Origin: Candidatus Krumholzibacteriota bacterium
GTDB taxonomy: Bacteria > Krumholzibacteriota > Krumholzibacteriia > JAJRXK01
Assembly: GCA_029262065.1 (NCBI GenBank)
Contig: JAJDAC010000023.1
Coordinates: 3,828 to 67,827 of the forward strand
DNA: 64,000 nucleotides
Direction: 5' to 3'
Notes under the pieces: generated by a model
Database searches by the model: none
Told to the model about the DNA's origin: nothing
Seen by the model: only the letters and a program-made list of their open reading frames with translations
In this document: piece after piece, positions 1 through 64,000 of the stretch
Numbering within the stretch: position 1 is the stretch's first letter
How the letters are laid out: the number at the start of each line of letters is the position of its first letter
Position numbers and translations under genes: made by a program

Positions 1-19515: not shown

Positions 19516-21496
19516 ACGTATCGCCCATCTGGATCGCGTCCACCACGTCCATGCCGTGGGCAACCTTGCCGAAGATGGTGTAGCGCGCGTTCAGGTGAGG
19601 CTGCGGCGCGTGCGTGATGAACAGCTGGCAACCGCCCGTGTCCTTGCCCGAATGTGCAACTCCCACTACGCCGCGGTCGTACCGTTCGCGCGTCCACTCG
19701 CTGCGGATCGTGTAGCCCGGATCGCCCCATCCGGTACCCGTGGGATCGCCACCCTGGATCACGAAGTTCGGTACTACCCGATGGAACGTGACGTCGCGAA
19801 AAAATCCCGCTTCGGCCAGACGAGCGAAACTTTCCACCGTTTGTGGCGCTTCGCGCCCCAACAAGTCGATGTAGATGCGGCCACGTGACGTATCCAGCAC
19901 CAACTGCAGAGCGTTGCTCGCGGTAACAATCGCGGGCTGTTCTGGTGATCGTTCGACTTTGGTGAGGCGGGCCCGGATCTCGTCTTCATCGGCCAGGGCC
20001 GAGGCGTCGGCTTCGGGCAGAAGATTGAGCAGAGCGGTACGGGCAGCCAGGCGTAATCGCACGTCGCCGTTGCCCTCGAGAATTTTCTGCAACGGGACGA
20101 CGGCGGCCGGGACCTTCAAGATCCCCAGCGTGCTCACGACCTCCAGCCGCAGATCTCCGTGCGCGGTGGGGCGATTCAGCACGCTCAGCAACGCTTCGGC
20201 CGAGTCGGTGTCGTTCAACTGACCCAGGGCCTGGGCCGCAACCGTGGCCACGATCCAGTTGTCATCTTCGAGCAGATTGCGCAGGAGCGGTCGAGGAGCC
20301 TGCTCTTGGCAGTTGGCCAATCCTTCCACCGCCCGATGACGTATGGATTCGTGCCCTCGATCCTGGGCTGCTCTCACCAGGGTAGGTACGGCGGCGGGGT
20401 CGTCACTGTCGCCCAGGCGGGCTAACACGGTGCCCACGACCAGGAGGCTGGGATCGGTCAGGCCGGTTCGCAGGTTGCTGACGAGGGCGGCCGGTTCGGT
20501 GCAGCTGGCCAGCGCGTCGTACGCGGCCATGCGCACATCGACCACGGGGTCGGCGGTGTGCAGTCGGATGGATCCGGTGGCCTTTTCATCGCCGATGCGC
20601 CCCAGCGCTTGCAACGCGGCGGCGCGCACGTGGAACACCGAGTCTTGCGCGGCGGTGACGAGCGGGTCGATGGCGTTTTCGTTGCCCAGTCTTCCCAGGG
20701 CATCGGCGGCCATCACACGCAGTTGCCAGTCGGAATCGGCTTTCACCAGCGTCTGGGTCACGGTGTCGAGCGCCTCGGATGCCTCCAGGCGACCCAGGCT
20801 ACGCACCGCGTAACGCTTCACCAGGGAATCGGGGTGGCGGGTGAGTTCGCGCAGGCGCGGGACTGAACGGTCGGTCTCCGAGGGCAACTTTTCCATGGCA
20901 TAGGCGGCTCGCCACACCACGCTGGATTGATCGTCGTGCGTTGCTTCGAGCATGGCGTCGATGGAGGTGGAGTCGGCCAGCAGGGCCAGCGATTCGAGTG
21001 CCTGTTCGCGCACGTACGGGTGGTTGCGTTCCAACAGGGTCGACACCACCTGCGCGGTGCCGGCGGTAGTCGGCTGCAGACGCCCGAGGGCCAGGGCCAT
21101 CTCGCCCAGGGCACGGGGGTCGGTCTCATCGGGAAGCTGGCGAATGAGCGGACCACTTGCGCTTGGGTCGCCCAGGATGCCCAGGGCGAAAGCCACCTCG
21201 GCGCGGACCTCGGGGCGCTGGTCTTGCAACGCTCTTTCCAGCATCGGGCGGCCCTGGACGTCGCCGATGCGTCCCAGCGCGCGAGCCGCTTCCACCCGTA
21301 CCGCCGATCCGCCGTGGACCAGCAACAGGTTCAGGCTGTCGATCTCGGCCAGTCGGTGGTCTTCCCACTGCCGCACACGCAGGAGCTGCTCGTCGGTCCC
21401 CGGTTCGTAGCAGGCCGGTAGGACCACGACAGCCGCTATCACAACCAATACGCCAACCAGGGCAACCCATGTCGCCGATCCGTTGTACCTGACCAT
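19484..21496 (-). CDS. HEAT/PBS-lyase repeat protein fused to a C-terminal cyclophilin-type peptidyl-prolyl isomerase
   Basis: N-terminal TM helix or signal. At least 10 HEAT-like repeats (VRxxAARALGRIGD...). C-terminal ...FHRVVPNFVIQGGDPTGTGWGDPGYTIRSEW...GVVGVAHSGKDTGGCQLFIT matches the cyclophilin fold. Confidence 0.8.
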   Translation of the reverse strand: MVRYNGSATWVALVGVLVVIAAVVVLPACYEPGTDEQLLRVRQWEDHRLAEIDSLNLLLVHGGSAVRVEAARALGRIGDVQGRPMLERALQDQRPEVRAEVAFALGILGDPSASGPLIRQLPDETDPRALGEMALALGRLQPTTAGTAQVVSTLLERNHPYVREQALESLALLADSTSIDAMLEATHDDQSSVVWRAAYAMEKLPSETDRSVPRLRELTRHPDSLVKRYAVRSLGRLEASEALDTVTQTLVKADSDWQLRVMAADALGRLGNENAIDPLVTAAQDSVFHVRAAALQALGRIGDEKATGSIRLHTADPVVDVRMAAYDALASCTEPAALVSNLRTGLTDPSLLVVGTVLARLGDSDDPAAVPTLVRAAQDRGHESIRHRAVEGLANCQEQAPRPLLRNLLEDDNWIVATVAAQALGQLNDTDSAEALLSVLNRPTAHGDLRLEVVSTLGILKVPAAVVPLQKILEGNGDVRLRLAARTALLNLLPEADASALADEDEIRARLTKVERSPEQPAIVTASNALQLVLDTSRGRIYIDLLGREAPQTVESFARLAEAGFFRDVTFHRVVPNFVIQGGDPTGTGWGDPGYTIRSEWTRERYDRGVVGVAHSGKDTGGCQLFITHAPQPHLNARYTIFGKVAHGMDVVDAIQMGDTFSAEVRWANP

Positions 21497-21683
21497 GGCA
21501 TCTCCCCGATGAGTCGAGCGTGTGGGGCGGCGGAGGAAGGTGAGCGTAGGGCCGATGGGTTGTGAGCGGCAACCTCTAGGTCTGGCTCCGCCACGTTTTC
21601 AGTTCTCGTCGGCATTGGATCGGCGTTGTTGCCCTGTTACGCTCGCTAGCCAGCACTTCTCCGGCTTCCGAGGTTTTCAGATC

Positions 21684-22460
21684 GTGCCACCGTCCGTTGC
21701 TCGCATTGTCCTGGCCTACGATGGCACCGACTTCCATGGTTGGCAGATTCAGCCCAACCTGCGGACAGTCCAGGGGGAGCTGATCGCGGGGTTGAAACGC
21801 CTGATAGACGTCGTTTCGGTGCCTCCGGGTGCCGGTCGAACCGATGCGGGGGTGCACGCCTGGGGCCAGGTCAGCTCCGTGACTTTGGCGCATCCCGACG
21901 ATGTGATCCGGCTGACCCGTGCGTTGCCACACATGATGCCCGACGACATCGTGATCCGGTCGATTGTGTTGGAAACTTCCGACTTCCACGCGCGCCATAG
22001 CGCCTGCGGTCGCCACTATCGGTACCGCATGCTCACGCTGGCTGATCCATCGCGCCGTCGCAGCCATCTGAATGTGGGCGGGGGCCTGGATCTCGAGGCA
22101 ATGGTCGAGGCGGCGAGCAGTCTGGTGGGCGACCACGATTGCACCAGTCTGTGCCGCCGGGCGTCGCTCGAGCCCGGCCGAACTCGTTGCGTCATCCACA
22201 CCAGCCGGCTTACGGTGGACGGCGACGAGCTGGTGCTCGACATCGCGGCCGACCGCTTCCTGCATTCCATGGTGCGCACGATTGTGGGAACGCTTCTCGA
22301 TGTGGGTCAGGGGCGGCGGCGCTCCGACTGTTTTTCGTCCATCTTGTCGGCAATGGATCGAGGCGCGGCGGGCCCCACGGCGGCCCCCCATGGTCTGTAC
22401 CTGCATTCGGTGAAGTACGATTCTGAGTGCTCCGCTCCCCCGGAGGATCATGCGATATAG
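21684..22460 (+). CDS. truA: tRNA pseudouridine(38-40) synthase TruA
   Basis: RIVLAYDGTDFHGWQIQPNLRTVQGEL...GRTDAGVHAWGQV (catalytic Asp) ...FLHSMVRTIVGTL. Start placed at an in-frame GTG. Confidence 0.85.
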   Translation: MPPSVARIVLAYDGTDFHGWQIQPNLRTVQGELIAGLKRLIDVVSVPPGAGRTDAGVHAWGQVSSVTLAHPDDVIRLTRALPHMMPDDIVIRSIVLETSDFHARHSACGRHYRYRMLTLADPSRRRSHLNVGGGLDLEAMVEAASSLVGDHDCTSLCRRASLEPGRTRCVIHTSRLTVDGDELVLDIAADRFLHSMVRTIVGTLLDVGQGRRRSDCFSSILSAMDRGAAGPTAAPHGLYLHSVKYDSECSAPPEDHAI

Positions 22461-22470
22461 GAGACCAACC

Positions 22471-23115
22471 ATGCAGCTCTACCTGGAGAGTGCGGACCCC
22501 GACACGGTGCGCGAAGCCATGACCTGGAGCATTGTGGATGGGGTGGCCACATCGCCGCCGCTGCTGGCGCGAGCCGCCGGATCCTCTGAGGACCTGGTGA
22601 AAGAGCTCTGCGGCGTCGTAAATGGCCCGGTCTTCGTGGACGTAACATCGACTGACAGTGCGAACATGATCGAAGAGGCGCAGCTGTTGGCTAGCTTGGA
22701 CGACCGCGTCATCGTGCGCATTCCCTGCTCGAACACCGGCATTCCGGCCATCTCGGCGCTCGCCCAACAGCGTATTACGGTGGAGGCCGGATTGTGCTTC
22801 TCGCTTTCGCAGGCGTTGCTGGCCGCCAAGGCGGGGGCCAGGCTGGTTTCGCCCGCCGTGGGTGCCATGGATGCGGCCGGCGGAGACGGTCTCGCCCTGT
22901 TGGGCGCCATGATGACCATGCTCGATCAGTACGAAATGAAGGCCAGTGTGCACGCCGGCGGCCTGGAGCACCCGGGTCACGTGGCCGAAGCGGCCCGCAT
23001 GGGGGCCGACGGCGCCACGGTGTCGCTGGATCTGTTGGGGAAGCTGGCCGATCACCCCCTGACGCACGCGATGCGTGAGGGACAGCTGGACCAGTGGCGG
23101 CGAGCCCAGAATTAG
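22471..23115 (+). CDS. Transaldolase/fructose-6-phosphate aldolase family protein (TalC/FSA-like) with Arg at the expected Schiff-base Lys position
   Basis: MQLYLESADPDTV...GVATSPPLL...VIVRIPCSNTGIPAISAL...GLCFSLSQALLAAKAGARLVSPAVGAMD aligns to the TalC/FSA family. In the (V/I)K(I/V)P motif, codon 83 is CGC (Arg, nt 22717-22719). Confidence 0.8.
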   Translation: MQLYLESADPDTVREAMTWSIVDGVATSPPLLARAAGSSEDLVKELCGVVNGPVFVDVTSTDSANMIEEAQLLASLDDRVIVRIPCSNTGIPAISALAQQRITVEAGLCFSLSQALLAAKAGARLVSPAVGAMDAAGGDGLALLGAMMTMLDQYEMKASVHAGGLEHPGHVAEAARMGADGATVSLDLLGKLADHPLTHAMREGQLDQWRRAQN

Positions 23116-23152
23116 GGAACTGGTCCGCGTCTGGACGGTTGAAAGTAGAAGA

Positions 23153-24355
23153 ATGATGTCCGACAACAACCGCCTACCCTATGTCGTGGGAGCTCTCATG
23201 GGCCTGGCCCTGGGAGTATCCGTGCTGCTGTATTTCAGCCTGACCCAGCGCGGTGGTGAGCTACCCGTGCAAACCGGCGAATCGACCACTGGTTCCACCG
23301 ATTGGACAGACGCCGGTCCCGGTTTCAGCCCATCCCAGGTGATTTCCGACCAACGCGGGAACGCCATCGTCGAGGCCACCCGACGGGTTTCGCCGGCGGT
23401 GGTCAGCATCAACTCGATTCGTTCAGGCGCCACTACCCGGGTCATGCCGTTGCTGGACCTGTACACGCGGTCTCCACCCCAGAATGTCGGCGTGGGCAGC
23501 GGTTTCATCGTCGACGATCGTGGCTACATCTTGACCAACGAACACGTGATTCGCGAAGGCGATCAAGTGGTGGTCACGCTCAACAACGGTGAGCACTACG
23601 CGGCCGACATCCTGGGGCGCAGTGCCAAGTTCGATCTGGCGGTCCTGAAGATCCGCGGCGAAGAGATTCACGGTCTACCCGTGGTCGAGCTGGGCGACAG
23701 CGACGACGTCCTGGTAGGCGAGTGGGCCATCGCGATCGGCTCGCCGTTTGGGTATCTGCTGGACGACAGCAGCCCCACGGTCACCGTGGGTGTGATCAGC
23801 GCGGTGGGTCGTGACCTCAAGATGAACCAACCCTTGTACCTGGACATGATCCAGACCGACGCGGCCATCAACCAGGGCAACAGCGGTGGTCCTCTCGTGA
23901 ACAGCTTGGGTCAGGTGGTTGGTATCAACGCGTTCATCCTGAGTGAGACCGGCGGCTCCGTCGGGGTGAGCTTTGCCATCCCCGCCAATCGCGGGCGATG
24001 GGTGCTCGAGGAGATCCTGAAGTACGGAAGAATTCGCGAGTTCTACGCGGGTATGACCGGGGCTTTCCTATCGCCCTACCAGCGTCAAGACCTGCCGGAC
24101 GATGTACCCGATGGCTGGGCGGTATCCAACGTCGTTACCGGCTCGCCGGCCCACGAGGCGGGTATTCGAACCGGCGATATCCTGCGCGTGATCAACGGCG
24201 AACCCATCGTCAACAACCGTGCGTTGGTTCGCCGGTTGTACGAGGCTCGCGTAGGCGCCGTGCTGGAGTTCGTGGTGTGGCGCCACGGAAAAGGCGAGTT
24301 CCCGGCCCGGTTGACCCTGGTGGAGAGTCCGACCGGACCGAGACTTCAGCCCTGA
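23153..24355 (+). CDS. HtrA/DegP family periplasmic serine protease (S1C) with PDZ domain
   Basis: N-terminal TM anchor. Trypsin-fold motifs TNEHVI, DLAVLKI and GNSGGPLVN. C-terminal PDZ (GWAVSNVVTGSPAHEAGIRTGDILRVINGEPI). Confidence 0.88.
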   Translation: MMSDNNRLPYVVGALMGLALGVSVLLYFSLTQRGGELPVQTGESTTGSTDWTDAGPGFSPSQVISDQRGNAIVEATRRVSPAVVSINSIRSGATTRVMPLLDLYTRSPPQNVGVGSGFIVDDRGYILTNEHVIREGDQVVVTLNNGEHYAADILGRSAKFDLAVLKIRGEEIHGLPVVELGDSDDVLVGEWAIAIGSPFGYLLDDSSPTVTVGVISAVGRDLKMNQPLYLDMIQTDAAINQGNSGGPLVNSLGQVVGINAFILSETGGSVGVSFAIPANRGRWVLEEILKYGRIREFYAGMTGAFLSPYQRQDLPDDVPDGWAVSNVVTGSPAHEAGIRTGDILRVINGEPIVNNRALVRRLYEARVGAVLEFVVWRHGKGEFPARLTLVESPTGPRLQP

Positions 24356-24373
24356 TCGTCGGTCAGCATTCGG

Positions 24374-24895
24374 CTACTGAAACCGCGCCTTCAGTTCGCT
24401 CCAGCTTGCGCTTACCACGGGCACCGAACAGGCCGAGGGCCCCTGGATTCGCACACCCATGAAGGTGAAGTTGGCGCAGAAGTCCTCGAGTTCCAGGCAT
24501 TTTCCCGAGTAGGTAACGGTCTGTTGGCCCGAGCCGGACACCGTCGTGCCGCTGACGGTATAGGTTTGCGTCAGCTCGAAATCGGCGGTGCAGCCGGGGA
24601 AGATCGGTGTCTCGAGATCGCTGCATTCGATCTCAATGGTGTTGCCATTGATGACCGTCGTGCACTCGCTCTCGAATTCCTCGTCGGGAGTCTCGATGCA
24701 GTCGTTCGAGCAGATCGTGTCGGTGAAGGTGTTGCTGGTCAGGACCTCTTCCGTTTCGCATATCGTGACTTCGCTCGTGATTTCCCATTCTCCAAACCAC
24801 TGGGCTCCCACTTCTTCGTCGTTGGCGTGGGCGTGGGAAAGAGAGAGGCCGAGAACCAAGACGACCGTCGCGAGGGTTCGATTCCAAGATGTCAT
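24374..24895 (-). CDS. Small secreted acidic Cys-rich protein, a distant third member of the 10962/11679 family (shared C-terminal tail)
   Basis: Signal peptide (MTSWNRTLATVVLVLGLSLSHAHA). Thr/Glu/Cys-rich mature part. Ends ...CSVPVVSASWSELKARFQ. GC is about 57%, lower than the flanking DNA. The track ORF 24374..24973 was trimmed to the Met that precedes the signal peptide. Confidence 0.55.
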   Translation of the reverse strand: MTSWNRTLATVVLVLGLSLSHAHANDEEVGAQWFGEWEITSEVTICETEEVLTSNTFTDTICSNDCIETPDEEFESECTTVINGNTIEIECSDLETPIFPGCTADFELTQTYTVSGTTVSGSGQQTVTYSGKCLELEDFCANFTFMGVRIQGPSACSVPVVSASWSELKARFQ

Positions 24896-25018
24896 GCGTG
24901 GGCTCCGTTTCCAGTTGATGCCATATTCCCCCCAACGGGAATGATACCATGGATGTTGAGCCCATTTCCGCAACGCCGTGCTTGACCGCAGGCGCTCAGA
25001 CGTTAACTTTTCCCCGCC

Positions 25019-26311
25019 ATGATCGAACGCTATCAGACATCAGAAATGCGCGACCTGTGGTCGGACCGCCGGAAGTACGAAATCTGGCGCGACGTAGAGG
25101 TCGCGGCCTGCGACGCGCTGGCCGAGCTGGGGCATATTCCCAAGGAAGCGGCGCGTAACATCGCCCAGAAAGCCGACTTCGACGAAGCGCGCGTGCTCGA
25201 GATCGAGAATACCGTCCACCACGACGTCATCGCCTTCCTGACCAACATGGCCGAGTACATCGGCCCCGACAGTCGGTGGGTTCATTTGGGCATGACCAGC
25301 AGCGATCTGCTGGACACCACGTTGGCCGTGCAGTGCAAGGAAGCGGGCGAGCTCATCCTGGGTGAGTTGGAGCGGTTGACCCAGGTAGTGATTGCCCGCG
25401 CGCAGGAGCATCGCCGCACCATCATGATGGGCCGGTCGCACGGCGTTCACGCCGAGCCGACCACGTTCGGCCTGAAGCTCCTGGTATGGGCCGATCAGCT
25501 GAAGCGAGATCGGCGACGACTCAAGGCGTCGCTGCGTACGGTGGCGGTGGGACAGATCAGTGGACCGGTCGGGACCTTCGCGCACATCGACCCGTTGGTA
25601 GAAAAAACCGTGTGCGAGCGGCTTGGCCTGGAAGTGTCGCCGGTCAGCACGCAGGTGGTGCAGCGCGATCGTCATGCCGAATTCATGAACGCGCTGGCGC
25701 TGTTGGGCGCCACCATGGAAACCATGGCCATCGAGATTCGTCACCTGCAGCGCACCGAAGTGCACGAGGTGGAGGAGCCGTTCGGCAAGGGGCAAAAGGG
25801 CAGCAGCGCCATGCCCCACAAGAAGAATCCCATTCTTACCGAACGTCTCACCGGTATGGCTCGGCTGCTGCGTACCAACGCACAGGCGGCGTTGGAAAAC
25901 GTGGCGCTGTGGCACGAGCGCGACATCAGTCACAGCTCGGTCGAGCGCGTGATCCTTCCCGATTCCACCACCCTTGCCCACTACATGTTGGGCAAGGCGA
26001 TCTTCCTCATGGAAGGGTTGGTGGTGTTTCCCGAGCGTATGGAACAGAACCTCGAGAGCACCCACGGGTTGTACCACTCGGGTGCGGTGCTATTGGCCCT
26101 GGCCAAGGCCGGGGTGTCGCGCGAAGACGCGTACGCGGCGGTGCAGAAGGCGGCCATGCAGTGCTGGGAGACCGGCCGATCGTTCGAGGAGCTGGCGCGC
26201 GAAGCGCCCGACATAGACTTACCCGCCGCGGAGATGGACGCGTGTTTCTCGCGTGAGCGTCACATGGCGCACGTGGATACGTTGTTCGATCGGGTGCTGG
26301 GCGCGTCCTAG
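25019..26311 (+). CDS. purB: Adenylosuccinate lyase
   Basis: MIERYQTSEMRDLWSDRRKYEIW... and the fumarate-lyase signature GSSAMPHKKNP. Confidence 0.95.
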   Translation: MIERYQTSEMRDLWSDRRKYEIWRDVEVAACDALAELGHIPKEAARNIAQKADFDEARVLEIENTVHHDVIAFLTNMAEYIGPDSRWVHLGMTSSDLLDTTLAVQCKEAGELILGELERLTQVVIARAQEHRRTIMMGRSHGVHAEPTTFGLKLLVWADQLKRDRRRLKASLRTVAVGQISGPVGTFAHIDPLVEKTVCERLGLEVSPVSTQVVQRDRHAEFMNALALLGATMETMAIEIRHLQRTEVHEVEEPFGKGQKGSSAMPHKKNPILTERLTGMARLLRTNAQAALENVALWHERDISHSSVERVILPDSTTLAHYMLGKAIFLMEGLVVFPERMEQNLESTHGLYHSGAVLLALAKAGVSREDAYAAVQKAAMQCWETGRSFEELAREAPDIDLPAAEMDACFSRERHMAHVDTLFDRVLGAS

Positions 26312-26662
26312 GCGGTCGAATCCCGAGTGTACCCGGGTGCACCTGCCAGTGTGAAAAGGCGCCCCGCGGAGGATTCTTTCGAAGCACTCCGCGAGACGCA
26401 GTCAGACCACTACTGGCAAGGGCTTATCGAGAAGCTGCCCTCGTCACATGCGTTGTACACCGTGATTCCCCGCGTGGGCTCGATGATGATCCCGCTGGGC
26501 GCCGTGTACTCGGCGATGACGTAGGTCCCCGGGGGGAACGTCTTCCAGACGTGGGGCGCACTGAAGGTCAGATTCTGACCCCCTCTGGCGCGCCCCAACG
26601 ACCTGTGCTAGCTTCCCGTCTCACCGAACCCCGCCCACGCTCAACCCGCGCGAGATCATGGC

Positions 26663-29056
26663 ATGAGCCGTGTCCCCGTGAGCACGCTTGACGACGACGC
26701 GCTCGGCACTGCCCTGCGCGCGCTGTCCCTCACCCTGCAGTTGACCGAGGCCCGTCGCGTGGCCGAGCTGCTGGGTCGCGACCCCACCGAAACCGAACTT
26801 ACGCTGTTCGACACCATGTGGAGCGAACACTGTTCCTACAAGAGCAGTCGCAACGTGTTGAAGAAGCACCTGCCTACCGACGCCGGCAACGTCATCCTGG
26901 GTCCCGGTGAAGACGCCGGCATCTTTCGCCTGGCTGAAATAGACGGGGTTTCCTGGTCCGTCGCCGTGGCGCATGAAAGCCACAATCACCCGTCGCAGGT
27001 CATGCCGGTTGAAGGCGCGGCCACGGGCATCGGCGGCGTGGTACGCGATGTGTACTGCATGGGGGCCGACGTCATTGCCACGCTCGACCCGCTGCGTTTT
27101 GGCAATCCGCAGGGCGCCAACGCCGAGCGCAGTCGCGAGATCACGCGTGAGGTCATGGAAGGCATCGCCATGTACGGCAACGCCCTGGGTGTGCCGAACC
27201 TGGGCGGCGATGTGGTGTTCGACGACTGCTTCGATGACAACTGTCTGGTGAACGTAGTGGCCGTGGGCCTGGTGCGCGAAGATCGCATCGTGCGTAGTCG
27301 CGTACCCAATGCCGCGCGCAACGAGCCCTACGACTTCATCCTGGTGGGCAAGCCCACCGACTGGAGCGGCATGGGCGGTGCGGCCTTCGCGTCGGCCGAC
27401 CTGGATCACGCCGCGGCCCTGGAAAATCGCGGCAGCGTTCAGGTCGCCGATCCGTTCCTGAAGCGAATGCTGGTGGTGGCCAACCAGGCCATGCTGGATA
27501 TGGTCGCAGAGTTGGGGGTGGAAATCGGTTTCAAGGATCTGGGGGCCGGCGGTATTGCCTGCGTTTCCAGCGAGATGGCCGATGCCGGCGGCTTCGGTAT
27601 AGAAATAGACCTGGCGCTGGCGAGCCTGGCCGAAGAAGACTTGCCCAGTCGCGTGGCCGCGTGCAGCGAAACGCAGGAGCGATTCGGTTTGGCGGTGCCG
27701 GCCCGTTTGACCGAGCAGGTATTGGATCTGTACAACGAGCAGTTCGAGTTGCCCGCCATGTACGAAGGTGCGGGCGCGGCCCGGCTCGGACACATTCTCG
27801 TTCCCGATTCGCCCGACACCGCCATGTACCGGTTGCGCCGCGGCGACGAAATGCTCGTCGAAGCGCCGCTCAAGACCATTACCGAAGGCGTGTTGTACGA
27901 CCGGCCCGCGAAGGCCCGTTCGATCGACCGCAGCAAGAATGACCTGCCGCTGAACGATCGATCGGTGGGTGACGATCTGCGCGCTCTCATGGCGTCACCG
28001 CACCTTTGCAGTCGCCGCGCGCTCTACCAACACTACGATTGCGAAGTGAAGGCCCAGACGGTGCTGCGTCCGGGTGAAGCCGATGCCGGTGTCGTGGCGC
28101 CCGTGCCGGGTTCGGCCGTGGGCTTGGCCATGACCTGCGATGGCAACCCCCGCATCAGTCGCGTCGATCCATACCTGGGCGGCCTGTACGCGGTGGTGGA
28201 ATCGGTGCGCAACGTCGTGGCCGTGGGCGCGGTGCCATCGGCCGTGACCGATTGTCTGAATTATGGCAACCCCGAGGTCCCCGAGGTCTTCCACGATTTC
28301 CGTGAGGGCGTGCGGGGTATCGGCGACGCCTGCCGTGGCATCGGTCGGCTCGAAGCGCCGGACGAAGCCCTGCCCGTGATCAGTGGCAACGTCAGCTTCT
28401 ACAATCAGAGTTCCACCGGACGAGCTATCTCGCCTTCACCCATCGTGGCCTGCCTGGGCACCATCTCCGATGTATCGCGGTGCCGTAGTCTGGCCTTCAA
28501 GCAGGCGGGAAGTTGGATCGTGCGGGTGGGCGCTTTTTCGCCCCAGCTCGGCGGCAGCGTCCTGGCGCAATACGTCGACCCCAAGTGGGTAGGTTCGGTC
28601 GCGGCTCCCGACTTCAACGCCATTCGCGGCGAGCTGCGCGTGGTGCTCGAATCTTTCCTGCACGGCTGGATCACCGCCGCCCACGACGTTTCCGATGGGG
28701 GCACGTCGTCCGCCCTGGTGGACATGGCGTTGGGCGCGGAGAGTCGCGGACGACTGGGATTCTCGGTGGACCTGACCCCGTGGGTGGAAGAATCCAACGC
28801 GCATGCCGCCATGTTTGCCGAAGCCGGCGGCTTCCTGCTGGAAGTGGATCCTGTCCACGGCGAGGACGTGCTGAACGCGGCCAAGCGCCACGGTGCGTTC
28901 GCCCAGCGCATCGGCGAGGTGACCGAAGATTCCACGGCGATCTTCACTGGCCTGGATGCCGCGGGTGCCGACCTTCGGGTGCCGTTGGAAGAGTTGGCCG
29001 CCGCGCGTGAGGGAACGATGCCACGCCTGTTGAGTCGCGAAGAAGGGGAGGGCTGA
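26663..29056 (+). CDS. purL: Phosphoribosylformylglycinamidine synthase subunit PurL
   Basis: 797 aa. LFDTMWSEHCSYKSS...AVAHESHNHPS...GNALGVPNLGGDV, the canonical small PurL of the three-component FGAM synthase. Confidence 0.95.
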   Translation: MSRVPVSTLDDDALGTALRALSLTLQLTEARRVAELLGRDPTETELTLFDTMWSEHCSYKSSRNVLKKHLPTDAGNVILGPGEDAGIFRLAEIDGVSWSVAVAHESHNHPSQVMPVEGAATGIGGVVRDVYCMGADVIATLDPLRFGNPQGANAERSREITREVMEGIAMYGNALGVPNLGGDVVFDDCFDDNCLVNVVAVGLVREDRIVRSRVPNAARNEPYDFILVGKPTDWSGMGGAAFASADLDHAAALENRGSVQVADPFLKRMLVVANQAMLDMVAELGVEIGFKDLGAGGIACVSSEMADAGGFGIEIDLALASLAEEDLPSRVAACSETQERFGLAVPARLTEQVLDLYNEQFELPAMYEGAGAARLGHILVPDSPDTAMYRLRRGDEMLVEAPLKTITEGVLYDRPAKARSIDRSKNDLPLNDRSVGDDLRALMASPHLCSRRALYQHYDCEVKAQTVLRPGEADAGVVAPVPGSAVGLAMTCDGNPRISRVDPYLGGLYAVVESVRNVVAVGAVPSAVTDCLNYGNPEVPEVFHDFREGVRGIGDACRGIGRLEAPDEALPVISGNVSFYNQSSTGRAISPSPIVACLGTISDVSRCRSLAFKQAGSWIVRVGAFSPQLGGSVLAQYVDPKWVGSVAAPDFNAIRGELRVVLESFLHGWITAAHDVSDGGTSSALVDMALGAESRGRLGFSVDLTPWVEESNAHAAMFAEAGGFLLEVDPVHGEDVLNAAKRHGAFAQRIGEVTEDSTAIFTGLDAAGADLRVPLEELAAAREGTMPRLLSREEGEG

Positions 29057-29058
29057 AC

Positions 29059-29889
29059 GTGAGCGCCAAAGTCGCCGTGCTTCAGTTCCCCGGTCTGAAT
29101 TGTGAACGCGAAAGCGTTCGCGTGCTGGAGCGCGTAGGCGTGACGGCCGAGCTGGTGCGATGGAACGCGCCCCGGAACGCATTGGCTGAGTACGCCGGGT
29201 TTCTCATCCCCGGCGGATTCAGCTACCAGGATCGTGTGCGGGCCGGCGCGGTTGCGGCGAAGTCGCCATTGCTGGAGCAGCTGGTGCGTCAGGCCGAGCA
29301 GGGCAAACCCGTGCTGGGCATTTGCAACGGAGCGCAGATTCTGGTCGAAGCGGGCCTGGTGCACGGCGGGGCCGCCGGCACGGCGCGCACCGTCGACGTA
29401 GCGCTGGCCCACAACAACATCGAGGGTCGCGAAGGTTATCTTTGCCGATGGGTGTTCGTGCGCGCCGGTGCCACGGCCCGATGTTTCTTCACCGAGGGAT
29501 TGGACGCGCCGTTTCCGGTTCCCATGGCCCACGGCGAGGGTCGGTTTGTCAGTCGCGACTCGGGTTATCTGGACCGTCTGAACGACCGCGAAGCGCTCGC
29601 GCTCACCTATTGTCAACCCGACGGCGCGCCGGCCCAGGGATTTCCCATGAATCCCAACGGGTCGCCGGGCGCGGTGGCCGGTGCTTCAGGGCTCGACGGT
29701 CAGGTGCTGGCGTTCATGCCGCACCCCGAACGCGCGGCCTGGCTGTGGCAGGTTCCCGAGGACATTGCCGGACCGTGGGGTGAGCGTCGACGGGCCGCGG
29801 TCCGCTCGTTCGAGGCGCTCGACGGTGACGGGCCGGGCATGGCCATGCTTCGCAACTTCGCGCGACTTTCCAAGGGCGGTGTGTCGTGA
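29059..29889 (+). CDS. purQ: Phosphoribosylformylglycinamidine synthase subunit PurQ (glutaminase)
   Basis: VAVLQFPGLNCERE...GFLIPGGFSYQD...PVLGICNGAQIL, a class I GATase triad context. Confidence 0.92.
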   Translation: MSAKVAVLQFPGLNCERESVRVLERVGVTAELVRWNAPRNALAEYAGFLIPGGFSYQDRVRAGAVAAKSPLLEQLVRQAEQGKPVLGICNGAQILVEAGLVHGGAAGTARTVDVALAHNNIEGREGYLCRWVFVRAGATARCFFTEGLDAPFPVPMAHGEGRFVSRDSGYLDRLNDREALALTYCQPDGAPAQGFPMNPNGSPGAVAGASGLDGQVLAFMPHPERAAWLWQVPEDIAGPWGERRRAAVRSFEALDGDGPGMAMLRNFARLSKGGVS

Positions 29890-30509
29890 ACGCCATGGCC
29901 TTGCTCGTGCGGCATCGCTCGGTGGACCTGGTGGCCATGACCGCGCTGCACGCGCTGCGCAGTTCCATGGGCGCTACCGGCTTGATCGACCTGAGGCGGG
30001 ACGATGTGTTCGCGTGGGAAGGCCCCGACCTGGGTGCGCCCGGTGCGTGGATCGAGCGCGCGACGGCCCAGGCCAACTGGTTCAATCCCAACAAGCACCG
30101 CTTCGCCCTCTTCGAGACCGCTCCCGGCGCTCTCGAGGCTGCGCGCACTGACAAGCCGTTTCCCACGCCGTGGTTGGGAGACCTGGTGGCAAGCGATCAT
30201 CCGGCTCTGGAAACCGGGCGATACGGGATCGCCGATTGGCTGGGTCCCCCCGAAGAGGGGTTTGCCGTTACACTCCTGGCGTGGGATCGTGAAATGGGCG
30301 AGGGGTCCTTGCCGGGCCGCCGCTGGCCCGCGGCGCAGACACGCGTCTTGCGGGCCCAGATGTGGACCCTCACGGTGCGCGAAGCGAGCGAGAAGGTCGC
30401 GTTTGAGACAGCCGAGAAACTCGCGATCACGCGAACACGAGACTCTGGACTCCTTGTGCATCCGCACATGGAGGGCTGGTGTTTTCTGCCGACCGGAGCA
30501 ACCGAATGA
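29886..30509 (+). CDS. purS: PurS-like protein, apparently a tandem (duplicated) PurS fold
   Basis: Residues about 1-85 align to PurS (HALRSSMGATGLIDLRRDDVFAWE; NPNKHRFALFE). Residues about 130-200 look like a second, degenerate PurS repeat. The gene overlaps the purQ stop (ATGA) and sits just upstream of purF. Confidence 0.6.
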   Translation: MNAMALLVRHRSVDLVAMTALHALRSSMGATGLIDLRRDDVFAWEGPDLGAPGAWIERATAQANWFNPNKHRFALFETAPGALEAARTDKPFPTPWLGDLVASDHPALETGRYGIADWLGPPEEGFAVTLLAWDREMGEGSLPGRRWPAAQTRVLRAQMWTLTVREASEKVAFETAEKLAITRTRDSGLLVHPHMEGWCFLPTGATE

Positions 30510-31996
30510 GCGCTGAGCCGAACGAATCGCCGGTGGACTCGCGAGCCGATCGCCTGCACGAGGAATGCGGGATCTTCGCGGTTGCCGGGCATCGCGATGC
30601 GGTATCGCTCACGACCATCGGCCTGGCTGCGCTGCAACATCGGGGTCAGGAGTCAGCGGGCATCGCGGTAAGCGATGGGCACGTCGTGAATTCCTACAAG
30701 AACATGGGATACGTGTCCGACGTTCTGACCGACCAAGCCGTCGAGTCGCTTCGGGGTGATCTGGCGATCGGCCATGTTCGCTACAGCACCACCGGAAGCA
30801 GCAATCGGCTGAACGCACAGCCCATCCAGGTGACCTACAAGGCCGGCGGAATGGCCATTGCTCACAATGGCAACCTGGTGAACGCGGCGTCGCTGCGGCG
30901 CGAGATGGAGGTGGCCGGATCCATATTCAATACTACCAACGACAGCGAAGTCATCCTGCACCTGATTGCGCGCAGCCCCCAGGAGACGCTCGATCGCGCG
31001 TTGGCCGAAGCGCTACGCAAGGTCAGCGGCGCCTACTCGCTGTTGCTGATCGACAAGGACAAGGTGGTGGTCGCTCGCGATCCCAAGGGCTTCCGCCCGT
31101 TGTGTCTGGGTCGGTTGGGAGACGCCTGGATTGCCGCCAGCGAAACCTGCGCTCTCGACATCGTGGGGGCCACGTACGAGCGCGACGTGGAGCCGGGTGA
31201 GATCGTCGTGTTGCACAACGATGGCCGGGTCGATACGTATCGCTTTGCCGAAGAGGCTACCGCCGCCATGTGCATCTTCGAGTACGTGTATTTCAGCCGA
31301 CCCGACAGTTACATCTACGGACGTAGCGTGGACAAGGTGCGCCGTCGGCAGGGAGAAATCCTGGGCCGTGAAGCGCCGTGCGACGCCGATGTGGTTATCG
31401 CGGTGCCCGACAGCAGCAATACATCGTCGTTGGGTTACGCCAGCGTCGCGGGATTGCCGTGGGAGTTGGGGCTCATTCGCAACCACTACGTGGGGCGAAC
31501 GTTCATCCGGCCCAGCCAGGCCATCCGGGATCTGTCGGTGCGCAAGAAATACAACCCGGTGCGACACGTGTTGGAGGGCAAGCGGGTGGTCATGGTCGAC
31601 GATTCGATTGTTCGTGGTACCACGATGCGTAAGCTGGTGAAAATGGTTCGGCTGGCGGGCGCGCGCGAGGTGCACCTGCGGATCAGCTCACCGCCCATCA
31701 CCCATCCCTGTCACTACGGCATCGATACGCCAATTCGGCAGGAGCTGATTGCCAGCAGCCATTCGGTCAAACAGATTGCCAGCTACCTGAACGTGGACAG
31801 CCTGGAGTATCTGAGCGTGGCGGGCCTCATGGAATCCGTGCGGACCACCGAAGGATTCTGCCAGGCTTGTTTCACCGGTCAGTATCCGGTGCGATTCGAA
31901 GAGGTAGACAAGAACGTCTTCGAGTCCCCCCAGTCTGGAACTCCGGCGGCGGTAGCCGAGGATCCCTTCAATCCTGGGTCCAAATCGGCCAAATAG
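30506..31996 (+). CDS. purF: Amidophosphoribosyltransferase
   Basis: Ntn-hydrolase CGIFAV after the propeptide. PRTase motif VVMVDDSIVRGTT. C-terminal Cys ligands (CHYGIDTP..., CQACFTGQYP). Confidence 0.93.
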   Translation: MSAEPNESPVDSRADRLHEECGIFAVAGHRDAVSLTTIGLAALQHRGQESAGIAVSDGHVVNSYKNMGYVSDVLTDQAVESLRGDLAIGHVRYSTTGSSNRLNAQPIQVTYKAGGMAIAHNGNLVNAASLRREMEVAGSIFNTTNDSEVILHLIARSPQETLDRALAEALRKVSGAYSLLLIDKDKVVVARDPKGFRPLCLGRLGDAWIAASETCALDIVGATYERDVEPGEIVVLHNDGRVDTYRFAEEATAAMCIFEYVYFSRPDSYIYGRSVDKVRRRQGEILGREAPCDADVVIAVPDSSNTSSLGYASVAGLPWELGLIRNHYVGRTFIRPSQAIRDLSVRKKYNPVRHVLEGKRVVMVDDSIVRGTTMRKLVKMVRLAGAREVHLRISSPPITHPCHYGIDTPIRQELIASSHSVKQIASYLNVDSLEYLSVAGLMESVRTTEGFCQACFTGQYPVRFEEVDKNVFESPQSGTPAAVAEDPFNPGSKSAK

Positions 31997-32427
31997 TCTG
32001 TAATTGGACGTTCTCCGACCGGAAAGCCTTTTCTGGTTCCCTGGTCCATCTCATGGCAGTAGGGGGTGGTCCGAGATGTGCTTTCGGACTATCATGGGAT
32101 GGACCGGCCAGCTACCGAACTGCTGATTGCATAGCAAGGTAGCGGAACCGGACACACGAGGAAGGGTGCCTGAGCCGCTCCGTCGAGCGCGAACGAGCTG
32201 CCCACCAGATCACGATCGTTCCGTCGACGTCGAGTGATTCCTGCGGGAATTCCCCACCCGTCGACTCCGGCCCGCCTTACCCGAAGTGCGGCGGCTCGGT
32301 CCGATACCGGGAACGACGAGGATCTCGTTGCGAGCGCTGGTTCGTCCGCGGACGGTCACGACCTTTTCACCGCTGAATATCTACCGATGGATGAAATATC
32401 CATCGACGAACTGAAACGGGATCGCCC

Positions 32428-34695
32428 GTGAACAATGACCACCCGCGGGTGGCCAACGGGACAAGCCTGGATTCTTCTGCGAGTCATCGGCTCGGTGAAT
32501 TGCTCGACGGTGAGATCTTACCCCGTCTGGAGCGACCGAGCAGGTACGTGGGGCCCTTCGAGCCCAGGGGAATCGTACAACCGGCTGTCCATGCCACCAG
32601 CCTAGCCCTCGTCTGGCCGTCAGTGCCTGAGGGCCACAAACTACCGACCTCGTTGGCACCCCTCACAGCGGCGCTGCGCGTCCGTACCGGCTTGCCCAGC
32701 CCCATAGCTTGCTGTCCCTCCGAAGACCTTCGACGAGAACTCAGCCGCAGCGGCCTACCCTGTTTTACCCGGCCGGCTTGGCGGGACCTTCGCTCGTACT
32801 CCGCCTGGCTGGTCTGGATTGACGAGCCGCTTCAGCTCCTGGGGTTGCTTTCCATCCTGCAGCTTTGCGGCCTGCCGGCCCGTGCCGCCGACCGCTCAGC
32901 CGATGCGCCGAAGTTGTTCCTGACTGGTCCGGGCGTGGCCCTCGCCACCGAGCTGTGTGCCGTGTACGGGCAGCCCATGCCACCGGCCGCGTCGGCGCAG
33001 ACACTGCTGGACGAGATCGCTGGAGCCTCGCACCCGACCCGGTCGATCGCAGGATCAGAAACCGTGATTTCGCCGATCGAATTCGGCGATTCTCCGATCA
33101 ATGGGACGGGCTTCCCCGAAGCGGCCATCGCGACCCGCGTGGTTACCGCGGCCGACCTGGTGCCGCAAGAACCCCACGAAGAATCTGGTGTCACTGAAAT
33201 CCCCCTCTGGGCGGCCAGTCGGCGGTTGCGGGGCGAGCTGGGTCTGGGAACCGACCACCTCGACGAGTGGGTTGATAGGGTTGTTGACGATCCGGCCGGT
33301 CAGATCCACCTGTTGCTGGCTATCGGGCTGCCGGGCGAGACCGACGCCGATCGCGCCAGCGTGGGTCAGCTGATTCACGACCTTCTGGCCAGGCTACCGC
33401 GAACCGCGAAGCAGCTCAGAGTTACCCTGGGTGTCTACGCGCCGAGCGGCCAGGAACTGGCCAATGGCTACATGCCCGCCCCGCCCCATGCGAGCGCGGA
33501 TTGGCTGGGCTCGCTGGGTGACGATCTGCGCCGCCGTAAGGTTCGTCACGCTCTGCCCGATCCCACGGTGGGGTGGACGAATAGTCTGTTGGCCGCGGCG
33601 GGTCCGTCGGCGGCCGAGGCGCTGGGTCGAGTTCATGAGGCGGGGGCCGGTCACGGCGAAACAACCCTGGCGCGAAATCTCGATCTGTGGCACAAAGCGT
33701 TGCAAGTAGATCACTTGTTCGCCGGGCTCGACTCTAGTTCCGACGAACTTTCGACTCTGCCAACCGCCCTCGCGAGGGTTGTGAAGCAGGGCGCATCGAT
33801 CAGTTCCTGGGTTCGCGACGACGCGCATCCGGAGCCGACGGGCTTGGCCCAACCGGCTCCCGCATCGTCGAGGCCCCAACACGACGCGGAGGCGACACGG
33901 CGCGCCCAGCGTCCGGACCCTTCCGGGGGTCGATCCCGCCGTGCCGACGACCGGTGGAAGCGCTGGCAAGCGCTCGCACCTCGCCATTTCGAGTATCGAC
34001 TGGAGTACTCGAAGCGGGGACAAGTGCGATTTCTCGGGCACCGAGAGCTATCGGATCTGATCCTGGAGGCCTGCCGTGGGGCGCAGCTTCCAGTTGCTAC
34101 GGCGGGTATTGTGCAGCCGCGACCGAAGGTTTCCTTCAGTCCGCCGTTGCCGGTCGGTGTCGAGGGCGTGCGCGAATGCGTCGACCTCTGTCTGACGCGG
34201 AAAGAACCCCACATCCAGTCAACGTTGAATGAACAGTTGCCTGAGGGTCTTTGGATTCGAAGAGTCCGTTTCATTCCCTCCGCCACCAGTCGTACAACGC
34301 TGGGCCACGTGGCCCGCGCCGAATACGAGGTGGAGTTGAGCGGAGAACGGGCTCTGGCCGCGGTGCGAGATTGGATCAGCACGCGTGGAACCATGGACCA
34401 AGACGAGGCAGAAACGAAAGAGCACCAGATCTGTACCCTCAACCTGGACGAAACGGGCGAATTGCCGCGGGTGCGCTTCAGCCTGGATCTGACGGTCCCC
34501 CAGGCGAAGCTGCGACCGCTGGAAGTCCTGTCTCTACTGGTGGGCGATCTGGATATCGACATCCGAACTCTACCCATGCGGCGCACGAGCCTACTGGTCT
34601 CTCGCAACGAGGGCGATTCCCCGTTCTGTACCCCAATGGAACAGGTAGAACACGCCTATCGGCAAATGCGAGCCCGAGCCAAGCTCTGTGCCTGA
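32428..34695 (+). CDS. Fusion of a degenerate, Cys-less radical-SAM-like domain (TIGR03960-like) to DUF2344 (TIGR03936-like)
   Basis: GTG start. The N-terminal LERPSRYVGPFEP..ALVWPSVPEGHKLPTSL...LFLTGPGVAL and LLLAIGLPGETDADR follow the TIGR03960 layout. No CxxxCxxC is present anywhere in the protein. The C-terminal 220 aa (RFLGHRELSDLILEACRGAQLPVATAGIVQPRPKVSFSPPLPVGVEGVRECVDL...) resemble DUF2344. The stop overlaps the rne start. Confidence 0.7.
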   Translation: MNNDHPRVANGTSLDSSASHRLGELLDGEILPRLERPSRYVGPFEPRGIVQPAVHATSLALVWPSVPEGHKLPTSLAPLTAALRVRTGLPSPIACCPSEDLRRELSRSGLPCFTRPAWRDLRSYSAWLVWIDEPLQLLGLLSILQLCGLPARAADRSADAPKLFLTGPGVALATELCAVYGQPMPPAASAQTLLDEIAGASHPTRSIAGSETVISPIEFGDSPINGTGFPEAAIATRVVTAADLVPQEPHEESGVTEIPLWAASRRLRGELGLGTDHLDEWVDRVVDDPAGQIHLLLAIGLPGETDADRASVGQLIHDLLARLPRTAKQLRVTLGVYAPSGQELANGYMPAPPHASADWLGSLGDDLRRRKVRHALPDPTVGWTNSLLAAAGPSAAEALGRVHEAGAGHGETTLARNLDLWHKALQVDHLFAGLDSSSDELSTLPTALARVVKQGASISSWVRDDAHPEPTGLAQPAPASSRPQHDAEATRRAQRPDPSGGRSRRADDRWKRWQALAPRHFEYRLEYSKRGQVRFLGHRELSDLILEACRGAQLPVATAGIVQPRPKVSFSPPLPVGVEGVRECVDLCLTRKEPHIQSTLNEQLPEGLWIRRVRFIPSATSRTTLGHVARAEYEVELSGERALAAVRDWISTRGTMDQDEAETKEHQICTLNLDETGELPRVRFSLDLTVPQAKLRPLEVLSLLVGDLDIDIRTLPMRRTSLLVSRNEGDSPFCTPMEQVEHAYRQMRARAKLCA

Positions 34696-37600
34696 AGCAA
34701 GTGAGAACATGCACAACGAAATCATCATCAACTCCACCGTCAATGAAGTCCGTATTGGACTCATGGAAGACAATGAACTGGTGGAAGTCTCGGTCGAGCG
34801 TTCCGACGGCAAGCGTGTCGTCGGCAACGTATACAAAGGCGTAGTCACCGCGGTTCGTCCCGGACTGCAGGCTGCCTTTGTCGACATTGGAATGGAAAAG
34901 GCCGGCTTCCTGCACGTGAGCGATCTCGTGCACGAAGACAGCAACGAAGACGACGATCCGCCCCCCAGCGCTGGCCGCGGTGGCCGAGGCCGTCCCCCCG
35001 CACGCGGTGGCCGGATGCGCGGGCGCGGTCGTTCGCGCGACCCAATCCGCCCGATTGAAACCCTCATTCGTGAGGGCGACGAGATCCTGGTGCAGGTGAC
35101 CAAAGAGGTCATCGGGACCAAGGGCCCGCGCCTGACGGCCGACATCAGCATGCCGGGACGCTTTCTGGTCATGATGCCCAAGGGCACGCACGTCGGCGTG
35201 AGCCGCAAGATCGAAGATCGCCGTGAGCGGGCCCGGCTGCGGGACCTCCTGTCACGGCTGCGTCCCAAGGGCAGCAAAGAGGCGTACATCATCCGCACCG
35301 CGGGTATTGGCATCGAAGAAAAGATGCTGCAACGCGACATGGAGCACCTGCACGGCCTGTGGCAGTCGCTTGAGCGCAATTCACAGGAGATGAAGGCGCC
35401 GGCGCTGATCCACGAAGACGTGGGCTCGGTCGTGGGTCTGGTGCGCGATATCTTCAAGGAAGACATCAACGCGCTGTGGATCGACAACAAGGACGACTAC
35501 GAAGCGCTCATGCGCTACGTGAAGACGTTCTCGCCCGAGTTGAAGGACCGACTGCGGTTCTACGAGGGCGATGTGCCCATCTTCGACAAGTTCGGCATCG
35601 AAGCCGAAATCAAGAAGAGCCTGGATCGCAAGGTCTGGCTCAGGCGTGGGGGCTTCCTGGTGGTCGAACAGACCGAGGCCATGGTCACCATCGACGTCAA
35701 CACCGGGCGCTACACGGGCAAGAAGAACCAGGAAGAGACCATCTTCCGGACCAACATGCTCGCCGCGCGCGAGGTGCCGCGCCAGCTTCGCCTACGCGAT
35801 ATCGGTGGCATTATCGTCATCGACTTCATCGACATGGAGAGCGAGTCCGATCGCCGCAAGGTGCTCAACGAGTTGCGTACGTACCTCCGGCGTGACCGCA
35901 GTCGCACCAAGACATTTGGCGTGAGCGAGCTGGGTCTGGTGGAAATGAGCCGCCAACGCGTGCGCGAGAGCCTCAAGGACCAGCTCAGCGATCACTGCCC
36001 GTTCTGTCGTGGAACCGGTCAGGTGCTCTCGCTCGAGACGCTTTCGAACAAGGTCGAGCTCCTGCTCACCAAGGTCAACTACAAGACCCGCGAAAAGGAA
36101 ATCCAGATCGTGGCCAACCCTTCGTTGGCCATGGCCCTTCTGGATGATCGCTGGGCCGCCGTTTCCGGAATCGCCAAAGAGTACGGTTTCCGTTTGGACG
36201 TAATCGACGATCCCCGTTTACACCGCGAAGAGTTCCAGATTCGCGCGCTGAAATCGCAAAAGGACCTGGTGCCCGAGCTGGAGGCTTCGGACAAGAAGAA
36301 CGACGGCTATTCCGACGCAAGCCGTCGGGGACGCGGTGAGGCTCGCGCTGATCGATCGCAGAGCACCGATCGTGGTCGCGGCGGTCGTGACCGCGGACCT
36401 CGCGAAGAAGAGGCAGAAGATCGCGGACGCGGACGCCGACGTCGCCGAGGCGCCGAGGGTTCCGAGCGCGATGGCGGACGCGGTCGCTCGGCCAGCGGAA
36501 CCGGTAGAGGTCAACAGGGTGATCAGGACTCGCGCCCCGACTCGCGTGACTCGCGCGGATCTCGCGATTCCCGCAGCTCGCAGGGTTCGCGTAGTTCGCA
36601 GGGTTCGCGTAGTTCGCAGGATTCCCGCGGTTCGCAAGGGTCGACCGATTCGCAGAGCTCGTCGCGTGACAGCCAACGCGGAGCCCCACGGGATCGAGAC
36701 CGGGGCGCGGAATCGCCGCGCGGTGATCGCGGGGCCAGCGAAGTAGCTTCCTCCGAATCGTCCGACGGTTCGCGTCGCCGTCGCCGGCGTCGGCGGGGCC
36801 GGGGCCGAGGCGGGCGATCTGAAGAGGTCGCCACCGGAGCGGCGACAGGCGCCAACGCCGGGAACCGGTCGGACTCGTCGGCGCAGGGCGACCGCGCTCA
36901 ACGTGACGATCGACCCGCCAGGGCGGACCGAGTGGACCGCGAAGACCGTGGTCGATCCGAACGGGTAGACAAGCCCGAGCGGGGAGACAAGCCCGAGCGG
37001 GGAGACAGGCCCGAGCGGGGAGACAGGCCCGAGCGGGTAAGCCGGACCGAGCGCGGCGATCGCTACCGAAGCGATAGAGAGCGCGACGCGGCCCAGGTTT
37101 CGACCGACCGCAATGAACAGAGCGAGGGAGAGACCAGGGGTCGACGCACGTCGCGCGTTCGTCGCGGAGGCCGCTCGGCCGAAGCCGAAGACACCGGACG
37201 TAGCCGAGAGAACGTGGCGGAGGGTGTCCCGGCCGAAGAACGCGCGGTGGAACGTTCCGTCGAGCACGTCGTCGAATCGACGCTGTCAGAAGGCACGGCG
37301 CCAACGCCCGAAGCGACGGAGCGTCACCCACGCGACACCGAGGAAAACACGCAGCGCCGTCGCCGCCGCTCGCGGCGTGGAGGCGTTCGTTCGCGTGGTT
37401 CTTCGTCTGATGATTCTTCGGGTAGTGCGCCGGTCGAGGACAAACCTCGCACACCGTCGCCGCAGGATACACCGCGCCGTGATGGTGGCGCCGCCGCTGG
37501 CCCCGCCGACGCGGCTCCTACGCCGCCCCCGGAGCCAGCTCCCAGTGGAGGCTCCAGCTCAGATCAGCCGCGTCGTCGCCGTCGTCGCCGTCGTCGCACG

Positions 37601-37705
37601 TCATCTACGACCCGCAACAGTGGTGATTCCCCGAAGAGTGAGTCCGAGAAGAAAGACGCGCCCTCGCCGCCGCTGGCCATGAGTGCCGACGGAGAGGGCA
37701 AGTAA
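34688..37705 (+). CDS. rne: Ribonuclease E with a long Arg/Ser/Asp/Gly-rich disordered C-terminal domain
   Basis: N-terminal S1 and catalytic core (MHNEIIINSTVNEVRIGLMEDNELVEV...; Zn-link CPFCRGTG). Beyond about residue 515 the sequence is low-complexity with RS/SQG and DKPERG repeats, as in degradosome-scaffold RNase E. Confidence 0.9.
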   Translation: MPEASENMHNEIIINSTVNEVRIGLMEDNELVEVSVERSDGKRVVGNVYKGVVTAVRPGLQAAFVDIGMEKAGFLHVSDLVHEDSNEDDDPPPSAGRGGRGRPPARGGRMRGRGRSRDPIRPIETLIREGDEILVQVTKEVIGTKGPRLTADISMPGRFLVMMPKGTHVGVSRKIEDRRERARLRDLLSRLRPKGSKEAYIIRTAGIGIEEKMLQRDMEHLHGLWQSLERNSQEMKAPALIHEDVGSVVGLVRDIFKEDINALWIDNKDDYEALMRYVKTFSPELKDRLRFYEGDVPIFDKFGIEAEIKKSLDRKVWLRRGGFLVVEQTEAMVTIDVNTGRYTGKKNQEETIFRTNMLAAREVPRQLRLRDIGGIIVIDFIDMESESDRRKVLNELRTYLRRDRSRTKTFGVSELGLVEMSRQRVRESLKDQLSDHCPFCRGTGQVLSLETLSNKVELLLTKVNYKTREKEIQIVANPSLAMALLDDRWAAVSGIAKEYGFRLDVIDDPRLHREEFQIRALKSQKDLVPELEASDKKNDGYSDASRRGRGEARADRSQSTDRGRGGRDRGPREEEAEDRGRGRRRRRGAEGSERDGGRGRSASGTGRGQQGDQDSRPDSRDSRGSRDSRSSQGSRSSQGSRSSQDSRGSQGSTDSQSSSRDSQRGAPRDRDRGAESPRGDRGASEVASSESSDGSRRRRRRRRGRGRGGRSEEVATGAATGANAGNRSDSSAQGDRAQRDDRPARADRVDREDRGRSERVDKPERGDKPERGDRPERGDRPERVSRTERGDRYRSDRERDAAQVSTDRNEQSEGETRGRRTSRVRRGGRSAEAEDTGRSRENVAEGVPAEERAVERSVEHVVESTLSEGTAPTPEATERHPRDTEENTQRRRRRSRRGGVRSRGSSSDDSSGSAPVEDKPRTPSPQDTPRRDGGAAAGPADAAPTPPPEPAPSGGSSSDQPRRRRRRRRRTSSTTRNSGDSPKSESEKKDAPSPPLAMSADGEGK
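36527..36672 (+). repeat. Tandem 18-bp repeats inside the rne CTD encoding (S-Q-G-S-R-S)n
   Basis: cagggttcgcgtagttcg occurs twice exactly and is flanked by degenerate copies. Confidence 0.7.
36968..37039 (+). repeat. Four tandem 18-bp repeats inside the rne CTD encoding (D-[KR]-P-E-R-G)4
   Basis: gacaagcccgagcgggga, gacaagcccgagcgggga, gacaggcccgagcgggga and gacaggcccgagcgggta. Confidence 0.8.
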
Positions 37706-37706
37706 C

Positions 37707-38366
37707 CTAGGGCTGTTGATCCTGGGAGAACAACGGTAGTTCTCCGTCCCGCCGCCCTCCGGCCCCAGCGTTCCGCGCTGGGGCCGCGTTGTTTTGGGGT
37801 TCGGCCATGCCCACGCGAGCACCTACGCTGGTGACGTCGCCGAAGGTCTCGGCGTGTTCCAGTGCCTCCAGGTAGCCCAAAGCACGCTCGAGTTTGGGGT
37901 CTCGCGCCAGTAGTTTCTGGAACCGGGGTCCATGATTGAACACCACCAGGTGGATCAACTCGTGCAGAAGAAGGTGGCGAATTACCCAGCGTGGGTGACC
38001 CATCAGTCGATTGGTGATGCGGATGTGGCCGAACTGCCCGTCGAATGTGCAGCTTCCCCAGCGTTTCTTCTGACGGGCGCTGAACTCGACGCGGAAGGGC
38101 GGAAGTTGTAGCTCGGGTAGGAGCTCGTGCGCCACGGACTCGGCTTCGTCGAGCAGGTCACCCAGGGTCCAGACCGACTTGCGGCGAAGGGTTTGCCACA
38201 GTTGTGCGCGCAGCGAGGTCAGTACCTCGCGCAGGTCAGTCAGATTCATCCGATTCGGCGCGCGGGCCACCAGTGCGCCGTCTTCCAGGGTCAGCTCAAC
38301 CGATCGACGACGGCCTCGGAGTATCTTGATTTCGGCGGGGAACGGATCAGTTCCTTCTAGCTTCAC
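37707..38366 (-). CDS. YgjP-like metal-dependent hydrolase (DUF45/SprT-like fold)
   Basis: HELIHLVVFNHGPRF zinc motif in a YgjP/DUF45 context. The gene is convergent with rne with no intergenic gap. Confidence 0.8.
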   Translation of the reverse strand: MKLEGTDPFPAEIKILRGRRRSVELTLEDGALVARAPNRMNLTDLREVLTSLRAQLWQTLRRKSVWTLGDLLDEAESVAHELLPELQLPPFRVEFSARQKKRWGSCTFDGQFGHIRITNRLMGHPRWVIRHLLLHELIHLVVFNHGPRFQKLLARDPKLERALGYLEALEHAETFGDVTSVGARVGMAEPQNNAAPARNAGAGGRRDGELPLFSQDQQP

Positions 38367-39150
38367 GAAGCACCTTCAATTCCTGCTCGGTGAGGCTTTC
38401 GATTCCATGCTCAGTAATCTTGTCGAGGATCTGGTCGACCGAAAGGGTGCCGTCGGCCTGCTGTTCCTGCTGTTTTTTGTAGCCGCGCATCTGTCGACGG
38501 GCGCGTTCGCCTTGAATGCGCCGTCGCCACGCGTCCAGCCGCCAGTCCTGCTTCAGGTACAGGTAGCCAAACAGCATGCCTCCCAGATGGGCGAAGTGGC
38601 CAATGCCGTCCTGGCTGCGGTTGAGGCCCGAAAAAAGGTCGAGGGCCACGATCACCCAGATGAAGTACTTCATCTTTATGGGGAAAAGGAAATACAGCAG
38701 GATCTGTCGATCGGGATACATGAGCCCGTAGGCCAACACCACTCCCAAAACCGCACCGCTCGCCCCGATCGTGGGCACCATGCTGTTGGGTCCGGTAATC
38801 CAGGTGGTGATCCCGCCGCCCACGCCGCACACCAGGTAGTACGTGAGGAACGCCCTGTCCCCCCACTCGGCTTCGACCGCCGATCCGAACATCCACAACA
38901 TGAACATGTTGAACAGGATGTGGAATGGTCCGCCATGTAGGAACATGTACGTGAGGAGCTGCCAGACCTTGCCGCCCATGAACACTTCGGCCGGCACCAG
39001 GCCAAAGTTCTGGGTCATGAAGTTCTGATTCCAGCCAGCTAGCCACGTAAGCAGGAACAGACCGGTGTTGACGATCAGCAGCGCCTTGATCACCCTAGGC
39101 ATAGGGCCGGAGCCGAGGCCGAAGCGCATGCCCGCACGGGTGTAATTCAT
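38347..39150 (-). CDS. Rhomboid family intramembrane serine protease
   Basis: Six TM helices. Catalytic GASGAVLG (Ser) and HLGGMLFG (His) motifs. The cytoplasmic C-terminal tail is charged. Confidence 0.85.
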   Translation of the reverse strand: MNYTRAGMRFGLGSGPMPRVIKALLIVNTGLFLLTWLAGWNQNFMTQNFGLVPAEVFMGGKVWQLLTYMFLHGGPFHILFNMFMLWMFGSAVEAEWGDRAFLTYYLVCGVGGGITTWITGPNSMVPTIGASGAVLGVVLAYGLMYPDRQILLYFLFPIKMKYFIWVIVALDLFSGLNRSQDGIGHFAHLGGMLFGYLYLKQDWRLDAWRRRIQGERARRQMRGYKKQQEQQADGTLSVDQILDKITEHGIESLTEQELKVLREARRN

Positions 39151-39288
39151 GGAGTCCCGGGCCGCACCGGCGGCGGATGGAGGCAGGTTTCTTGGGGGGA
39201 ACGGGCCAAGCAGAACTCGGCCGCTGCTTCCTACACCATACCATATAGCACAGGCTGGGCCACTCGTGCCCAGGGGGATGGAGATATC

Positions 39289-39846
39289 GTGGAGGTAAGC
39301 TCGCAGAGTAGCCAGGCTATCGTGGCCTTCGGAAGTTCACGCTGTCAGCCGGGCAGCGCGGACTGGGATCAGGCATTCGCGGTCGGCCAGACCGTTGGGC
39401 GCCGCGGCCTGAAGTTGGTTTCCGGTGGCTACCATGGATCCATGGGAGCGGCGAGTCAGGGAGCACGCGGTGCCGGTGGCCAGGTCGTCGGCATTACCAC
39501 CGACGTATTCAGCGACCGCGAACCCAACACCCACCTGACCGAGGAAATTCGCCACGGCACGTACTCGGTGCGCCTGGCGGCGCTGTTGGAGGCGGGCGAC
39601 GGCTTTGTCGTGCTTCCGGGCGGGTTGGGCACGTTGTCCGAGCTCACCACCGCCTGGTGCCTGGCGTCGATCGGTCAACTGGGTGGGCCGCTGTGGGTGT
39701 TTCGCGAGCCCTGGGCTCCGCTGGCGGACCTTGCATTGGCACTGGGCGAAGTGGCCGATCAGCACCACCAACACCTTACCTGGGTGGAATCGGCCGACGA
39801 ACTGGCCCATTCGCTGGATGCCTGGCTCGCGCGCGATCCGGGCTAG
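39289..39846 (+). CDS. LOG family (TIGR00730) Rossmann-fold nucleotide-binding protein
   Basis: VSGGYHGSMGAASQGA...VVLPGGLGTLSEL matches the LOG/YvdD consensus (GGxxGxMxA...PGGxGTxxE). Confidence 0.8.
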   Translation: MEVSSQSSQAIVAFGSSRCQPGSADWDQAFAVGQTVGRRGLKLVSGGYHGSMGAASQGARGAGGQVVGITTDVFSDREPNTHLTEEIRHGTYSVRLAALLEAGDGFVVLPGGLGTLSELTTAWCLASIGQLGGPLWVFREPWAPLADLALALGEVADQHHQHLTWVESADELAHSLDAWLARDPG

Positions 39847-40003
39847 GTAGAAAACCGTGGTGGAGAGCGTGCTACCCTGGTTCCAGCGCGGCGCTGTGCT
39901 ATGATTGGTTGTCCCCGTTCGGATTGCATGGGCACGGAAGGCCTTCGTTGCCATCACTGGACGCGACCTCGAATCCATTTCCTTGCCTGGAGGCGTAGGT
40001 TTC

Positions 40004-41068
40004 ATGAGCGATAAGAAAGTCCTGGTGGTCGGGACGGGAACCATTGGCGAACCACTGATCGGTCTTCTGACGTCCTATAAGAAAGAACTCGGAATATCCG
40101 ATGTCTTCGTCCACAAACGGACCCCGCTATTGACCGATCGGTCGAAGGTGGTCGATCTGGTGAAGCGCGGCGCGAAGCTGGTCACCGACGAAGACCGCCA
40201 GCAGGCCTTCCGCGACATGGGGTTGAAACCGACGTTGGAAACCCACGAGGCGATTGACCAGGCGTCGGTGGTTATCGATTGCACGCCCGCGGGCAACAAG
40301 ATGAAGACCGACCTGTACAACCAGTACGCCAAGAACACTGATCTGTTCATCGCCCAGGGCAGCGAATTCGGGTTCGGCAAGATGTACGCGCGGGGCATCA
40401 ACGACAGTGCGCTGATCCACGGCGAAGACAAGTTCATCCACGTGGTGAGCTGCAACACCCACAACATTTCAGTCCTGATCGATGTCCTGGCGTTGGCCGA
40501 CGGAAAAGACAACCTGGCGCAGGGCCGGTTCGTCTGTATTCGCCGCGCCAATGACCTGAGTCAGGATACGAGCTTCCTGCCTTCACCTCAGGTCGGCAAG
40601 CATGGCGATCCCGACTTCGGTACGCATCACGCACGCGACTCGTACCACCTGTTCAAGACCCTGGGCCTCGAACTCGATCTGTTTTCGTCGGCGCTCAAGG
40701 TCAATACCCAGTACATGCACATCATCCATTTCCGGCTGCAGCTGAACCAGCCCACCACCATGGACACCGTGCTCGAGCGCATCGCCGCGTGCGACCGAAT
40801 CGCATCGACCTACAAGGACACCGCCAACTCGGTGTTCAGCTTCGGGCGCGATCATGGCTACTACGGTCGCATTCTGAACCAGACGGTCATCCCCGTCGAA
40901 ACGCTGACGCTGGCCGAGAACGGTACCGAAATCATCGGCTACTGTTTCACGCCGCAGGACGGCAACGCCATCCTGAGTTCGATTGCGGCCGCGAGCTGGG
41001 CCATGGACCCCGACGGCTACAAGAAGAAGATCCAGGCCCTGAAGCCATGGTTCTTCGACGAAGTCTAG
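40004..41068 (+). CDS. Archaeal-type (type II) glyceraldehyde-3-phosphate dehydrogenase homolog
   Basis: MSDKKVLVVGTGTIGEPL (Rossmann). VVIDCTPAGN. The catalytic-Cys motif VVSCNTHN corresponds to archaeal VVSCNTTGL. IRRANDLSQ...GDPDFGTHHARDS resembles archaeal VRRGADPAQ...SHHGPDV. Start placed at the internal Met. Confidence 0.7.
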   Translation: MSDKKVLVVGTGTIGEPLIGLLTSYKKELGISDVFVHKRTPLLTDRSKVVDLVKRGAKLVTDEDRQQAFRDMGLKPTLETHEAIDQASVVIDCTPAGNKMKTDLYNQYAKNTDLFIAQGSEFGFGKMYARGINDSALIHGEDKFIHVVSCNTHNISVLIDVLALADGKDNLAQGRFVCIRRANDLSQDTSFLPSPQVGKHGDPDFGTHHARDSYHLFKTLGLELDLFSSALKVNTQYMHIIHFRLQLNQPTTMDTVLERIAACDRIASTYKDTANSVFSFGRDHGYYGRILNQTVIPVETLTLAENGTEIIGYCFTPQDGNAILSSIAAASWAMDPDGYKKKIQALKPWFFDEV

Positions 41069-41081
41069 AACCGGGTTGTCG

Positions 41082-42575
41082 CTAGCTGGCGGTGTTCAGC
41101 GAGCGCAGCAGAGCGCGCGCTTCGATCAGGTCGGGATAGTCGAGGTCCGCGTGTCGCATGACTTCGAGATAACGCCGCACGCCGTCGCGTGCGGCGTCTT
41201 CGCGTCCAAGTACCGCCAGGGTTCGACTCAACAGGAGCAGGGCATCGGGTTGCGTGGGAATGTCAGCCAGGGTCCGGCTGGTGTGTTCGATGGCAGCTTC
41301 CATGTCACCGGCCTCGAAGCAGGCCAGCGCCAATTCGTTGCGATACTCGATGAGTTCGTGTGGTCCCAGGGCTGAATTCGCGATCGCCTTGCGCAACCGG
41401 CCAATCCCCGACTTGGGCTGACCACGTTGGCGTCCAAAGTGGCTTTGCAGCAGGGCCTTCGCCAGTGAAAGTTCCTCGGCCAGGGTTTGTATGTACGGAT
41501 TGCGATCGAGGAAATCGTTGGCCAGGTTGAGCGCGGTCTTGGCCGACTGGTCGGCCGCGGCGGGTTCATCCAGCTCCAGTTGGGCCCACGCCTTCATGAA
41601 GTGGAACGACAACCCGTAGTGCGGTTTACCGGGGTATTCGGCTTCCACTTCCGCAATGAAGGCGTCGCTGCCTTTGACCAGCTCCTGCCACTGTCTTGCG
41701 GCGGCCAGTACCTGAAGCTCGCGTACCTCGAAGCGACCCTTCCAACGCGGCATGCTTGCGACCATGTCACGCGTGGTGTCGAGCGTGCGCCGTGCCTGTG
41801 AAAGTTGTCCCGTGATGCATAGCACATCCACCAGTTGAAACGCGGAGGCGGCGAAGGTGGGGTCGGTTTCCAGCGCCTTGGAGTATTCCGCAATGGCTTC
41901 GTCGTAGCGGCCGGTCAGGCGGAAGGCGTCGCCCAGACTGTCGTGGGCATTGGGCAGGTCGGGTGCGAAGAACGAGTACCGTTTGAGGCTCGTGATGGCT
42001 TCGTCGTAGCGCCCCGCTTGCAGGTAGATGCTACCCAGGTGATCGTGCACATCCACGCGCTCGGGGTCGTTCTCGAGGATGCGTTCGTAGGCCAGCAACG
42101 CGGTATCGTAGTCGAGTGCGAGCGCGGCTTTCTGGCCGCGCATGCTCAGGGTGAACGGGTCGTCCGGATACTCGCGCACCAATTGGTCGAACACACTTTC
42201 CATGGTTTCGGACTCTTCGCGATGGGCGGCGTCCAGGAATTCTATTTGCAGACGTTCGCGGTTACTGACTTCCGCGCGGTGGGCCATGGCCTGGGCCAGA
42301 TAGCCTTCGAGTTCTTGAGTAGATCCTACCCCCACCATCCACAGCTGCAGGTACGCCATGGCGAAGCTGGGATCCAGCTCAATGGCCCGCTGGAAATGAA
42401 CGGCGGCTTGGTCAGCGCGCACGCGGCGGGCCTCGGCCAGTCCGTGTTCATACTGGGAGTAAGCGGCCGCCGATGAGGTTGTGACGTCGCGCTCGCCAGA
42501 TTTCCACACACTGAAGCCAACGCCAGCGGCCAGGACCACAACGAGACCAAGGGACAAGAAAAGGCGCGTGCGCAT
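41082..42575 (-). CDS. Membrane-anchored TPR-repeat protein (paralog 1)
   Basis: N-terminal TM helix. Multiple TPR-like repeats (AMAYLQLWMV, YDEAITSLKRYSFFAPDLPNAHDSLGDAFRLTGRYDEAIAEY). The protein aligns end to end with 43340..44836. Confidence 0.75.
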   Translation of the reverse strand: MRTRLFLSLGLVVVLAAGVGFSVWKSGERDVTTSSAAAYSQYEHGLAEARRVRADQAAVHFQRAIELDPSFAMAYLQLWMVGVGSTQELEGYLAQAMAHRAEVSNRERLQIEFLDAAHREESETMESVFDQLVREYPDDPFTLSMRGQKAALALDYDTALLAYERILENDPERVDVHDHLGSIYLQAGRYDEAITSLKRYSFFAPDLPNAHDSLGDAFRLTGRYDEAIAEYSKALETDPTFAASAFQLVDVLCITGQLSQARRTLDTTRDMVASMPRWKGRFEVRELQVLAAARQWQELVKGSDAFIAEVEAEYPGKPHYGLSFHFMKAWAQLELDEPAAADQSAKTALNLANDFLDRNPYIQTLAEELSLAKALLQSHFGRQRGQPKSGIGRLRKAIANSALGPHELIEYRNELALACFEAGDMEAAIEHTSRTLADIPTQPDALLLLSRTLAVLGREDAARDGVRRYLEVMRHADLDYPDLIEARALLRSLNTAS

Positions 42576-42697
42576 GATTTGTATTTTGCTGGTCGAGATA
42601 GGCAGTGTCCCGGATGCCCCGGGAAGATCGGGCGTGCGATCTAGGGGGTAGTACGTGCGGCGACCTCGGCAGGTTGCATCGGAAGATCGGCATTGGG

Positions 42698-43327
42698 TCA
42701 GGGGGAGCGCAGTGCCGCCCGCACGGGGGAAGCGTCCAACCCCTGCCAGCGCAGGGGCAGCGCCAGTAGCTCGTAAGCGCCCGGCTTGACGTGGCTCAGG
42801 GCCAGATTCTCCAAAATGGCCACGCGGGCCGAGGCCAGGATCTTGTGGGCTGGTAGTTCCTTGCTGTCCACAGGATCCATGGAAGGTGTGTCCAGGCCAA
42901 CCAGTTGGGCACCTCGGTCGCGGAGCGCTTGCGCCGCCTCCGGAGACAAGGCCACGAAAACCTTGGGGAATCCAACCGGATCGTCGGCGGGCTGGTCATG
43001 GGTGCGAATGAGCACCCGGGGTGTGGTCGCGAAGTCTACCGAGTCGAAGTGTTCGGGCCGGACCAGCCCCTCCCGGGGCCCGTCCAGAACCAGGCACGGC
43101 CCCCAGTAGCACTCCAGCGGGACCTCGGCGATCGAGGCGCCATCAGCCAGGAAATGCAAAGGGGCGTCGGCGTGGGTTCCCACATGCGGGCTCGCCGTGA
43201 CCGACGAGACATTGCAAGAGTCGCCGTGGTCCAGGCTCCACTTCCATTCGAAAGAGAACGGAGTATCCCCGGGCCACGCGCCGGCACGCGGGCTCACCGG
43301 TTGACTGATGTCGATGATCTTCGACAA
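42698..43327 (-). CDS. Cyclase family protein (arylformamidase/kynurenine formamidase-like)
   Basis: HVGTHADAPLHF metal-binding motif (HxGTHxDxPxH) of the PF04199 cyclase family. Confidence 0.8.
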   Translation of the reverse strand: MSKIIDISQPVSPRAGAWPGDTPFSFEWKWSLDHGDSCNVSSVTASPHVGTHADAPLHFLADGASIAEVPLECYWGPCLVLDGPREGLVRPEHFDSVDFATTPRVLIRTHDQPADDPVGFPKVFVALSPEAAQALRDRGAQLVGLDTPSMDPVDSKELPAHKILASARVAILENLALSHVKPGAYELLALPLRWQGLDASPVRAALRSP

Positions 43328-43339
43328 ACCAGGCCGCGC

Positions 43340-44836
43340 CTAGCTGGCGCTACTGAGCTTCTTGAGTAGACGACGCGCGTCGGCCACACCGGGGAAGTCT
43401 TTGTCGGCGCGTTTCATGACATCGAGGTACACGCCCAAATGGCTGAGAGCGTCCTCCGTGTTGCCAAGTTCGTTGTGGGCTTTGGCGGCCAGCAGGTTGG
43501 TGCGCGGGTGTCGCGTTATGACACGCAGGAGTTTTGCGCACTCATCGATCGCGTTCTGGAACTGACCGGCTTCGAAGTAGGTTAGTGCCAACTCGTATCG
43601 GTAGTCTTCCAACTGGTGGGGGCTCTTCGAACTTTCGTTCAAACGAGCGGCGAGCATCTCGATGCCCGTTTCAGGCGAGCCCGTGGCGCGCGCGAAGTGA
43701 CTGCGAAGCAAGGCCTCGGCCAAACCGAATTCCTGGCTGACCTGTGCCCGCTCGGGAAACGTCTTCTTGTAGCCGGCCGCGACTTCCTCGAGCACGTTGG
43801 CGGCCTGCGTGGCCGATTCCAGGTCTTCCTTTTCCAGGTACGCCCACGCCTGGCGGAAGTGAAACGGCACGGGGAAACGATCTTCCTTTTCCTCTGAGTT
43901 CTTGGCCTTTTCGAGGCATTCTCCGGAGTACTGGATGACTCCGTCCCAGTCTTCGGCGGCGGTCATGAGGCTCATACGAATGTTGTGGTACCAGTTCATC
44001 CAACCCCGTTCTTCGAGCATGGGCCGTCCGGCTTCGAGCGTTTCCGCGGCCTTGTCCAGTTGGCCAGTGGTGGCCAATACCACCGCGAGGTTCGCGGCCG
44101 ACCAGACGAACGAGGGGTCGATCTCGATGGCTGTGGCATATTCCTGCATGGCTTTTTCGTACTCGCCGGTAAACCGGTAGGCATCGCCCAGGCTGTCGTG
44201 GGGGTTGGCGAGGCCCGGCGCGAAGAAGTTGTACCGATTCAGGCTGGCGATGGCCTCGTCATAGTTGCCAACGTGCAGGTTCAGGTAGCCGAGTTGGTTG
44301 TGGATGTCTATCCGCTCGGGGTCTTTTTCCAGCACGCGCTCGTAGTAGCCCATGGCCGACTCGAAGTCGTTGTCCTCCCAGGCTCGCCGCGCGCGTTGCA
44401 TCAGCACATCATTGTCGTCGGGAAAGCGCTCGGCCAATTCCTCTTGCAGACGATCCAGCTCGTCCCAGTTTTCATCTCGGATGGCCACTCCCTGGGCGAT
44501 CATGAGCTGCTCGCGAGGAGACACCTCATCACTCAGGGTTACCGCGGTGTCCAGGTGTTGGTTGGCTTCGCTTTCGTCCATCCACTCGCGCAGCGTCCAC
44601 AGCCGGTAGTAGGCCATGGCGAACTCGGGGTCCAGGCGCGTCGCTTCCCGCAGCTTCTCGACCGCGCTGTCGTACCGGAATCGAAGTCGCTCGGCTTCGG
44701 CATCGCGCCAGGCGGCGTAGGCTTCGTCGGAGGCGGTGGTGACCGTCCGGGGCTCCTCGGAAAGAATCCGATAGCCTCCGTAGCCTATAGTGGCTACCAG
44801 TCCGAGGGCGACCAGGGTCAGGATGGGTCGGGTCAT
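43340..44836 (-). CDS. Membrane-anchored TPR-repeat protein (paralog 2)
   Basis: N-terminal TM helix and TPR repeats. Shares long motifs with paralog 1 (NRYNFFAPGLANPHDSLGDAYRFTGEYEKAMQEY; C-terminal ...LLKKLSSAS versus ...LLRSLNTAS). Confidence 0.75.
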   Translation of the reverse strand: MTRPILTLVALGLVATIGYGGYRILSEEPRTVTTASDEAYAAWRDAEAERLRFRYDSAVEKLREATRLDPEFAMAYYRLWTLREWMDESEANQHLDTAVTLSDEVSPREQLMIAQGVAIRDENWDELDRLQEELAERFPDDNDVLMQRARRAWEDNDFESAMGYYERVLEKDPERIDIHNQLGYLNLHVGNYDEAIASLNRYNFFAPGLANPHDSLGDAYRFTGEYEKAMQEYATAIEIDPSFVWSAANLAVVLATTGQLDKAAETLEAGRPMLEERGWMNWYHNIRMSLMTAAEDWDGVIQYSGECLEKAKNSEEKEDRFPVPFHFRQAWAYLEKEDLESATQAANVLEEVAAGYKKTFPERAQVSQEFGLAEALLRSHFARATGSPETGIEMLAARLNESSKSPHQLEDYRYELALTYFEAGQFQNAIDECAKLLRVITRHPRTNLLAAKAHNELGNTEDALSHLGVYLDVMKRADKDFPGVADARRLLKKLSSAS

Positions 44837-44955
44837 TATCTCTTCTCCACGGCCGATGATGCTGCAAAGCTCATGCCGGAAAATAAGTTACGGACTTTTT
44901 CCAGAAGGCGACGGGCCCGTGCGAGGAGCGGCGATTCCGTCGCGACCCCACCTTT

Positions 44956-47514
44956 CTACGCCGTGTAACTGCCTGGGGTTTCGTTTGTTTCTGCAATCGA
45001 GGCGTCGTCCAAATCCAGCTCTGAGGCCAAGGCCCGGATCACGATGAGGGTGATATCGTCCCCGGTATTTTCGCTCCCGGCATGGCTGAACACCGCATCG
45101 CGGATCCCGCTGACGATTTCGCCGGCTGGTTCGCGCGCCAGCCGGTGGACGATCTCCTCCAGACCGCATTCGCCGAATTGTTCCTCGGCGTGATCCTCTG
45201 CCTCGGTGACGCCGTCGGTGAACAGCACCAATACTTCGCCGGGCGCCATATAGATCTCCGACTCGGGGTACTCCATGCCAGGAAAGGCTCCCAGCGGCGT
45301 GGCGCCAACTTCCAGCCATTCGCAGGTGCCGTCGGCGCGCCGAAGCAGGGGGGGGTTGTGCCCCGCGTTGCTGTACAGCAGGTATCGTCGTTCGATATTC
45401 AGGGAAGCCAGAAACAGCGTGGCGAAGCGCTCGGGGTCGGTGCTTTCGTAGAGCGAAGTGTTCACGGCCGTGAGAATCGTGCCCGGCTGCGAGTGGCTCG
45501 CGGCCAGCGCGCGGATCGACGCCTGAAGATTGCTCGCCAGCAGCGACGCGGGCATTCCCTTGCCCGACACGTCGCTGATCACGATTCCCATGTTTCCATC
45601 GAGCAACGAAACAAAGTCGTAGTAGTCGCCACTGACCTGCGAAGACGCCAGATTCAACGCGGCGATCTCGAACCCGAGCACCACTGGTACGCTGCTGGGT
45701 AGCATGCGCTGTTGGATGCCGCGTGCCATGGCCATTTCTTCTTCGAGCTGGCGACGGTCGAGCGCATCCTGGTACAGGCGCGTGTTGTCGATCTGAACCG
45801 CCATCTGCCCGGCGACCGTTTGCAACAGTTCAAGCTCGTCGCCCTCGTAGGCCGCTTCGCTGCGCTTGGGACCCAACCCCAACACCGCCACCAGTCGTTC
45901 ACCGGCGAACCCGGGGACCAGTACTTCCAGCCCGGCGTGCTCCAGCACGCGCATCTCGCGGCGGAGCCTGGGATATCGATCCAGTTGCGCGCGTCCCATG
46001 CTACCGCGGGCGAGTCGGGCCAACTCGCTGGCCAGGTAGTCGGTGGTCAATGGCGCCGACCGGCGTTTGATCATTTCGGTGATCATGGGCAAGGCGGTGT
46101 GCGTTTCTTCGTTCCGGATCACCAAGATGCCGTCGTTCACGGGCACGAAGGCAAATTCACTGGGATGCAGCAACGATGTGATGCGTTCGCGGATGAGATC
46201 GGTGAGCTGCTGCACCTCGATGGTCGAGGGAATGGCCTTGGCCAGATCGGCCAGCGCCTGCTGCAGGTCGTGTTTTTCGCGGAAGAACTGTCGCTCGAGG
46301 AATCCCTGGATACGTTCGCGCGCCGGCGCGAATGCCGCTGCGATGAGCAATGTGGCAATGATGGCCACGAGCTGGCTGGTTTGGCCTGAAAGGCGCAGTA
46401 CCGTGTTTCCCACCAGCACCACGATCACCAGGTATGTACCAACCGTGATACCGGTGAGCGTACCGTAGACGATCGACCGCCGGATAATGACTTCCAGCTC
46501 CATCAGGCGATACCGCGCAATGGAATAACCGAAACTCACCGGTACCAACACCATGGGAATGGCGCCGAACAACGCGAATTCTTCGCGGCCCAGCAATTTG
46601 CCCAGCGCGATGTTGAACACCAGGAACGGCAGGGTGCCCAGCACCGTACCGATCGTCAGGATCTTCACTCGTTGGCGTAGCGTGGGGTCGGGGCTGGTCA
46701 CGTAGGTGGTCACCAGGCTGGCAAGTCCCGCCGTGAAGTAGAATCCCAACGTCATCTGTTGGATGACGGTTACCTTCGCCAGCGTGGTGCCAAAGAACTG
46801 GTTGTACGTGAACTGCGCGTAATACAGCAGCGGCAGCGTGTACAGCAGGGGTATGGCCCAGCGGTAGTGTCGGCGGAACCAGTCGCGCGGCTGCGGAAAC
46901 ACCAGGAAGAAGTGCAGGAACAGCGGCGGCAGCATCAAGCTGGCCAGCGTTCCGAAGTTTCGCGTGAGAACGTCGCTCCAGTAGTAGAACACACTGCGTT
47001 CACTGGCCGAGACGAAGTAGATGAGAAAAAGCGTGCATAGCAGGAAGAACAAACGCGCTGGAATGGTGTGGGAGTTGTTCCAGAACACGTAGAGGCCGGC
47101 CGCGAAATAGATGAGGGCCAACCCACAATACACCAGGTAGGTGCGCAGGTTTGCAATGCGCGTGCTTTCGAGTCGGATGGTCGTGGTGTCGGTGGTATTG
47201 GCCAGGCGGTCGAACACCAGGTACTCGACTTCATCGCCCACATTCTTGCTTTGCAGCAGCTGGGCCGCGTGCCGCGGCGAGCGAATGGGCTGCTGGTCGA
47301 TGCCCTCGATGATGTCGCCCACCTGCAGACCGGCGCGTTCGGCGGCGCCGCCGGGCACGGTTCCCACCACGCGGATCTTGGATCCGCCCAACACCCACAC
47401 CGCGCCGTCGGTCGGACGCGAGCGTGTGGCGTCATAGGCGCTGAACGCACCGGCGACCACCGCCAACAGACCAAAGGCCAGCAGGACGTTTCGAGTGGTG
47501 AAGATCACCGGCAT
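44956..47514 (-). CDS. Membrane sensor phosphatase with a periplasmic PDZ domain, a polytopic TM region, a GAF domain and a PP2C/SpoIIE phosphatase domain
   Basis: Signal-anchor then PDZ (GLQVGDIIEGIDQQPIRS). About 8 TM helices. GAF-like segment. PPM-type phosphatase motifs (SGDYYDF, ISDVSGKGMPASL, LFTDGVTEA). Confidence 0.85.
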   Translation of the reverse strand: MPVIFTTRNVLLAFGLLAVVAGAFSAYDATRSRPTDGAVWVLGGSKIRVVGTVPGGAAERAGLQVGDIIEGIDQQPIRSPRHAAQLLQSKNVGDEVEYLVFDRLANTTDTTTIRLESTRIANLRTYLVYCGLALIYFAAGLYVFWNNSHTIPARLFFLLCTLFLIYFVSASERSVFYYWSDVLTRNFGTLASLMLPPLFLHFFLVFPQPRDWFRRHYRWAIPLLYTLPLLYYAQFTYNQFFGTTLAKVTVIQQMTLGFYFTAGLASLVTTYVTSPDPTLRQRVKILTIGTVLGTLPFLVFNIALGKLLGREEFALFGAIPMVLVPVSFGYSIARYRLMELEVIIRRSIVYGTLTGITVGTYLVIVVLVGNTVLRLSGQTSQLVAIIATLLIAAAFAPARERIQGFLERQFFREKHDLQQALADLAKAIPSTIEVQQLTDLIRERITSLLHPSEFAFVPVNDGILVIRNEETHTALPMITEMIKRRSAPLTTDYLASELARLARGSMGRAQLDRYPRLRREMRVLEHAGLEVLVPGFAGERLVAVLGLGPKRSEAAYEGDELELLQTVAGQMAVQIDNTRLYQDALDRRQLEEEMAMARGIQQRMLPSSVPVVLGFEIAALNLASSQVSGDYYDFVSLLDGNMGIVISDVSGKGMPASLLASNLQASIRALAASHSQPGTILTAVNTSLYESTDPERFATLFLASLNIERRYLLYSNAGHNPPLLRRADGTCEWLEVGATPLGAFPGMEYPESEIYMAPGEVLVLFTDGVTEAEDHAEEQFGECGLEEIVHRLAREPAGEIVSGIRDAVFSHAGSENTGDDITLIVIRALASELDLDDASIAETNETPGSYTA

Positions 47515-47729
47515 ACGCTCGTGACTCCGAATCGCGTGGGAATGAAAGGGCGCTTGCGCTCGCCTCGCAGTGGCCGACTTTTTCCCGTAAATTGCATTAT
47601 GACAAGGCTTCGCGGCGCTTCAAAGCGCCATTTTCGTGAACAGTGTCCAGGGCCCTTGGGCCAGCTTGCCGGCCCGGGTGGTGTATCGTACTCTCCTCGC
47701 TTGCGAGCTTCCCCTCTTCGGCAAGGTCT

Positions 47730-48548
47730 GTGTTGCCCAATCCTACCGCAGCCGAACTCAAGGCGTTCATTGTTCAGATGTTGGACGAAGTCTCGCCCTA
47801 CGCGCGCGAGCAATTTGGTCAAACTGGTCCACTTCGTTTCAAGATGGGCCATGAGGCCATAACCCACGTCGATGCCGAGATAGAGGACCGTCTTTCTGGA
47901 CGAATTCTGGACCGTTTTCCCGACCACGGGATACACGGCGAGGAACGCGGCCGCCAGGGCGAGTCGGCGGCCTGGCAGTGGCATATCGATCCCATCGACG
48001 GCACGCTGAACTACTCGTTGGGTATTCCGCTGTTCAGTTGCTCGGTGGCGGTTAGCCACAACGACCAACTGGTGGCGGGGGGCGTGGCCGACCCGCTGCG
48101 TGGCGAGATCTTCTCGGCCGGCCGGGGCGAAGGTGCGTATGTGGGGCAGGAGCGAATCCATGTAAGTAACCGCGTGTGGCTGGGCGAGGCCATCGTCAGC
48201 CTGCAAACGTCGCGTCAGGGGATCTTCGTTCGGGACCGAGAGCTACTACAGAAAGTCCATATCGATCCGCTCAAGACGCGGCGTCTGGGTTCCATTGCTC
48301 TCGAACTCGCCTTCGTCGCCGCGGGTCGCTTCGACCTGCTGCTCGCGGGTAAGAAGGTTCCTCAGAATCTATACGATGTAGCGGCGGGGTTGTTACTGGT
48401 GGAGGAAGCCGGGGGGCGCGTCACCGACGGTCAGGGTAAACCGTTTCGCGAGGGCTCGATCGAGCTGGTGGCCAGCAATGGGCACATTCACGACGAATCC
48501 CTGGCCATGGTCGAGCCGTATATTTCTTCCGATTCGTCGAATAGCTGA
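47730..48548 (+). CDS. Inositol monophosphatase family protein (SuhB/CysQ-like)
   Basis: WHIDPIDGTLNY and the GG..DxxxG motifs. Start placed at the in-frame GTG at 47730, and the track ORF start inside the promoter region was rejected. Confidence 0.85.
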   Translation: MLPNPTAAELKAFIVQMLDEVSPYAREQFGQTGPLRFKMGHEAITHVDAEIEDRLSGRILDRFPDHGIHGEERGRQGESAAWQWHIDPIDGTLNYSLGIPLFSCSVAVSHNDQLVAGGVADPLRGEIFSAGRGEGAYVGQERIHVSNRVWLGEAIVSLQTSRQGIFVRDRELLQKVHIDPLKTRRLGSIALELAFVAAGRFDLLLAGKKVPQNLYDVAAGLLLVEEAGGRVTDGQGKPFREGSIELVASNGHIHDESLAMVEPYISSDSSNS

Positions 48549-48550
48549 GC

Positions 48551-50260
48551 GTGCTGGCCTCATCCACAGCCCGCTCCGCTTTGTTGGTGGTCGCGGTGGC
48601 GACCGCGGTCCGGATCTTCGTGGCCATCGACGCGCAAGACGCTCCCTTCTGGAGCGTGCCCGTGGTCGACGAAGTAACCTACCTAAGACTTGCCGAGAGC
48701 ATGGTCAACGGCGTGGCGCCGCCGCATGGCGCGTACTACGTGGCGCCGGGCTACGCGTACTTCCTGGCGGGCGTGTTGAAGGCCGGTGGCCAGGTTCCGT
48801 TCGTCAAAGCCTTGCAGTTGATTCTGGGCGTAGCCAACTCACTTCTCATCTTCTTGCTGGCACGGCGATACTTCTCGCGCCCGGTGGCGGTAGCCGCGGC
48901 ATTGCTGTGGTGCCTGCACCCGGTGGCTCTGTTGCACGAACTGTTGCTGCTCAAACCCACCATCACTGTGTTTCTGGCGCTTCTGGGTCTGGTTCTCACC
49001 GGCGGGCGTACGTGGGTTCACTGGGCCGGTGTGGGCTTGGCGTTCGGCGCGGCCGCGCTGTTTCGGGGCGAAATGTTGGTAGTGGGGGCCTGCTTGCTCA
49101 CGGCGGGGGTCGGGGCGCGCCTTCGCGGCTGGCCGGGCGCTCCATCGTGGCCATCCACGGTCGCTGGCGCGCTGGCGTTGGCCGCGGTGGTGGCCTTGCC
49201 CACCGTCCAGAATCTGGCAAACGGTGGAGGTCCCGTGATCATCGCCTTTGGCGGTGGCTCAAATTTCTACATCGGTAACAACCCCCGGGCCGACGGTAGC
49301 TACATTCCGCTGCGGCCCGACCGAAGCGATGCGTTGTTCGAAGCCAATGACGCGGTGGCGCTGGCTCGTCAGGGCGCCGGACAGCCGCTGAACGCATCGG
49401 CTGTCTCGCGCTGGTGGACCCTGCAAGGCTTGAACTGGTGGAAGGAACAGCCCGCGGACGCGATCGTCCTCACCCTGAAGAAGTCGTTGTTGGTGTGGGG
49501 CTGGTGGGAGGGTAACGATGTCATGTCGGCAAACATCGCTTCACGCTGGGTCGCCGCTCTGAAACTGCGCGTAGTGCGGGCGGGCTGGATCTTGCCCTTG
49601 GCTCTGGTTGGGGTATTCGTTCTGCGGGCTCGCCGGGAACTGTGGCCGTTGTGGGTGTTTCTTGTGGCCACTCACCTTGCCCTGGTTCCGTTCTTCATGT
49701 TCGAACGATTTCGATTGCCGCTTACCGCGGTGGCGTTGCCTTTGGCCGTCGCCGCGCTGCATTGGATCTTCGTGCAGGCAAGGGCCAACCGTATCGGTCC
49801 GACGCTGGCGGGGCTGGGCGCGGCGTTGGCATTGGTGTTGGGCCTGGCGTTGCCGAGCGTATCGCGCAACGAGCAGATCCTACGCGTGAACGTAGGCGGC
49901 ATGCTGCTGCAGCAGGGGCGGTTTCAGGAGGCATTGGACGAATTCATGATCGTGCGTCGCGAGGCGCCCGAAGCGAAACGCATCGAGATCAACCTGGCCA
50001 ACACCTACATGCAGCTGGGTCGCAACGACGAGGCATTGCGGTCCCTGAGAACGGCGTTGCAGTACCTGTACGCCGAGGGTCAGGCCACTGGACAACCCGC
50101 GGTAGAGGAAATTGTCTACTGCCACGAACTCGCCGGTGATCTGCAGCACTCGACGGGCCAGGGGGTTCTGGCGGCCAAACAATACGAGCAAGCACTGCGA
50201 TATCAGCCCCAGAACGCTCGTTTGCGTCAAAAACTGTCCGCCGTACGCGGCCGTCCTTGA
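48551..50260 (+). CDS. GT39/ArnT-like polytopic glycosyltransferase family protein with C-terminal TPR repeats
   Basis: GTG start overlapping the upstream stop. About 11 TM helices in a PMT/ArnT-like arrangement with an early acidic loop (VVDEVTY). The C-terminal soluble TPR segment contains QQGRFQEALDEF...ANTYMQLGRNDEAL. Confidence 0.7.
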   Translation: MLASSTARSALLVVAVATAVRIFVAIDAQDAPFWSVPVVDEVTYLRLAESMVNGVAPPHGAYYVAPGYAYFLAGVLKAGGQVPFVKALQLILGVANSLLIFLLARRYFSRPVAVAAALLWCLHPVALLHELLLLKPTITVFLALLGLVLTGGRTWVHWAGVGLAFGAAALFRGEMLVVGACLLTAGVGARLRGWPGAPSWPSTVAGALALAAVVALPTVQNLANGGGPVIIAFGGGSNFYIGNNPRADGSYIPLRPDRSDALFEANDAVALARQGAGQPLNASAVSRWWTLQGLNWWKEQPADAIVLTLKKSLLVWGWWEGNDVMSANIASRWVAALKLRVVRAGWILPLALVGVFVLRARRELWPLWVFLVATHLALVPFFMFERFRLPLTAVALPLAVAALHWIFVQARANRIGPTLAGLGAALALVLGLALPSVSRNEQILRVNVGGMLLQQGRFQEALDEFMIVRREAPEAKRIEINLANTYMQLGRNDEALRSLRTALQYLYAEGQATGQPAVEEIVYCHELAGDLQHSTGQGVLAAKQYEQALRYQPQNARLRQKLSAVRGRP

Positions 50261-50293
50261 ACCGCGCGGTTGGCGGCGGATATCCTTGTACAC

Positions 50294-52792
50294 ATGATTC
50301 TCCGCCTAGCTTCAGTCGCCTTGCTCGTGGCGATGGCCGCCGTGCCCGTGCAGGCTCGTACGTGGTACGGAGGCGGACCGGCCGGCGGATGGATCACCGA
50401 CCTTCTGCGTCCCACCGGTCCCACCGGATTCGTCTACGCGGCGACCTGGTTCGGCGGCGTATTCCGTAGCGGTGACAATGGCGCCACGTGGCAGGACTTC
50501 ACCGGTGACCTCGATGGCGTCCTGGTTTGGGATCTCGCATTCGCGTTCGATGGCACCTCGAGTCCGGCGGTGTTCGCGGCCACCGAGGACCGGGGCGTGT
50601 TCCGGGCTTTCGCCGGTCAGCCATGGGAAGCTGTGAATCGCGGCATCAGCACGCCCGACCCCGTGCCCGCCCGGGCACTTCAGATCCATCCGCACGACAT
50701 CGATGTAGTTACGGTGGCCACCAGCAACGGTATCTACACCAGCAACAACGGCGGTACGGACTGGCCCGATTCGTTGCATTGGTTACCGGGGTTCTCATTC
50801 AGCGACGTGGAAGTGTCGCCTCTGGCGCCCGTTACCATCTACGCCATGCAGAGTCAGGACCTGTATGTGAGCCCCGACAAGGGTCGCCGGTTCGACAAGT
50901 TGGGCGTTGAACAAGGTCTGCCGCCCAACGCCCTCTGGGTGGATGTGGAATTATTCGCAGCCAGTCTCGACACCATCATGGTGGCGTCGACGGCCCGCGG
51001 TGTATACGCGAGCGTTGATGCCGGCGAGAACTTCGCATACATCGGTCCCGCGCTCGAGAGCGAGCGCAACGGCATCATTCGGAGCATGACCACCGACGAT
51101 GAAAATGGCGCGTTGATTCTGGCCAGCGAAGACGGCGTGTTCAAGACGTACGACCTGGGCGATACCTGGGAAACGCTGATCAGTGGACTGGGCGTGGCCG
51201 CGCCACAGGTTTACGACGTTCTGGTTGACGACGCGGCGGACCAGACGCTGTTACTGGGAACGTTTCGTCACGGTGTGGTGCGCACCGGCCCGGGGGGGCA
51301 CGGTTGGCAGGAACAGAACCAGGGCCTGAACGCTTCGTTGAGTCGCGCGCTGCATGTACAAGGCGACGACGTGCTCGTGGGCACGGCCCACGGCGGTCTG
51401 TATCACAGCCAGGACGCCGCGAACAGCTGGCTCGACGTACGCGGCAACCTCGACGCCATCCAGATCAAGGACGTACACCGGTTCGTGTCGAGCGGCCGCT
51501 GGCTCGTGGCCTCCAGCGACGGCGTCTGGTTGAGCGACGATCAGGGTGATACCTGGCGAATGCCCACGATCCCGCCGGTCGAAACCAATGCCAACCGGTT
51601 CGTGGCACATGATGACCTGGGTGACACGGGCGTGTTCGTGGGTACGATTGCCGGCGTCTACAAATCGAACGACCAGGGTGACGTGTGGTCGCTGGTCACC
51701 GGCGTTCCCGCTACGCAGAACTACCTGGCCTTGGAATACGATCTTCAGACGCAGCAACTGTGGATCGGCGGCCTGAACGACGCGTTCTACGTGGGTCCGC
51801 CGCAGGGACCGTTCGAACGATTCGTGCCGCCACCGGGGGTGAGCCGGGCGATGTTCGATTTCGCCTTTCCGGGCACCGGAGCCATCGTGGCCTCGGGCAG
51901 CGATCTGTATCACCTGATTCCCGAACCCGGCGGTTATCAGGTGGTGTCCCTGGGTAACGGTCTTCCGTTTGGTGGTTTCGAGTCGGGTCCGGCGGTGAAG
52001 CAGGTCGAATACGACGCGCTGCGCGATCGCCTGTTCGTGGGGCTGAGTGAACGCGGCGTGTTCGAGGGGTCGGTCGTGGGTGGTCCGTGGGTAGCGCACG
52101 ACAGCGGATTGCGCGTACCGCGTATTGAACGACTGGTGTACTCCGAGGAATCGCAATTGTTGTACGCGGCCACGTTTGGCGGCGGTGTGTTTGCCCTGGA
52201 CGCGAGCGTTGGTGTGGCCGTACTCATGGGGGCTTTCGAGGCACGGTTGCGCAGCAGTTCCAACTGGGTGGACCTGACGTTCGAGTTGTTCGAAATGGCC
52301 TCGGTGGAAATCCTGCGATCGGTGGATGGCGGCCCTTTTGATCGCGTCTGGTACGGCTCCGCGATTTCGGCCGGCAGCCATACCGCCACCGATCAGCCAA
52401 CCGGTGCCGACCGATTCGTCGAATACCAATTGGTGGCTCGTTTCGACGAGGAAGTTGGTCAAGGCCAGGAAATCCGGCGGGGTGCACGCGTGCAGGTGCA
52501 GGGCCCGGCCCAGCTGTCGTTCAAGCTGGGTCCCAATTGGCCGAATCCGTTCAATCCTCGCACCACGATTCCGGTGGAACTCGTGGCCGCTTCGGATGTG
52601 CAACTGGAAGTCATCGATGTGCGCGGGCGCCGCGTTGCTCGGCTTTTTCGCGGGGTTCTGGAGCCCGGGCGCCACGAGTTCGTGTGGAACGGCAACGACG
52701 AGCGCGACATGCCGCTGCCCTCGGGCGTGTACCAGATCCGGCTTCGTGCCGGGCAGCATGTTCGCACCCATTCCATGACGCTGCTACGTTAG
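50294..52792 (+). CDS. Secreted BNR/Asp-box beta-propeller protein with a T9SS C-terminal sorting domain
   Basis: Signal peptide. Repeated SxDxGxTW motifs (SGDNGATWQD, SNNGGTDWPDS, SVDAGENF, SQDAANSWLD, SDDQGDTWRM, SNDQGDVWSL). C-terminal PNWPNPFNPRTTI...GVYQIRLRAG...MTLLR matches the T9SS CTD. Confidence 0.75.
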   Translation: MILRLASVALLVAMAAVPVQARTWYGGGPAGGWITDLLRPTGPTGFVYAATWFGGVFRSGDNGATWQDFTGDLDGVLVWDLAFAFDGTSSPAVFAATEDRGVFRAFAGQPWEAVNRGISTPDPVPARALQIHPHDIDVVTVATSNGIYTSNNGGTDWPDSLHWLPGFSFSDVEVSPLAPVTIYAMQSQDLYVSPDKGRRFDKLGVEQGLPPNALWVDVELFAASLDTIMVASTARGVYASVDAGENFAYIGPALESERNGIIRSMTTDDENGALILASEDGVFKTYDLGDTWETLISGLGVAAPQVYDVLVDDAADQTLLLGTFRHGVVRTGPGGHGWQEQNQGLNASLSRALHVQGDDVLVGTAHGGLYHSQDAANSWLDVRGNLDAIQIKDVHRFVSSGRWLVASSDGVWLSDDQGDTWRMPTIPPVETNANRFVAHDDLGDTGVFVGTIAGVYKSNDQGDVWSLVTGVPATQNYLALEYDLQTQQLWIGGLNDAFYVGPPQGPFERFVPPPGVSRAMFDFAFPGTGAIVASGSDLYHLIPEPGGYQVVSLGNGLPFGGFESGPAVKQVEYDALRDRLFVGLSERGVFEGSVVGGPWVAHDSGLRVPRIERLVYSEESQLLYAATFGGGVFALDASVGVAVLMGAFEARLRSSSNWVDLTFELFEMASVEILRSVDGGPFDRVWYGSAISAGSHTATDQPTGADRFVEYQLVARFDEEVGQGQEIRRGARVQVQGPAQLSFKLGPNWPNPFNPRTTIPVELVAASDVQLEVIDVRGRRVARLFRGVLEPGRHEFVWNGNDERDMPLPSGVYQIRLRAGQHVRTHSMTLLR

Positions 52793-52828
52793 ACGTCTTC
52801 TGCTTTCCAATTCAAGAATCAGGTCAGG

Positions 52829-54130
52829 TTGGGCATGCGTAGGTTTTCGTGGTTGATACCGTGGACGTTGGCGCTCGGTAGCGTTCAGTTGGTGGCGTGT
52901 GGCGACTCCATACCGGAATCGTTGGAATCGCCGGTGGTGGTCATTGGCGTTGATAGCGCCGATTGGGTTTGGATCGACCAGCACGTCGCCGCCGGGGCGA
53001 TGCCCAACATCAAGCGGCTGTACGAAGGCGGGGTGCGGGCCAACCTGGCCAGCCTGCAACCGCCGTCGAAATCGCCCACCATCTGGACTTCCATCGCCAC
53101 CGGTAAGCGACCGGTGAAGCACGGCATAGCCGGGTTCATCGACAATAGCGGACGTCCCGAAAATCAGTCGGGCCGGGCGGCGGCTACGTACTGGGAAATC
53201 CTGGGCGGTCTGGGGCAGCCGCAGGCGGTCATTGGTTGGTGGGTGACCCACCCGGCCACGCGGGTGAACGGCGCGTTGGTAAGCGACTACGTGCAGTACT
53301 ACGATGGTCGTGGCAAGCAGCTACCCAACGCTACGTATCCGCCCGAACTGGCCGACGAGTTGAACGACCTGCGGGTGGATCCCGACACCATCACGTTCGA
53401 TGATCTCGCGCGGTTCCTGGACCCGGCGATCGCCCACGCTCACGCCGAAGAGGCCGAGAAGGTACTGGGCGAATTGAAGTGGATCTACGCGGCTGACGAG
53501 ACGTTTCGCCGCATTGCCAAACACATGTATTCGCCGGGAAAGTACGACGTGTTCACGGTGTACTTCCGCGGGCTCGATGCCGTGAGTCACGCCTACTGGC
53601 GTTACTACAAGCCGGGCAGCGTGCACCTGATGGCCGACCCGTGGCTGCGGGAAATGTTGGCTGACCTTATTCCGCGCTACCACGCCTACGTGGACGAGTT
53701 GTTGGGTGAGATTCTTGGCTACATCGATCCGCAGAGTCGGGTGTTGTTGTGTAGTGATCATGGATTCGTGGGTCATGTGTCCACCAAGCGTGGCCCCAGT
53801 CTGGGCGTGGGCATGCATCGAGATGATGGCATCCTGGTCATGAACGGCCCCGGTATTCGCAAGGCGGCCACCCTCGATCGCGCGGGGGTAAAAGACATCA
53901 TGCCCACGCTGTTGGCCATGCGAGGCATTCCTCCATCACGGGATCTCGACGGGCATCTTCTGGGCGATGCGTTCGAACCAGCTGTGCAGAAGTGGTTCGA
54001 TGCACTCCTGGCCGACGCGGTGCCCAGCTACGATGCATTCCTGGTGCGCGCTGACGACGGTGGCCAAGCCGATTCCCAGGTGGAAGACGAGATTCTTGAG
54101 CGCCTGCGTAGCCTGGGCTATATAGACTGA
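52829..54130 (+). CDS. Alkaline phosphatase superfamily lipoprotein (nucleotide pyrophosphatase/phosphodiesterase-like)
   Basis: Lipobox LVAC. VVIGVDSADW and PTIWTSIATG metal-site motifs. ...LLCSDHGF. Confidence 0.75.
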   Translation: MGMRRFSWLIPWTLALGSVQLVACGDSIPESLESPVVVIGVDSADWVWIDQHVAAGAMPNIKRLYEGGVRANLASLQPPSKSPTIWTSIATGKRPVKHGIAGFIDNSGRPENQSGRAAATYWEILGGLGQPQAVIGWWVTHPATRVNGALVSDYVQYYDGRGKQLPNATYPPELADELNDLRVDPDTITFDDLARFLDPAIAHAHAEEAEKVLGELKWIYAADETFRRIAKHMYSPGKYDVFTVYFRGLDAVSHAYWRYYKPGSVHLMADPWLREMLADLIPRYHAYVDELLGEILGYIDPQSRVLLCSDHGFVGHVSTKRGPSLGVGMHRDDGILVMNGPGIRKAATLDRAGVKDIMPTLLAMRGIPPSRDLDGHLLGDAFEPAVQKWFDALLADAVPSYDAFLVRADDGGQADSQVEDEILERLRSLGYID

Positions 54131-54197
54131 TGGCCTTGCTTGACCCCGTGCGGCGGGCCTATTTTGAACGTGATGTCCCTCTACCCGGATTGGTCCC

Positions 54198-54803
54198 ATG
54201 AAGCTACGCCTTTTCTTTGCCTGCCTGTTCGGTTGGAGCTTCGCGCTGGGAATGGTGTTTCCTGGTTCGCTTGGCGCCCAGCGGGCGGTGGTGGAGGAAC
54301 CATGGCAGGGGTGGCACGGGCCCCCAGCCGACGGCGCATACGGTGTGCGCTTTGGGATGGATCGGTTCATGGTGGGTGAGATCCTGGTGTCCAAGGGACT
54401 CAAGGCGCGCGGATCGCGATCGGGCACGCAGCGTTACGCGGGCAAGATCGGCGGTCGTCCGGCCGAGCTTGTGGCCGAATTCCACGACGACGCCGCGGGA
54501 GGTCTGGGCGGACGCCTCATGCGCATTCAGATCAGATGGAAGGAATTGGGTGGCGGTGCCGGGCGTGCCCTGGCGTTGTTCCATTCTCACGCCGAACGTC
54601 TTGCCAAAAACTACGGAGCGCCGATGGTCGAACAGGACACCAACGCCAGCGAGCTCGAGACCGGTCGCGGCGTGGCCAAGCGGTTGTTCCGTGGCGTGGA
54701 GGCGCAGACCGTGTTGGAGTTGAAAGCGTCGCGCCCGCGTCGCTACGACCTGACCATTCTCATCGATTCACCGCAGATCCACCCGGATCTGGCGGGGCGC
54801 TGA
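54198..54803 (+). CDS. Hypothetical secreted protein
   Basis: Signal peptide (MKLRLFFACLFGWSFALGMVFPGSLGA). No recognisable domain. Confidence 0.5.
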   Translation: MKLRLFFACLFGWSFALGMVFPGSLGAQRAVVEEPWQGWHGPPADGAYGVRFGMDRFMVGEILVSKGLKARGSRSGTQRYAGKIGGRPAELVAEFHDDAAGGLGGRLMRIQIRWKELGGGAGRALALFHSHAERLAKNYGAPMVEQDTNASELETGRGVAKRLFRGVEAQTVLELKASRPRRYDLTILIDSPQIHPDLAGR

Positions 54804-54990
54804 CGAAGCCGATTTTCTTTGCTTGGGAAAAAGCGGCGACCCCGGTCGGCAAGGTGACCGGGGTCGTGGCGAGAAACCGCTTTGTCGACCGAATGGCGGC
54901 ATGGGGTGAGCTTTGGGCCACTCGGGACAACTCGGATCATAGCGATTCCGTGACCTTCAAGTCAAGTCTCTCGCCGCGACCCCGGTTGCT

Positions 54991-55935
54991 CTAGGGATCA
55001 CGGGGCAGGACGGTCAATCCAATCGAATCGACAGAAGCCGACCCGAACAGGCCGATTCCGCCCTCTACGTGAAACAAGGGCCGATCGAAGCCGTCGCCCG
55101 TGTTGCCTCCGACCGTGAAGCCAGCCTCTGCCTCTGGAAGTGATCGCACCAGGTCGAACCAGTTTCGGTCGACCGAGTACACGTAGAATTTGTAGCGACC
55201 GGCGAAATAGATGGCCAACCAGGGCAGTCGAATCTCACCCTCTTCGGCGACGAACATGGGTGAACTGATAATGCGATCGAGATCATCAAAGTCTTCCTCA
55301 TCGAAGAACTCGGGGTCGATCACGAAGTCTGAGTCGAGGTCAAGGCTGAAAAGCCCCACCTCGTAGGCAATCTGGCGCGGGTCGGACAGGTCGCGGGCAA
55401 AGCGTGCCTCGAGCAGTCCGTCGGAGTACACCACCTGGTTGTCTTCGTAGACCTGGTCGCCTACGTCTTCGAAGTGGGTGAACTCACCCACCACCTCGGT
55501 CCCGTCGTCGTTCAGCACCAGCCAATCGATAGCACCAACGCGGGGTGGCGTCCGCGTGCGCGCGGTGATCAGTTCGTCGTCGGCGGTCAGCACGCGCAAT
55601 TCGTACATGGTGTCGGGCATCACGAGCGCGGCCGGGTCACCGGGCACGTACACGCCGCGTTGATCGGGCGACCGCACATAGAACAGCTCCATGCCGTCGC
55701 CAGTGATTCGCACGTCGGCGTTCTCTTCCACCGCAGCCACCGGATCGAACGGTTGGGTCGGGTCGAGCGTGCGGCCCACGCGAATGGCGGGAAATCGGGC
55801 GTCCACGCGTAGCACCGCGTCGACAACCACGACGCCTACTTCATTGGCGTTGAACAGATCGCGTTCGCATCCGGTGCTTGGCACCAGCGACGAAATCCCG
55901 ATCAAGAAGCCCAGGATTCTGGTTCTAGAATTCAA
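54991..55935 (-). CDS. Hypothetical lipoprotein encoded immediately downstream of the TonB-dependent receptor (DUF4249-like position)
   Basis: Lipobox LVPSTGC. Acidic. The start overlaps the TBDR stop. Confidence 0.6.
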   Translation of the reverse strand: MNSRTRILGFLIGISSLVPSTGCERDLFNANEVGVVVVDAVLRVDARFPAIRVGRTLDPTQPFDPVAAVEENADVRITGDGMELFYVRSPDQRGVYVPGDPAALVMPDTMYELRVLTADDELITARTRTPPRVGAIDWLVLNDDGTEVVGEFTHFEDVGDQVYEDNQVVYSDGLLEARFARDLSDPRQIAYEVGLFSLDLDSDFVIDPEFFDEEDFDDLDRIISSPMFVAEEGEIRLPWLAIYFAGRYKFYVYSVDRNWFDLVRSLPEAEAGFTVGGNTGDGFDRPLFHVEGGIGLFGSASVDSIGLTVLPRDP

Positions 55936-58186
55936 ACTCCACCCCCAGGCTGGGAATCAAGGGCAGCTGCTTGACCACGTCGGGCAGCTGGCCCGGATCG
56001 TTGATGTTGTACTGCACGAACCAATCGTTGCGGTTGCTGTAGGCGTTGAACAGCTGGAATTGCCATCGGGCGGGCAACCCGAACAGGGAGAATTCGCGTC
56101 GGGCGCTGAAGTCCAATCGGTGGTAGGGGAGCAGGCGGGCGCTGTTGCGGGCCGCCGGTAGGTATTCACCGAACTCGGGTACCAGACCCGTCGCGGGGTC
56201 GCGTAGTCCGAAGATGGCCGAGGCCGGTGTGAATGCCTGACCCGTGCCGTACACGAAATTGAATCCGAAATCCCACGCCCCGCGCGACACGCTCATGACG
56301 GCCTTGAAATCGTGGCGGCGATCGTACTTGGGAGCGAACTCGTTGCCTTCGTTCACCTCGGCAAAGGTTCGACGGGTCCAACCCAACGTGTACCCCAACC
56401 AGCCGGTCACGCGTCCCTTTTTCTTCTGGATGAATACTTCGGCTCCGGTCGCGTAGCCCGTACCGCCGGTCAGAAAAATTGTCGTGGCGTCGACCTGACT
56501 CTCATCGACGGGAGCCTCGGTATCGAACAACACCAGGCTCTGCAGGTCGGTGTAGTAGCCCTCGACCGCGGCGGACCAGGTGCCGCCGGCATCCCATTCG
56601 AGTCCCAGCACCGACTGGACCGAGCGGCTGGGATCGGTGGTGTCGTCGATGGGGAGGTAGAAATCGGCCGCGGCAAAGCCCTCCGTGCTCACAAGCTGCA
56701 GGTACTGGTAGTAGAGGCCACCGGCCGCTTTCACCTGCCACTGGTCGTTGATCTTCTGCCGCAACGAAAGCCGCGGCTCGACGAGCCTGCGATTGCCGTC
56801 GTCGAGAAACCGTGCGCGTGCCCCCAGTCGAAGCGTGGTCTCGGGCCGTGGTCGCCAGAGATCTTCCGCGTATACCGAGTATTCCTTGGGCCGGCGATCA
56901 AAGTCGACGTCCACGTCGCGGTTGAAGGATTGCAGGAACTCGAACCGGTACGTCGACGCAGCAACTCCCAGTTTGAGCCGGTGATGCGGTGGTAGCGCCA
57001 CGCTCAAGCTGGCTTGGCCCGAAACGTCGTTGAGTTCGTTCTCGATCGAGATGGGGGTGGTGAGCACCTGAAAGTCGCTGTCGCTGCGGTATCGACTCCA
57101 CGATCCCACGACATTGGCGACCACGCGTTCGCCGATGACGCGGGTCCAGGCGCTGGAAGCGATCGTGTTTCCCCAGGTAAGGTTCAGGAATGTGTCGGGG
57201 TCGGGTTCCACCCTCAGCACATCGTTGCTTCGATACAGCCAGAACTCGAACTTGTTGTTGCCGCGGGGCAGGGTGTACTTCGCATTGCCATCGTAGAAAT
57301 AATAGGAGGGAATTTCCGAATTGTTGCGTCGCAAAGCGTTGAGTATGGGGTCCAGGTACGTGCGGCGTCCTCCCAACGACCAGGTTCCACCGGCCAGAGG
57401 GCCCTCGACCTGCGCGCGCGCGGCGATGGTGCTTATGCCGACGCGGCCCGAAACCTCGTTGGCCGTGTTGCCGCGGCTACGCACGTCGAGTACCGAGCCC
57501 AGCCGGCCCCCGTATTCGGCCGGGTAGGCGCCCTTGAACAGGGTGACCTGATCGACCATGGCGGGGTTGAAGGTGGAGAACAACCCGAACGCGTGCGTCG
57601 GGTTGTAGATCGGCACCTGATCCAGCAACACCAGGTTCTGGTCGGGCCCACCGCCCCGCACATACAGACCGCTGGAAATGTCGGAGGCGGCCTGCACCCC
57701 GGGCAGGAGCTGGAGCGCGCGTATGGGGTCGGCCTCGCCGATGGCGGGGATGGAAGCCAAGTCGTCCGAGGTGAGTTTCACGAAACCGGCCTGGACCTCT
57801 TCCTCCACCTGGTCGCGGTCACCGAATACCACCTGCTCTTCCATTTCGATGGCTTTTACCACCATGCGAACCACGAGCGGCTCGTCCTGCCCCGTCAGGG
57901 CAATGGGTAGGGTGAGGGAGTCGTATCCGATGTAGGAGAACTTCAACTCGTAGCGCCCCGGCGGCAGGTCGGTGACCGTGAATCCCCCGTCGGTCCGGGT
58001 CAGGACGCTCTGATCCACGTTGCCCGTATCGGTGCTGGTTATCGCCACGACACAGAAAGCCAGAGGGGCATTGTCTTCGTCGTCGACGACCACGCCGGCC
58101 AGATTGGCCGCGTGTACATTCGACGACAGTGTGACCAACAGACACGCAATCCAGCCCAGTATGGCCATGCGAACCTTCGGAAACAT
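55925..58186 (-). CDS. TonB-dependent outer-membrane receptor with an N-terminal carboxypeptidase-regulatory-like domain
   Basis: Start at ATG 58186 with a GAGGA SD, and the 126-aa upstream extension in the track was rejected. Signal peptide. The CarbopepD_reg-like segment is AGVVVDDEDNAPLAFCVVAI...TVTDLPPGRYELKFSYIGY. Plug motifs are present. The C-terminal OMP ending is ...SLGVEFEF. Confidence 0.88.
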   Translation of the reverse strand: MFPKVRMAILGWIACLLVTLSSNVHAANLAGVVVDDEDNAPLAFCVVAITSTDTGNVDQSVLTRTDGGFTVTDLPPGRYELKFSYIGYDSLTLPIALTGQDEPLVVRMVVKAIEMEEQVVFGDRDQVEEEVQAGFVKLTSDDLASIPAIGEADPIRALQLLPGVQAASDISSGLYVRGGGPDQNLVLLDQVPIYNPTHAFGLFSTFNPAMVDQVTLFKGAYPAEYGGRLGSVLDVRSRGNTANEVSGRVGISTIAARAQVEGPLAGGTWSLGGRRTYLDPILNALRRNNSEIPSYYFYDGNAKYTLPRGNNKFEFWLYRSNDVLRVEPDPDTFLNLTWGNTIASSAWTRVIGERVVANVVGSWSRYRSDSDFQVLTTPISIENELNDVSGQASLSVALPPHHRLKLGVAASTYRFEFLQSFNRDVDVDFDRRPKEYSVYAEDLWRPRPETTLRLGARARFLDDGNRRLVEPRLSLRQKINDQWQVKAAGGLYYQYLQLVSTEGFAAADFYLPIDDTTDPSRSVQSVLGLEWDAGGTWSAAVEGYYTDLQSLVLFDTEAPVDESQVDATTIFLTGGTGYATGAEVFIQKKKGRVTGWLGYTLGWTRRTFAEVNEGNEFAPKYDRRHDFKAVMSVSRGAWDFGFNFVYGTGQAFTPASAIFGLRDPATGLVPEFGEYLPAARNSARLLPYHRLDFSARREFSLFGLPARWQFQLFNAYSNRNDWFVQYNINDPGQLPDVVKQLPLIPSLGVEFEF

Positions 58187-58277
58187 CGAATCCTCGTTGC
58201 TGGCGGGGGTTTGTCGATCTACCATCGGGCCTCGCCCCGTTCCTTGCATGTGGCCTGCCAGGCAGAAGTCCGGATCC

Positions 58278-59588
58278 ATGAACCCACCCTTGAAGCCACG
58301 CCAGAAGCTTGGCAAGTACCGCATCCTACGTCGGATTGCCGACGGAGGTTTCGCGCGTGTGTACCGCGCCCACGACACCGTCGAGGGCATAGACGTAGCC
58401 CTCAAGATTCCCCATGCACATCTGATAACCGAGGGCACGCTGGTCGATTTTCGCCGCGAGGCGCGCATCACGGCGCGGCTGGAGCACCCGAACATACTTC
58501 CCCTCAAGAACGCCGATTTCATCGACGAACGCTTCGTGATTGCCTCGCCACTGGGCGAAGGCACGTTGGAAGAGCGGTTGGGGCGACGAATTACACTGAC
58601 GCGTTCGTTGGATTACGCCGATCAGATTCTCGCGGCACTAGCTTACGCGCATTCTCATCGGGTGATCCACTGCGATGTGAAGCCCGACAACTTCATGCTG
58701 TTCGAGCCCGATCGCCTTCGCCTGGGGGATTTCGGCATTTCCAAGGTCCAGTTGCAGACCATGATGAGCGCGTCGGGCTCGGGTACGTTGGGGTACGTGG
58801 CGCCCGAGCAGGCCATGGGCCGCCCAACCTACCGGTCGGACTGCTTTTCGGCGGGGCTCATCATCTACCGGATGCTCGTGGGAGAGTTGCCGAGTTGGCC
58901 GTTCAACTGGCCATTGCCCGGCAATGAGCGGCTGCGACGCAAGGTGTCGCCGGCCATGATCAGCTTTCTGAAGCGTAGCCTCATGGTCGACGAAAAAAAG
59001 CGGTTCCGTGACGCAGGCCAGATGCAGGCGGCTTTTGCCCGCATCAAGCCGCGCGAGCTGAGTCGTGCGAACTCGCAATCCTCGCCCAAGAAGAAGGTCC
59101 AGAAGGACTGGCGAGCGCTGCGGCAGCGAGCCTTCCAGCGTATCTACGGGCGCGAGCTGGGCACCAAACACGAGTGCGGCCGTTGCCGTCGCCCCGTGAG
59201 CGAGGCCATGCGTTGGTGCCCATGGTGTGCGAATACCCGGCGGGTCCACCGCGACGACAGCGCCTTTCCGAAGCAGTGCCGGCGCTGCGGCCGCGGTATG
59301 AAGTTGGATTGGGTGTATTGCGCGCATTGTTACGGTGCATCGCAGGGACCCGACTCCGATCGATCCTACACCGACAAGCGCTACACCCATCGTTGCGGCA
59401 GCTGCAAGGGCGACCTCATGCCACACATGCGCTACTGCCCGTGGTGTCGGCGCAAGGTGTTGCGTAAGTGGAAGCTGGAATCGGGGGGCAACAAATGTAC
59501 TTCGTGTGGTTGGGATGTCGCGGGGGAGTTCTGGCGCCACTGTCCGTGGTGCGGCACTGGCATGACCCATGAAAAGGCGCGTCCATGA
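58278..59588 (+). CDS. Hanks-type Ser/Thr protein kinase with four C-terminal zinc-ribbon (CxxC...CPWC) motifs
   Basis: Kinase subdomains (VALKIP; HRVIHCDVKPDNFML; DFG; GTLGYVAPE). The C-terminus carries HECGRCRR...RWCPWCAN, KQCRRCGR...VYCAHCYG, HRCGSCKG...RYCPWCRR and NKCTSCGW...RHCPWCGT. Confidence 0.85.
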   Translation: MNPPLKPRQKLGKYRILRRIADGGFARVYRAHDTVEGIDVALKIPHAHLITEGTLVDFRREARITARLEHPNILPLKNADFIDERFVIASPLGEGTLEERLGRRITLTRSLDYADQILAALAYAHSHRVIHCDVKPDNFMLFEPDRLRLGDFGISKVQLQTMMSASGSGTLGYVAPEQAMGRPTYRSDCFSAGLIIYRMLVGELPSWPFNWPLPGNERLRRKVSPAMISFLKRSLMVDEKKRFRDAGQMQAAFARIKPRELSRANSQSSPKKKVQKDWRALRQRAFQRIYGRELGTKHECGRCRRPVSEAMRWCPWCANTRRVHRDDSAFPKQCRRCGRGMKLDWVYCAHCYGASQGPDSDRSYTDKRYTHRCGSCKGDLMPHMRYCPWCRRKVLRKWKLESGGNKCTSCGWDVAGEFWRHCPWCGTGMTHEKARP

Positions 59589-60388
59589 ATCCGTCGCCTC
59601 CCAGCATCTTCGCCAACGCGAATATGGAAACGCCCGCGCGGGTTGTCTTGCCCACCGGCGCGGCCGTCGTGTTCACGACGCCATCGCCCGACCGCGAAAC
59701 CGCCAATGAAGACTCGGCCGCCGTGGCCGCGGTGGGTTCGTGCTCGGTGCTCATCGTGGCCGACGGCGTGGGCGGCCACGCGGCGGGCGATCGGGCCTCG
59801 GCGCTGGCGGTAAGCAGTCTGCTGGACTGCGTGGCTGGCGCGCCGCCCGAGGGTCTACGCGCCGCCATCCTGGATGGCTTCGAAAGCGCGAACCGGGCCG
59901 TGCAGGCGTTGGGGGTTGGCGCCGCGACGACGCTGGCCGTGGTGGAGCTGCGCGACGGCAACATGCGTCCGTTCCACGCCGGCGATTCGGCGGTGCTGGC
60001 CGTGGGTCAACGCGGTCGCCTGAAGCACCTGACCATTTCCCATTCGCCGGTGGGTTACGGAGTCGAGGCCGGCCTCATCCAGGAGGGCGATGCCATGCAC
60101 CACGGTGAGCGACACCTGGTGAGCAACCTGGTGGGAACGCCGGAAATGCGCATCGAGGTGGGACCGCGCATCAAGCTGGCCCCCTACGATACCGTTCTTC
60201 TGGGCAGCGACGGCGTGTTCGATAATTTGACCACCGACGAGGTGGTCGAAACGGTACGCCGGGGTCGCCTGGAGCAGGCGGCCGACAGCCTGCGCGAACA
60301 GTGTGGGAAGCGTATGAGGAACCCCGTCAAGGGCGCCCCCAGCAAACCAGACGATCTGACGTTCGTGTTGCACCGGGCGAGGGGCTAG
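59585..60388 (+). CDS. PP2C-family (PPM) Ser/Thr protein phosphatase
   Basis: Start overlaps the kinase stop (ATGA). LIVADGVGGHAAGDRAS...LLGSDGVFDNL metal-binding motifs. Confidence 0.85.
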   Translation: MNPSPPSIFANANMETPARVVLPTGAAVVFTTPSPDRETANEDSAAVAAVGSCSVLIVADGVGGHAAGDRASALAVSSLLDCVAGAPPEGLRAAILDGFESANRAVQALGVGAATTLAVVELRDGNMRPFHAGDSAVLAVGQRGRLKHLTISHSPVGYGVEAGLIQEGDAMHHGERHLVSNLVGTPEMRIEVGPRIKLAPYDTVLLGSDGVFDNLTTDEVVETVRRGRLEQAADSLREQCGKRMRNPVKGAPSKPDDLTFVLHRARG

Positions 60389-60401
60389 CGGGCGTGCCCT
60401 T

Positions 60402-60426
60402 GCAAGCCCCCTGAGAGGGGATTTGC
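60402..60426. terminator. GC-rich hairpin between the convergent phosphatase gene and tRNA-Leu (possible bidirectional terminator)
   Basis: GCAAgCCCCT-gag-AGGGGaTTTGC, with stems 4+5 bp and a 3-nt loop, and a short T stretch on the plus strand. Confidence 0.35.
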
Positions 60427-60455
60427 CGGTGGTTCGCGGTCTGGGAGGAAGGTGT

Positions 60456-60542
60456 TGGTGCCCGGGGCGAGACTCGAACTCGCACGTGATTTCTCGCACT
60501 ACGACCTGAACGTAGCGCGTCTGCCAATTCCGCCACCCGGGC
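60456..60542 (-). tRNA. tRNA-Leu (anticodon CAG), 87 nt with a long variable arm and encoded CCA
   Basis: Reverse complement reads GCCCGGGTGGCGGAATTGGCAGACGCGCTACGTTCAGGTCGTAGTGCGAGAAATCACGTGCGAGTTCGAGTCTCGCCCCGGGCACCA. The anticodon loop is TTCAGGT. It closely resembles bacterial tRNA-Leu. Confidence 0.85.
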
Positions 60543-60753
60543 TCCGGGCAGACTGAGCAGTCTAGTAAGGGCCCCACGCAGTGTCAAGATTCAGGGGCTT
60601 CCGTTGCCAGGCGGACTTCCCTTTGGTAGTTTGCATGCCCCCGGAGACGGTTGCGAAGCCGCTTCGGGAGGGTCACCAGATTGCGGCGGTTGCCGCTCGG
60701 GGATCCTCGCCCACCCGCCCGCTGTTTGCTTTCTACCCAGGAACCGTGACCCC

Positions 60754-61254
60754 ATGGCGGCCAAAAAGGCCAAGAAACCGCCCCGTGACATCAAGATCAT
60801 CGCCAAGAACCGTAAGGCGCGGTTCAACTTCCAGATTCTGGATACGTTCGAGGCGGGGATGGTCCTGGTGGGCAGCGAGGTAAAAAGCCTGCGCGCCGGC
60901 CGGTGCAACCTGGGCGACGCGTACGCCGATATCCGAAACGGGGAACTCTTTCTGCGGAACCTCCATATCAGTCCCTACGAGCAGGCGACCCGTATGAACC
61001 ACGAGCCCATGCGCACGCGTAAGTTGCTGCTGCACAAGCGCGAACTACGCAAGCTCATTGGCAAGACGGCCGAGAAGGGGCTCACGCTGGTGCCATTGAG
61101 CCTGTACTTTCTCAAGGGTCGGGTGAAGTGCGAGATGGCCCTGGCGCGCGGCAAGAAACAGCACGACAAGCGGCTCTCGAAGGCCGAGAAAGACGTGCAG
61201 CGCAAGATGCAGCAGGCCATGCGCGGCGGCATGCGACGTTCGGGAGGCGAATGA
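60754..61254 (+). CDS. smpB: SsrA-binding protein SmpB
   Basis: IIAKNRKARFNFQILDTFEAGMVLVGSEVKSLRAG...LHISPYE...RKLLLHKRE...LVPLSLYF..., the canonical SmpB. Start at the internal Met 60754. Confidence 0.92.
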   Translation: MAAKKAKKPPRDIKIIAKNRKARFNFQILDTFEAGMVLVGSEVKSLRAGRCNLGDAYADIRNGELFLRNLHISPYEQATRMNHEPMRTRKLLLHKRELRKLIGKTAEKGLTLVPLSLYFLKGRVKCEMALARGKKQHDKRLSKAEKDVQRKMQQAMRGGMRRSGGE

Positions 61255-62801
61255 TGTCCACTGGTACGATGAAACAGTTCGCGCTGGGCGCTTGTGTGCT
61301 CATGGCCGCCAACCTGTTTCTGCCCCGCGCCATCGCGCAGGACGACTCCCAGGTCGAGGCGCGCTCGGCGCGCGTGGTGCCCGGCGACGGCCGTCCCTCC
61401 TCGTCCATCACCATGAAGCGACTCGAGCCAGGTTCGCAGGAGTGGTTCCTGGCCGGCAGCGATCTCGCTGATGCGTTGCAGGTGGGTCGGTACTGGCGCG
61501 CCGACGTGCGCAAGTTGGTAATCCGCGTCGACGATCAACGTATTACGTTCACCGTGGGTGCCCGTTCCGTCGTGGGGACCGACCAGACCATTCTGCTGCG
61601 CACGCCAGTAAGGTTCCATCAGGGCGAGCCGTGGATTCCGCTGGAGTTTGTGAAAACCATTCTGCCGCAACTTACGAGTCGCGTGGTGCGCTGGAACGAC
61701 GCCGACTTCAGTCTGGTGCTGGGACAGCAGTCGTTCAACGTGTCCGGCCATCGCGTGGAGAGTGGTGAAACCACCACCGAGCTGATCATCGAAATGACGG
61801 CTCCGTTGGCCTTTCGCGTGGACGACAGTCGCGCTGGCGTGTTGGTGCTGAAAGTATATGGCGCTCGCGGCAACATGGCGGGGTTGCGTCGTACCACGCC
61901 GCGCGGACTGATCGACGCCATTACACCCAAGCAGGAGCGCGACCACCTGCTGTTGGAAATCGAGCTTTCCGAACTGGCCGCCAAGTACCAGTCGAGCTCC
62001 AGCAAAGATGGCAACCGCATCGTTTTGTCGGTAGAGCAGTCGCCGGTGGGCACCATCCCCGATCCCGTGCCGCGCGGGCCGCATCTGGTGCAAACGCTGC
62101 CGCCCGAGGCCCGGGCTCGCGAAGTGAACGTGCGCAAGGTTGTGATCGACCCCGGCCACGGTGGCGCCGACATGGGTGGCGAGGGCGTGAACGGCCTGTT
62201 CGAAAAAGACGTGACGCTGGCCATCGCGCTCGAGGTGAAGCGGATTCTGGAAGGTCGCCACGATATCCAGGTGGTGCTGACGCGCGACAGCGACGAAACG
62301 TTGGGGTTGGTGCAACGTACGGAGATTGCCAACCAGAATCAGGGCGACGTATTCATTTCCATTCATGCGAACAGTTGGTACGACCGCACGGCGCGCGGTA
62401 TCGAAACATATTTTCTGTCGCCGGCCAAAACCGAGTGGGACGCCCAGGTAGCCCGCACCGAGAACGCATCGATAGACCAGGCGGAAGATCTGGATTTCAT
62501 TCTGTGGGATCTGGTGCAGAACGTTTTCATTCAGGAGAGCGCCACGTTGGCCGAAGCGGTACAGAACGGCCTGATCAGCGATCTGGGCATGCGCAACCGC
62601 GGCGTCAAGCAGGCTGGGTTCCGCGTATTGGTGGGCGCGTTCATGCCGGCCATTCTGGTGGAAGTGGGATTCCTGTCCAATCAGGCCGACGCCAACAAGC
62701 TGGCCGATGGCGCCTACCACCGCCAAATGGCTCAGGCCATGGCCGATGCCATTTTGGATTTCCGTGCGCGTATGGACGCGGTACGGCAGGGGACGCGGTA
62801 G
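61251..62801 (+). CDS. N-acetylmuramoyl-L-alanine amidase (AmiC-like, AMIN domains plus Amidase_3)
   Basis: ATG overlapping the smpB stop. Signal peptide. N-terminal AMIN-like repeats. Catalytic VVIDPGHGGADMGG...FISIHANS...ETYFLS...EVGFLSN. Confidence 0.88.
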   Translation: MMSTGTMKQFALGACVLMAANLFLPRAIAQDDSQVEARSARVVPGDGRPSSSITMKRLEPGSQEWFLAGSDLADALQVGRYWRADVRKLVIRVDDQRITFTVGARSVVGTDQTILLRTPVRFHQGEPWIPLEFVKTILPQLTSRVVRWNDADFSLVLGQQSFNVSGHRVESGETTTELIIEMTAPLAFRVDDSRAGVLVLKVYGARGNMAGLRRTTPRGLIDAITPKQERDHLLLEIELSELAAKYQSSSSKDGNRIVLSVEQSPVGTIPDPVPRGPHLVQTLPPEARAREVNVRKVVIDPGHGGADMGGEGVNGLFEKDVTLAIALEVKRILEGRHDIQVVLTRDSDETLGLVQRTEIANQNQGDVFISIHANSWYDRTARGIETYFLSPAKTEWDAQVARTENASIDQAEDLDFILWDLVQNVFIQESATLAEAVQNGLISDLGMRNRGVKQAGFRVLVGAFMPAILVEVGFLSNQADANKLADGAYHRQMAQAMADAILDFRARMDAVRQGTR

Positions 62802-63353
62802 ATGACGGGCCGCGCATTCGCGATCGCCGCGGCGGTCGTGGTGCTGGGCGCGCTCGGGGTGTGGTTGTTCCTGCCTCGGGAAAACGCGGTGGTCGACCCC
62901 ACCGTTGAAATTTCCGACGACGATGGCCTGGGCACGCGCGCCATTACCCTGTACTTCGGCAACGCGCAGGGCGACGGGTTGGTGCCCGAGTCGCGAACCA
63001 TTCAGGCGCAGCGCTACCGCGACCAGGAAGTGGAGGCCGTGTTGGCCGAGTTGGTGCGCGGTCCGGAAAGTTCTGATGGCATACGCACCATGCCCGACGG
63101 CACCCGGCTGCGCCAGGCGTTCTACGACGAAGAGCAACGGCTACTGTATCTGGATTTCAATCGGGCCCTGGTGGCCCAACCCATGGCCGGGTCCACGATG
63201 GAAGTGATGACGCTCACGGCCATTTTGCGCACCATCGCCGTCGACTTCCCCGAGGTACGCGCCGTGCAGTTTCTGGTGGAAGGCCTGGAAGTGGAAACGC
63301 TGGGCGGGCACCTGGATCTAACTCGACCTCTGCGACCAGGAGATTGGTTGTGA
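62802..63353 (+). CDS. GerMN domain-containing protein (commonly encoded next to amidases)
   Basis: Signal-anchor. GerMN-like TLYFGNAQGDGLVPESRTI...LAELVRGP. Confidence 0.65.
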   Translation: MTGRAFAIAAAVVVLGALGVWLFLPRENAVVDPTVEISDDDGLGTRAITLYFGNAQGDGLVPESRTIQAQRYRDQEVEAVLAELVRGPESSDGIRTMPDGTRLRQAFYDEEQRLLYLDFNRALVAQPMAGSTMEVMTLTAILRTIAVDFPEVRAVQFLVEGLEVETLGGHLDLTRPLRPGDWL

Positions 63354-64000
63354 CGGCTCCGATTGGTGTATTCGACAGCGGCGTGGGTGGGCTTACCGTG
63401 TTGAAGGAGCTGCGTCGCCGGCTTCCCTCGGAAAACTATCTATATCTAGGCGACACCGCGCGCGTGCCGTACGGCACCAAGGGTTCGGCCACCGTGCAGC
63501 GCTTCGCGCGCGAGGCGGCCCAGTTCATGGCCGCCCAAGGCGTGAAGCGCATGGTGGTGGCCTGCAATACCGCTACGGCCTACGCGCTGGAAACCGTGCG
63601 CGAGGTACTGGATGTTCCGGTGCACGGGGTCATCGAGCCCGGAGTACGGGCGGCGTTGAAAGTCACGTCGGGCCGGGTGGGGGTCATCTGCACACCGGCC
63701 ACCGAGGCCAGCGGCAAGTACCACGATCGTCTGTTGGAATTGCGGCCATCGCTGGAGGTTTTCACCACGGCCTGTCCCCTGTTCGTGCCGTTGGCCGAAG
63801 AAGGATGGGATACCGGCGAGATTCCTTTGGCCGTGGCCAAGCGCTACCTGGCCGAGTTGCACGAGAAGGGTGTAGACTCGCTGATTCTGGGTTGCACGCA
63901 CTACCCGGTGTTGAAGGGCGTGATCGGCGAGGCCATGGGGCCCAAGGTCATTTTGGTCGATTCAGCCGTGGAGTTGGCCGAGGCCGTGGCTGCCGATTTG
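63350..64000 (+). CDS. murI: Glutamate racemase, 3' end truncated by the window edge
   Basis: GTG start overlapping the upstream stop. PIGVFDSGVGGLTV...VVACNTA...GCTHYP motifs. The ORF runs off the window. Confidence 0.88.
   Translation, partial: MTAPIGVFDSGVGGLTVLKELRRRLPSENYLYLGDTARVPYGTKGSATVQRFAREAAQFMAAQGVKRMVVACNTATAYALETVREVLDVPVHGVIEPGVRAALKVTSGRVGVICTPATEASGKYHDRLLELRPSLEVFTTACPLFVPLAEEGWDTGEIPLAVAKRYLAELHEKGVDSLILGCTHYPVLKGVIGEAMGPKVILVDSAVELAEAVAADL

Follow-up and report, generated by a model that had tools for sequence, protein, structure and literature searches.

Class I aldolases and transaldolases act through a covalent imine that requires the epsilon-amine of a lysine, for which arginine is no substitute. 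The closest described relatives of the protein analysed here are the TalC-type (subfamily 5) transaldolases T. maritima TM0295 (PDB 1VPX), T. acidophilum TacTal (3S0C) and B. subtilis Tal (3R8R), which are about 214–223 residues long, as is this protein. The structure of a K86A variant of TacTal has been deposited (3S1W), a substitution presumably intended to abolish the Schiff base. E. coli FSA (1L6W) has the same subfamily fold; it keeps K85, D6, N28, T109 and R134, and its only departures from Tal are Q59, L107 and Y131. FSA is a variation inside Schiff-base chemistry and, unlike the protein described below, not its loss. In a literature search, no publication describing a transaldolase-family protein without the lysine was found, and nothing relevant was found on transaldolase pseudoenzymes, Krumholzibacteriota transaldolase, FSA K85R or TacTal Lys86.

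Family assignment and active-site replacements

The gene lies on the forward strand at 22471–23115 of the window (the whole 64-kb stretch of DNA analysed), with an ATG start at 22471 and a TAG stop at 23113–23115. It encodes a 214-aa Lys-less protein, P0001, assigned to the TalC/FSA family from PF00923, TIGR00875, an AF2 model and Foldseek. The sequence-only reading that preceded this work had proposed this family, and the profile comparison that it suggested bears it out: PF00923 (TAL_FSA) matches residues 5–199 with 110.3 bits (E = 1.5e-31), above the Pfam gathering score of 27. Along its full length (residues 1–211) P0001 aligns without a gap to 1VPX (5e-46), and it aligns to 3S0C with a single 3-residue indel (7e-42). 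The AF2 model (pLDDT 96.2) is a (beta/alpha)8 barrel with one more helix at its C terminus: it contains eight strand/helix repeats followed by a helix at 196–213. It superposes on solved structures of TalC/FSA proteins; against 3S0C, Foldseek returned a TM-score of 0.93 and an rmsd of 1.7 Å. P0001 scores below the equivalog cutoff of NCBIfam TIGR00875 (fsa_talC_mipB), with 186 bits against 245.95. Other proteins with Arg at the Schiff-base position (R-type hereafter) score 170–204 bits, relatives that keep the lysine 188–224 bits, and two canonical controls 301 and 326 bits.

The Schiff-base lysine of beta-strand 4 (TacTal K86, FSA K85, TalB K132) is replaced in P0001 by Arg83, encoded by CGC at 22717–22719 (+) within VIVRIP, the counterpart of VVKIP in TacTal. 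This replacement had been read from the sequence, and no alignment places a lysine at the catalytic position after all. The TTNP to ATSP and SPFVGR to SPAVGA changes had been read correctly as well, and the full list of replacements is longer. In TacTal numbering, P0001 carries D6E, T26A, N28S, E60D, K86R, N108E, T110G, F132A, R135A, S167G and R169E. All 67 canonical TalC proteins retrieved have D, T, N, E, K, N, T, F, R and R at positions 6, 26, 28, 60, 86, 108, 110, 132, 135 and 169, S167 being only mostly conserved; because these ten positions are invariant in 67 of 67 proteins, the deviation of P0001 is far beyond chance.

The replacements can be placed on the gene as follows (all coordinates on the + strand). 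Among catalytic residues, Glu6 (GAG, 22486–22488) replaces the catalytic Asp (TacTal D6) and is Glu in all 44 R-type proteins, Asp57 (22639–22641) stands where TacTal has the general acid/base E60 (Glu or Gln in working enzymes), and Gly107 replaces T110. The last change belongs to Glu105-Ala-Gly107 (22783–22791), which stands for N108-x-T110, position 108 being Asp or Glu clade-wide. The invariant TTNP is ATSP (22546–22557). SPFVGR has become SPAVGA (22849–22866), with loss of the phosphate-binding R135, and Gly164-Leu-Glu166 (22960–22968) replaces S167-I-R169, so that the second phosphate-binding site is lost with a reversal of charge. The sugar-phosphate residues N28, N108, S130, F/Y132, R135, S167 and R169 therefore read S, E, S, A, A, G and E, S130 alone being retained. 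The C-terminal helix (23053–23112) is present in the AF2 monomer model with its conserved residues changed: it ends in a clade-specific WRRAQN, where canonical TalC proteins have the invariant G204, F208 and D211.

Conservation, locus and history of the clade

P0001 belongs to a clade of 53 cluster representatives that are 50–65% identical to it, followed by a gap and then by canonical TalC at 42% or less. The ortholog comparison proposed earlier showed that the K-to-R change is common: among the 52 full-length representatives (90%-identity clusters), 44 have R86 together with E6 and eight keep K86. The 44 distinct R-type representatives were drawn from NCBI, JGI, ENA and Logan, and all have intact 214-aa ORFs. 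The codon at position 86 is CGC or CGG in R-type relatives and AAG in Lys-keeping relatives. In a scan of genome contigs (GTDB representatives) with the clade alignment, the matches listed included at least two clade members (L001, L003) and at least one canonical Krumholzibacteriota locus (L046); a degenerate DNA pattern applied to metagenome contigs, with a tblastn filter, gave at least three new clade loci (L111, L117, L139). In the 50%-identity representative library the entire clade falls into one representative, P0121; this library also turned up other Lys-less lineages.

Only two lysines are invariant in the clade, K120 and K157, and an alternative conserved pocket lysine was sought in the clade alignment and not found. 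K120 is a helix residue conserved in all TalC; K157 (TacTal K160) would lie where a beta-strand begins, at the bottom of the barrel, according to the secondary structure of the AF2 model. Averaged over 18 pocket positions, column entropy is 0.14 bits for canonical TalC and 1.38 bits for R-type proteins, in which positions 26, 135, 166, 169, 204 and 211 are within the 3–8% most variable columns (permutation p < 1e-4). Other pocket positions are fixed in R-type proteins: E6, T27, R86 and S130 never vary, and D108 and E60 are found in 42 and 38 of the 44, respectively. P0001 itself has D at 60, E at 108 and G at 110, none of which is the clade consensus. The charge of the R-type pocket is inverted relative to canonical TalC, and the mean net charge of the C-terminal helix is +2.1 versus −0.9 in canonical TalC.

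The gene is flanked by truA upstream (tRNA pseudouridine synthase A, PseudoU_synth_1; 21684–22460, +; gene call transferred from L081) and by an HtrA/DegP-type serine protease gene downstream (Trypsin_2 + PDZ; 23198–24355, +; assigned from domain matches and conserved synteny), as the sequence-only reading had it. An AGGAG ribosome-binding site (22459–22463, +) precedes the ATG by 7 nt and shares bases with the truA stop codon TAG (22458–22460), an overlap that suggests co-transcription and translational coupling of the two genes. A scan for promoters and terminators between truA, the P0001 gene and htrA gave nothing above shuffle expectation. The order HEAT-PPIase(−)/truA/X/htrA recurs in R-type and in Lys-keeping loci; in most loci, pur genes (purB-purL) follow htrA and SLT lies upstream. 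The Krumholzibacteriota MAG locus L046 has the same arrangement, truA-X-htrA-purB-purL, in which X is a fully canonical TalC. Because the same locus houses the canonical enzyme in this MAG, the P0001 gene is, by position, orthologous to the phylum's canonical TalC-type transaldolase gene. Synteny suggested no interaction partner, since the arrangement is ancestral and was already present around the canonical enzyme. Neither a second TAL homolog nor pentose-phosphate genes were found within the 64-kb window.

Among R-type pairs, dN/dS is 0.125–0.169 at dS values of 0.77–1.2. When loci L084 and L216 were compared, the P0001-type gene ranked first in conservation among seven neighbouring genes (85% amino acid identity), with an omega of 0.135, compared with 0.208 for truA and 0.279 for htrA. 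These values show that purifying selection on the R-type gene is no weaker than on truA and htrA.

The Arg protein P0044 is sister to the Lys protein P0027 with 99.5% bootstrap, and the K-to-R change appears to have arisen at least twice within the clade, and separately in other phyla. As Lys-keeping intermediates repeatedly yielded Arg forms, a second function was probably acquired before catalysis was lost. P0121 was considered as an intermediate with Arg in an otherwise canonical pocket and was downgraded, as it may be an error: its codon is AGG, where P0274 and P0276, members of the same 90%-identity cluster, have Lys with AAG, and genes on its contig are fragmented. A single conserved locus gives an unusually clean series, from canonical to divergent Lys-keeping to Lys-less, which makes this clade a good system for studying how an enzyme takes on another function and catalysis is lost afterwards.

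Readings of the Lys-less protein

We lean, with modest confidence, towards the view that the P0001 gene is the Krumholzibacteriota TalC positional ortholog turned pseudoenzyme and kept for a non-transaldolase role. P0001 is clearly homologous to an enzyme family and has essential catalytic residues substituted, and these substitutions are kept in the 44 R-type representatives under the purifying selection described above (omega 0.125–0.169). The earlier wording, a non-catalytic or re-purposed family member, is exactly what purifying selection and the loss of the lysine and of other invariant residues allow. Judged from residue identity, transaldolase or F6P-aldolase chemistry would be beyond P0001. 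The fixed E6, E60, R86 and D108 could be joined by salt bridges in a buried cluster, which would fill what was the active site and stabilise it, and the outer sugar-phosphate site would be free to drift. P0001 would then be kept as a binding or scaffolding protein, a non-catalytic role that needs an intact barrel. This role probably depends on a TalC-like oligomer; in the TalC/FSA family the assembly is a decamer, a dimer of pentamers in which the C-terminal helix packs on the adjacent subunit. In P0001 this helix, newly rich in Arg, may bind to the acidified pocket of the adjacent subunit.

Some observations speak against a pseudoenzyme. Conservation of the six inner positions (E6, T27, R86 and S130, and nearly so E60 and D108) reaches the level of real enzymes, a pattern that fits a new small-ligand or metal site equally, and purifying selection this strong (omega 0.135) would be a little out of the ordinary for a protein with a structural role only. 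Both count in favour of a second possibility, to which we give a distinctly lower probability, namely that P0001 is a re-purposed enzyme or a ligand receptor, with a cationic or metal-coordinated ligand and non-Schiff-base chemistry. The inner pocket is now anionic (E6, D/T28, E60 and D108 around R86) and free of the phosphate-binding arginines; the chemistry could be, by analogy, a metal- and Arg-assisted enolate reaction as in class II HpcH/HpaI-type TIM-barrel aldolases. The inverted pocket charge is in line with this possibility, as is the convergent appearance of R86 and D108 in an Acidobacteriota lineage (P0161). Against it, positions 26, 28, 110, 132, 135, 166–169, 204, 208 and 211 are among the most variable of the protein, which is unexpected for a defined substrate site, P0001 departs from the clade consensus at three pocket positions (60, 108 and 110), and no metabolic genes co-vary with the gene, which has kept the synteny seen around the canonical enzyme.

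A bolder form of this proposal, which we consider rather unlikely, is that a class I aldolase barrel was converted in situ to a catalyst or receptor of another mechanistic class, its anionic pocket binding a metal or a cationic ligand, with K86R and N108D convergent in Acidobacteriota. Should it be true, Arg-type TalC proteins would be a previously unrecognised functional family and not dead enzymes, and these Krumholzibacteria would run pentose-phosphate metabolism without any transaldolase.

It is very improbable that P0001 is a working transaldolase or F6P aldolase that uses another lysine or an unprecedented Arg-based mechanism. Its gene does occupy the locus of the canonical transaldolase of the phylum, is strongly conserved and is the only TAL homolog of the 64-kb window; however, the clade offers no invariant lysine other than K120, in a helix of all TalC, and K157, at the presumed barrel bottom. 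Moreover, D6, N28, N108, T110, F132, R135, S167 and R169 are also lost, the sugar-phosphate-binding positions are hypervariable in R-type proteins, and the TIGR00875 score is some way below the equivalog cutoff. Finally, a sequencing or assembly artefact or a decaying pseudogene, for which only the doubtful Arg sequence of P0121 could be invoked, is refuted by the identical P0001 protein in an independent Logan assembly, by the 44 distinct representatives from four sources with their intact ORFs, by a dN/dS of 0.13–0.17, and by Arg codons (CGC or CGG) that are two steps from AAG.

Proteins of this clade, like other Lys-less proteins, are labelled 'transaldolase' or 'fructose-6-phosphate aldolase' in databases; because of these labels, metabolic reconstructions of Krumholzibacteria and of some Acidobacteriota probably credit them with a pentose-phosphate step that they are predicted not to perform. 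If the genomes truly have no other transaldolase, an alternative non-oxidative pentose-phosphate route would be needed, for example the sedoheptulose-1,7-bisphosphate route.

Comparison with known systems

Compared with TalC-type transaldolases, P0001 has the same barrel and C-terminal helix (TM 0.93, rmsd 1.5–1.8 Å, 36–39% identity) and the same DGV, GP, QALLAAKAG, HPL and W212 motifs. Unlike them, it lacks the Schiff-base lysine, Asp6, N28, N108, T110, F132 and S167, both phosphate-binding arginines, and G204, F208 and D211 of the lid helix. Resemblance to FSA is also one of fold: P0001 matches E. coli FSA at 3.4e-18, and its model superposes on the FSA variant structures 7QXF and 4RXG with TM-scores of about 0.93–0.94.

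The canonical TalC of MAG Zod_Metabat.1031 (L046, 10001–10648) shares with P0001 the phylum, the genomic position and the length class. It has every catalytic residue, scores 301 bits on TIGR00875, is 37% identical to P0001 and is the apparent ancestral state of the P0001 gene. The Lys-keeping clade members (P0027, P0046–48 and P0050–53) are closer, with 50–58% identity and the same synteny. They share the clade-specific R20, C89, D108, K160, R179, R193 and C-terminal W-R-x-x-Q-N, and retain K86, N28, T110, R135 and R169; most have Ser or Ala in place of E60. From these residues, they may still be catalysts.

Other Lys-less TalC-like lineages are independent of this clade, as all of them resemble canonical TalC more closely: the P0161 cluster (Thermoanaerobaculia/Holophagales), P0229, P0243, P0136 and others. 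Position 86 is R in P0161, P0229 and P0243, and G, N or S in others. P0161 has R86 and D108, as in the P0001 clade, and has lost R135 and R169; position 108 is Q in P0229 and N in P0243. P0161-type genes follow gyrA, unlike those of the P0001 clade, which lie between truA and htrA.

Family, fold and active site

The transaldolase-like (TAL-like) protein of 214 aa is encoded by an ORF (22471-23115, +) whose ATG start is preceded by an AGGAG motif that overlaps the TAG stop of truA, immediately upstream. The protein matched Pfam PF00923 (TAL_FSA) at 1.5e-31; it aligned with zero gaps to the TalC-type transaldolase of T. maritima (1VPX, 5e-46), and with a single 3-residue indel to the T. acidophilum transaldolase (TacTal, 3S0C, 7e-42), whose numbering is used here (Arg83 of the window protein is position 86). 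The AlphaFold2 model, computed from an input alignment of 104 sequences, has a mean pLDDT of 96.2 and shows eight beta/alpha repeats followed by a long C-terminal helix; Foldseek gave a TM of 0.93 and an rmsd of 1.5-1.8 A to TacTal, 1VPX and B. subtilis Tal. Membership of the TalC/FSA family, proposed in the sequence-only reading, is borne out and is secure. On the NCBIfam equivalog TIGR00875 (fsa_talC_mipB) the protein scored 186 bits, under the cutoff of 245.95, and two canonical TalC controls scored 301 and 326 bits.

The active site was mapped by aligning the window protein with TacTal, E. coli FSA and 120 homologs. The Arg codon (CGC, 22717-22719) noticed at the Schiff-base position does align to K86 of TacTal, and the changes from TTNP to ATSP and from SPFVGR to SPAVGA were read correctly. 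Degeneration is nevertheless wider than that list: the catalytic Asp (D6) is replaced by Glu, the general acid/base E60 by Asp, the phosphate-binding residues R135, S167 and R169 by Ala, Gly and Glu, and T26, N28, N108, T110 and F132 by Ala, Ser, Glu, Gly and Ala, respectively. Positions 6, 26, 28, 60, 86, 108, 110, 132, 135 and 169 are invariant in 67 of 67 canonical TalC sequences from the same search. Across the relatives that carry Arg at position 86 (R-type), no Lys is invariant except K120, which is kept in all TalC, and K157 (TacTal K160), which we infer to sit at the bottom of the barrel, where a strand has its N-terminal end. The window protein has lost the Schiff-base nucleophile with no substitute, and its sugar-phosphate site is dissolved.

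A narrow clade at a conserved locus

In a large protein search, 53 cluster representatives with 50-65% identity to the query, one of them named as Candidatus Krumholzibacteria, formed a discrete group, separated by a gap from ordinary TalC enzymes (at most 42% identity). In a library of 1.8 billion sequences, clustering at 50% identity puts all of the clade into one cluster; the family is narrow and lineage-specific. The K-to-R change is common to orthologs of the window protein, as 44 full-length clade sequences carry Arg86; Glu6 is present in all 44, and R135 is absent from all but one (P0044). Lys86 is kept in eight clade sequences, together with N28, T110, R135 and R169. In these Lys-keeping members N108 is Asp or Glu in all eight, and E60 is already lost, to Ser or Ala, in seven (the exception is P0027).

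Neighbourhoods were recovered at eight R-type loci encoding six distinct proteins (the window, L082, L084, L213/214, L215 and L216/217) and at three loci of the Lys-keeping divergent group (L086, L088 and L210, the last encoding the doubtful Arg singleton P0121). The position between truA and htrA noted in the window recurs: nearly all loci share the order divergent HEAT-repeat/cyclophilin gene, truA, TAL-like gene, htrA, the TAL-like gene starting 10-30 nt downstream of truA. The sole htrA exception is L082, with a CYTH gene instead; in this P0009 lineage (L082/L083, 10624-11268) the CYTH-domain gene that replaces htrA overlaps the 3' end of the Lys-less gene by 22 nt. SLT is found upstream in most loci, not in L216/L217. 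The genes purB-purL-purQ-purF follow htrA, directly or past a few genes, in the window, L086, L088, L213/214 and L215; the stretches sequenced for L084 and L216/217 do not show them. The divergent gene of the window (19484-21496, -) encodes a protein of 670 aa in which HEAT repeats are fused to a cyclophilin-type PPIase at the C-terminus; it is kept at the same position in every Krumholzibacteriota locus with upstream gene calls.

The order truA-X-htrA-purB-purL recurs in a MAG of Krumholzibacteriota recovered from Zodletone spring (L046), but its X, unlike the window protein, is a fully canonical TalC with all catalytic residues and 301 bits on TIGR00875. The gene in the window thus corresponds by position to the ordinary transaldolase gene of the phylum, of which it is an ortholog transformed in place and not a spare duplicate. 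No other transaldolase is present within the 64-kb window.

Elsewhere in the window, two tandem Cys-rich paralogs of 213 aa (10938-11579 and 11679-12320, both +) share 40% identity (E = 3e-38), lack a Pfam match and carry SWSAVR(G/A)RF at the C-terminus; a 199-aa ORF after htrA (24374-24973, -) ends in the similar ASWSELKARFQ. The three may form an uncharacterised secreted family sharing this C-terminal motif, perhaps a sorting signal. At 41082-44836 (-), a putative cyclase (PF04199) lies between two TPR proteins of similar size (497 and 498 aa); a PDZ-SpoIIE phosphatase comes next (44956-47514, -). Long ORFs in 528-3748, 6448-9203, 39905-41068 and 54198-54803 (356, 431, 242, 315, 503, 387 and 201 aa) had no Pfam match at E <= 1e-5, and their GC3 is coding-like. 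The sole tRNA gene is tRNA-Leu(CAG) (60456-60542, -), and across the 64 kb no Rfam family reached its gathering score.

Recurrent loss of the lysine

A neighbour-joining tree (200 bootstraps) supported the whole clade at 100%, the basal Lys-keeping group at 98.5% and the R crown with P0039 at 73%. Arg-type P0044 (K86R, N28H and R169L, with R135 still kept) is sister to Lys-type P0027 (99.5%; 83% identical over alignment columns), and therefore K-to-R occurred at least twice inside the clade. Codon 86 is AAG in Lys-keeping members and CGG or CGC in the R crown, which fits a path from AAG to CGG or CGC. P0121 (L210, 10001-10645) has Arg, encoded by AGG, in an otherwise fully Lys-type pocket, on a contig with many truncated genes (ATP-sulfurylase, purL region). 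Because it is a singleton whose 90%-identity cluster mates have Lys, this Arg may be a sequencing error; it is either that or a very recent K-to-R polymorphism.

Outside the clade, Lys is absent in 9 of the other 149 representatives (best 150 matches, 50%-identity clustering), including P0161, P0229 and P0243 (Arg), P0136 (Gly), P0201 and P0211 (Asn), and P0227 and P0250 (Ser). The four compared (P0161, P0136, P0229 and P0243) are each nearer canonical TalC than the Krumholzibacteria clade, so these Lys-less forms arose independently. The P0161 cluster (40 members, Thermoanaerobaculia and Holophagales) pairs R86 with D108; its gene lies directly after gyrA, in the order dnaA-dnaN-recF-gyrB-gyrA-X-DUF507 (L211, L212). 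Genes pdxS/pdxT and a MocR-like GntR/aminotransferase gene (L211, 12606-14113) are found at most 2 kb downstream of the independent acidobacterial Lys-less TalC P0286, and the window has pdxS/pdxT (SOR_SNZ and SNO; 9310-10263 and 10269-10841, both +) about 12 kb upstream of its Lys-less gene. PdxS/PdxT make up the PLP synthase and draw on ribose-5-P and glyceraldehyde-3-P; this proximity may be a coincidence.

Constraint, function and significance

R-type genes 80-85% identical gave dN/dS (NG86) values of 0.125-0.169 at dS 0.77-1.2, and a Lys-keeping pair gave 0.17. Where contigs of separate samples encode the same R-type protein, they differ at synonymous sites alone. When seven neighbours were compared between L084 and L216, the TAL-like gene was the most conserved (omega 0.135, 85% aa identity), against 0.208 for truA, 0.279 for htrA and 0.393 for the fast-evolving HEAT-PPIase gene. 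The TAL-like gene is under strong purifying selection.

Column entropies located this constraint. The outer pocket, which comprises sugar-phosphate and lid positions (26, 28, 110, 132, 135, 166-169, 204, 208 and 211), is invariant in canonical TalC, whereas in R-type proteins these columns are among the most variable, six of them in the top 3-8%; pocket entropy averages 1.38 bits in R-type versus 0.14 in canonical sequences (permutation p < 1e-4). In the R-type inner pocket E6, T27, R86 and S130 are invariant, and D108 and E60 occur in 42/44 and 38/44 sequences. Clade-specific invariants beyond the pocket are R20, C89, an A-G-G-D-G-L loop, K160, R179, R193, R205, R213 and the exact C-terminus W-R-R-A-Q-N. 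The C-terminal helix, which in canonical TalC bears G204, F208 and D211 (PDB variants in this region are T30C/D211C and D211A), shifts in mean net charge from -0.9 to +2.1 in R-type proteins, and their pocket has lost R135 and R169 and gained acidic residues.

The sequence-only reading proposed a non-catalytic or re-purposed protein. With the intact fold, the loss of Lys and sugar-phosphate site and the purifying selection added, we lean, somewhat, towards the former: a pseudoenzyme inactive as transaldolase or aldolase and kept for another function of the folded particle, which would probably be oligomeric. R86 would fill the inner pocket by clustering in salt bridges with E6, E60 and D108, as supported by the convergent R86 and D108 pairing in Acidobacteriota, and the basic C-terminal helix could possibly dock onto the acidic pocket of the adjacent subunit. 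The second function is probably older than the loss of catalysis, because Lys-keeping members repeatedly gave rise to Arg forms. A re-purposed enzyme or receptor, whose conserved anionic inner pocket would bind a cationic or metal ligand, is a weaker candidate: it would account for the six invariant or nearly invariant inner residues and the enzyme-like omega, but sits poorly with a hypervariable outer pocket. Formation of the covalent imine in class I transaldolases and aldolases depends on the amine of Lys, for which Arg is no substitute; retained transaldolase activity seems very improbable. An artefact or decaying gene is hardly conceivable given the low dN/dS, the synonymous-only differences and an omega below that of the neighbours.

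Clade members are annotated in databases as 'transaldolase' or 'transaldolase family protein', and the acidobacterial analogue is labelled 'fructose-6-phosphate aldolase' in NCBI; in practice this probably affects metabolic annotation. We found no description in the literature of any transaldolase-family pseudoenzyme, and the clade apparently represents a so far undescribed TalC/FSA-subfamily branch of putative pseudoenzymes, or re-purposed proteins. Pseudoenzymes are common in general; distinctive here are an orthologous series within one locus, the repeated K-to-R change and a selection stronger than that on housekeeping neighbours, which together make a clean, testable case.

Follow-up and report, generated by a model that had tools for sequence, protein, structure and literature searches.

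Why should three exported proteins encoded in one stretch of bacterial DNA end in almost the same nine residues, when the likeness of one of them to the other two is confined to its last ~10-18 residues? The stretch, a 64-kb segment here called the window, encodes protein C and the two paralogs A and B, and all three end in, or one residue after, the sequence SWSx[VL][KR][AG]RF. The preliminary description of this DNA offered three meanings for the shared tail, namely a protease-recognition or PDZ-binding tag, a novel sorting signal, or the hallmark of a new protein family. We asked which of these agrees best with the three proteins themselves, with the distribution of the tail beyond them and with the C-terminal signals already known from bacteria.

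Three exported proteins and their common tail

Protein C (24374-24895, minus strand; 173 aa in the ORF listing) is exported, acidic and rich in Thr and Cys, as had been described. It starts with a predicted signal peptide (24824-24895, minus strand; MTSWNRTLATVVLVLGLSLSHAHA, then NDEE) recognised by eye from its hydrophobic core and an AHA-N cleavage-type site, and the mature protein has a pI of 4.05, 14% Thr and 9 Cys. The low GC content reported for the gene held up, at 58% measured where about 57% had been claimed, but the 5 kb on either side have 64.5% GC and not 66%. The chain ends ...ACSVPVVSASWSELKARFQ, and its tail module (24377-24430, minus strand) reads C-SVPVVSA-SWSELKARF-Q and aligns with the other tails (alignment A2); SWSELKARF corresponds to positions 24380-24406 of the minus strand and is followed by Q and the stop codon. 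Neither Pfam nor NCBIfam gave a match to C, and a word-index search for homologs returned C alone.

Protein A (10938-11579, plus strand; 213 aa, or 205 aa from an alternative start at 10962) is likewise exported and combines a predicted, weakly cohesin-like β-sandwich body with the tail. Protein B (P0003; 11679-12320, plus strand; 213 aa) is its tail-bearing paralog with 40% identity. Their tail modules, both on the plus strand, are located at 11523-11576 (DPAVAIEST-SWSAVRGRF) and 12264-12317 (DPTVATTND-SWSAVRARF), and the stop codon comes directly after SWSAVRGRF of A (11550-11576) and SWSAVRARF of B (12291-12317). The A/B family consists of proteins of ~200 aa with 8 conserved Cys and has no Pfam model; A and B were matched by neither Pfam nor NCBIfam, and a word-index search with A found only A itself, missing even its paralog B. 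The BLASTP alignment of C with B comprises the 9-residue tail only. A Cys said to lie about 12-20 residues before the chain end in all three proteins is indeed 17 residues from it in C, but 22 in A and B.

All three proteins thus carry the tail attributed to them, and its conservation is genuine and above chance. A tail profile, for which the 15 real tails of alignment A2 were used, scored A, B and C at 26.5-27.2 bits (C 26.5), against a best score of 7.7 bits elsewhere in the six-frame translation of the window, one stretch at 26525-26578 apart, and of 9.2 bits among reversed decoys. The codons used for the tail differ between the genes (Ser TCG vs AGC; Arg CGT, CGC or CGG; Phe TTC vs TTT), so that conservation acts at the protein level, and a shared DNA or RNA element as the source of the tail is ruled out. 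Rfam revealed nothing credible around C and in the purB-purL spacer.

This spacer contains the stretch set aside above. On the plus strand, 17 codons at 26525-26578 read VPGGNVFQTWGALKVRF and are followed by a stop. The stretch scored 16.4 bits with the tail profile compared with a noise maximum of 7.7-9.2, has a coding-like GC1/GC2/GC3 pattern and continues the reading frame of a 65-codon ORF (26327-26524), from which a single TAG separates it. ORF and stretch together are without a signal peptide, and an antisense ORF of 62 codons (26410-26598) overlaps the putative tail. It may represent a decayed or mis-assembled fourth tagged gene.

A wider motif on unrelated proteins

Homologs of A and B place the window tails in a broader setting. 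With an A+B profile, full HMMER searching across 1.84 billion representative proteins returned 17 of them at E < 1e-10, namely A, B and 15 further ones. Most full-length remote homologs keep the motif 0-5 residues from their end (15 proteins, alignment A3), as exemplified by the termini ...APVPVAPRTWGAIKALFRDP, ...SPVAVEPVSWGAVKAIYR, ...AIPQPSWSALKARW and ...VPESWSTLKSRFPSP; two homologs (P0007 and P0009) have lost the tail Trp. A metagenome scan with a 6-sequence subset yielded 7 loci, at which the A/B homologs end ...APVPVESSTWGAIK[AS]LY.. and the motif is kept in 6/6 complete ones. The general motif can be written P-V-x(5-7)-[ST]-W-[GST]-x-[IVL]-[KR]-x-x-[FYW]-x(0-5)-end, where a single extra residue is commonly R. 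SWSx[VL][KR]xRF is a local form of this wider tail motif. Residues after the conserved aromatic vary (R, RE, VE, RDP, PSP, Q and others) and number 1-5 in most tails; the terminal residue across tails is F, Q, R, E, D, P, W or V.

One of the metagenome loci, a 157-kb contig (L026), shows an A/B homolog that is split into two parts on the plus strand, 9956-10354 (132 aa) and 10355-10603 (82 aa, with the tail), which hints at a frameshift or pseudogene. Just upstream of this homolog is the gene of an IPTL-CTERM protein (8796-9650), and downstream are genes of multihaem-like CxxCH proteins.

The tail is also found on proteins unrelated to A, B and C. A codon-pattern scan for the window-type tail in one genome per species gave 23 matches, about the number expected by chance, 1 of which (1/23) is situated at a real gene end. 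This is a lamin-tail-domain protein (LTD, PF00932) from a Candidatus Krumholzibacteriota MAG (L014), the closest tail match of the window; its end ...NCVAVPVDESSWSSVKVRF is very close to ...ACSVPVVSASWSELKARF of protein C. R-F at positions 8-9 of the motif is present in all window tails (A/B, C and the putative relic) and in this LTD protein, but in only ~5/19 A/B-family tails from elsewhere. The common form of the motif, searched for in IMG/VR as WGx[IV]KxφYR followed by a stop, produced 14 matches on contigs of 55-70% GC, ~11-12 of them at the end of real ORFs. At least 10 further unrelated tail carriers were identified on IMG/VR contigs, including a Laminin_G_3 protein, a calcineurin-like metallophosphoesterase and ~8 proteins without assignment; as the scan patterns fix several motif residues, these examples give no estimate of variability. 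A semi-synthetic alignment (A5), composed of 19 real tails and 126 designed recombinants, gave 23 candidates and 0 true ones and proved unsuitable for a 10-residue motif; none of the conclusions drawn here depends on the designed rows. From this genome the data covered 64 kb, and other loci contributed ~200 kb.

When the tails were removed, 15 carriers fell into 13 groups unrelated by BLASTP, with the LTD, Laminin_G_3 and metallophosphoesterase proteins among them. The tail is hence a module, and the idea that it marks a new protein family does not hold as worded. The motif is not a peculiarity of the three window proteins, which by the preliminary description would have refuted the tag hypothesis; it is widespread, and its exact RF form is rare. 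Most carriers have signal-peptide-like N-termini and many are Cys-rich, which makes disulfide bonding plausible. The carriers of loci L036 and L037 are without a clear signal peptide, and for those in L040 and L042 the hydrophobic N-terminus may rather correspond to the strand with which the phosphoesterase fold begins.

The position of the motif is strictly C-terminal. Stop-free DNA scans returned 11 matches, 10 of which are real tails, all of them located <=1 residue from the stop codon; the eleventh is found in a 24-codon ORF on a contig of 38% GC. A control of similar design with the RF form gave 59 matches, 1 at the end of an ORF of >=100 aa and none tail-like by score. Random pattern matches therefore miss gene ends, and the RF form is rare outside the lineage of the window.

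Several tagged genes are located on phage contigs as judged from PHROGs annotation. One gene (L037, 12449-12991, minus strand) shares its contig with portal, major head, minor tail and tape-measure genes. An adjacent pair (L044, 5096-5722 and 5566-6423, plus strand), one member of which ends in the variant SWGQVKAKYSSSGAR, is accompanied by a tail protein gene, and a further tagged gene (L035, 3152-3598, minus strand) by an exonuclease gene. Since L037 and L044 are true phage contigs, phages also encode tagged proteins.

Adjacent proteases and known C-terminal signals

Structure prediction separates the tail of A from its body. The AlphaFold2 model of A, calculated from a 15-sequence alignment, has a mean pLDDT of 86.3 and a pTM of 0.77 and comprises a confident β-sandwich body; mean pLDDT of the last two 10-residue blocks is 62 and 55, and residues 206-212 form a separate short helix. 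A helix is also predicted at 165-172 of C in a poor single-sequence AlphaFold model (pLDDT 39.9). In its common form, the tail has a hydrophobic moment of 0.5-0.67 as a helix compared with 0.2-0.3 as a strand; as a helix it would bring W, I/V and Y/F together on the same side, next to K/R, and the conserved S/T that precedes the Trp would be suited to an N-cap. The moments of the window RF form are comparable for strand and helix. In Foldseek, every one of the best PDB matches of the A model was a cohesin module, with the copper-binding protein YcnI coming next, and the similarity was weak (cohesin E-value 5e-4 at best; query-normalised TM-score 0.3-0.4). Solved cohesins are jelly-roll β-sandwiches of nine strands.

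Two proteases next to the tagged genes had inspired the view that the neighbouring enzyme recognises the tail, as a PDZ ligand or protease-recognition tag, with HtrA in this role for C and the M16 peptidase for A and B. The gene arrangement itself was correctly described. An HtrA-family serine protease with Trypsin_2 and PDZ domains (23075-24355, plus strand) is convergent with C across a gap of 18 bp, and a double M16 peptidase (12540-15377, plus strand) follows B. The ORF of the latter is open from 12363; a 945-aa gene call on the identical contig L001 makes 12540, ~220 bp downstream of B, the likely start. HtrA-family PDZ domains bind free C-terminal peptides of misplaced outer-membrane proteins (PMC8545111), and A and B end in R-F. 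C, however, ends in Q, and most tails have R, E, D or P after the aromatic. With 1-5 extra residues at this place in most tails, what is conserved is not a free x-x-Phe carboxyl end, and the conserved free hydrophobic C-terminal residue typical of HtrA/DegS ligands is absent from the tails as a group. The likeness to the peptides that activate the PDZ domains of DegS and AlgW (Y-x-F-COOH) is limited to the aromatic end of A and B and the HtrA gene beside C, and neither the terminal residue nor the protease adjacency is conserved. By tblastn, no homolog of the window HtrA, M16 or rhomboid proteins was found in 24 other tail-bearing loci (201 kb). The HtrA gene is embedded among housekeeping genes (truA, an aldolase-like gene and purB), consistent with chance adjacency. 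From gene order, then, the proximity of proteases and tail genes is probably best explained as coincidence; we regard a PDZ or protease tag as very improbable, and the tempting link of the tail to the HtrA and M16 proteases was removed as unsupported.

The window encodes a second PDZ protein, 852 aa long (44959-47514, minus strand), in which the PDZ domain is N-terminal and is accompanied by a PP2C phosphatase domain of the SpoIIE type and a weak match to GAF.

Among known signals, the type A C-terminal domain of the type IX secretion system (T9SS; TIGR04183/PF18962, FlgD_ig-like) resembles the tail in being attached to the C-terminus of Sec-exported cargo with unrelated passengers. It occurs in many copies per genome and in the same genomes as the tail (the window, L014 and L027). 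Two proteins of the window, an M6 peptidase (3728-6304, plus strand) and a Sortilin/BNR-repeat protein (50270-52789 or 50261-52792, plus strand), are T9SS-type cargo with a FlgD_ig/Por_Secre_tail C-terminal domain, indicating that this genome uses T9SS signals beside the short tail. The two signals never occur on the same protein in the loci seen, and none of the T9SS models (TIGR04183, PF18962, FlgD_ig-type) matched A, B or C even at E <= 1. While the T9SS type A domain is a compact Ig-like β-sandwich of 7 strands (PMC11285876), the part common to unrelated tail carriers amounts to at most ~20 residues, a linker and one short helix.

The tripartite signals also have points in common with the tail. 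LPXTG, PEP-CTERM, GlyGly-CTERM and IPTL-CTERM sequences consist of a signature, a transmembrane helix and a basic cluster, in this order. Like the tail they are short, C-terminal, modular, found on exported proteins and split into lineage variants; unlike them, the tail has 8-9 residues after the Trp and is devoid of a hydrophobic span. No CTERM model matched the tail carriers, and the true IPTL-CTERM protein of contig L026 was detected by Pfam.

The anchors of the DD-carboxypeptidases PBP5 and PBP6 (PMC2909392) resemble the tail as amphipathic helices with which soluble proteins exported by Sec end, a property that the helices in the models of A and C reproduce computationally. The PBP5 helix differs in that it is longer and belongs to one enzyme family, rather than being a motif shared by unrelated proteins. 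The β-signal of outer-membrane proteins (OMPs) and its mimicry by lectin-like bacteriocins, in which a soluble domain carries a short C-terminal peptide, also feature a C-terminal aromatic (PMC3582582; bioRxiv 10.64898/2026.09.25.754295). As the last strand of a β-barrel, the β-signal normally has the aromatic as its final residue. The tail is of helix type, usually has R or more residues after the aromatic and resides on soluble folds, given the soluble β-sandwich of A and the LTD, Laminin_G_3 and metallophosphoesterase carriers. A final aromatic combined with strand-type hydrophobicity is absent from its common form; the window RF form is ambiguous in this respect.

No model of Pfam 2025 or NCBIfam June 2026 describes the tail or matches it in any carrier, and the same libraries found the true T9SS and IPTL-CTERM signals in the same loci. 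Our literature search found no paper that describes the motif or such a signal in these phyla, although this absence does not prove that nobody has noted the tail. As far as sequence comparison can tell, the tail would be new as a C-terminal tag that has neither the transmembrane helix of sortase-type signals nor the folded domain of the T9SS.

A possible sorting or retention tag

Of the meanings proposed at the outset, a novel sorting signal fits best, as the tail is modular, strictly C-terminal, attached to unrelated Sec-type exported proteins and present beyond this genome. We consider it somewhat more likely than not that the tail is a sorting or retention tag of this kind on Sec-exported proteins of unrelated folds, whose exposed helix is bound by a common envelope component. 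Such a tag would be built from a short linker, usually with P-V, an S/T helix cap, an amphipathic helix of 8-9 residues (W-[G/S]-x-[I/V/L]-[K/R]-x-x-[Y/F/W]) and 0-4 final residues, most often a single R. The tagged protein would be exported by Sec and fold, the exposed tail helix would then be bound by one common envelope component, and binding would sort or retain the cargo at the cell envelope or surface, with or without later removal of the tail. In the window, three or four genes have a version specific to the lineage, SWS..[KR].RF. If unrelated proteins encoded by the same genome have changed to R-F in concert, one common reader is suggested, an argument based on three independent window tails and one MAG protein. 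We infer that the tail acts as a sorting or retention signal and that this reader would be a protein partner rather than lipid alone. Neighbouring ORFs differ from one A/B-homolog locus to the next, none being conserved, and a co-occurring machinery gene was found neither there nor in the 24 tail loci (201 kb).

The main rival explanation dispenses with a receptor. By analogy with E. coli PBP5, a periplasmic enzyme held in this way (PMC2909392), the short C-terminal amphipathic helix could serve as an anchor at the membrane interface. The helices predicted at the extreme C-terminus of A and C agree with this, as do the one-sided arrangement of W, I/V and Y/F, with K/R at its flanks, and the helical moment given above. 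Generic membrane-binding helices can drift considerably in sequence, however, whereas unrelated proteins have the tail W, the next residue, the K and the aromatic almost unchanged. Moreover, tail residues change together within a genome, SWS..RF being found in all window copies, and 8-9 residues are short for stable anchoring, so that we find a receptor-free anchor unlikely, though worth serious consideration. A peptide that docks proteins to each other, for example by binding the cohesin-like bodies of A and B into extracellular assemblies, appears improbable. Cohesins bind short helical dockerin partners, the model of A is most similar to cohesin modules, and tail genes can occur in tandem (A/B and the adjacent pair in L044). 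Against this, the fold match is weak, as the Foldseek values indicate, the tail does not contain a Ca-binding dockerin repeat, and A and B are themselves tail-bearing.

Still less would we expect the tail to act in the manner of a β-signal and to engage BamA, or a different member of Omp85, for surface display or inhibition. The aromatic near the C-terminus and the comparable strand and helix moments of the window form would permit it, and in lectin-like bacteriocins soluble lectin domains possess a C-terminal peptide that pairs with strand 1 of BamA (bioRxiv 10.64898/2026.09.25.754295). The passengers of the tail, however, are soluble folds and not barrels, its common form is amphipathic as a helix and not as a strand, and residues follow the aromatic. 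The bacteriocin peptide is hypervariable according to the same study, whereas the tail is conserved. In addition, the TonB-dependent receptor of the window, which displays the genome's own OMP C-terminus, ends ...GVEFEF, a different pattern. An attachment to peptidoglycan through the conserved Lys, as in Lpp, was also considered and rejected; A and B have Arg at this position, and the Lys is never terminal.

In a broader and more tentative form, which we put forward as possible but doubtful, the sorting-tag reading would make the tail part of a new sorting or surface-retention system of uncultivated T9SS-bearing (FCB-type) bacteria. Such a system would consist of a tag of ~10-20 residues without a transmembrane segment, an envelope receptor or peptidase and lineage-specific versions of the tag, and phages would have borrowed the tag to place proteins in the host envelope.

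The gene content of the window provides the background for this proposal. Its housekeeping genes, which from their ORF translations we take to be proS, pdxS/T, alaS, truA, purB and purL, have Pfam support for alaS only. The receptor mentioned above is a SusC-like TonB-dependent receptor (55928-58564, minus strand) with CarboxypepD_reg and Plug domains; it is the neighbour of a DUF4249 protein (54994-55935, minus strand), a pairing in Bacteroidota/FCB style. A rhomboid-family intramembrane protease (38350-39150, minus strand; PF01694) with a DUF6576 C-terminal region is encoded as well. Relatives of rhomboid process some C-terminal sorting signals; no link of this protease to the tail was found, and the other tail loci contain no homolog of it. 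Taken together, the housekeeping genes, the T9SS cargo, the SusC-like receptor and the rhomboid protease identify the window as a chromosomal segment of an uncultivated T9SS-bearing bacterium.

C-terminal signals of sortase, exosortase, rhombosortase and T9SS substrates have repeatedly led to new envelope machineries. The tail described here fits none of these classes, although exported proteins without mutual relationship, and lineages known from metagenomes only, have it conserved. If it is a sorting signal, the tail would define a set of cargo proteins for which a simple profile scan could supply the list, and its cognate machinery would become approachable by phylogenetic profiling. It would then also improve the annotation of many "hypothetical" secreted proteins in Krumholzibacteriota-like genomes and in their phages.

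Follow-up and report, generated by a model that had tools for sequence, protein, structure and literature searches.

Radical-SAM pseudoenzyme fused to DUF2344 as a putative non-catalytic partner of RNase E

Related systems and the architecture of the locus

Proteins of the TIGR03960 and TIGR03936 types are numerous (7205 representatives at E ≤ 1e-3) and tightly linked to RNase E/G, often together with L21/L27. No functional study turned up in literature searches on TIGR03960, TIGR03936, DUF2344, rplU/rpmA and radical SAM in connection with RNase E. The canonical fused proteins, such as cyanobacterial P0005 (891 aa) and P0038 (882 aa), carry C..GCRFC at aa ~250-290 and a complete β1-β6 barrel, and many have a second Cys cluster. 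Among solved radical-SAM structures, the canonical core is nearest by sequence to 9ccb (MgmA), TM_1862/RimO and MiaB. MiaB and RimO consist of an N-terminal flavodoxin-like domain, a radical-SAM barrel and a C-terminal substrate-binding domain, in that order.

The 64-kb stretch of DNA analysed here (the window) encodes a 755-aa protein whose architecture follows the MiaB/RimO order, with a C-terminal domain that is TruA-like rather than TRAM (Table 1). Domain order, whole-length homology and the GLPGET and APEAGS..LR-type motifs are shared with the canonical fused proteins. However, the window protein has neither the cysteine motif, nor the complete barrel, nor the second Cys cluster, and it is ~100-130 aa shorter. 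It also differs from MiaB, RimO and MgmA in having no Fe-S ligands, and by every HMM it falls outside those families. We favor the view, to which we assign a probability of about 0.55, that this protein is a radical-SAM pseudoenzyme derived from fused TIGR03960 and TIGR03936 stock and a putative non-catalytic RNA-binding or assembly partner of RNase E.

An identical protein is present in the public collection (P0001), and full-length homologues of the 755-aa protein share 32-42% identity. The same M-x-x-D-H...V opening is common to three homologues, which supports the GTG start at 32428. The first-pass annotation had singled out the fusion of the radical-SAM and DUF2344 parts. The single 755-aa frame stands, but the fusion is not peculiar to the window, since the fused state is usual among the relatives found. 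The source is probably a Krumholzibacteriota-like lineage, a placement based on AlaRS, which is 68% identical to that of Candidatus Krumholzibacteria, and on the T9SS/SusC-type genes within the window.

The downstream gene belongs to the Rne/Rng family (TIGR00757, 488.1 bits against a cut-off of 325.95; PF10150, 337.8 bits, 6e-101) and also encodes S1 and thioredoxin-like domains. The catalytic N-terminal half of this RNase E is followed by an Arg/Ser-rich C-terminal half (21.7% Arg, pI 11). The stop codon of the 755-aa ORF was earlier thought to overlap the rne start, an assignment that depended on the longest ORF, which begins at GTG 34688. At three homologous loci, RNase E opens with MHKEIV(I/V)NS or MQKEIVVN, 12-21 nt past the stop. 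In the window, the equivalent start codon (ATG 34709, MHNEIIINS) is 13 nt past the TGA, and comparable spacers of 12-23 nt precede RNase E at six other family loci. By this comparison, ATG 34709 is the most likely start of rne, which then does not overlap the upstream gene.

The gap between purF and the 755-aa gene is presumed to be the promoter and leader of a two-gene unit. A promoter scan of positions 31900-34800 gave nothing above chance and no sigma-70-type consensus, and no terminator was found in the same scan between the 755-aa gene and rne. A block at ~32062-32105, upstream of the gene, is partly conserved and common to loci L083 and L084. A conserved hairpin 5' of the gene was considered and rejected, with unconvincing folding z-scores of -1.7, -2.0 and 0.0. 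Rfam gave no match in the whole window at the gathering threshold or in the 5' gap at E ≤ 1, and found no known rne leader in the window.

Table 1. Coordinates of the 755-aa gene, its parts and its surroundings within the window
Feature	Position	Strand	Size, residues or codons	Basis or remark
Gap between purF stop and gene start	31997..32427	+	431 nt	ORF list
Degenerate TIGR03960-like + DUF2344 fusion gene	32428..34695	+	755 aa, GTG start, TGA stop 34693-34695	ORF list
N-terminal flavodoxin-like domain (B12-binding-like, putatively of Radical_SAM_N2 (PF19864) type), conserved	32500..33033	+	aa 25-202	
Poorly conserved low-confidence linker	33034..33174	+	aa 203-249	stands where canonical residues ~203-365 would be
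Radical-SAM barrel remnant and helical C-terminal extension of TIGR03960	33175..33717	+	aa 250-430	
GLPGETDADR	33325-33354	+	aa 300-309	at β5
Variable linker, Arg-rich at its end, no Cys	33718..33942	+	aa 431-505	in place of canonical linker
DUF2344/TIGR03936 domain, modelled TruA-like pseudouridine-synthase fold	33943..34692	+	aa 506-755	
Purine-rich spacer AGCAAGTGAGAAC	34696..34708	+	13 nt	between 755-aa ORF stop and probable rne start
RNase E gene	34709..37705	+	998 aa from ATG 34709; longest ORF from GTG 34688	start inferred from homologues

The radical-SAM remnant and the DUF2344 domain

The TIGR03960 HMM matches the window protein at 19.4 bits (E 3e-4), short of the curated cut-off of 462.3, and only over aa 29-170 (profile positions 2-143 of 605). 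PF04055, the Radical_SAM core model, has no match in the protein at E up to 1. Profile-profile alignment (hhalign) of the family with 16 canonical fused proteins gave a probability of 100% and an E-value of 8.2e-66 over 720 columns, and a search with the family HMM recovers canonical proteins in two segments, with their aa ~180-350 passed over. On these alignments, homology to TIGR03960 proteins covers the N-terminal 430 aa, and common descent extends over the whole length of the family. The proposal that the N-terminal half follows the TIGR03960 layout is thus upheld by the profile alignment, though the single HMM match is weak. When the protein was set against the two domain models named in the first-pass annotation, DUF2344 was matched above the cut-offs over aa 523-722, and TIGR03960 gave only its partial, sub-cut-off match.

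CxxxCxxC is absent from the window protein and from all 18 full-length family members; C..GCRFC is present in 100 of 118 full-length relatives outside the family. Where the canonical proteins have the CRFC region, the family-versus-canonical profile alignment shows a gap. The canonical model has β1-β3 and their helices at aa 211-361, where the window model has the low-confidence linker, so that ~47 aa predicted to be disordered (pLDDT below 50 at aa 203-235) stand in for ~160 canonical residues. The elements missing at this linker are β1 with CxxxCxxC, α1, β2, α2, β3 and α3. The surrounding variable block, aa 176-262, shows 20% identity and 26% gaps within the family. Only strands equivalent to β4-β6 of the partial (β/α)6 barrel are kept in the predicted model (β4 at ~255-261, β5 at 292-299 and β6 at 330-337), with GLPGETDADR aligned to the canonical MIGLPGET motif. 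The linker that precedes DUF2344 is 19% identical within the family, and its pLDDT drops under 50 in two stretches (aa 432-443 and 478-502). The second Cys cluster, C-x4-5-C-x2-C-x2-C, occurs in 61 of the 100 Cys-bearing relatives and in none of the 18 family members.

The first-pass annotation had located the triad site in the EIPLWAAS... segment EIPLWAASRRLRGELGLG (aa ~255-272). This assignment was in error, because the segment aligns with canonical LTFAPEAGSxRLRxxINK, which is strand β4, ~100 residues past the Cys triad in the canonical alignment. In these alignments, the triad region of the window protein is missing rather than substituted. When six canonical proteins were searched against the 64 kb with tblastn, matches were confined to frame +1 of the 755-aa ORF (canonical aa 7-219 and 362-924), and nothing similar to canonical aa 220-360 was found in any frame. 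This blank rules out, within the window, a frameshift or a second copy that hides the triad, and the claim that the whole protein lacks CxxxCxxC is confirmed. A separate, independent assembly of reads (Logan SRR15505514) yielded the same protein, identical in sequence. The protein is therefore predicted to be unable to bind a [4Fe-4S] cluster or to perform radical SAM chemistry. With both Cys clusters and β1-β3 gone, the earlier proposal of a dead radical-SAM half beside a preserved DUF2344 gains in strength, and the loss argues that the function beside RNase E is not radical chemistry.

DUF2344, here fused in one ORF to a degenerate TIGR03960 homologue, scores 90.9 bits with TIGR03936 (cut-off 71.9; profile positions 2-208 of 209) and 81 bits with PF10105 (cut-off 23.8; aa 523-722). 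The predicted model of the whole protein has a pLDDT of 78.7 and a pTM of 0.80. Residues invariant in canonical and Cys-less proteins (R524, K529, G531, E583, D586 and Y633) all lie in this domain, and a basic C-terminal helix at aa 736-754 (...RARAKLCA) is conserved in the family. The domain itself is not basic (pI 6.6), which gives no added support for general RNA binding. Fold matches of DUF2344 include TruA-like proteins of mitoribosomal small-subunit assembly complexes (6sga, 9hny), which we take to be a possible precedent for the fold as a structural RNA or ribosome partner. Sequence identity is 12-15% to TruA and 9-15% to the wider set of TruA/Pus1/Pus3 and the 6sga and 9hny proteins, and the pseudouridine-synthase models of Pfam and NCBIfam, including PseudoU_synth_1, have no match in the window protein. 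Pfam lists a pseudouridine-synthase domain as split into PseudoU_synth_1 and DUF2344 (PMC7955657), i.e., DUF2344 is treated as part of a pseudouridine-synthase domain.

Conservation of the family and adjacency to RNase E

At 50% identity, the family comprises at least 18 full-length clusters, all without the motif. Its ORFs are intact (700-820 aa, 32-42% identity). Identity within the family is 41% in the N-domain, 36% in the barrel remnant and 42-48% in DUF2344, compared to 19-20% in the linkers. Judged by these sequences, the family is conserved and not in decay, and the pattern is consistent with purifying selection on the radical-SAM remnant.

Related genomes were surveyed for the same loss, as the first-pass annotation had proposed, and the loss recurs: all 18 full-length family members are Cys-less, and so are 18 full-length relatives outside the family. 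The latter form about three groups in a neighbor-joining tree, a rough tree on which the number of independent losses rests. P0077 and the P0041 group are the nearest neighbors of the window family in this tree. Like the window protein, the Cys-less full-length fusions P0041, P0077 and P0095 (Calditrichota, RMI25505.1) have neither CxxxCxxC nor the second Cys cluster. However, these fusions keep their full length (814-909 aa), whereas the window family has lost the β1 half-barrel besides. In the sister group (P0041, P0049, P0058, P0076 and P0136), β1 is still recognizable, e.g., MVMEMAR or LSLEIRR, with the cysteines substituted. Judged by this distribution of sequences, more than one group of the superfamily can do without radical chemistry. 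A profile search of contigs showed that, among the matches listed, the nearest named loci (WOR-3, Eisenbacteria and others) all have CTRGCRFC. Locus L002 was considered as a Cys-less candidate and left out of the Cys-less count; the DNA just 5' of its chosen frame reads ...VVELARGCA..., suggesting that the frame is broken in the assembly.

RNase E lies directly downstream of the family gene, on the same strand and 12-23 nt away, in all seven family loci examined. Among canonical relatives, RNase E/G is directly downstream in 46 of 80 loci and not adjacent in the other 34, only five or six of which are too short to tell. Two of the roughly three Cys-less clades were seen adjoining RNase E/G. 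As in the window family, P0041, P0077 and P0095 lie upstream of such a gene, the first two preceding RNase E/G-L21-L27 and the third RNase G. Cys-less P0057 precedes RsmB, not RNase E/G.

Function of the pseudoenzyme and competing explanations

If the favored view is correct, the 755-aa gene and rne would be co-transcribed and their products made together. The former enzyme body would serve as a scaffold. Catalysis would play no part; instead, the DUF2344 domain, which resembles an RNA enzyme, would let the protein assist RNA processing by RNase E as a partner that binds RNA, presents substrates or helps in assembly. For the ancestral enzyme, the probable target of modification was an RNA, or else a ribosome-associated substrate, tied to RNase E/G processing. 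This modification would have been given up here, and independently in other lineages, with the binding role retained. We infer a structural or RNase E-partner role of this kind, as suggested earlier, and such a role fits the remnant's conservation, the unvarying synteny and the way DUF2344 is predicted to fold, like an RNA enzyme. More tentatively, the core function of TIGR03960-DUF2344 proteins may itself be chemistry-free (RNA binding or presenting, or ribosome or degradosome assembly via DUF2344), in which case several lineages would independently have become pseudoenzyme partners of RNase E, with the window family the most reduced among them.

The conserved function could instead be an enzymatic activity of DUF2344 itself, either divergent pseudouridine-synthase-like or another RNA modification, with the radical-SAM half as a second, dispensable activity. 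No other part of the protein is as well conserved as DUF2344, which also holds the residues invariant in canonical and Cys-less proteins, but the catalytic pseudouridine-synthase models do not match it, its identity to TruA is 12-15%, and no published DUF2344 activity was found in the literature. We regard this explanation as rather improbable. Less probable again is radical chemistry supplied in trans by a separate, intact TIGR03960-type protein encoded elsewhere, to which the degenerate fusion would be a non-catalytic partner or paralogue. The radical-SAM frame ends before the DUF2344 match in some relatives (L011, L026, L047 and L067), consistent with separate genes, and a two-protein arrangement therefore appears workable; our view of the genome is also limited to 64 kb. 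Yet these 64 kb hold no other radical-SAM match, the 5-10 kb around the gene in family loci L083, L090, L091 and L092 include no Radical_SAM gene, and supply in trans would require a partner for every one of three separate Cys-less groups.

The gene could also be a functionless relic in slow decay that persists through its place in the rne transcription unit, and the very low TIGR03960 score (19 bits), the long linkers predicted to be disordered and the loss of about 160 residues are in keeping with this idea. Decay is nonetheless very unlikely given that intact frames of similar length are found in at least 18 clusters differing by ~60-65% in sequence. Moreover, conservation is domain-shaped (linkers 19-20%, domains 36-48% identity), the predicted model is compact and confident, and the C-terminal helix and N-terminal motif are conserved. 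Finally, we give practically no credence to the motif being missing through sequencing or assembly error, or hidden by a frameshift: the absent region has no tblastn match in any frame, the Logan assembly yields the identical protein, and all family members, from many samples, have the same architecture.

The window protein is thus an example of a radical-SAM pseudoenzyme. Such proteins are currently annotated just as "DUF2344 domain-containing" (e.g., RMI25505.1) or "radical SAM-linked". Natural variants that have lost both Fe-S sites and half of the barrel represent a ready-made separation-of-function experiment. Because DUF2344, the N-domain and the adjacency to RNase E are all kept in these variants, the comparison points to DUF2344 and its scaffold as the carriers of a conserved role that would be independent of radical chemistry.

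Cysteine clusters and barrel strands

As claimed in the first-pass annotation, the CxxxCxxC motif is absent from the entire window protein. In a profile alignment, the EIMRGCTRGCRFCQAG segment of canonical proteins (TIGR03960-TIGR03936 fusions with CxxxCxxC) aligns to a gap in the window family. When six canonical proteins were compared with the window by tblastn, matches were obtained only in frame +1 of the window ORF, with canonical residues 7-219 mapping to 32500-33114 and residues 362-924 to 33178-34692. Canonical residues 220-360 had no match in any frame or elsewhere in the 64 kb, which rules out both a frameshift that masks the Cys triad and a second copy concealed elsewhere in the window.

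AlphaFold models were made for the canonical protein P0038 and for the window protein. The P0038 model (pLDDT 86, pTM 0.89) contains an N-terminal flavodoxin-like domain and two small strands, followed by barrel strands β1 (264-267), β2 (311-315), β3 (342-344), β4 (369-374), β5 (407-414) and β6 (446-453) with helices; CTRGCRFC (272-279) is located just after β1. Residues 25-202 of the window model (pLDDT 78.7, pTM 0.80) form the same N-domain. A low-confidence stretch follows, with residues 203-235 below pLDDT 50, and then strands 255-261, 292-299 and 330-337, which correspond to β4, β5 and β6 in the profile alignment. A linker of ~47 residues thus takes the place of approximately 160 canonical residues, from β1 to α3. 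The EIPLWAASRRLRGELGLG sequence, previously taken for the former Cys-triad site, is the profile-alignment counterpart of canonical LTFAPEAGSxRLRxxINK, which is β4.

Many canonical relatives carry a second cluster at residues ~560-610, between the radical-SAM part and DUF2344 (residue 592 in P0038, CREAGCFDCGAC). This C-x4-5-C-x2-C-x2-C motif, near residue 590, occurs in 61 of the 100 fused relatives that bear the triad and in 0 of 36 Cys-less proteins, the window protein included, indicating that both cysteine sites were lost together. In the radical SAM superfamily, SAM is bound and cleaved at a cluster whose ligands are the Cys triad. Because this triad is missing, the window protein is incapable of radical SAM chemistry. 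Sequence and models both lack the triad and the β1-β3 region and so demonstrate the loss of radical chemistry, bearing out the earlier description of a catalytically dead half.

Descent and conservation of the family

Single HMMs barely recognise the N-terminal part: TIGR03960 scored 19.4 bits (cut-off 462) over residues 29-170 only, Radical_SAM_N2 fell under threshold, and PF04055 (Radical_SAM) had no match at all in the window protein. Profile-profile comparison of 18 family members with 16 canonical fused proteins gave a probability of 100% and an E value of 8.2e-66 over 720 columns, running end to end in both. At the level of sequence profiles, homology of the N-terminal half to canonical TIGR03960 fusions is certain. 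Structurally, this half continues to match two types. DUF2344 (residues ~506-755) is well preserved, as had been proposed, with TIGR03936 at 90.9 bits (cut-off 71.9) and PF10105 at E 1.3e-22. By sequence, the canonical core is nearest to MgmA, RimO/TM_1862 and MiaB. From this likeness and the fold of its module, we infer that the canonical protein resembles a radical-SAM enzyme directed at RNA or the ribosome, with a substrate-binding module folded like an RNA enzyme.

When 1.84 billion representatives were searched in full with the family HMM, there was a steep score step between the window family (244-1172 bits; full-length members ~700-820 aa) and canonical fused proteins, which reached at most 210 bits in two or three matched stretches that skip their residues ~180-350. 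CxxxCxxC is missing from each of the 18 full-length family members. Mean pairwise identity within the family is 41% in the N-domain, 36% in the barrel remnant, 29% in the helical extension and 42-48% in DUF2344, compared with 20% in the variable middle block (residues 176-262, including the 203-249 linker) and 19% in the 431-505 linker. Identity follows the domain layout, a pattern that fits purifying selection acting also on the dead half, and the window protein belongs to a conserved family that is not decaying. Database names for these proteins go no further than "radical SAM-linked protein".

Among the best 150 matches, 18 full-length relatives (814-909 aa) also lack the triad and form three groups in a rough NJ tree. 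Closest to the window family in that tree is Group 1 (P0077; P0058/49/41/76/136). The last five of these proteins retain a β1-like strand with substituted cysteines, which suggests that cysteine loss preceded barrel deletion. P0041 and P0077 lie upstream of RNase E/G-L21-L27, and the loci of the nearest Cys-less sister groups (L085, 2665-5054; L089, 8584-11251) read Cys-less fusion-RNase E/G-L21-L27. In L089, mreCD-pbp2-rodA precedes this block. Group 2 includes Calditrichota RMI25505.1 (P0095), annotated as a DUF2344 protein only and encoded upstream of an RNase G-sized gene. Group 3 includes P0057 (L088, 2051-5907), whose downstream gene, with stop/start overlap, encodes the 16S rRNA methyltransferase RsmB in place of RNase E/G, a different RNA-processing neighbour for this type of fusion.

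Gene neighbourhood and RNase E

The 755-aa ORF reported previously is real. An identical protein is present in a public collection, and the gene also occurs in an independent read-set assembly. Its GTG start is supported by three full-length homologues that open with the same M-x-x-D-H..V motif. Its 5' neighbours are, in order, purL, purQ, a 207-aa ORF and purF.

Features of the window around the degenerate fusion gene
Feature	Position	Strand	Details
207-aa ORF	29886-30509	+	between purQ and purF; no Pfam match
purF	30479..31996		separated from fusion gene by 431-nt gap
431-nt gap	31997-32427		no Rfam match
GGTGGTCCGAGATGTGCTTTCGGACTATCATGGGA block	32062-32105		within the gap
TIGR03960-like + DUF2344 gene	32428..34695	+	755 aa, GTG start
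Rne/Rng ribonuclease			3' neighbour; TIGR00757 488 bits; PF10150, S1, thioredoxin-like domains
RNase E C-terminal half	36254-37705		~480 aa; 21.7% Arg, 15% Ser, pI 11
18-nt tandem repeats, in frame	36578-36641		SQGSRS units
18-nt tandem repeats, in frame	36957-37053		PERGDK/R units
Arg run	37571-37602		in RNase E C-terminal half

RNase E begins 12-23 nt after the stop, on the same strand, in all seven family loci examined (window, L082, L083, L084, L090, L091 and L092). The larger block purL-purQ-x-purF-gene-rne-(ygjP-like, rhomboid) is conserved as well. The family has no L21/L27 3' of rne, where a ygjP-like gene and an opposite-strand rhomboid gene are found instead. The stop/start overlap with rne described initially did not hold, as it rested on GTG 34688. 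RNase E of homologous loci starts MHKEIV(I/V)NS or MQKEIVVN, matching ATG 34709 (MHNEIIINS), 13 nt past the TGA; most likely, then, GTG 34688 was picked only because it gives the longest ORF. The two genes are closely spaced without overlap, and no terminator-like site was found between them. The general linkage stood: among 80 reference-genome loci that encode more distant relatives, 46 have a same-strand RNase E/G gene no more than 3 kb downstream. A literature search found no discussion of the linkage between TIGR03960/DUF2344 and RNase E/G.

The C-terminal half of RNase E looks like a scaffold-type disordered region. Similar-sized genes with no family match occupy the purQ-purF slot in L083, L090 and L091, making the 207-aa ORF a conserved unknown of the purine operon in this lineage. 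The GGTGGTCCGAGATGTGCTTTCGGACTATCATGGGA block recurs in the corresponding gaps at L083 and L084 and consists of a hairpin, its stem sequence varying among loci, followed by invariant TATCATG. Folding gave z-scores of no more than -1.7, -2.0 and 0.0 in strength, and the block could be an operon leader element, a purF terminator or nothing. Two markers of the FCB group are also encoded in the window (3728-6307 and 55925-58564): a secreted metalloprotease of the M6 type that carries a C-terminal T9SS sorting domain, and an outer-membrane protein resembling SusC/RagA. The window AlaRS shares 65-69% identity with ~27 grouped proteins, of which the only one named to phylum level comes from Candidatus Krumholzibacteria. 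Together, these genes place the source in a Krumholzibacteriota-like lineage within the FCB group.

A proposed non-catalytic partner and its rivals

We favor, with a probability of roughly 55%, a radical-SAM pseudoenzyme that has lost radical chemistry and would be retained as a partner of RNase E, made together with it, non-catalytic and probably binding RNA. The neutral pI of DUF2344, the large minority of relatives without adjacent RNase E/G and the roughness of the NJ tree all weaken the partner role that we infer. DUF2344 might instead perform a non-radical catalysis of its own, which we consider unlikely. Still less probable is supply of radical chemistry in trans by an intact paralogue at another genomic site; none was seen within 5-10 kb of the gene in family loci with sufficient flank. 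The conservation pattern contradicts a functionless relic, leaving that reading very improbable, and the suspicion that the missing motif is an artefact is refuted, its chance being negligible.

The TIGR03960-DUF2344 fusion and the linkage of both to RNase E/G were already known. The novelty lies in a conserved clade with deletion of both Cys clusters and half of the barrel, in evidence for repeated Cys loss in the superfamily while the RNase E/G context stays, and in a map of precisely which structural elements remain. For a widespread, uncharacterised gene pair, the reduced family provides a concrete handle.
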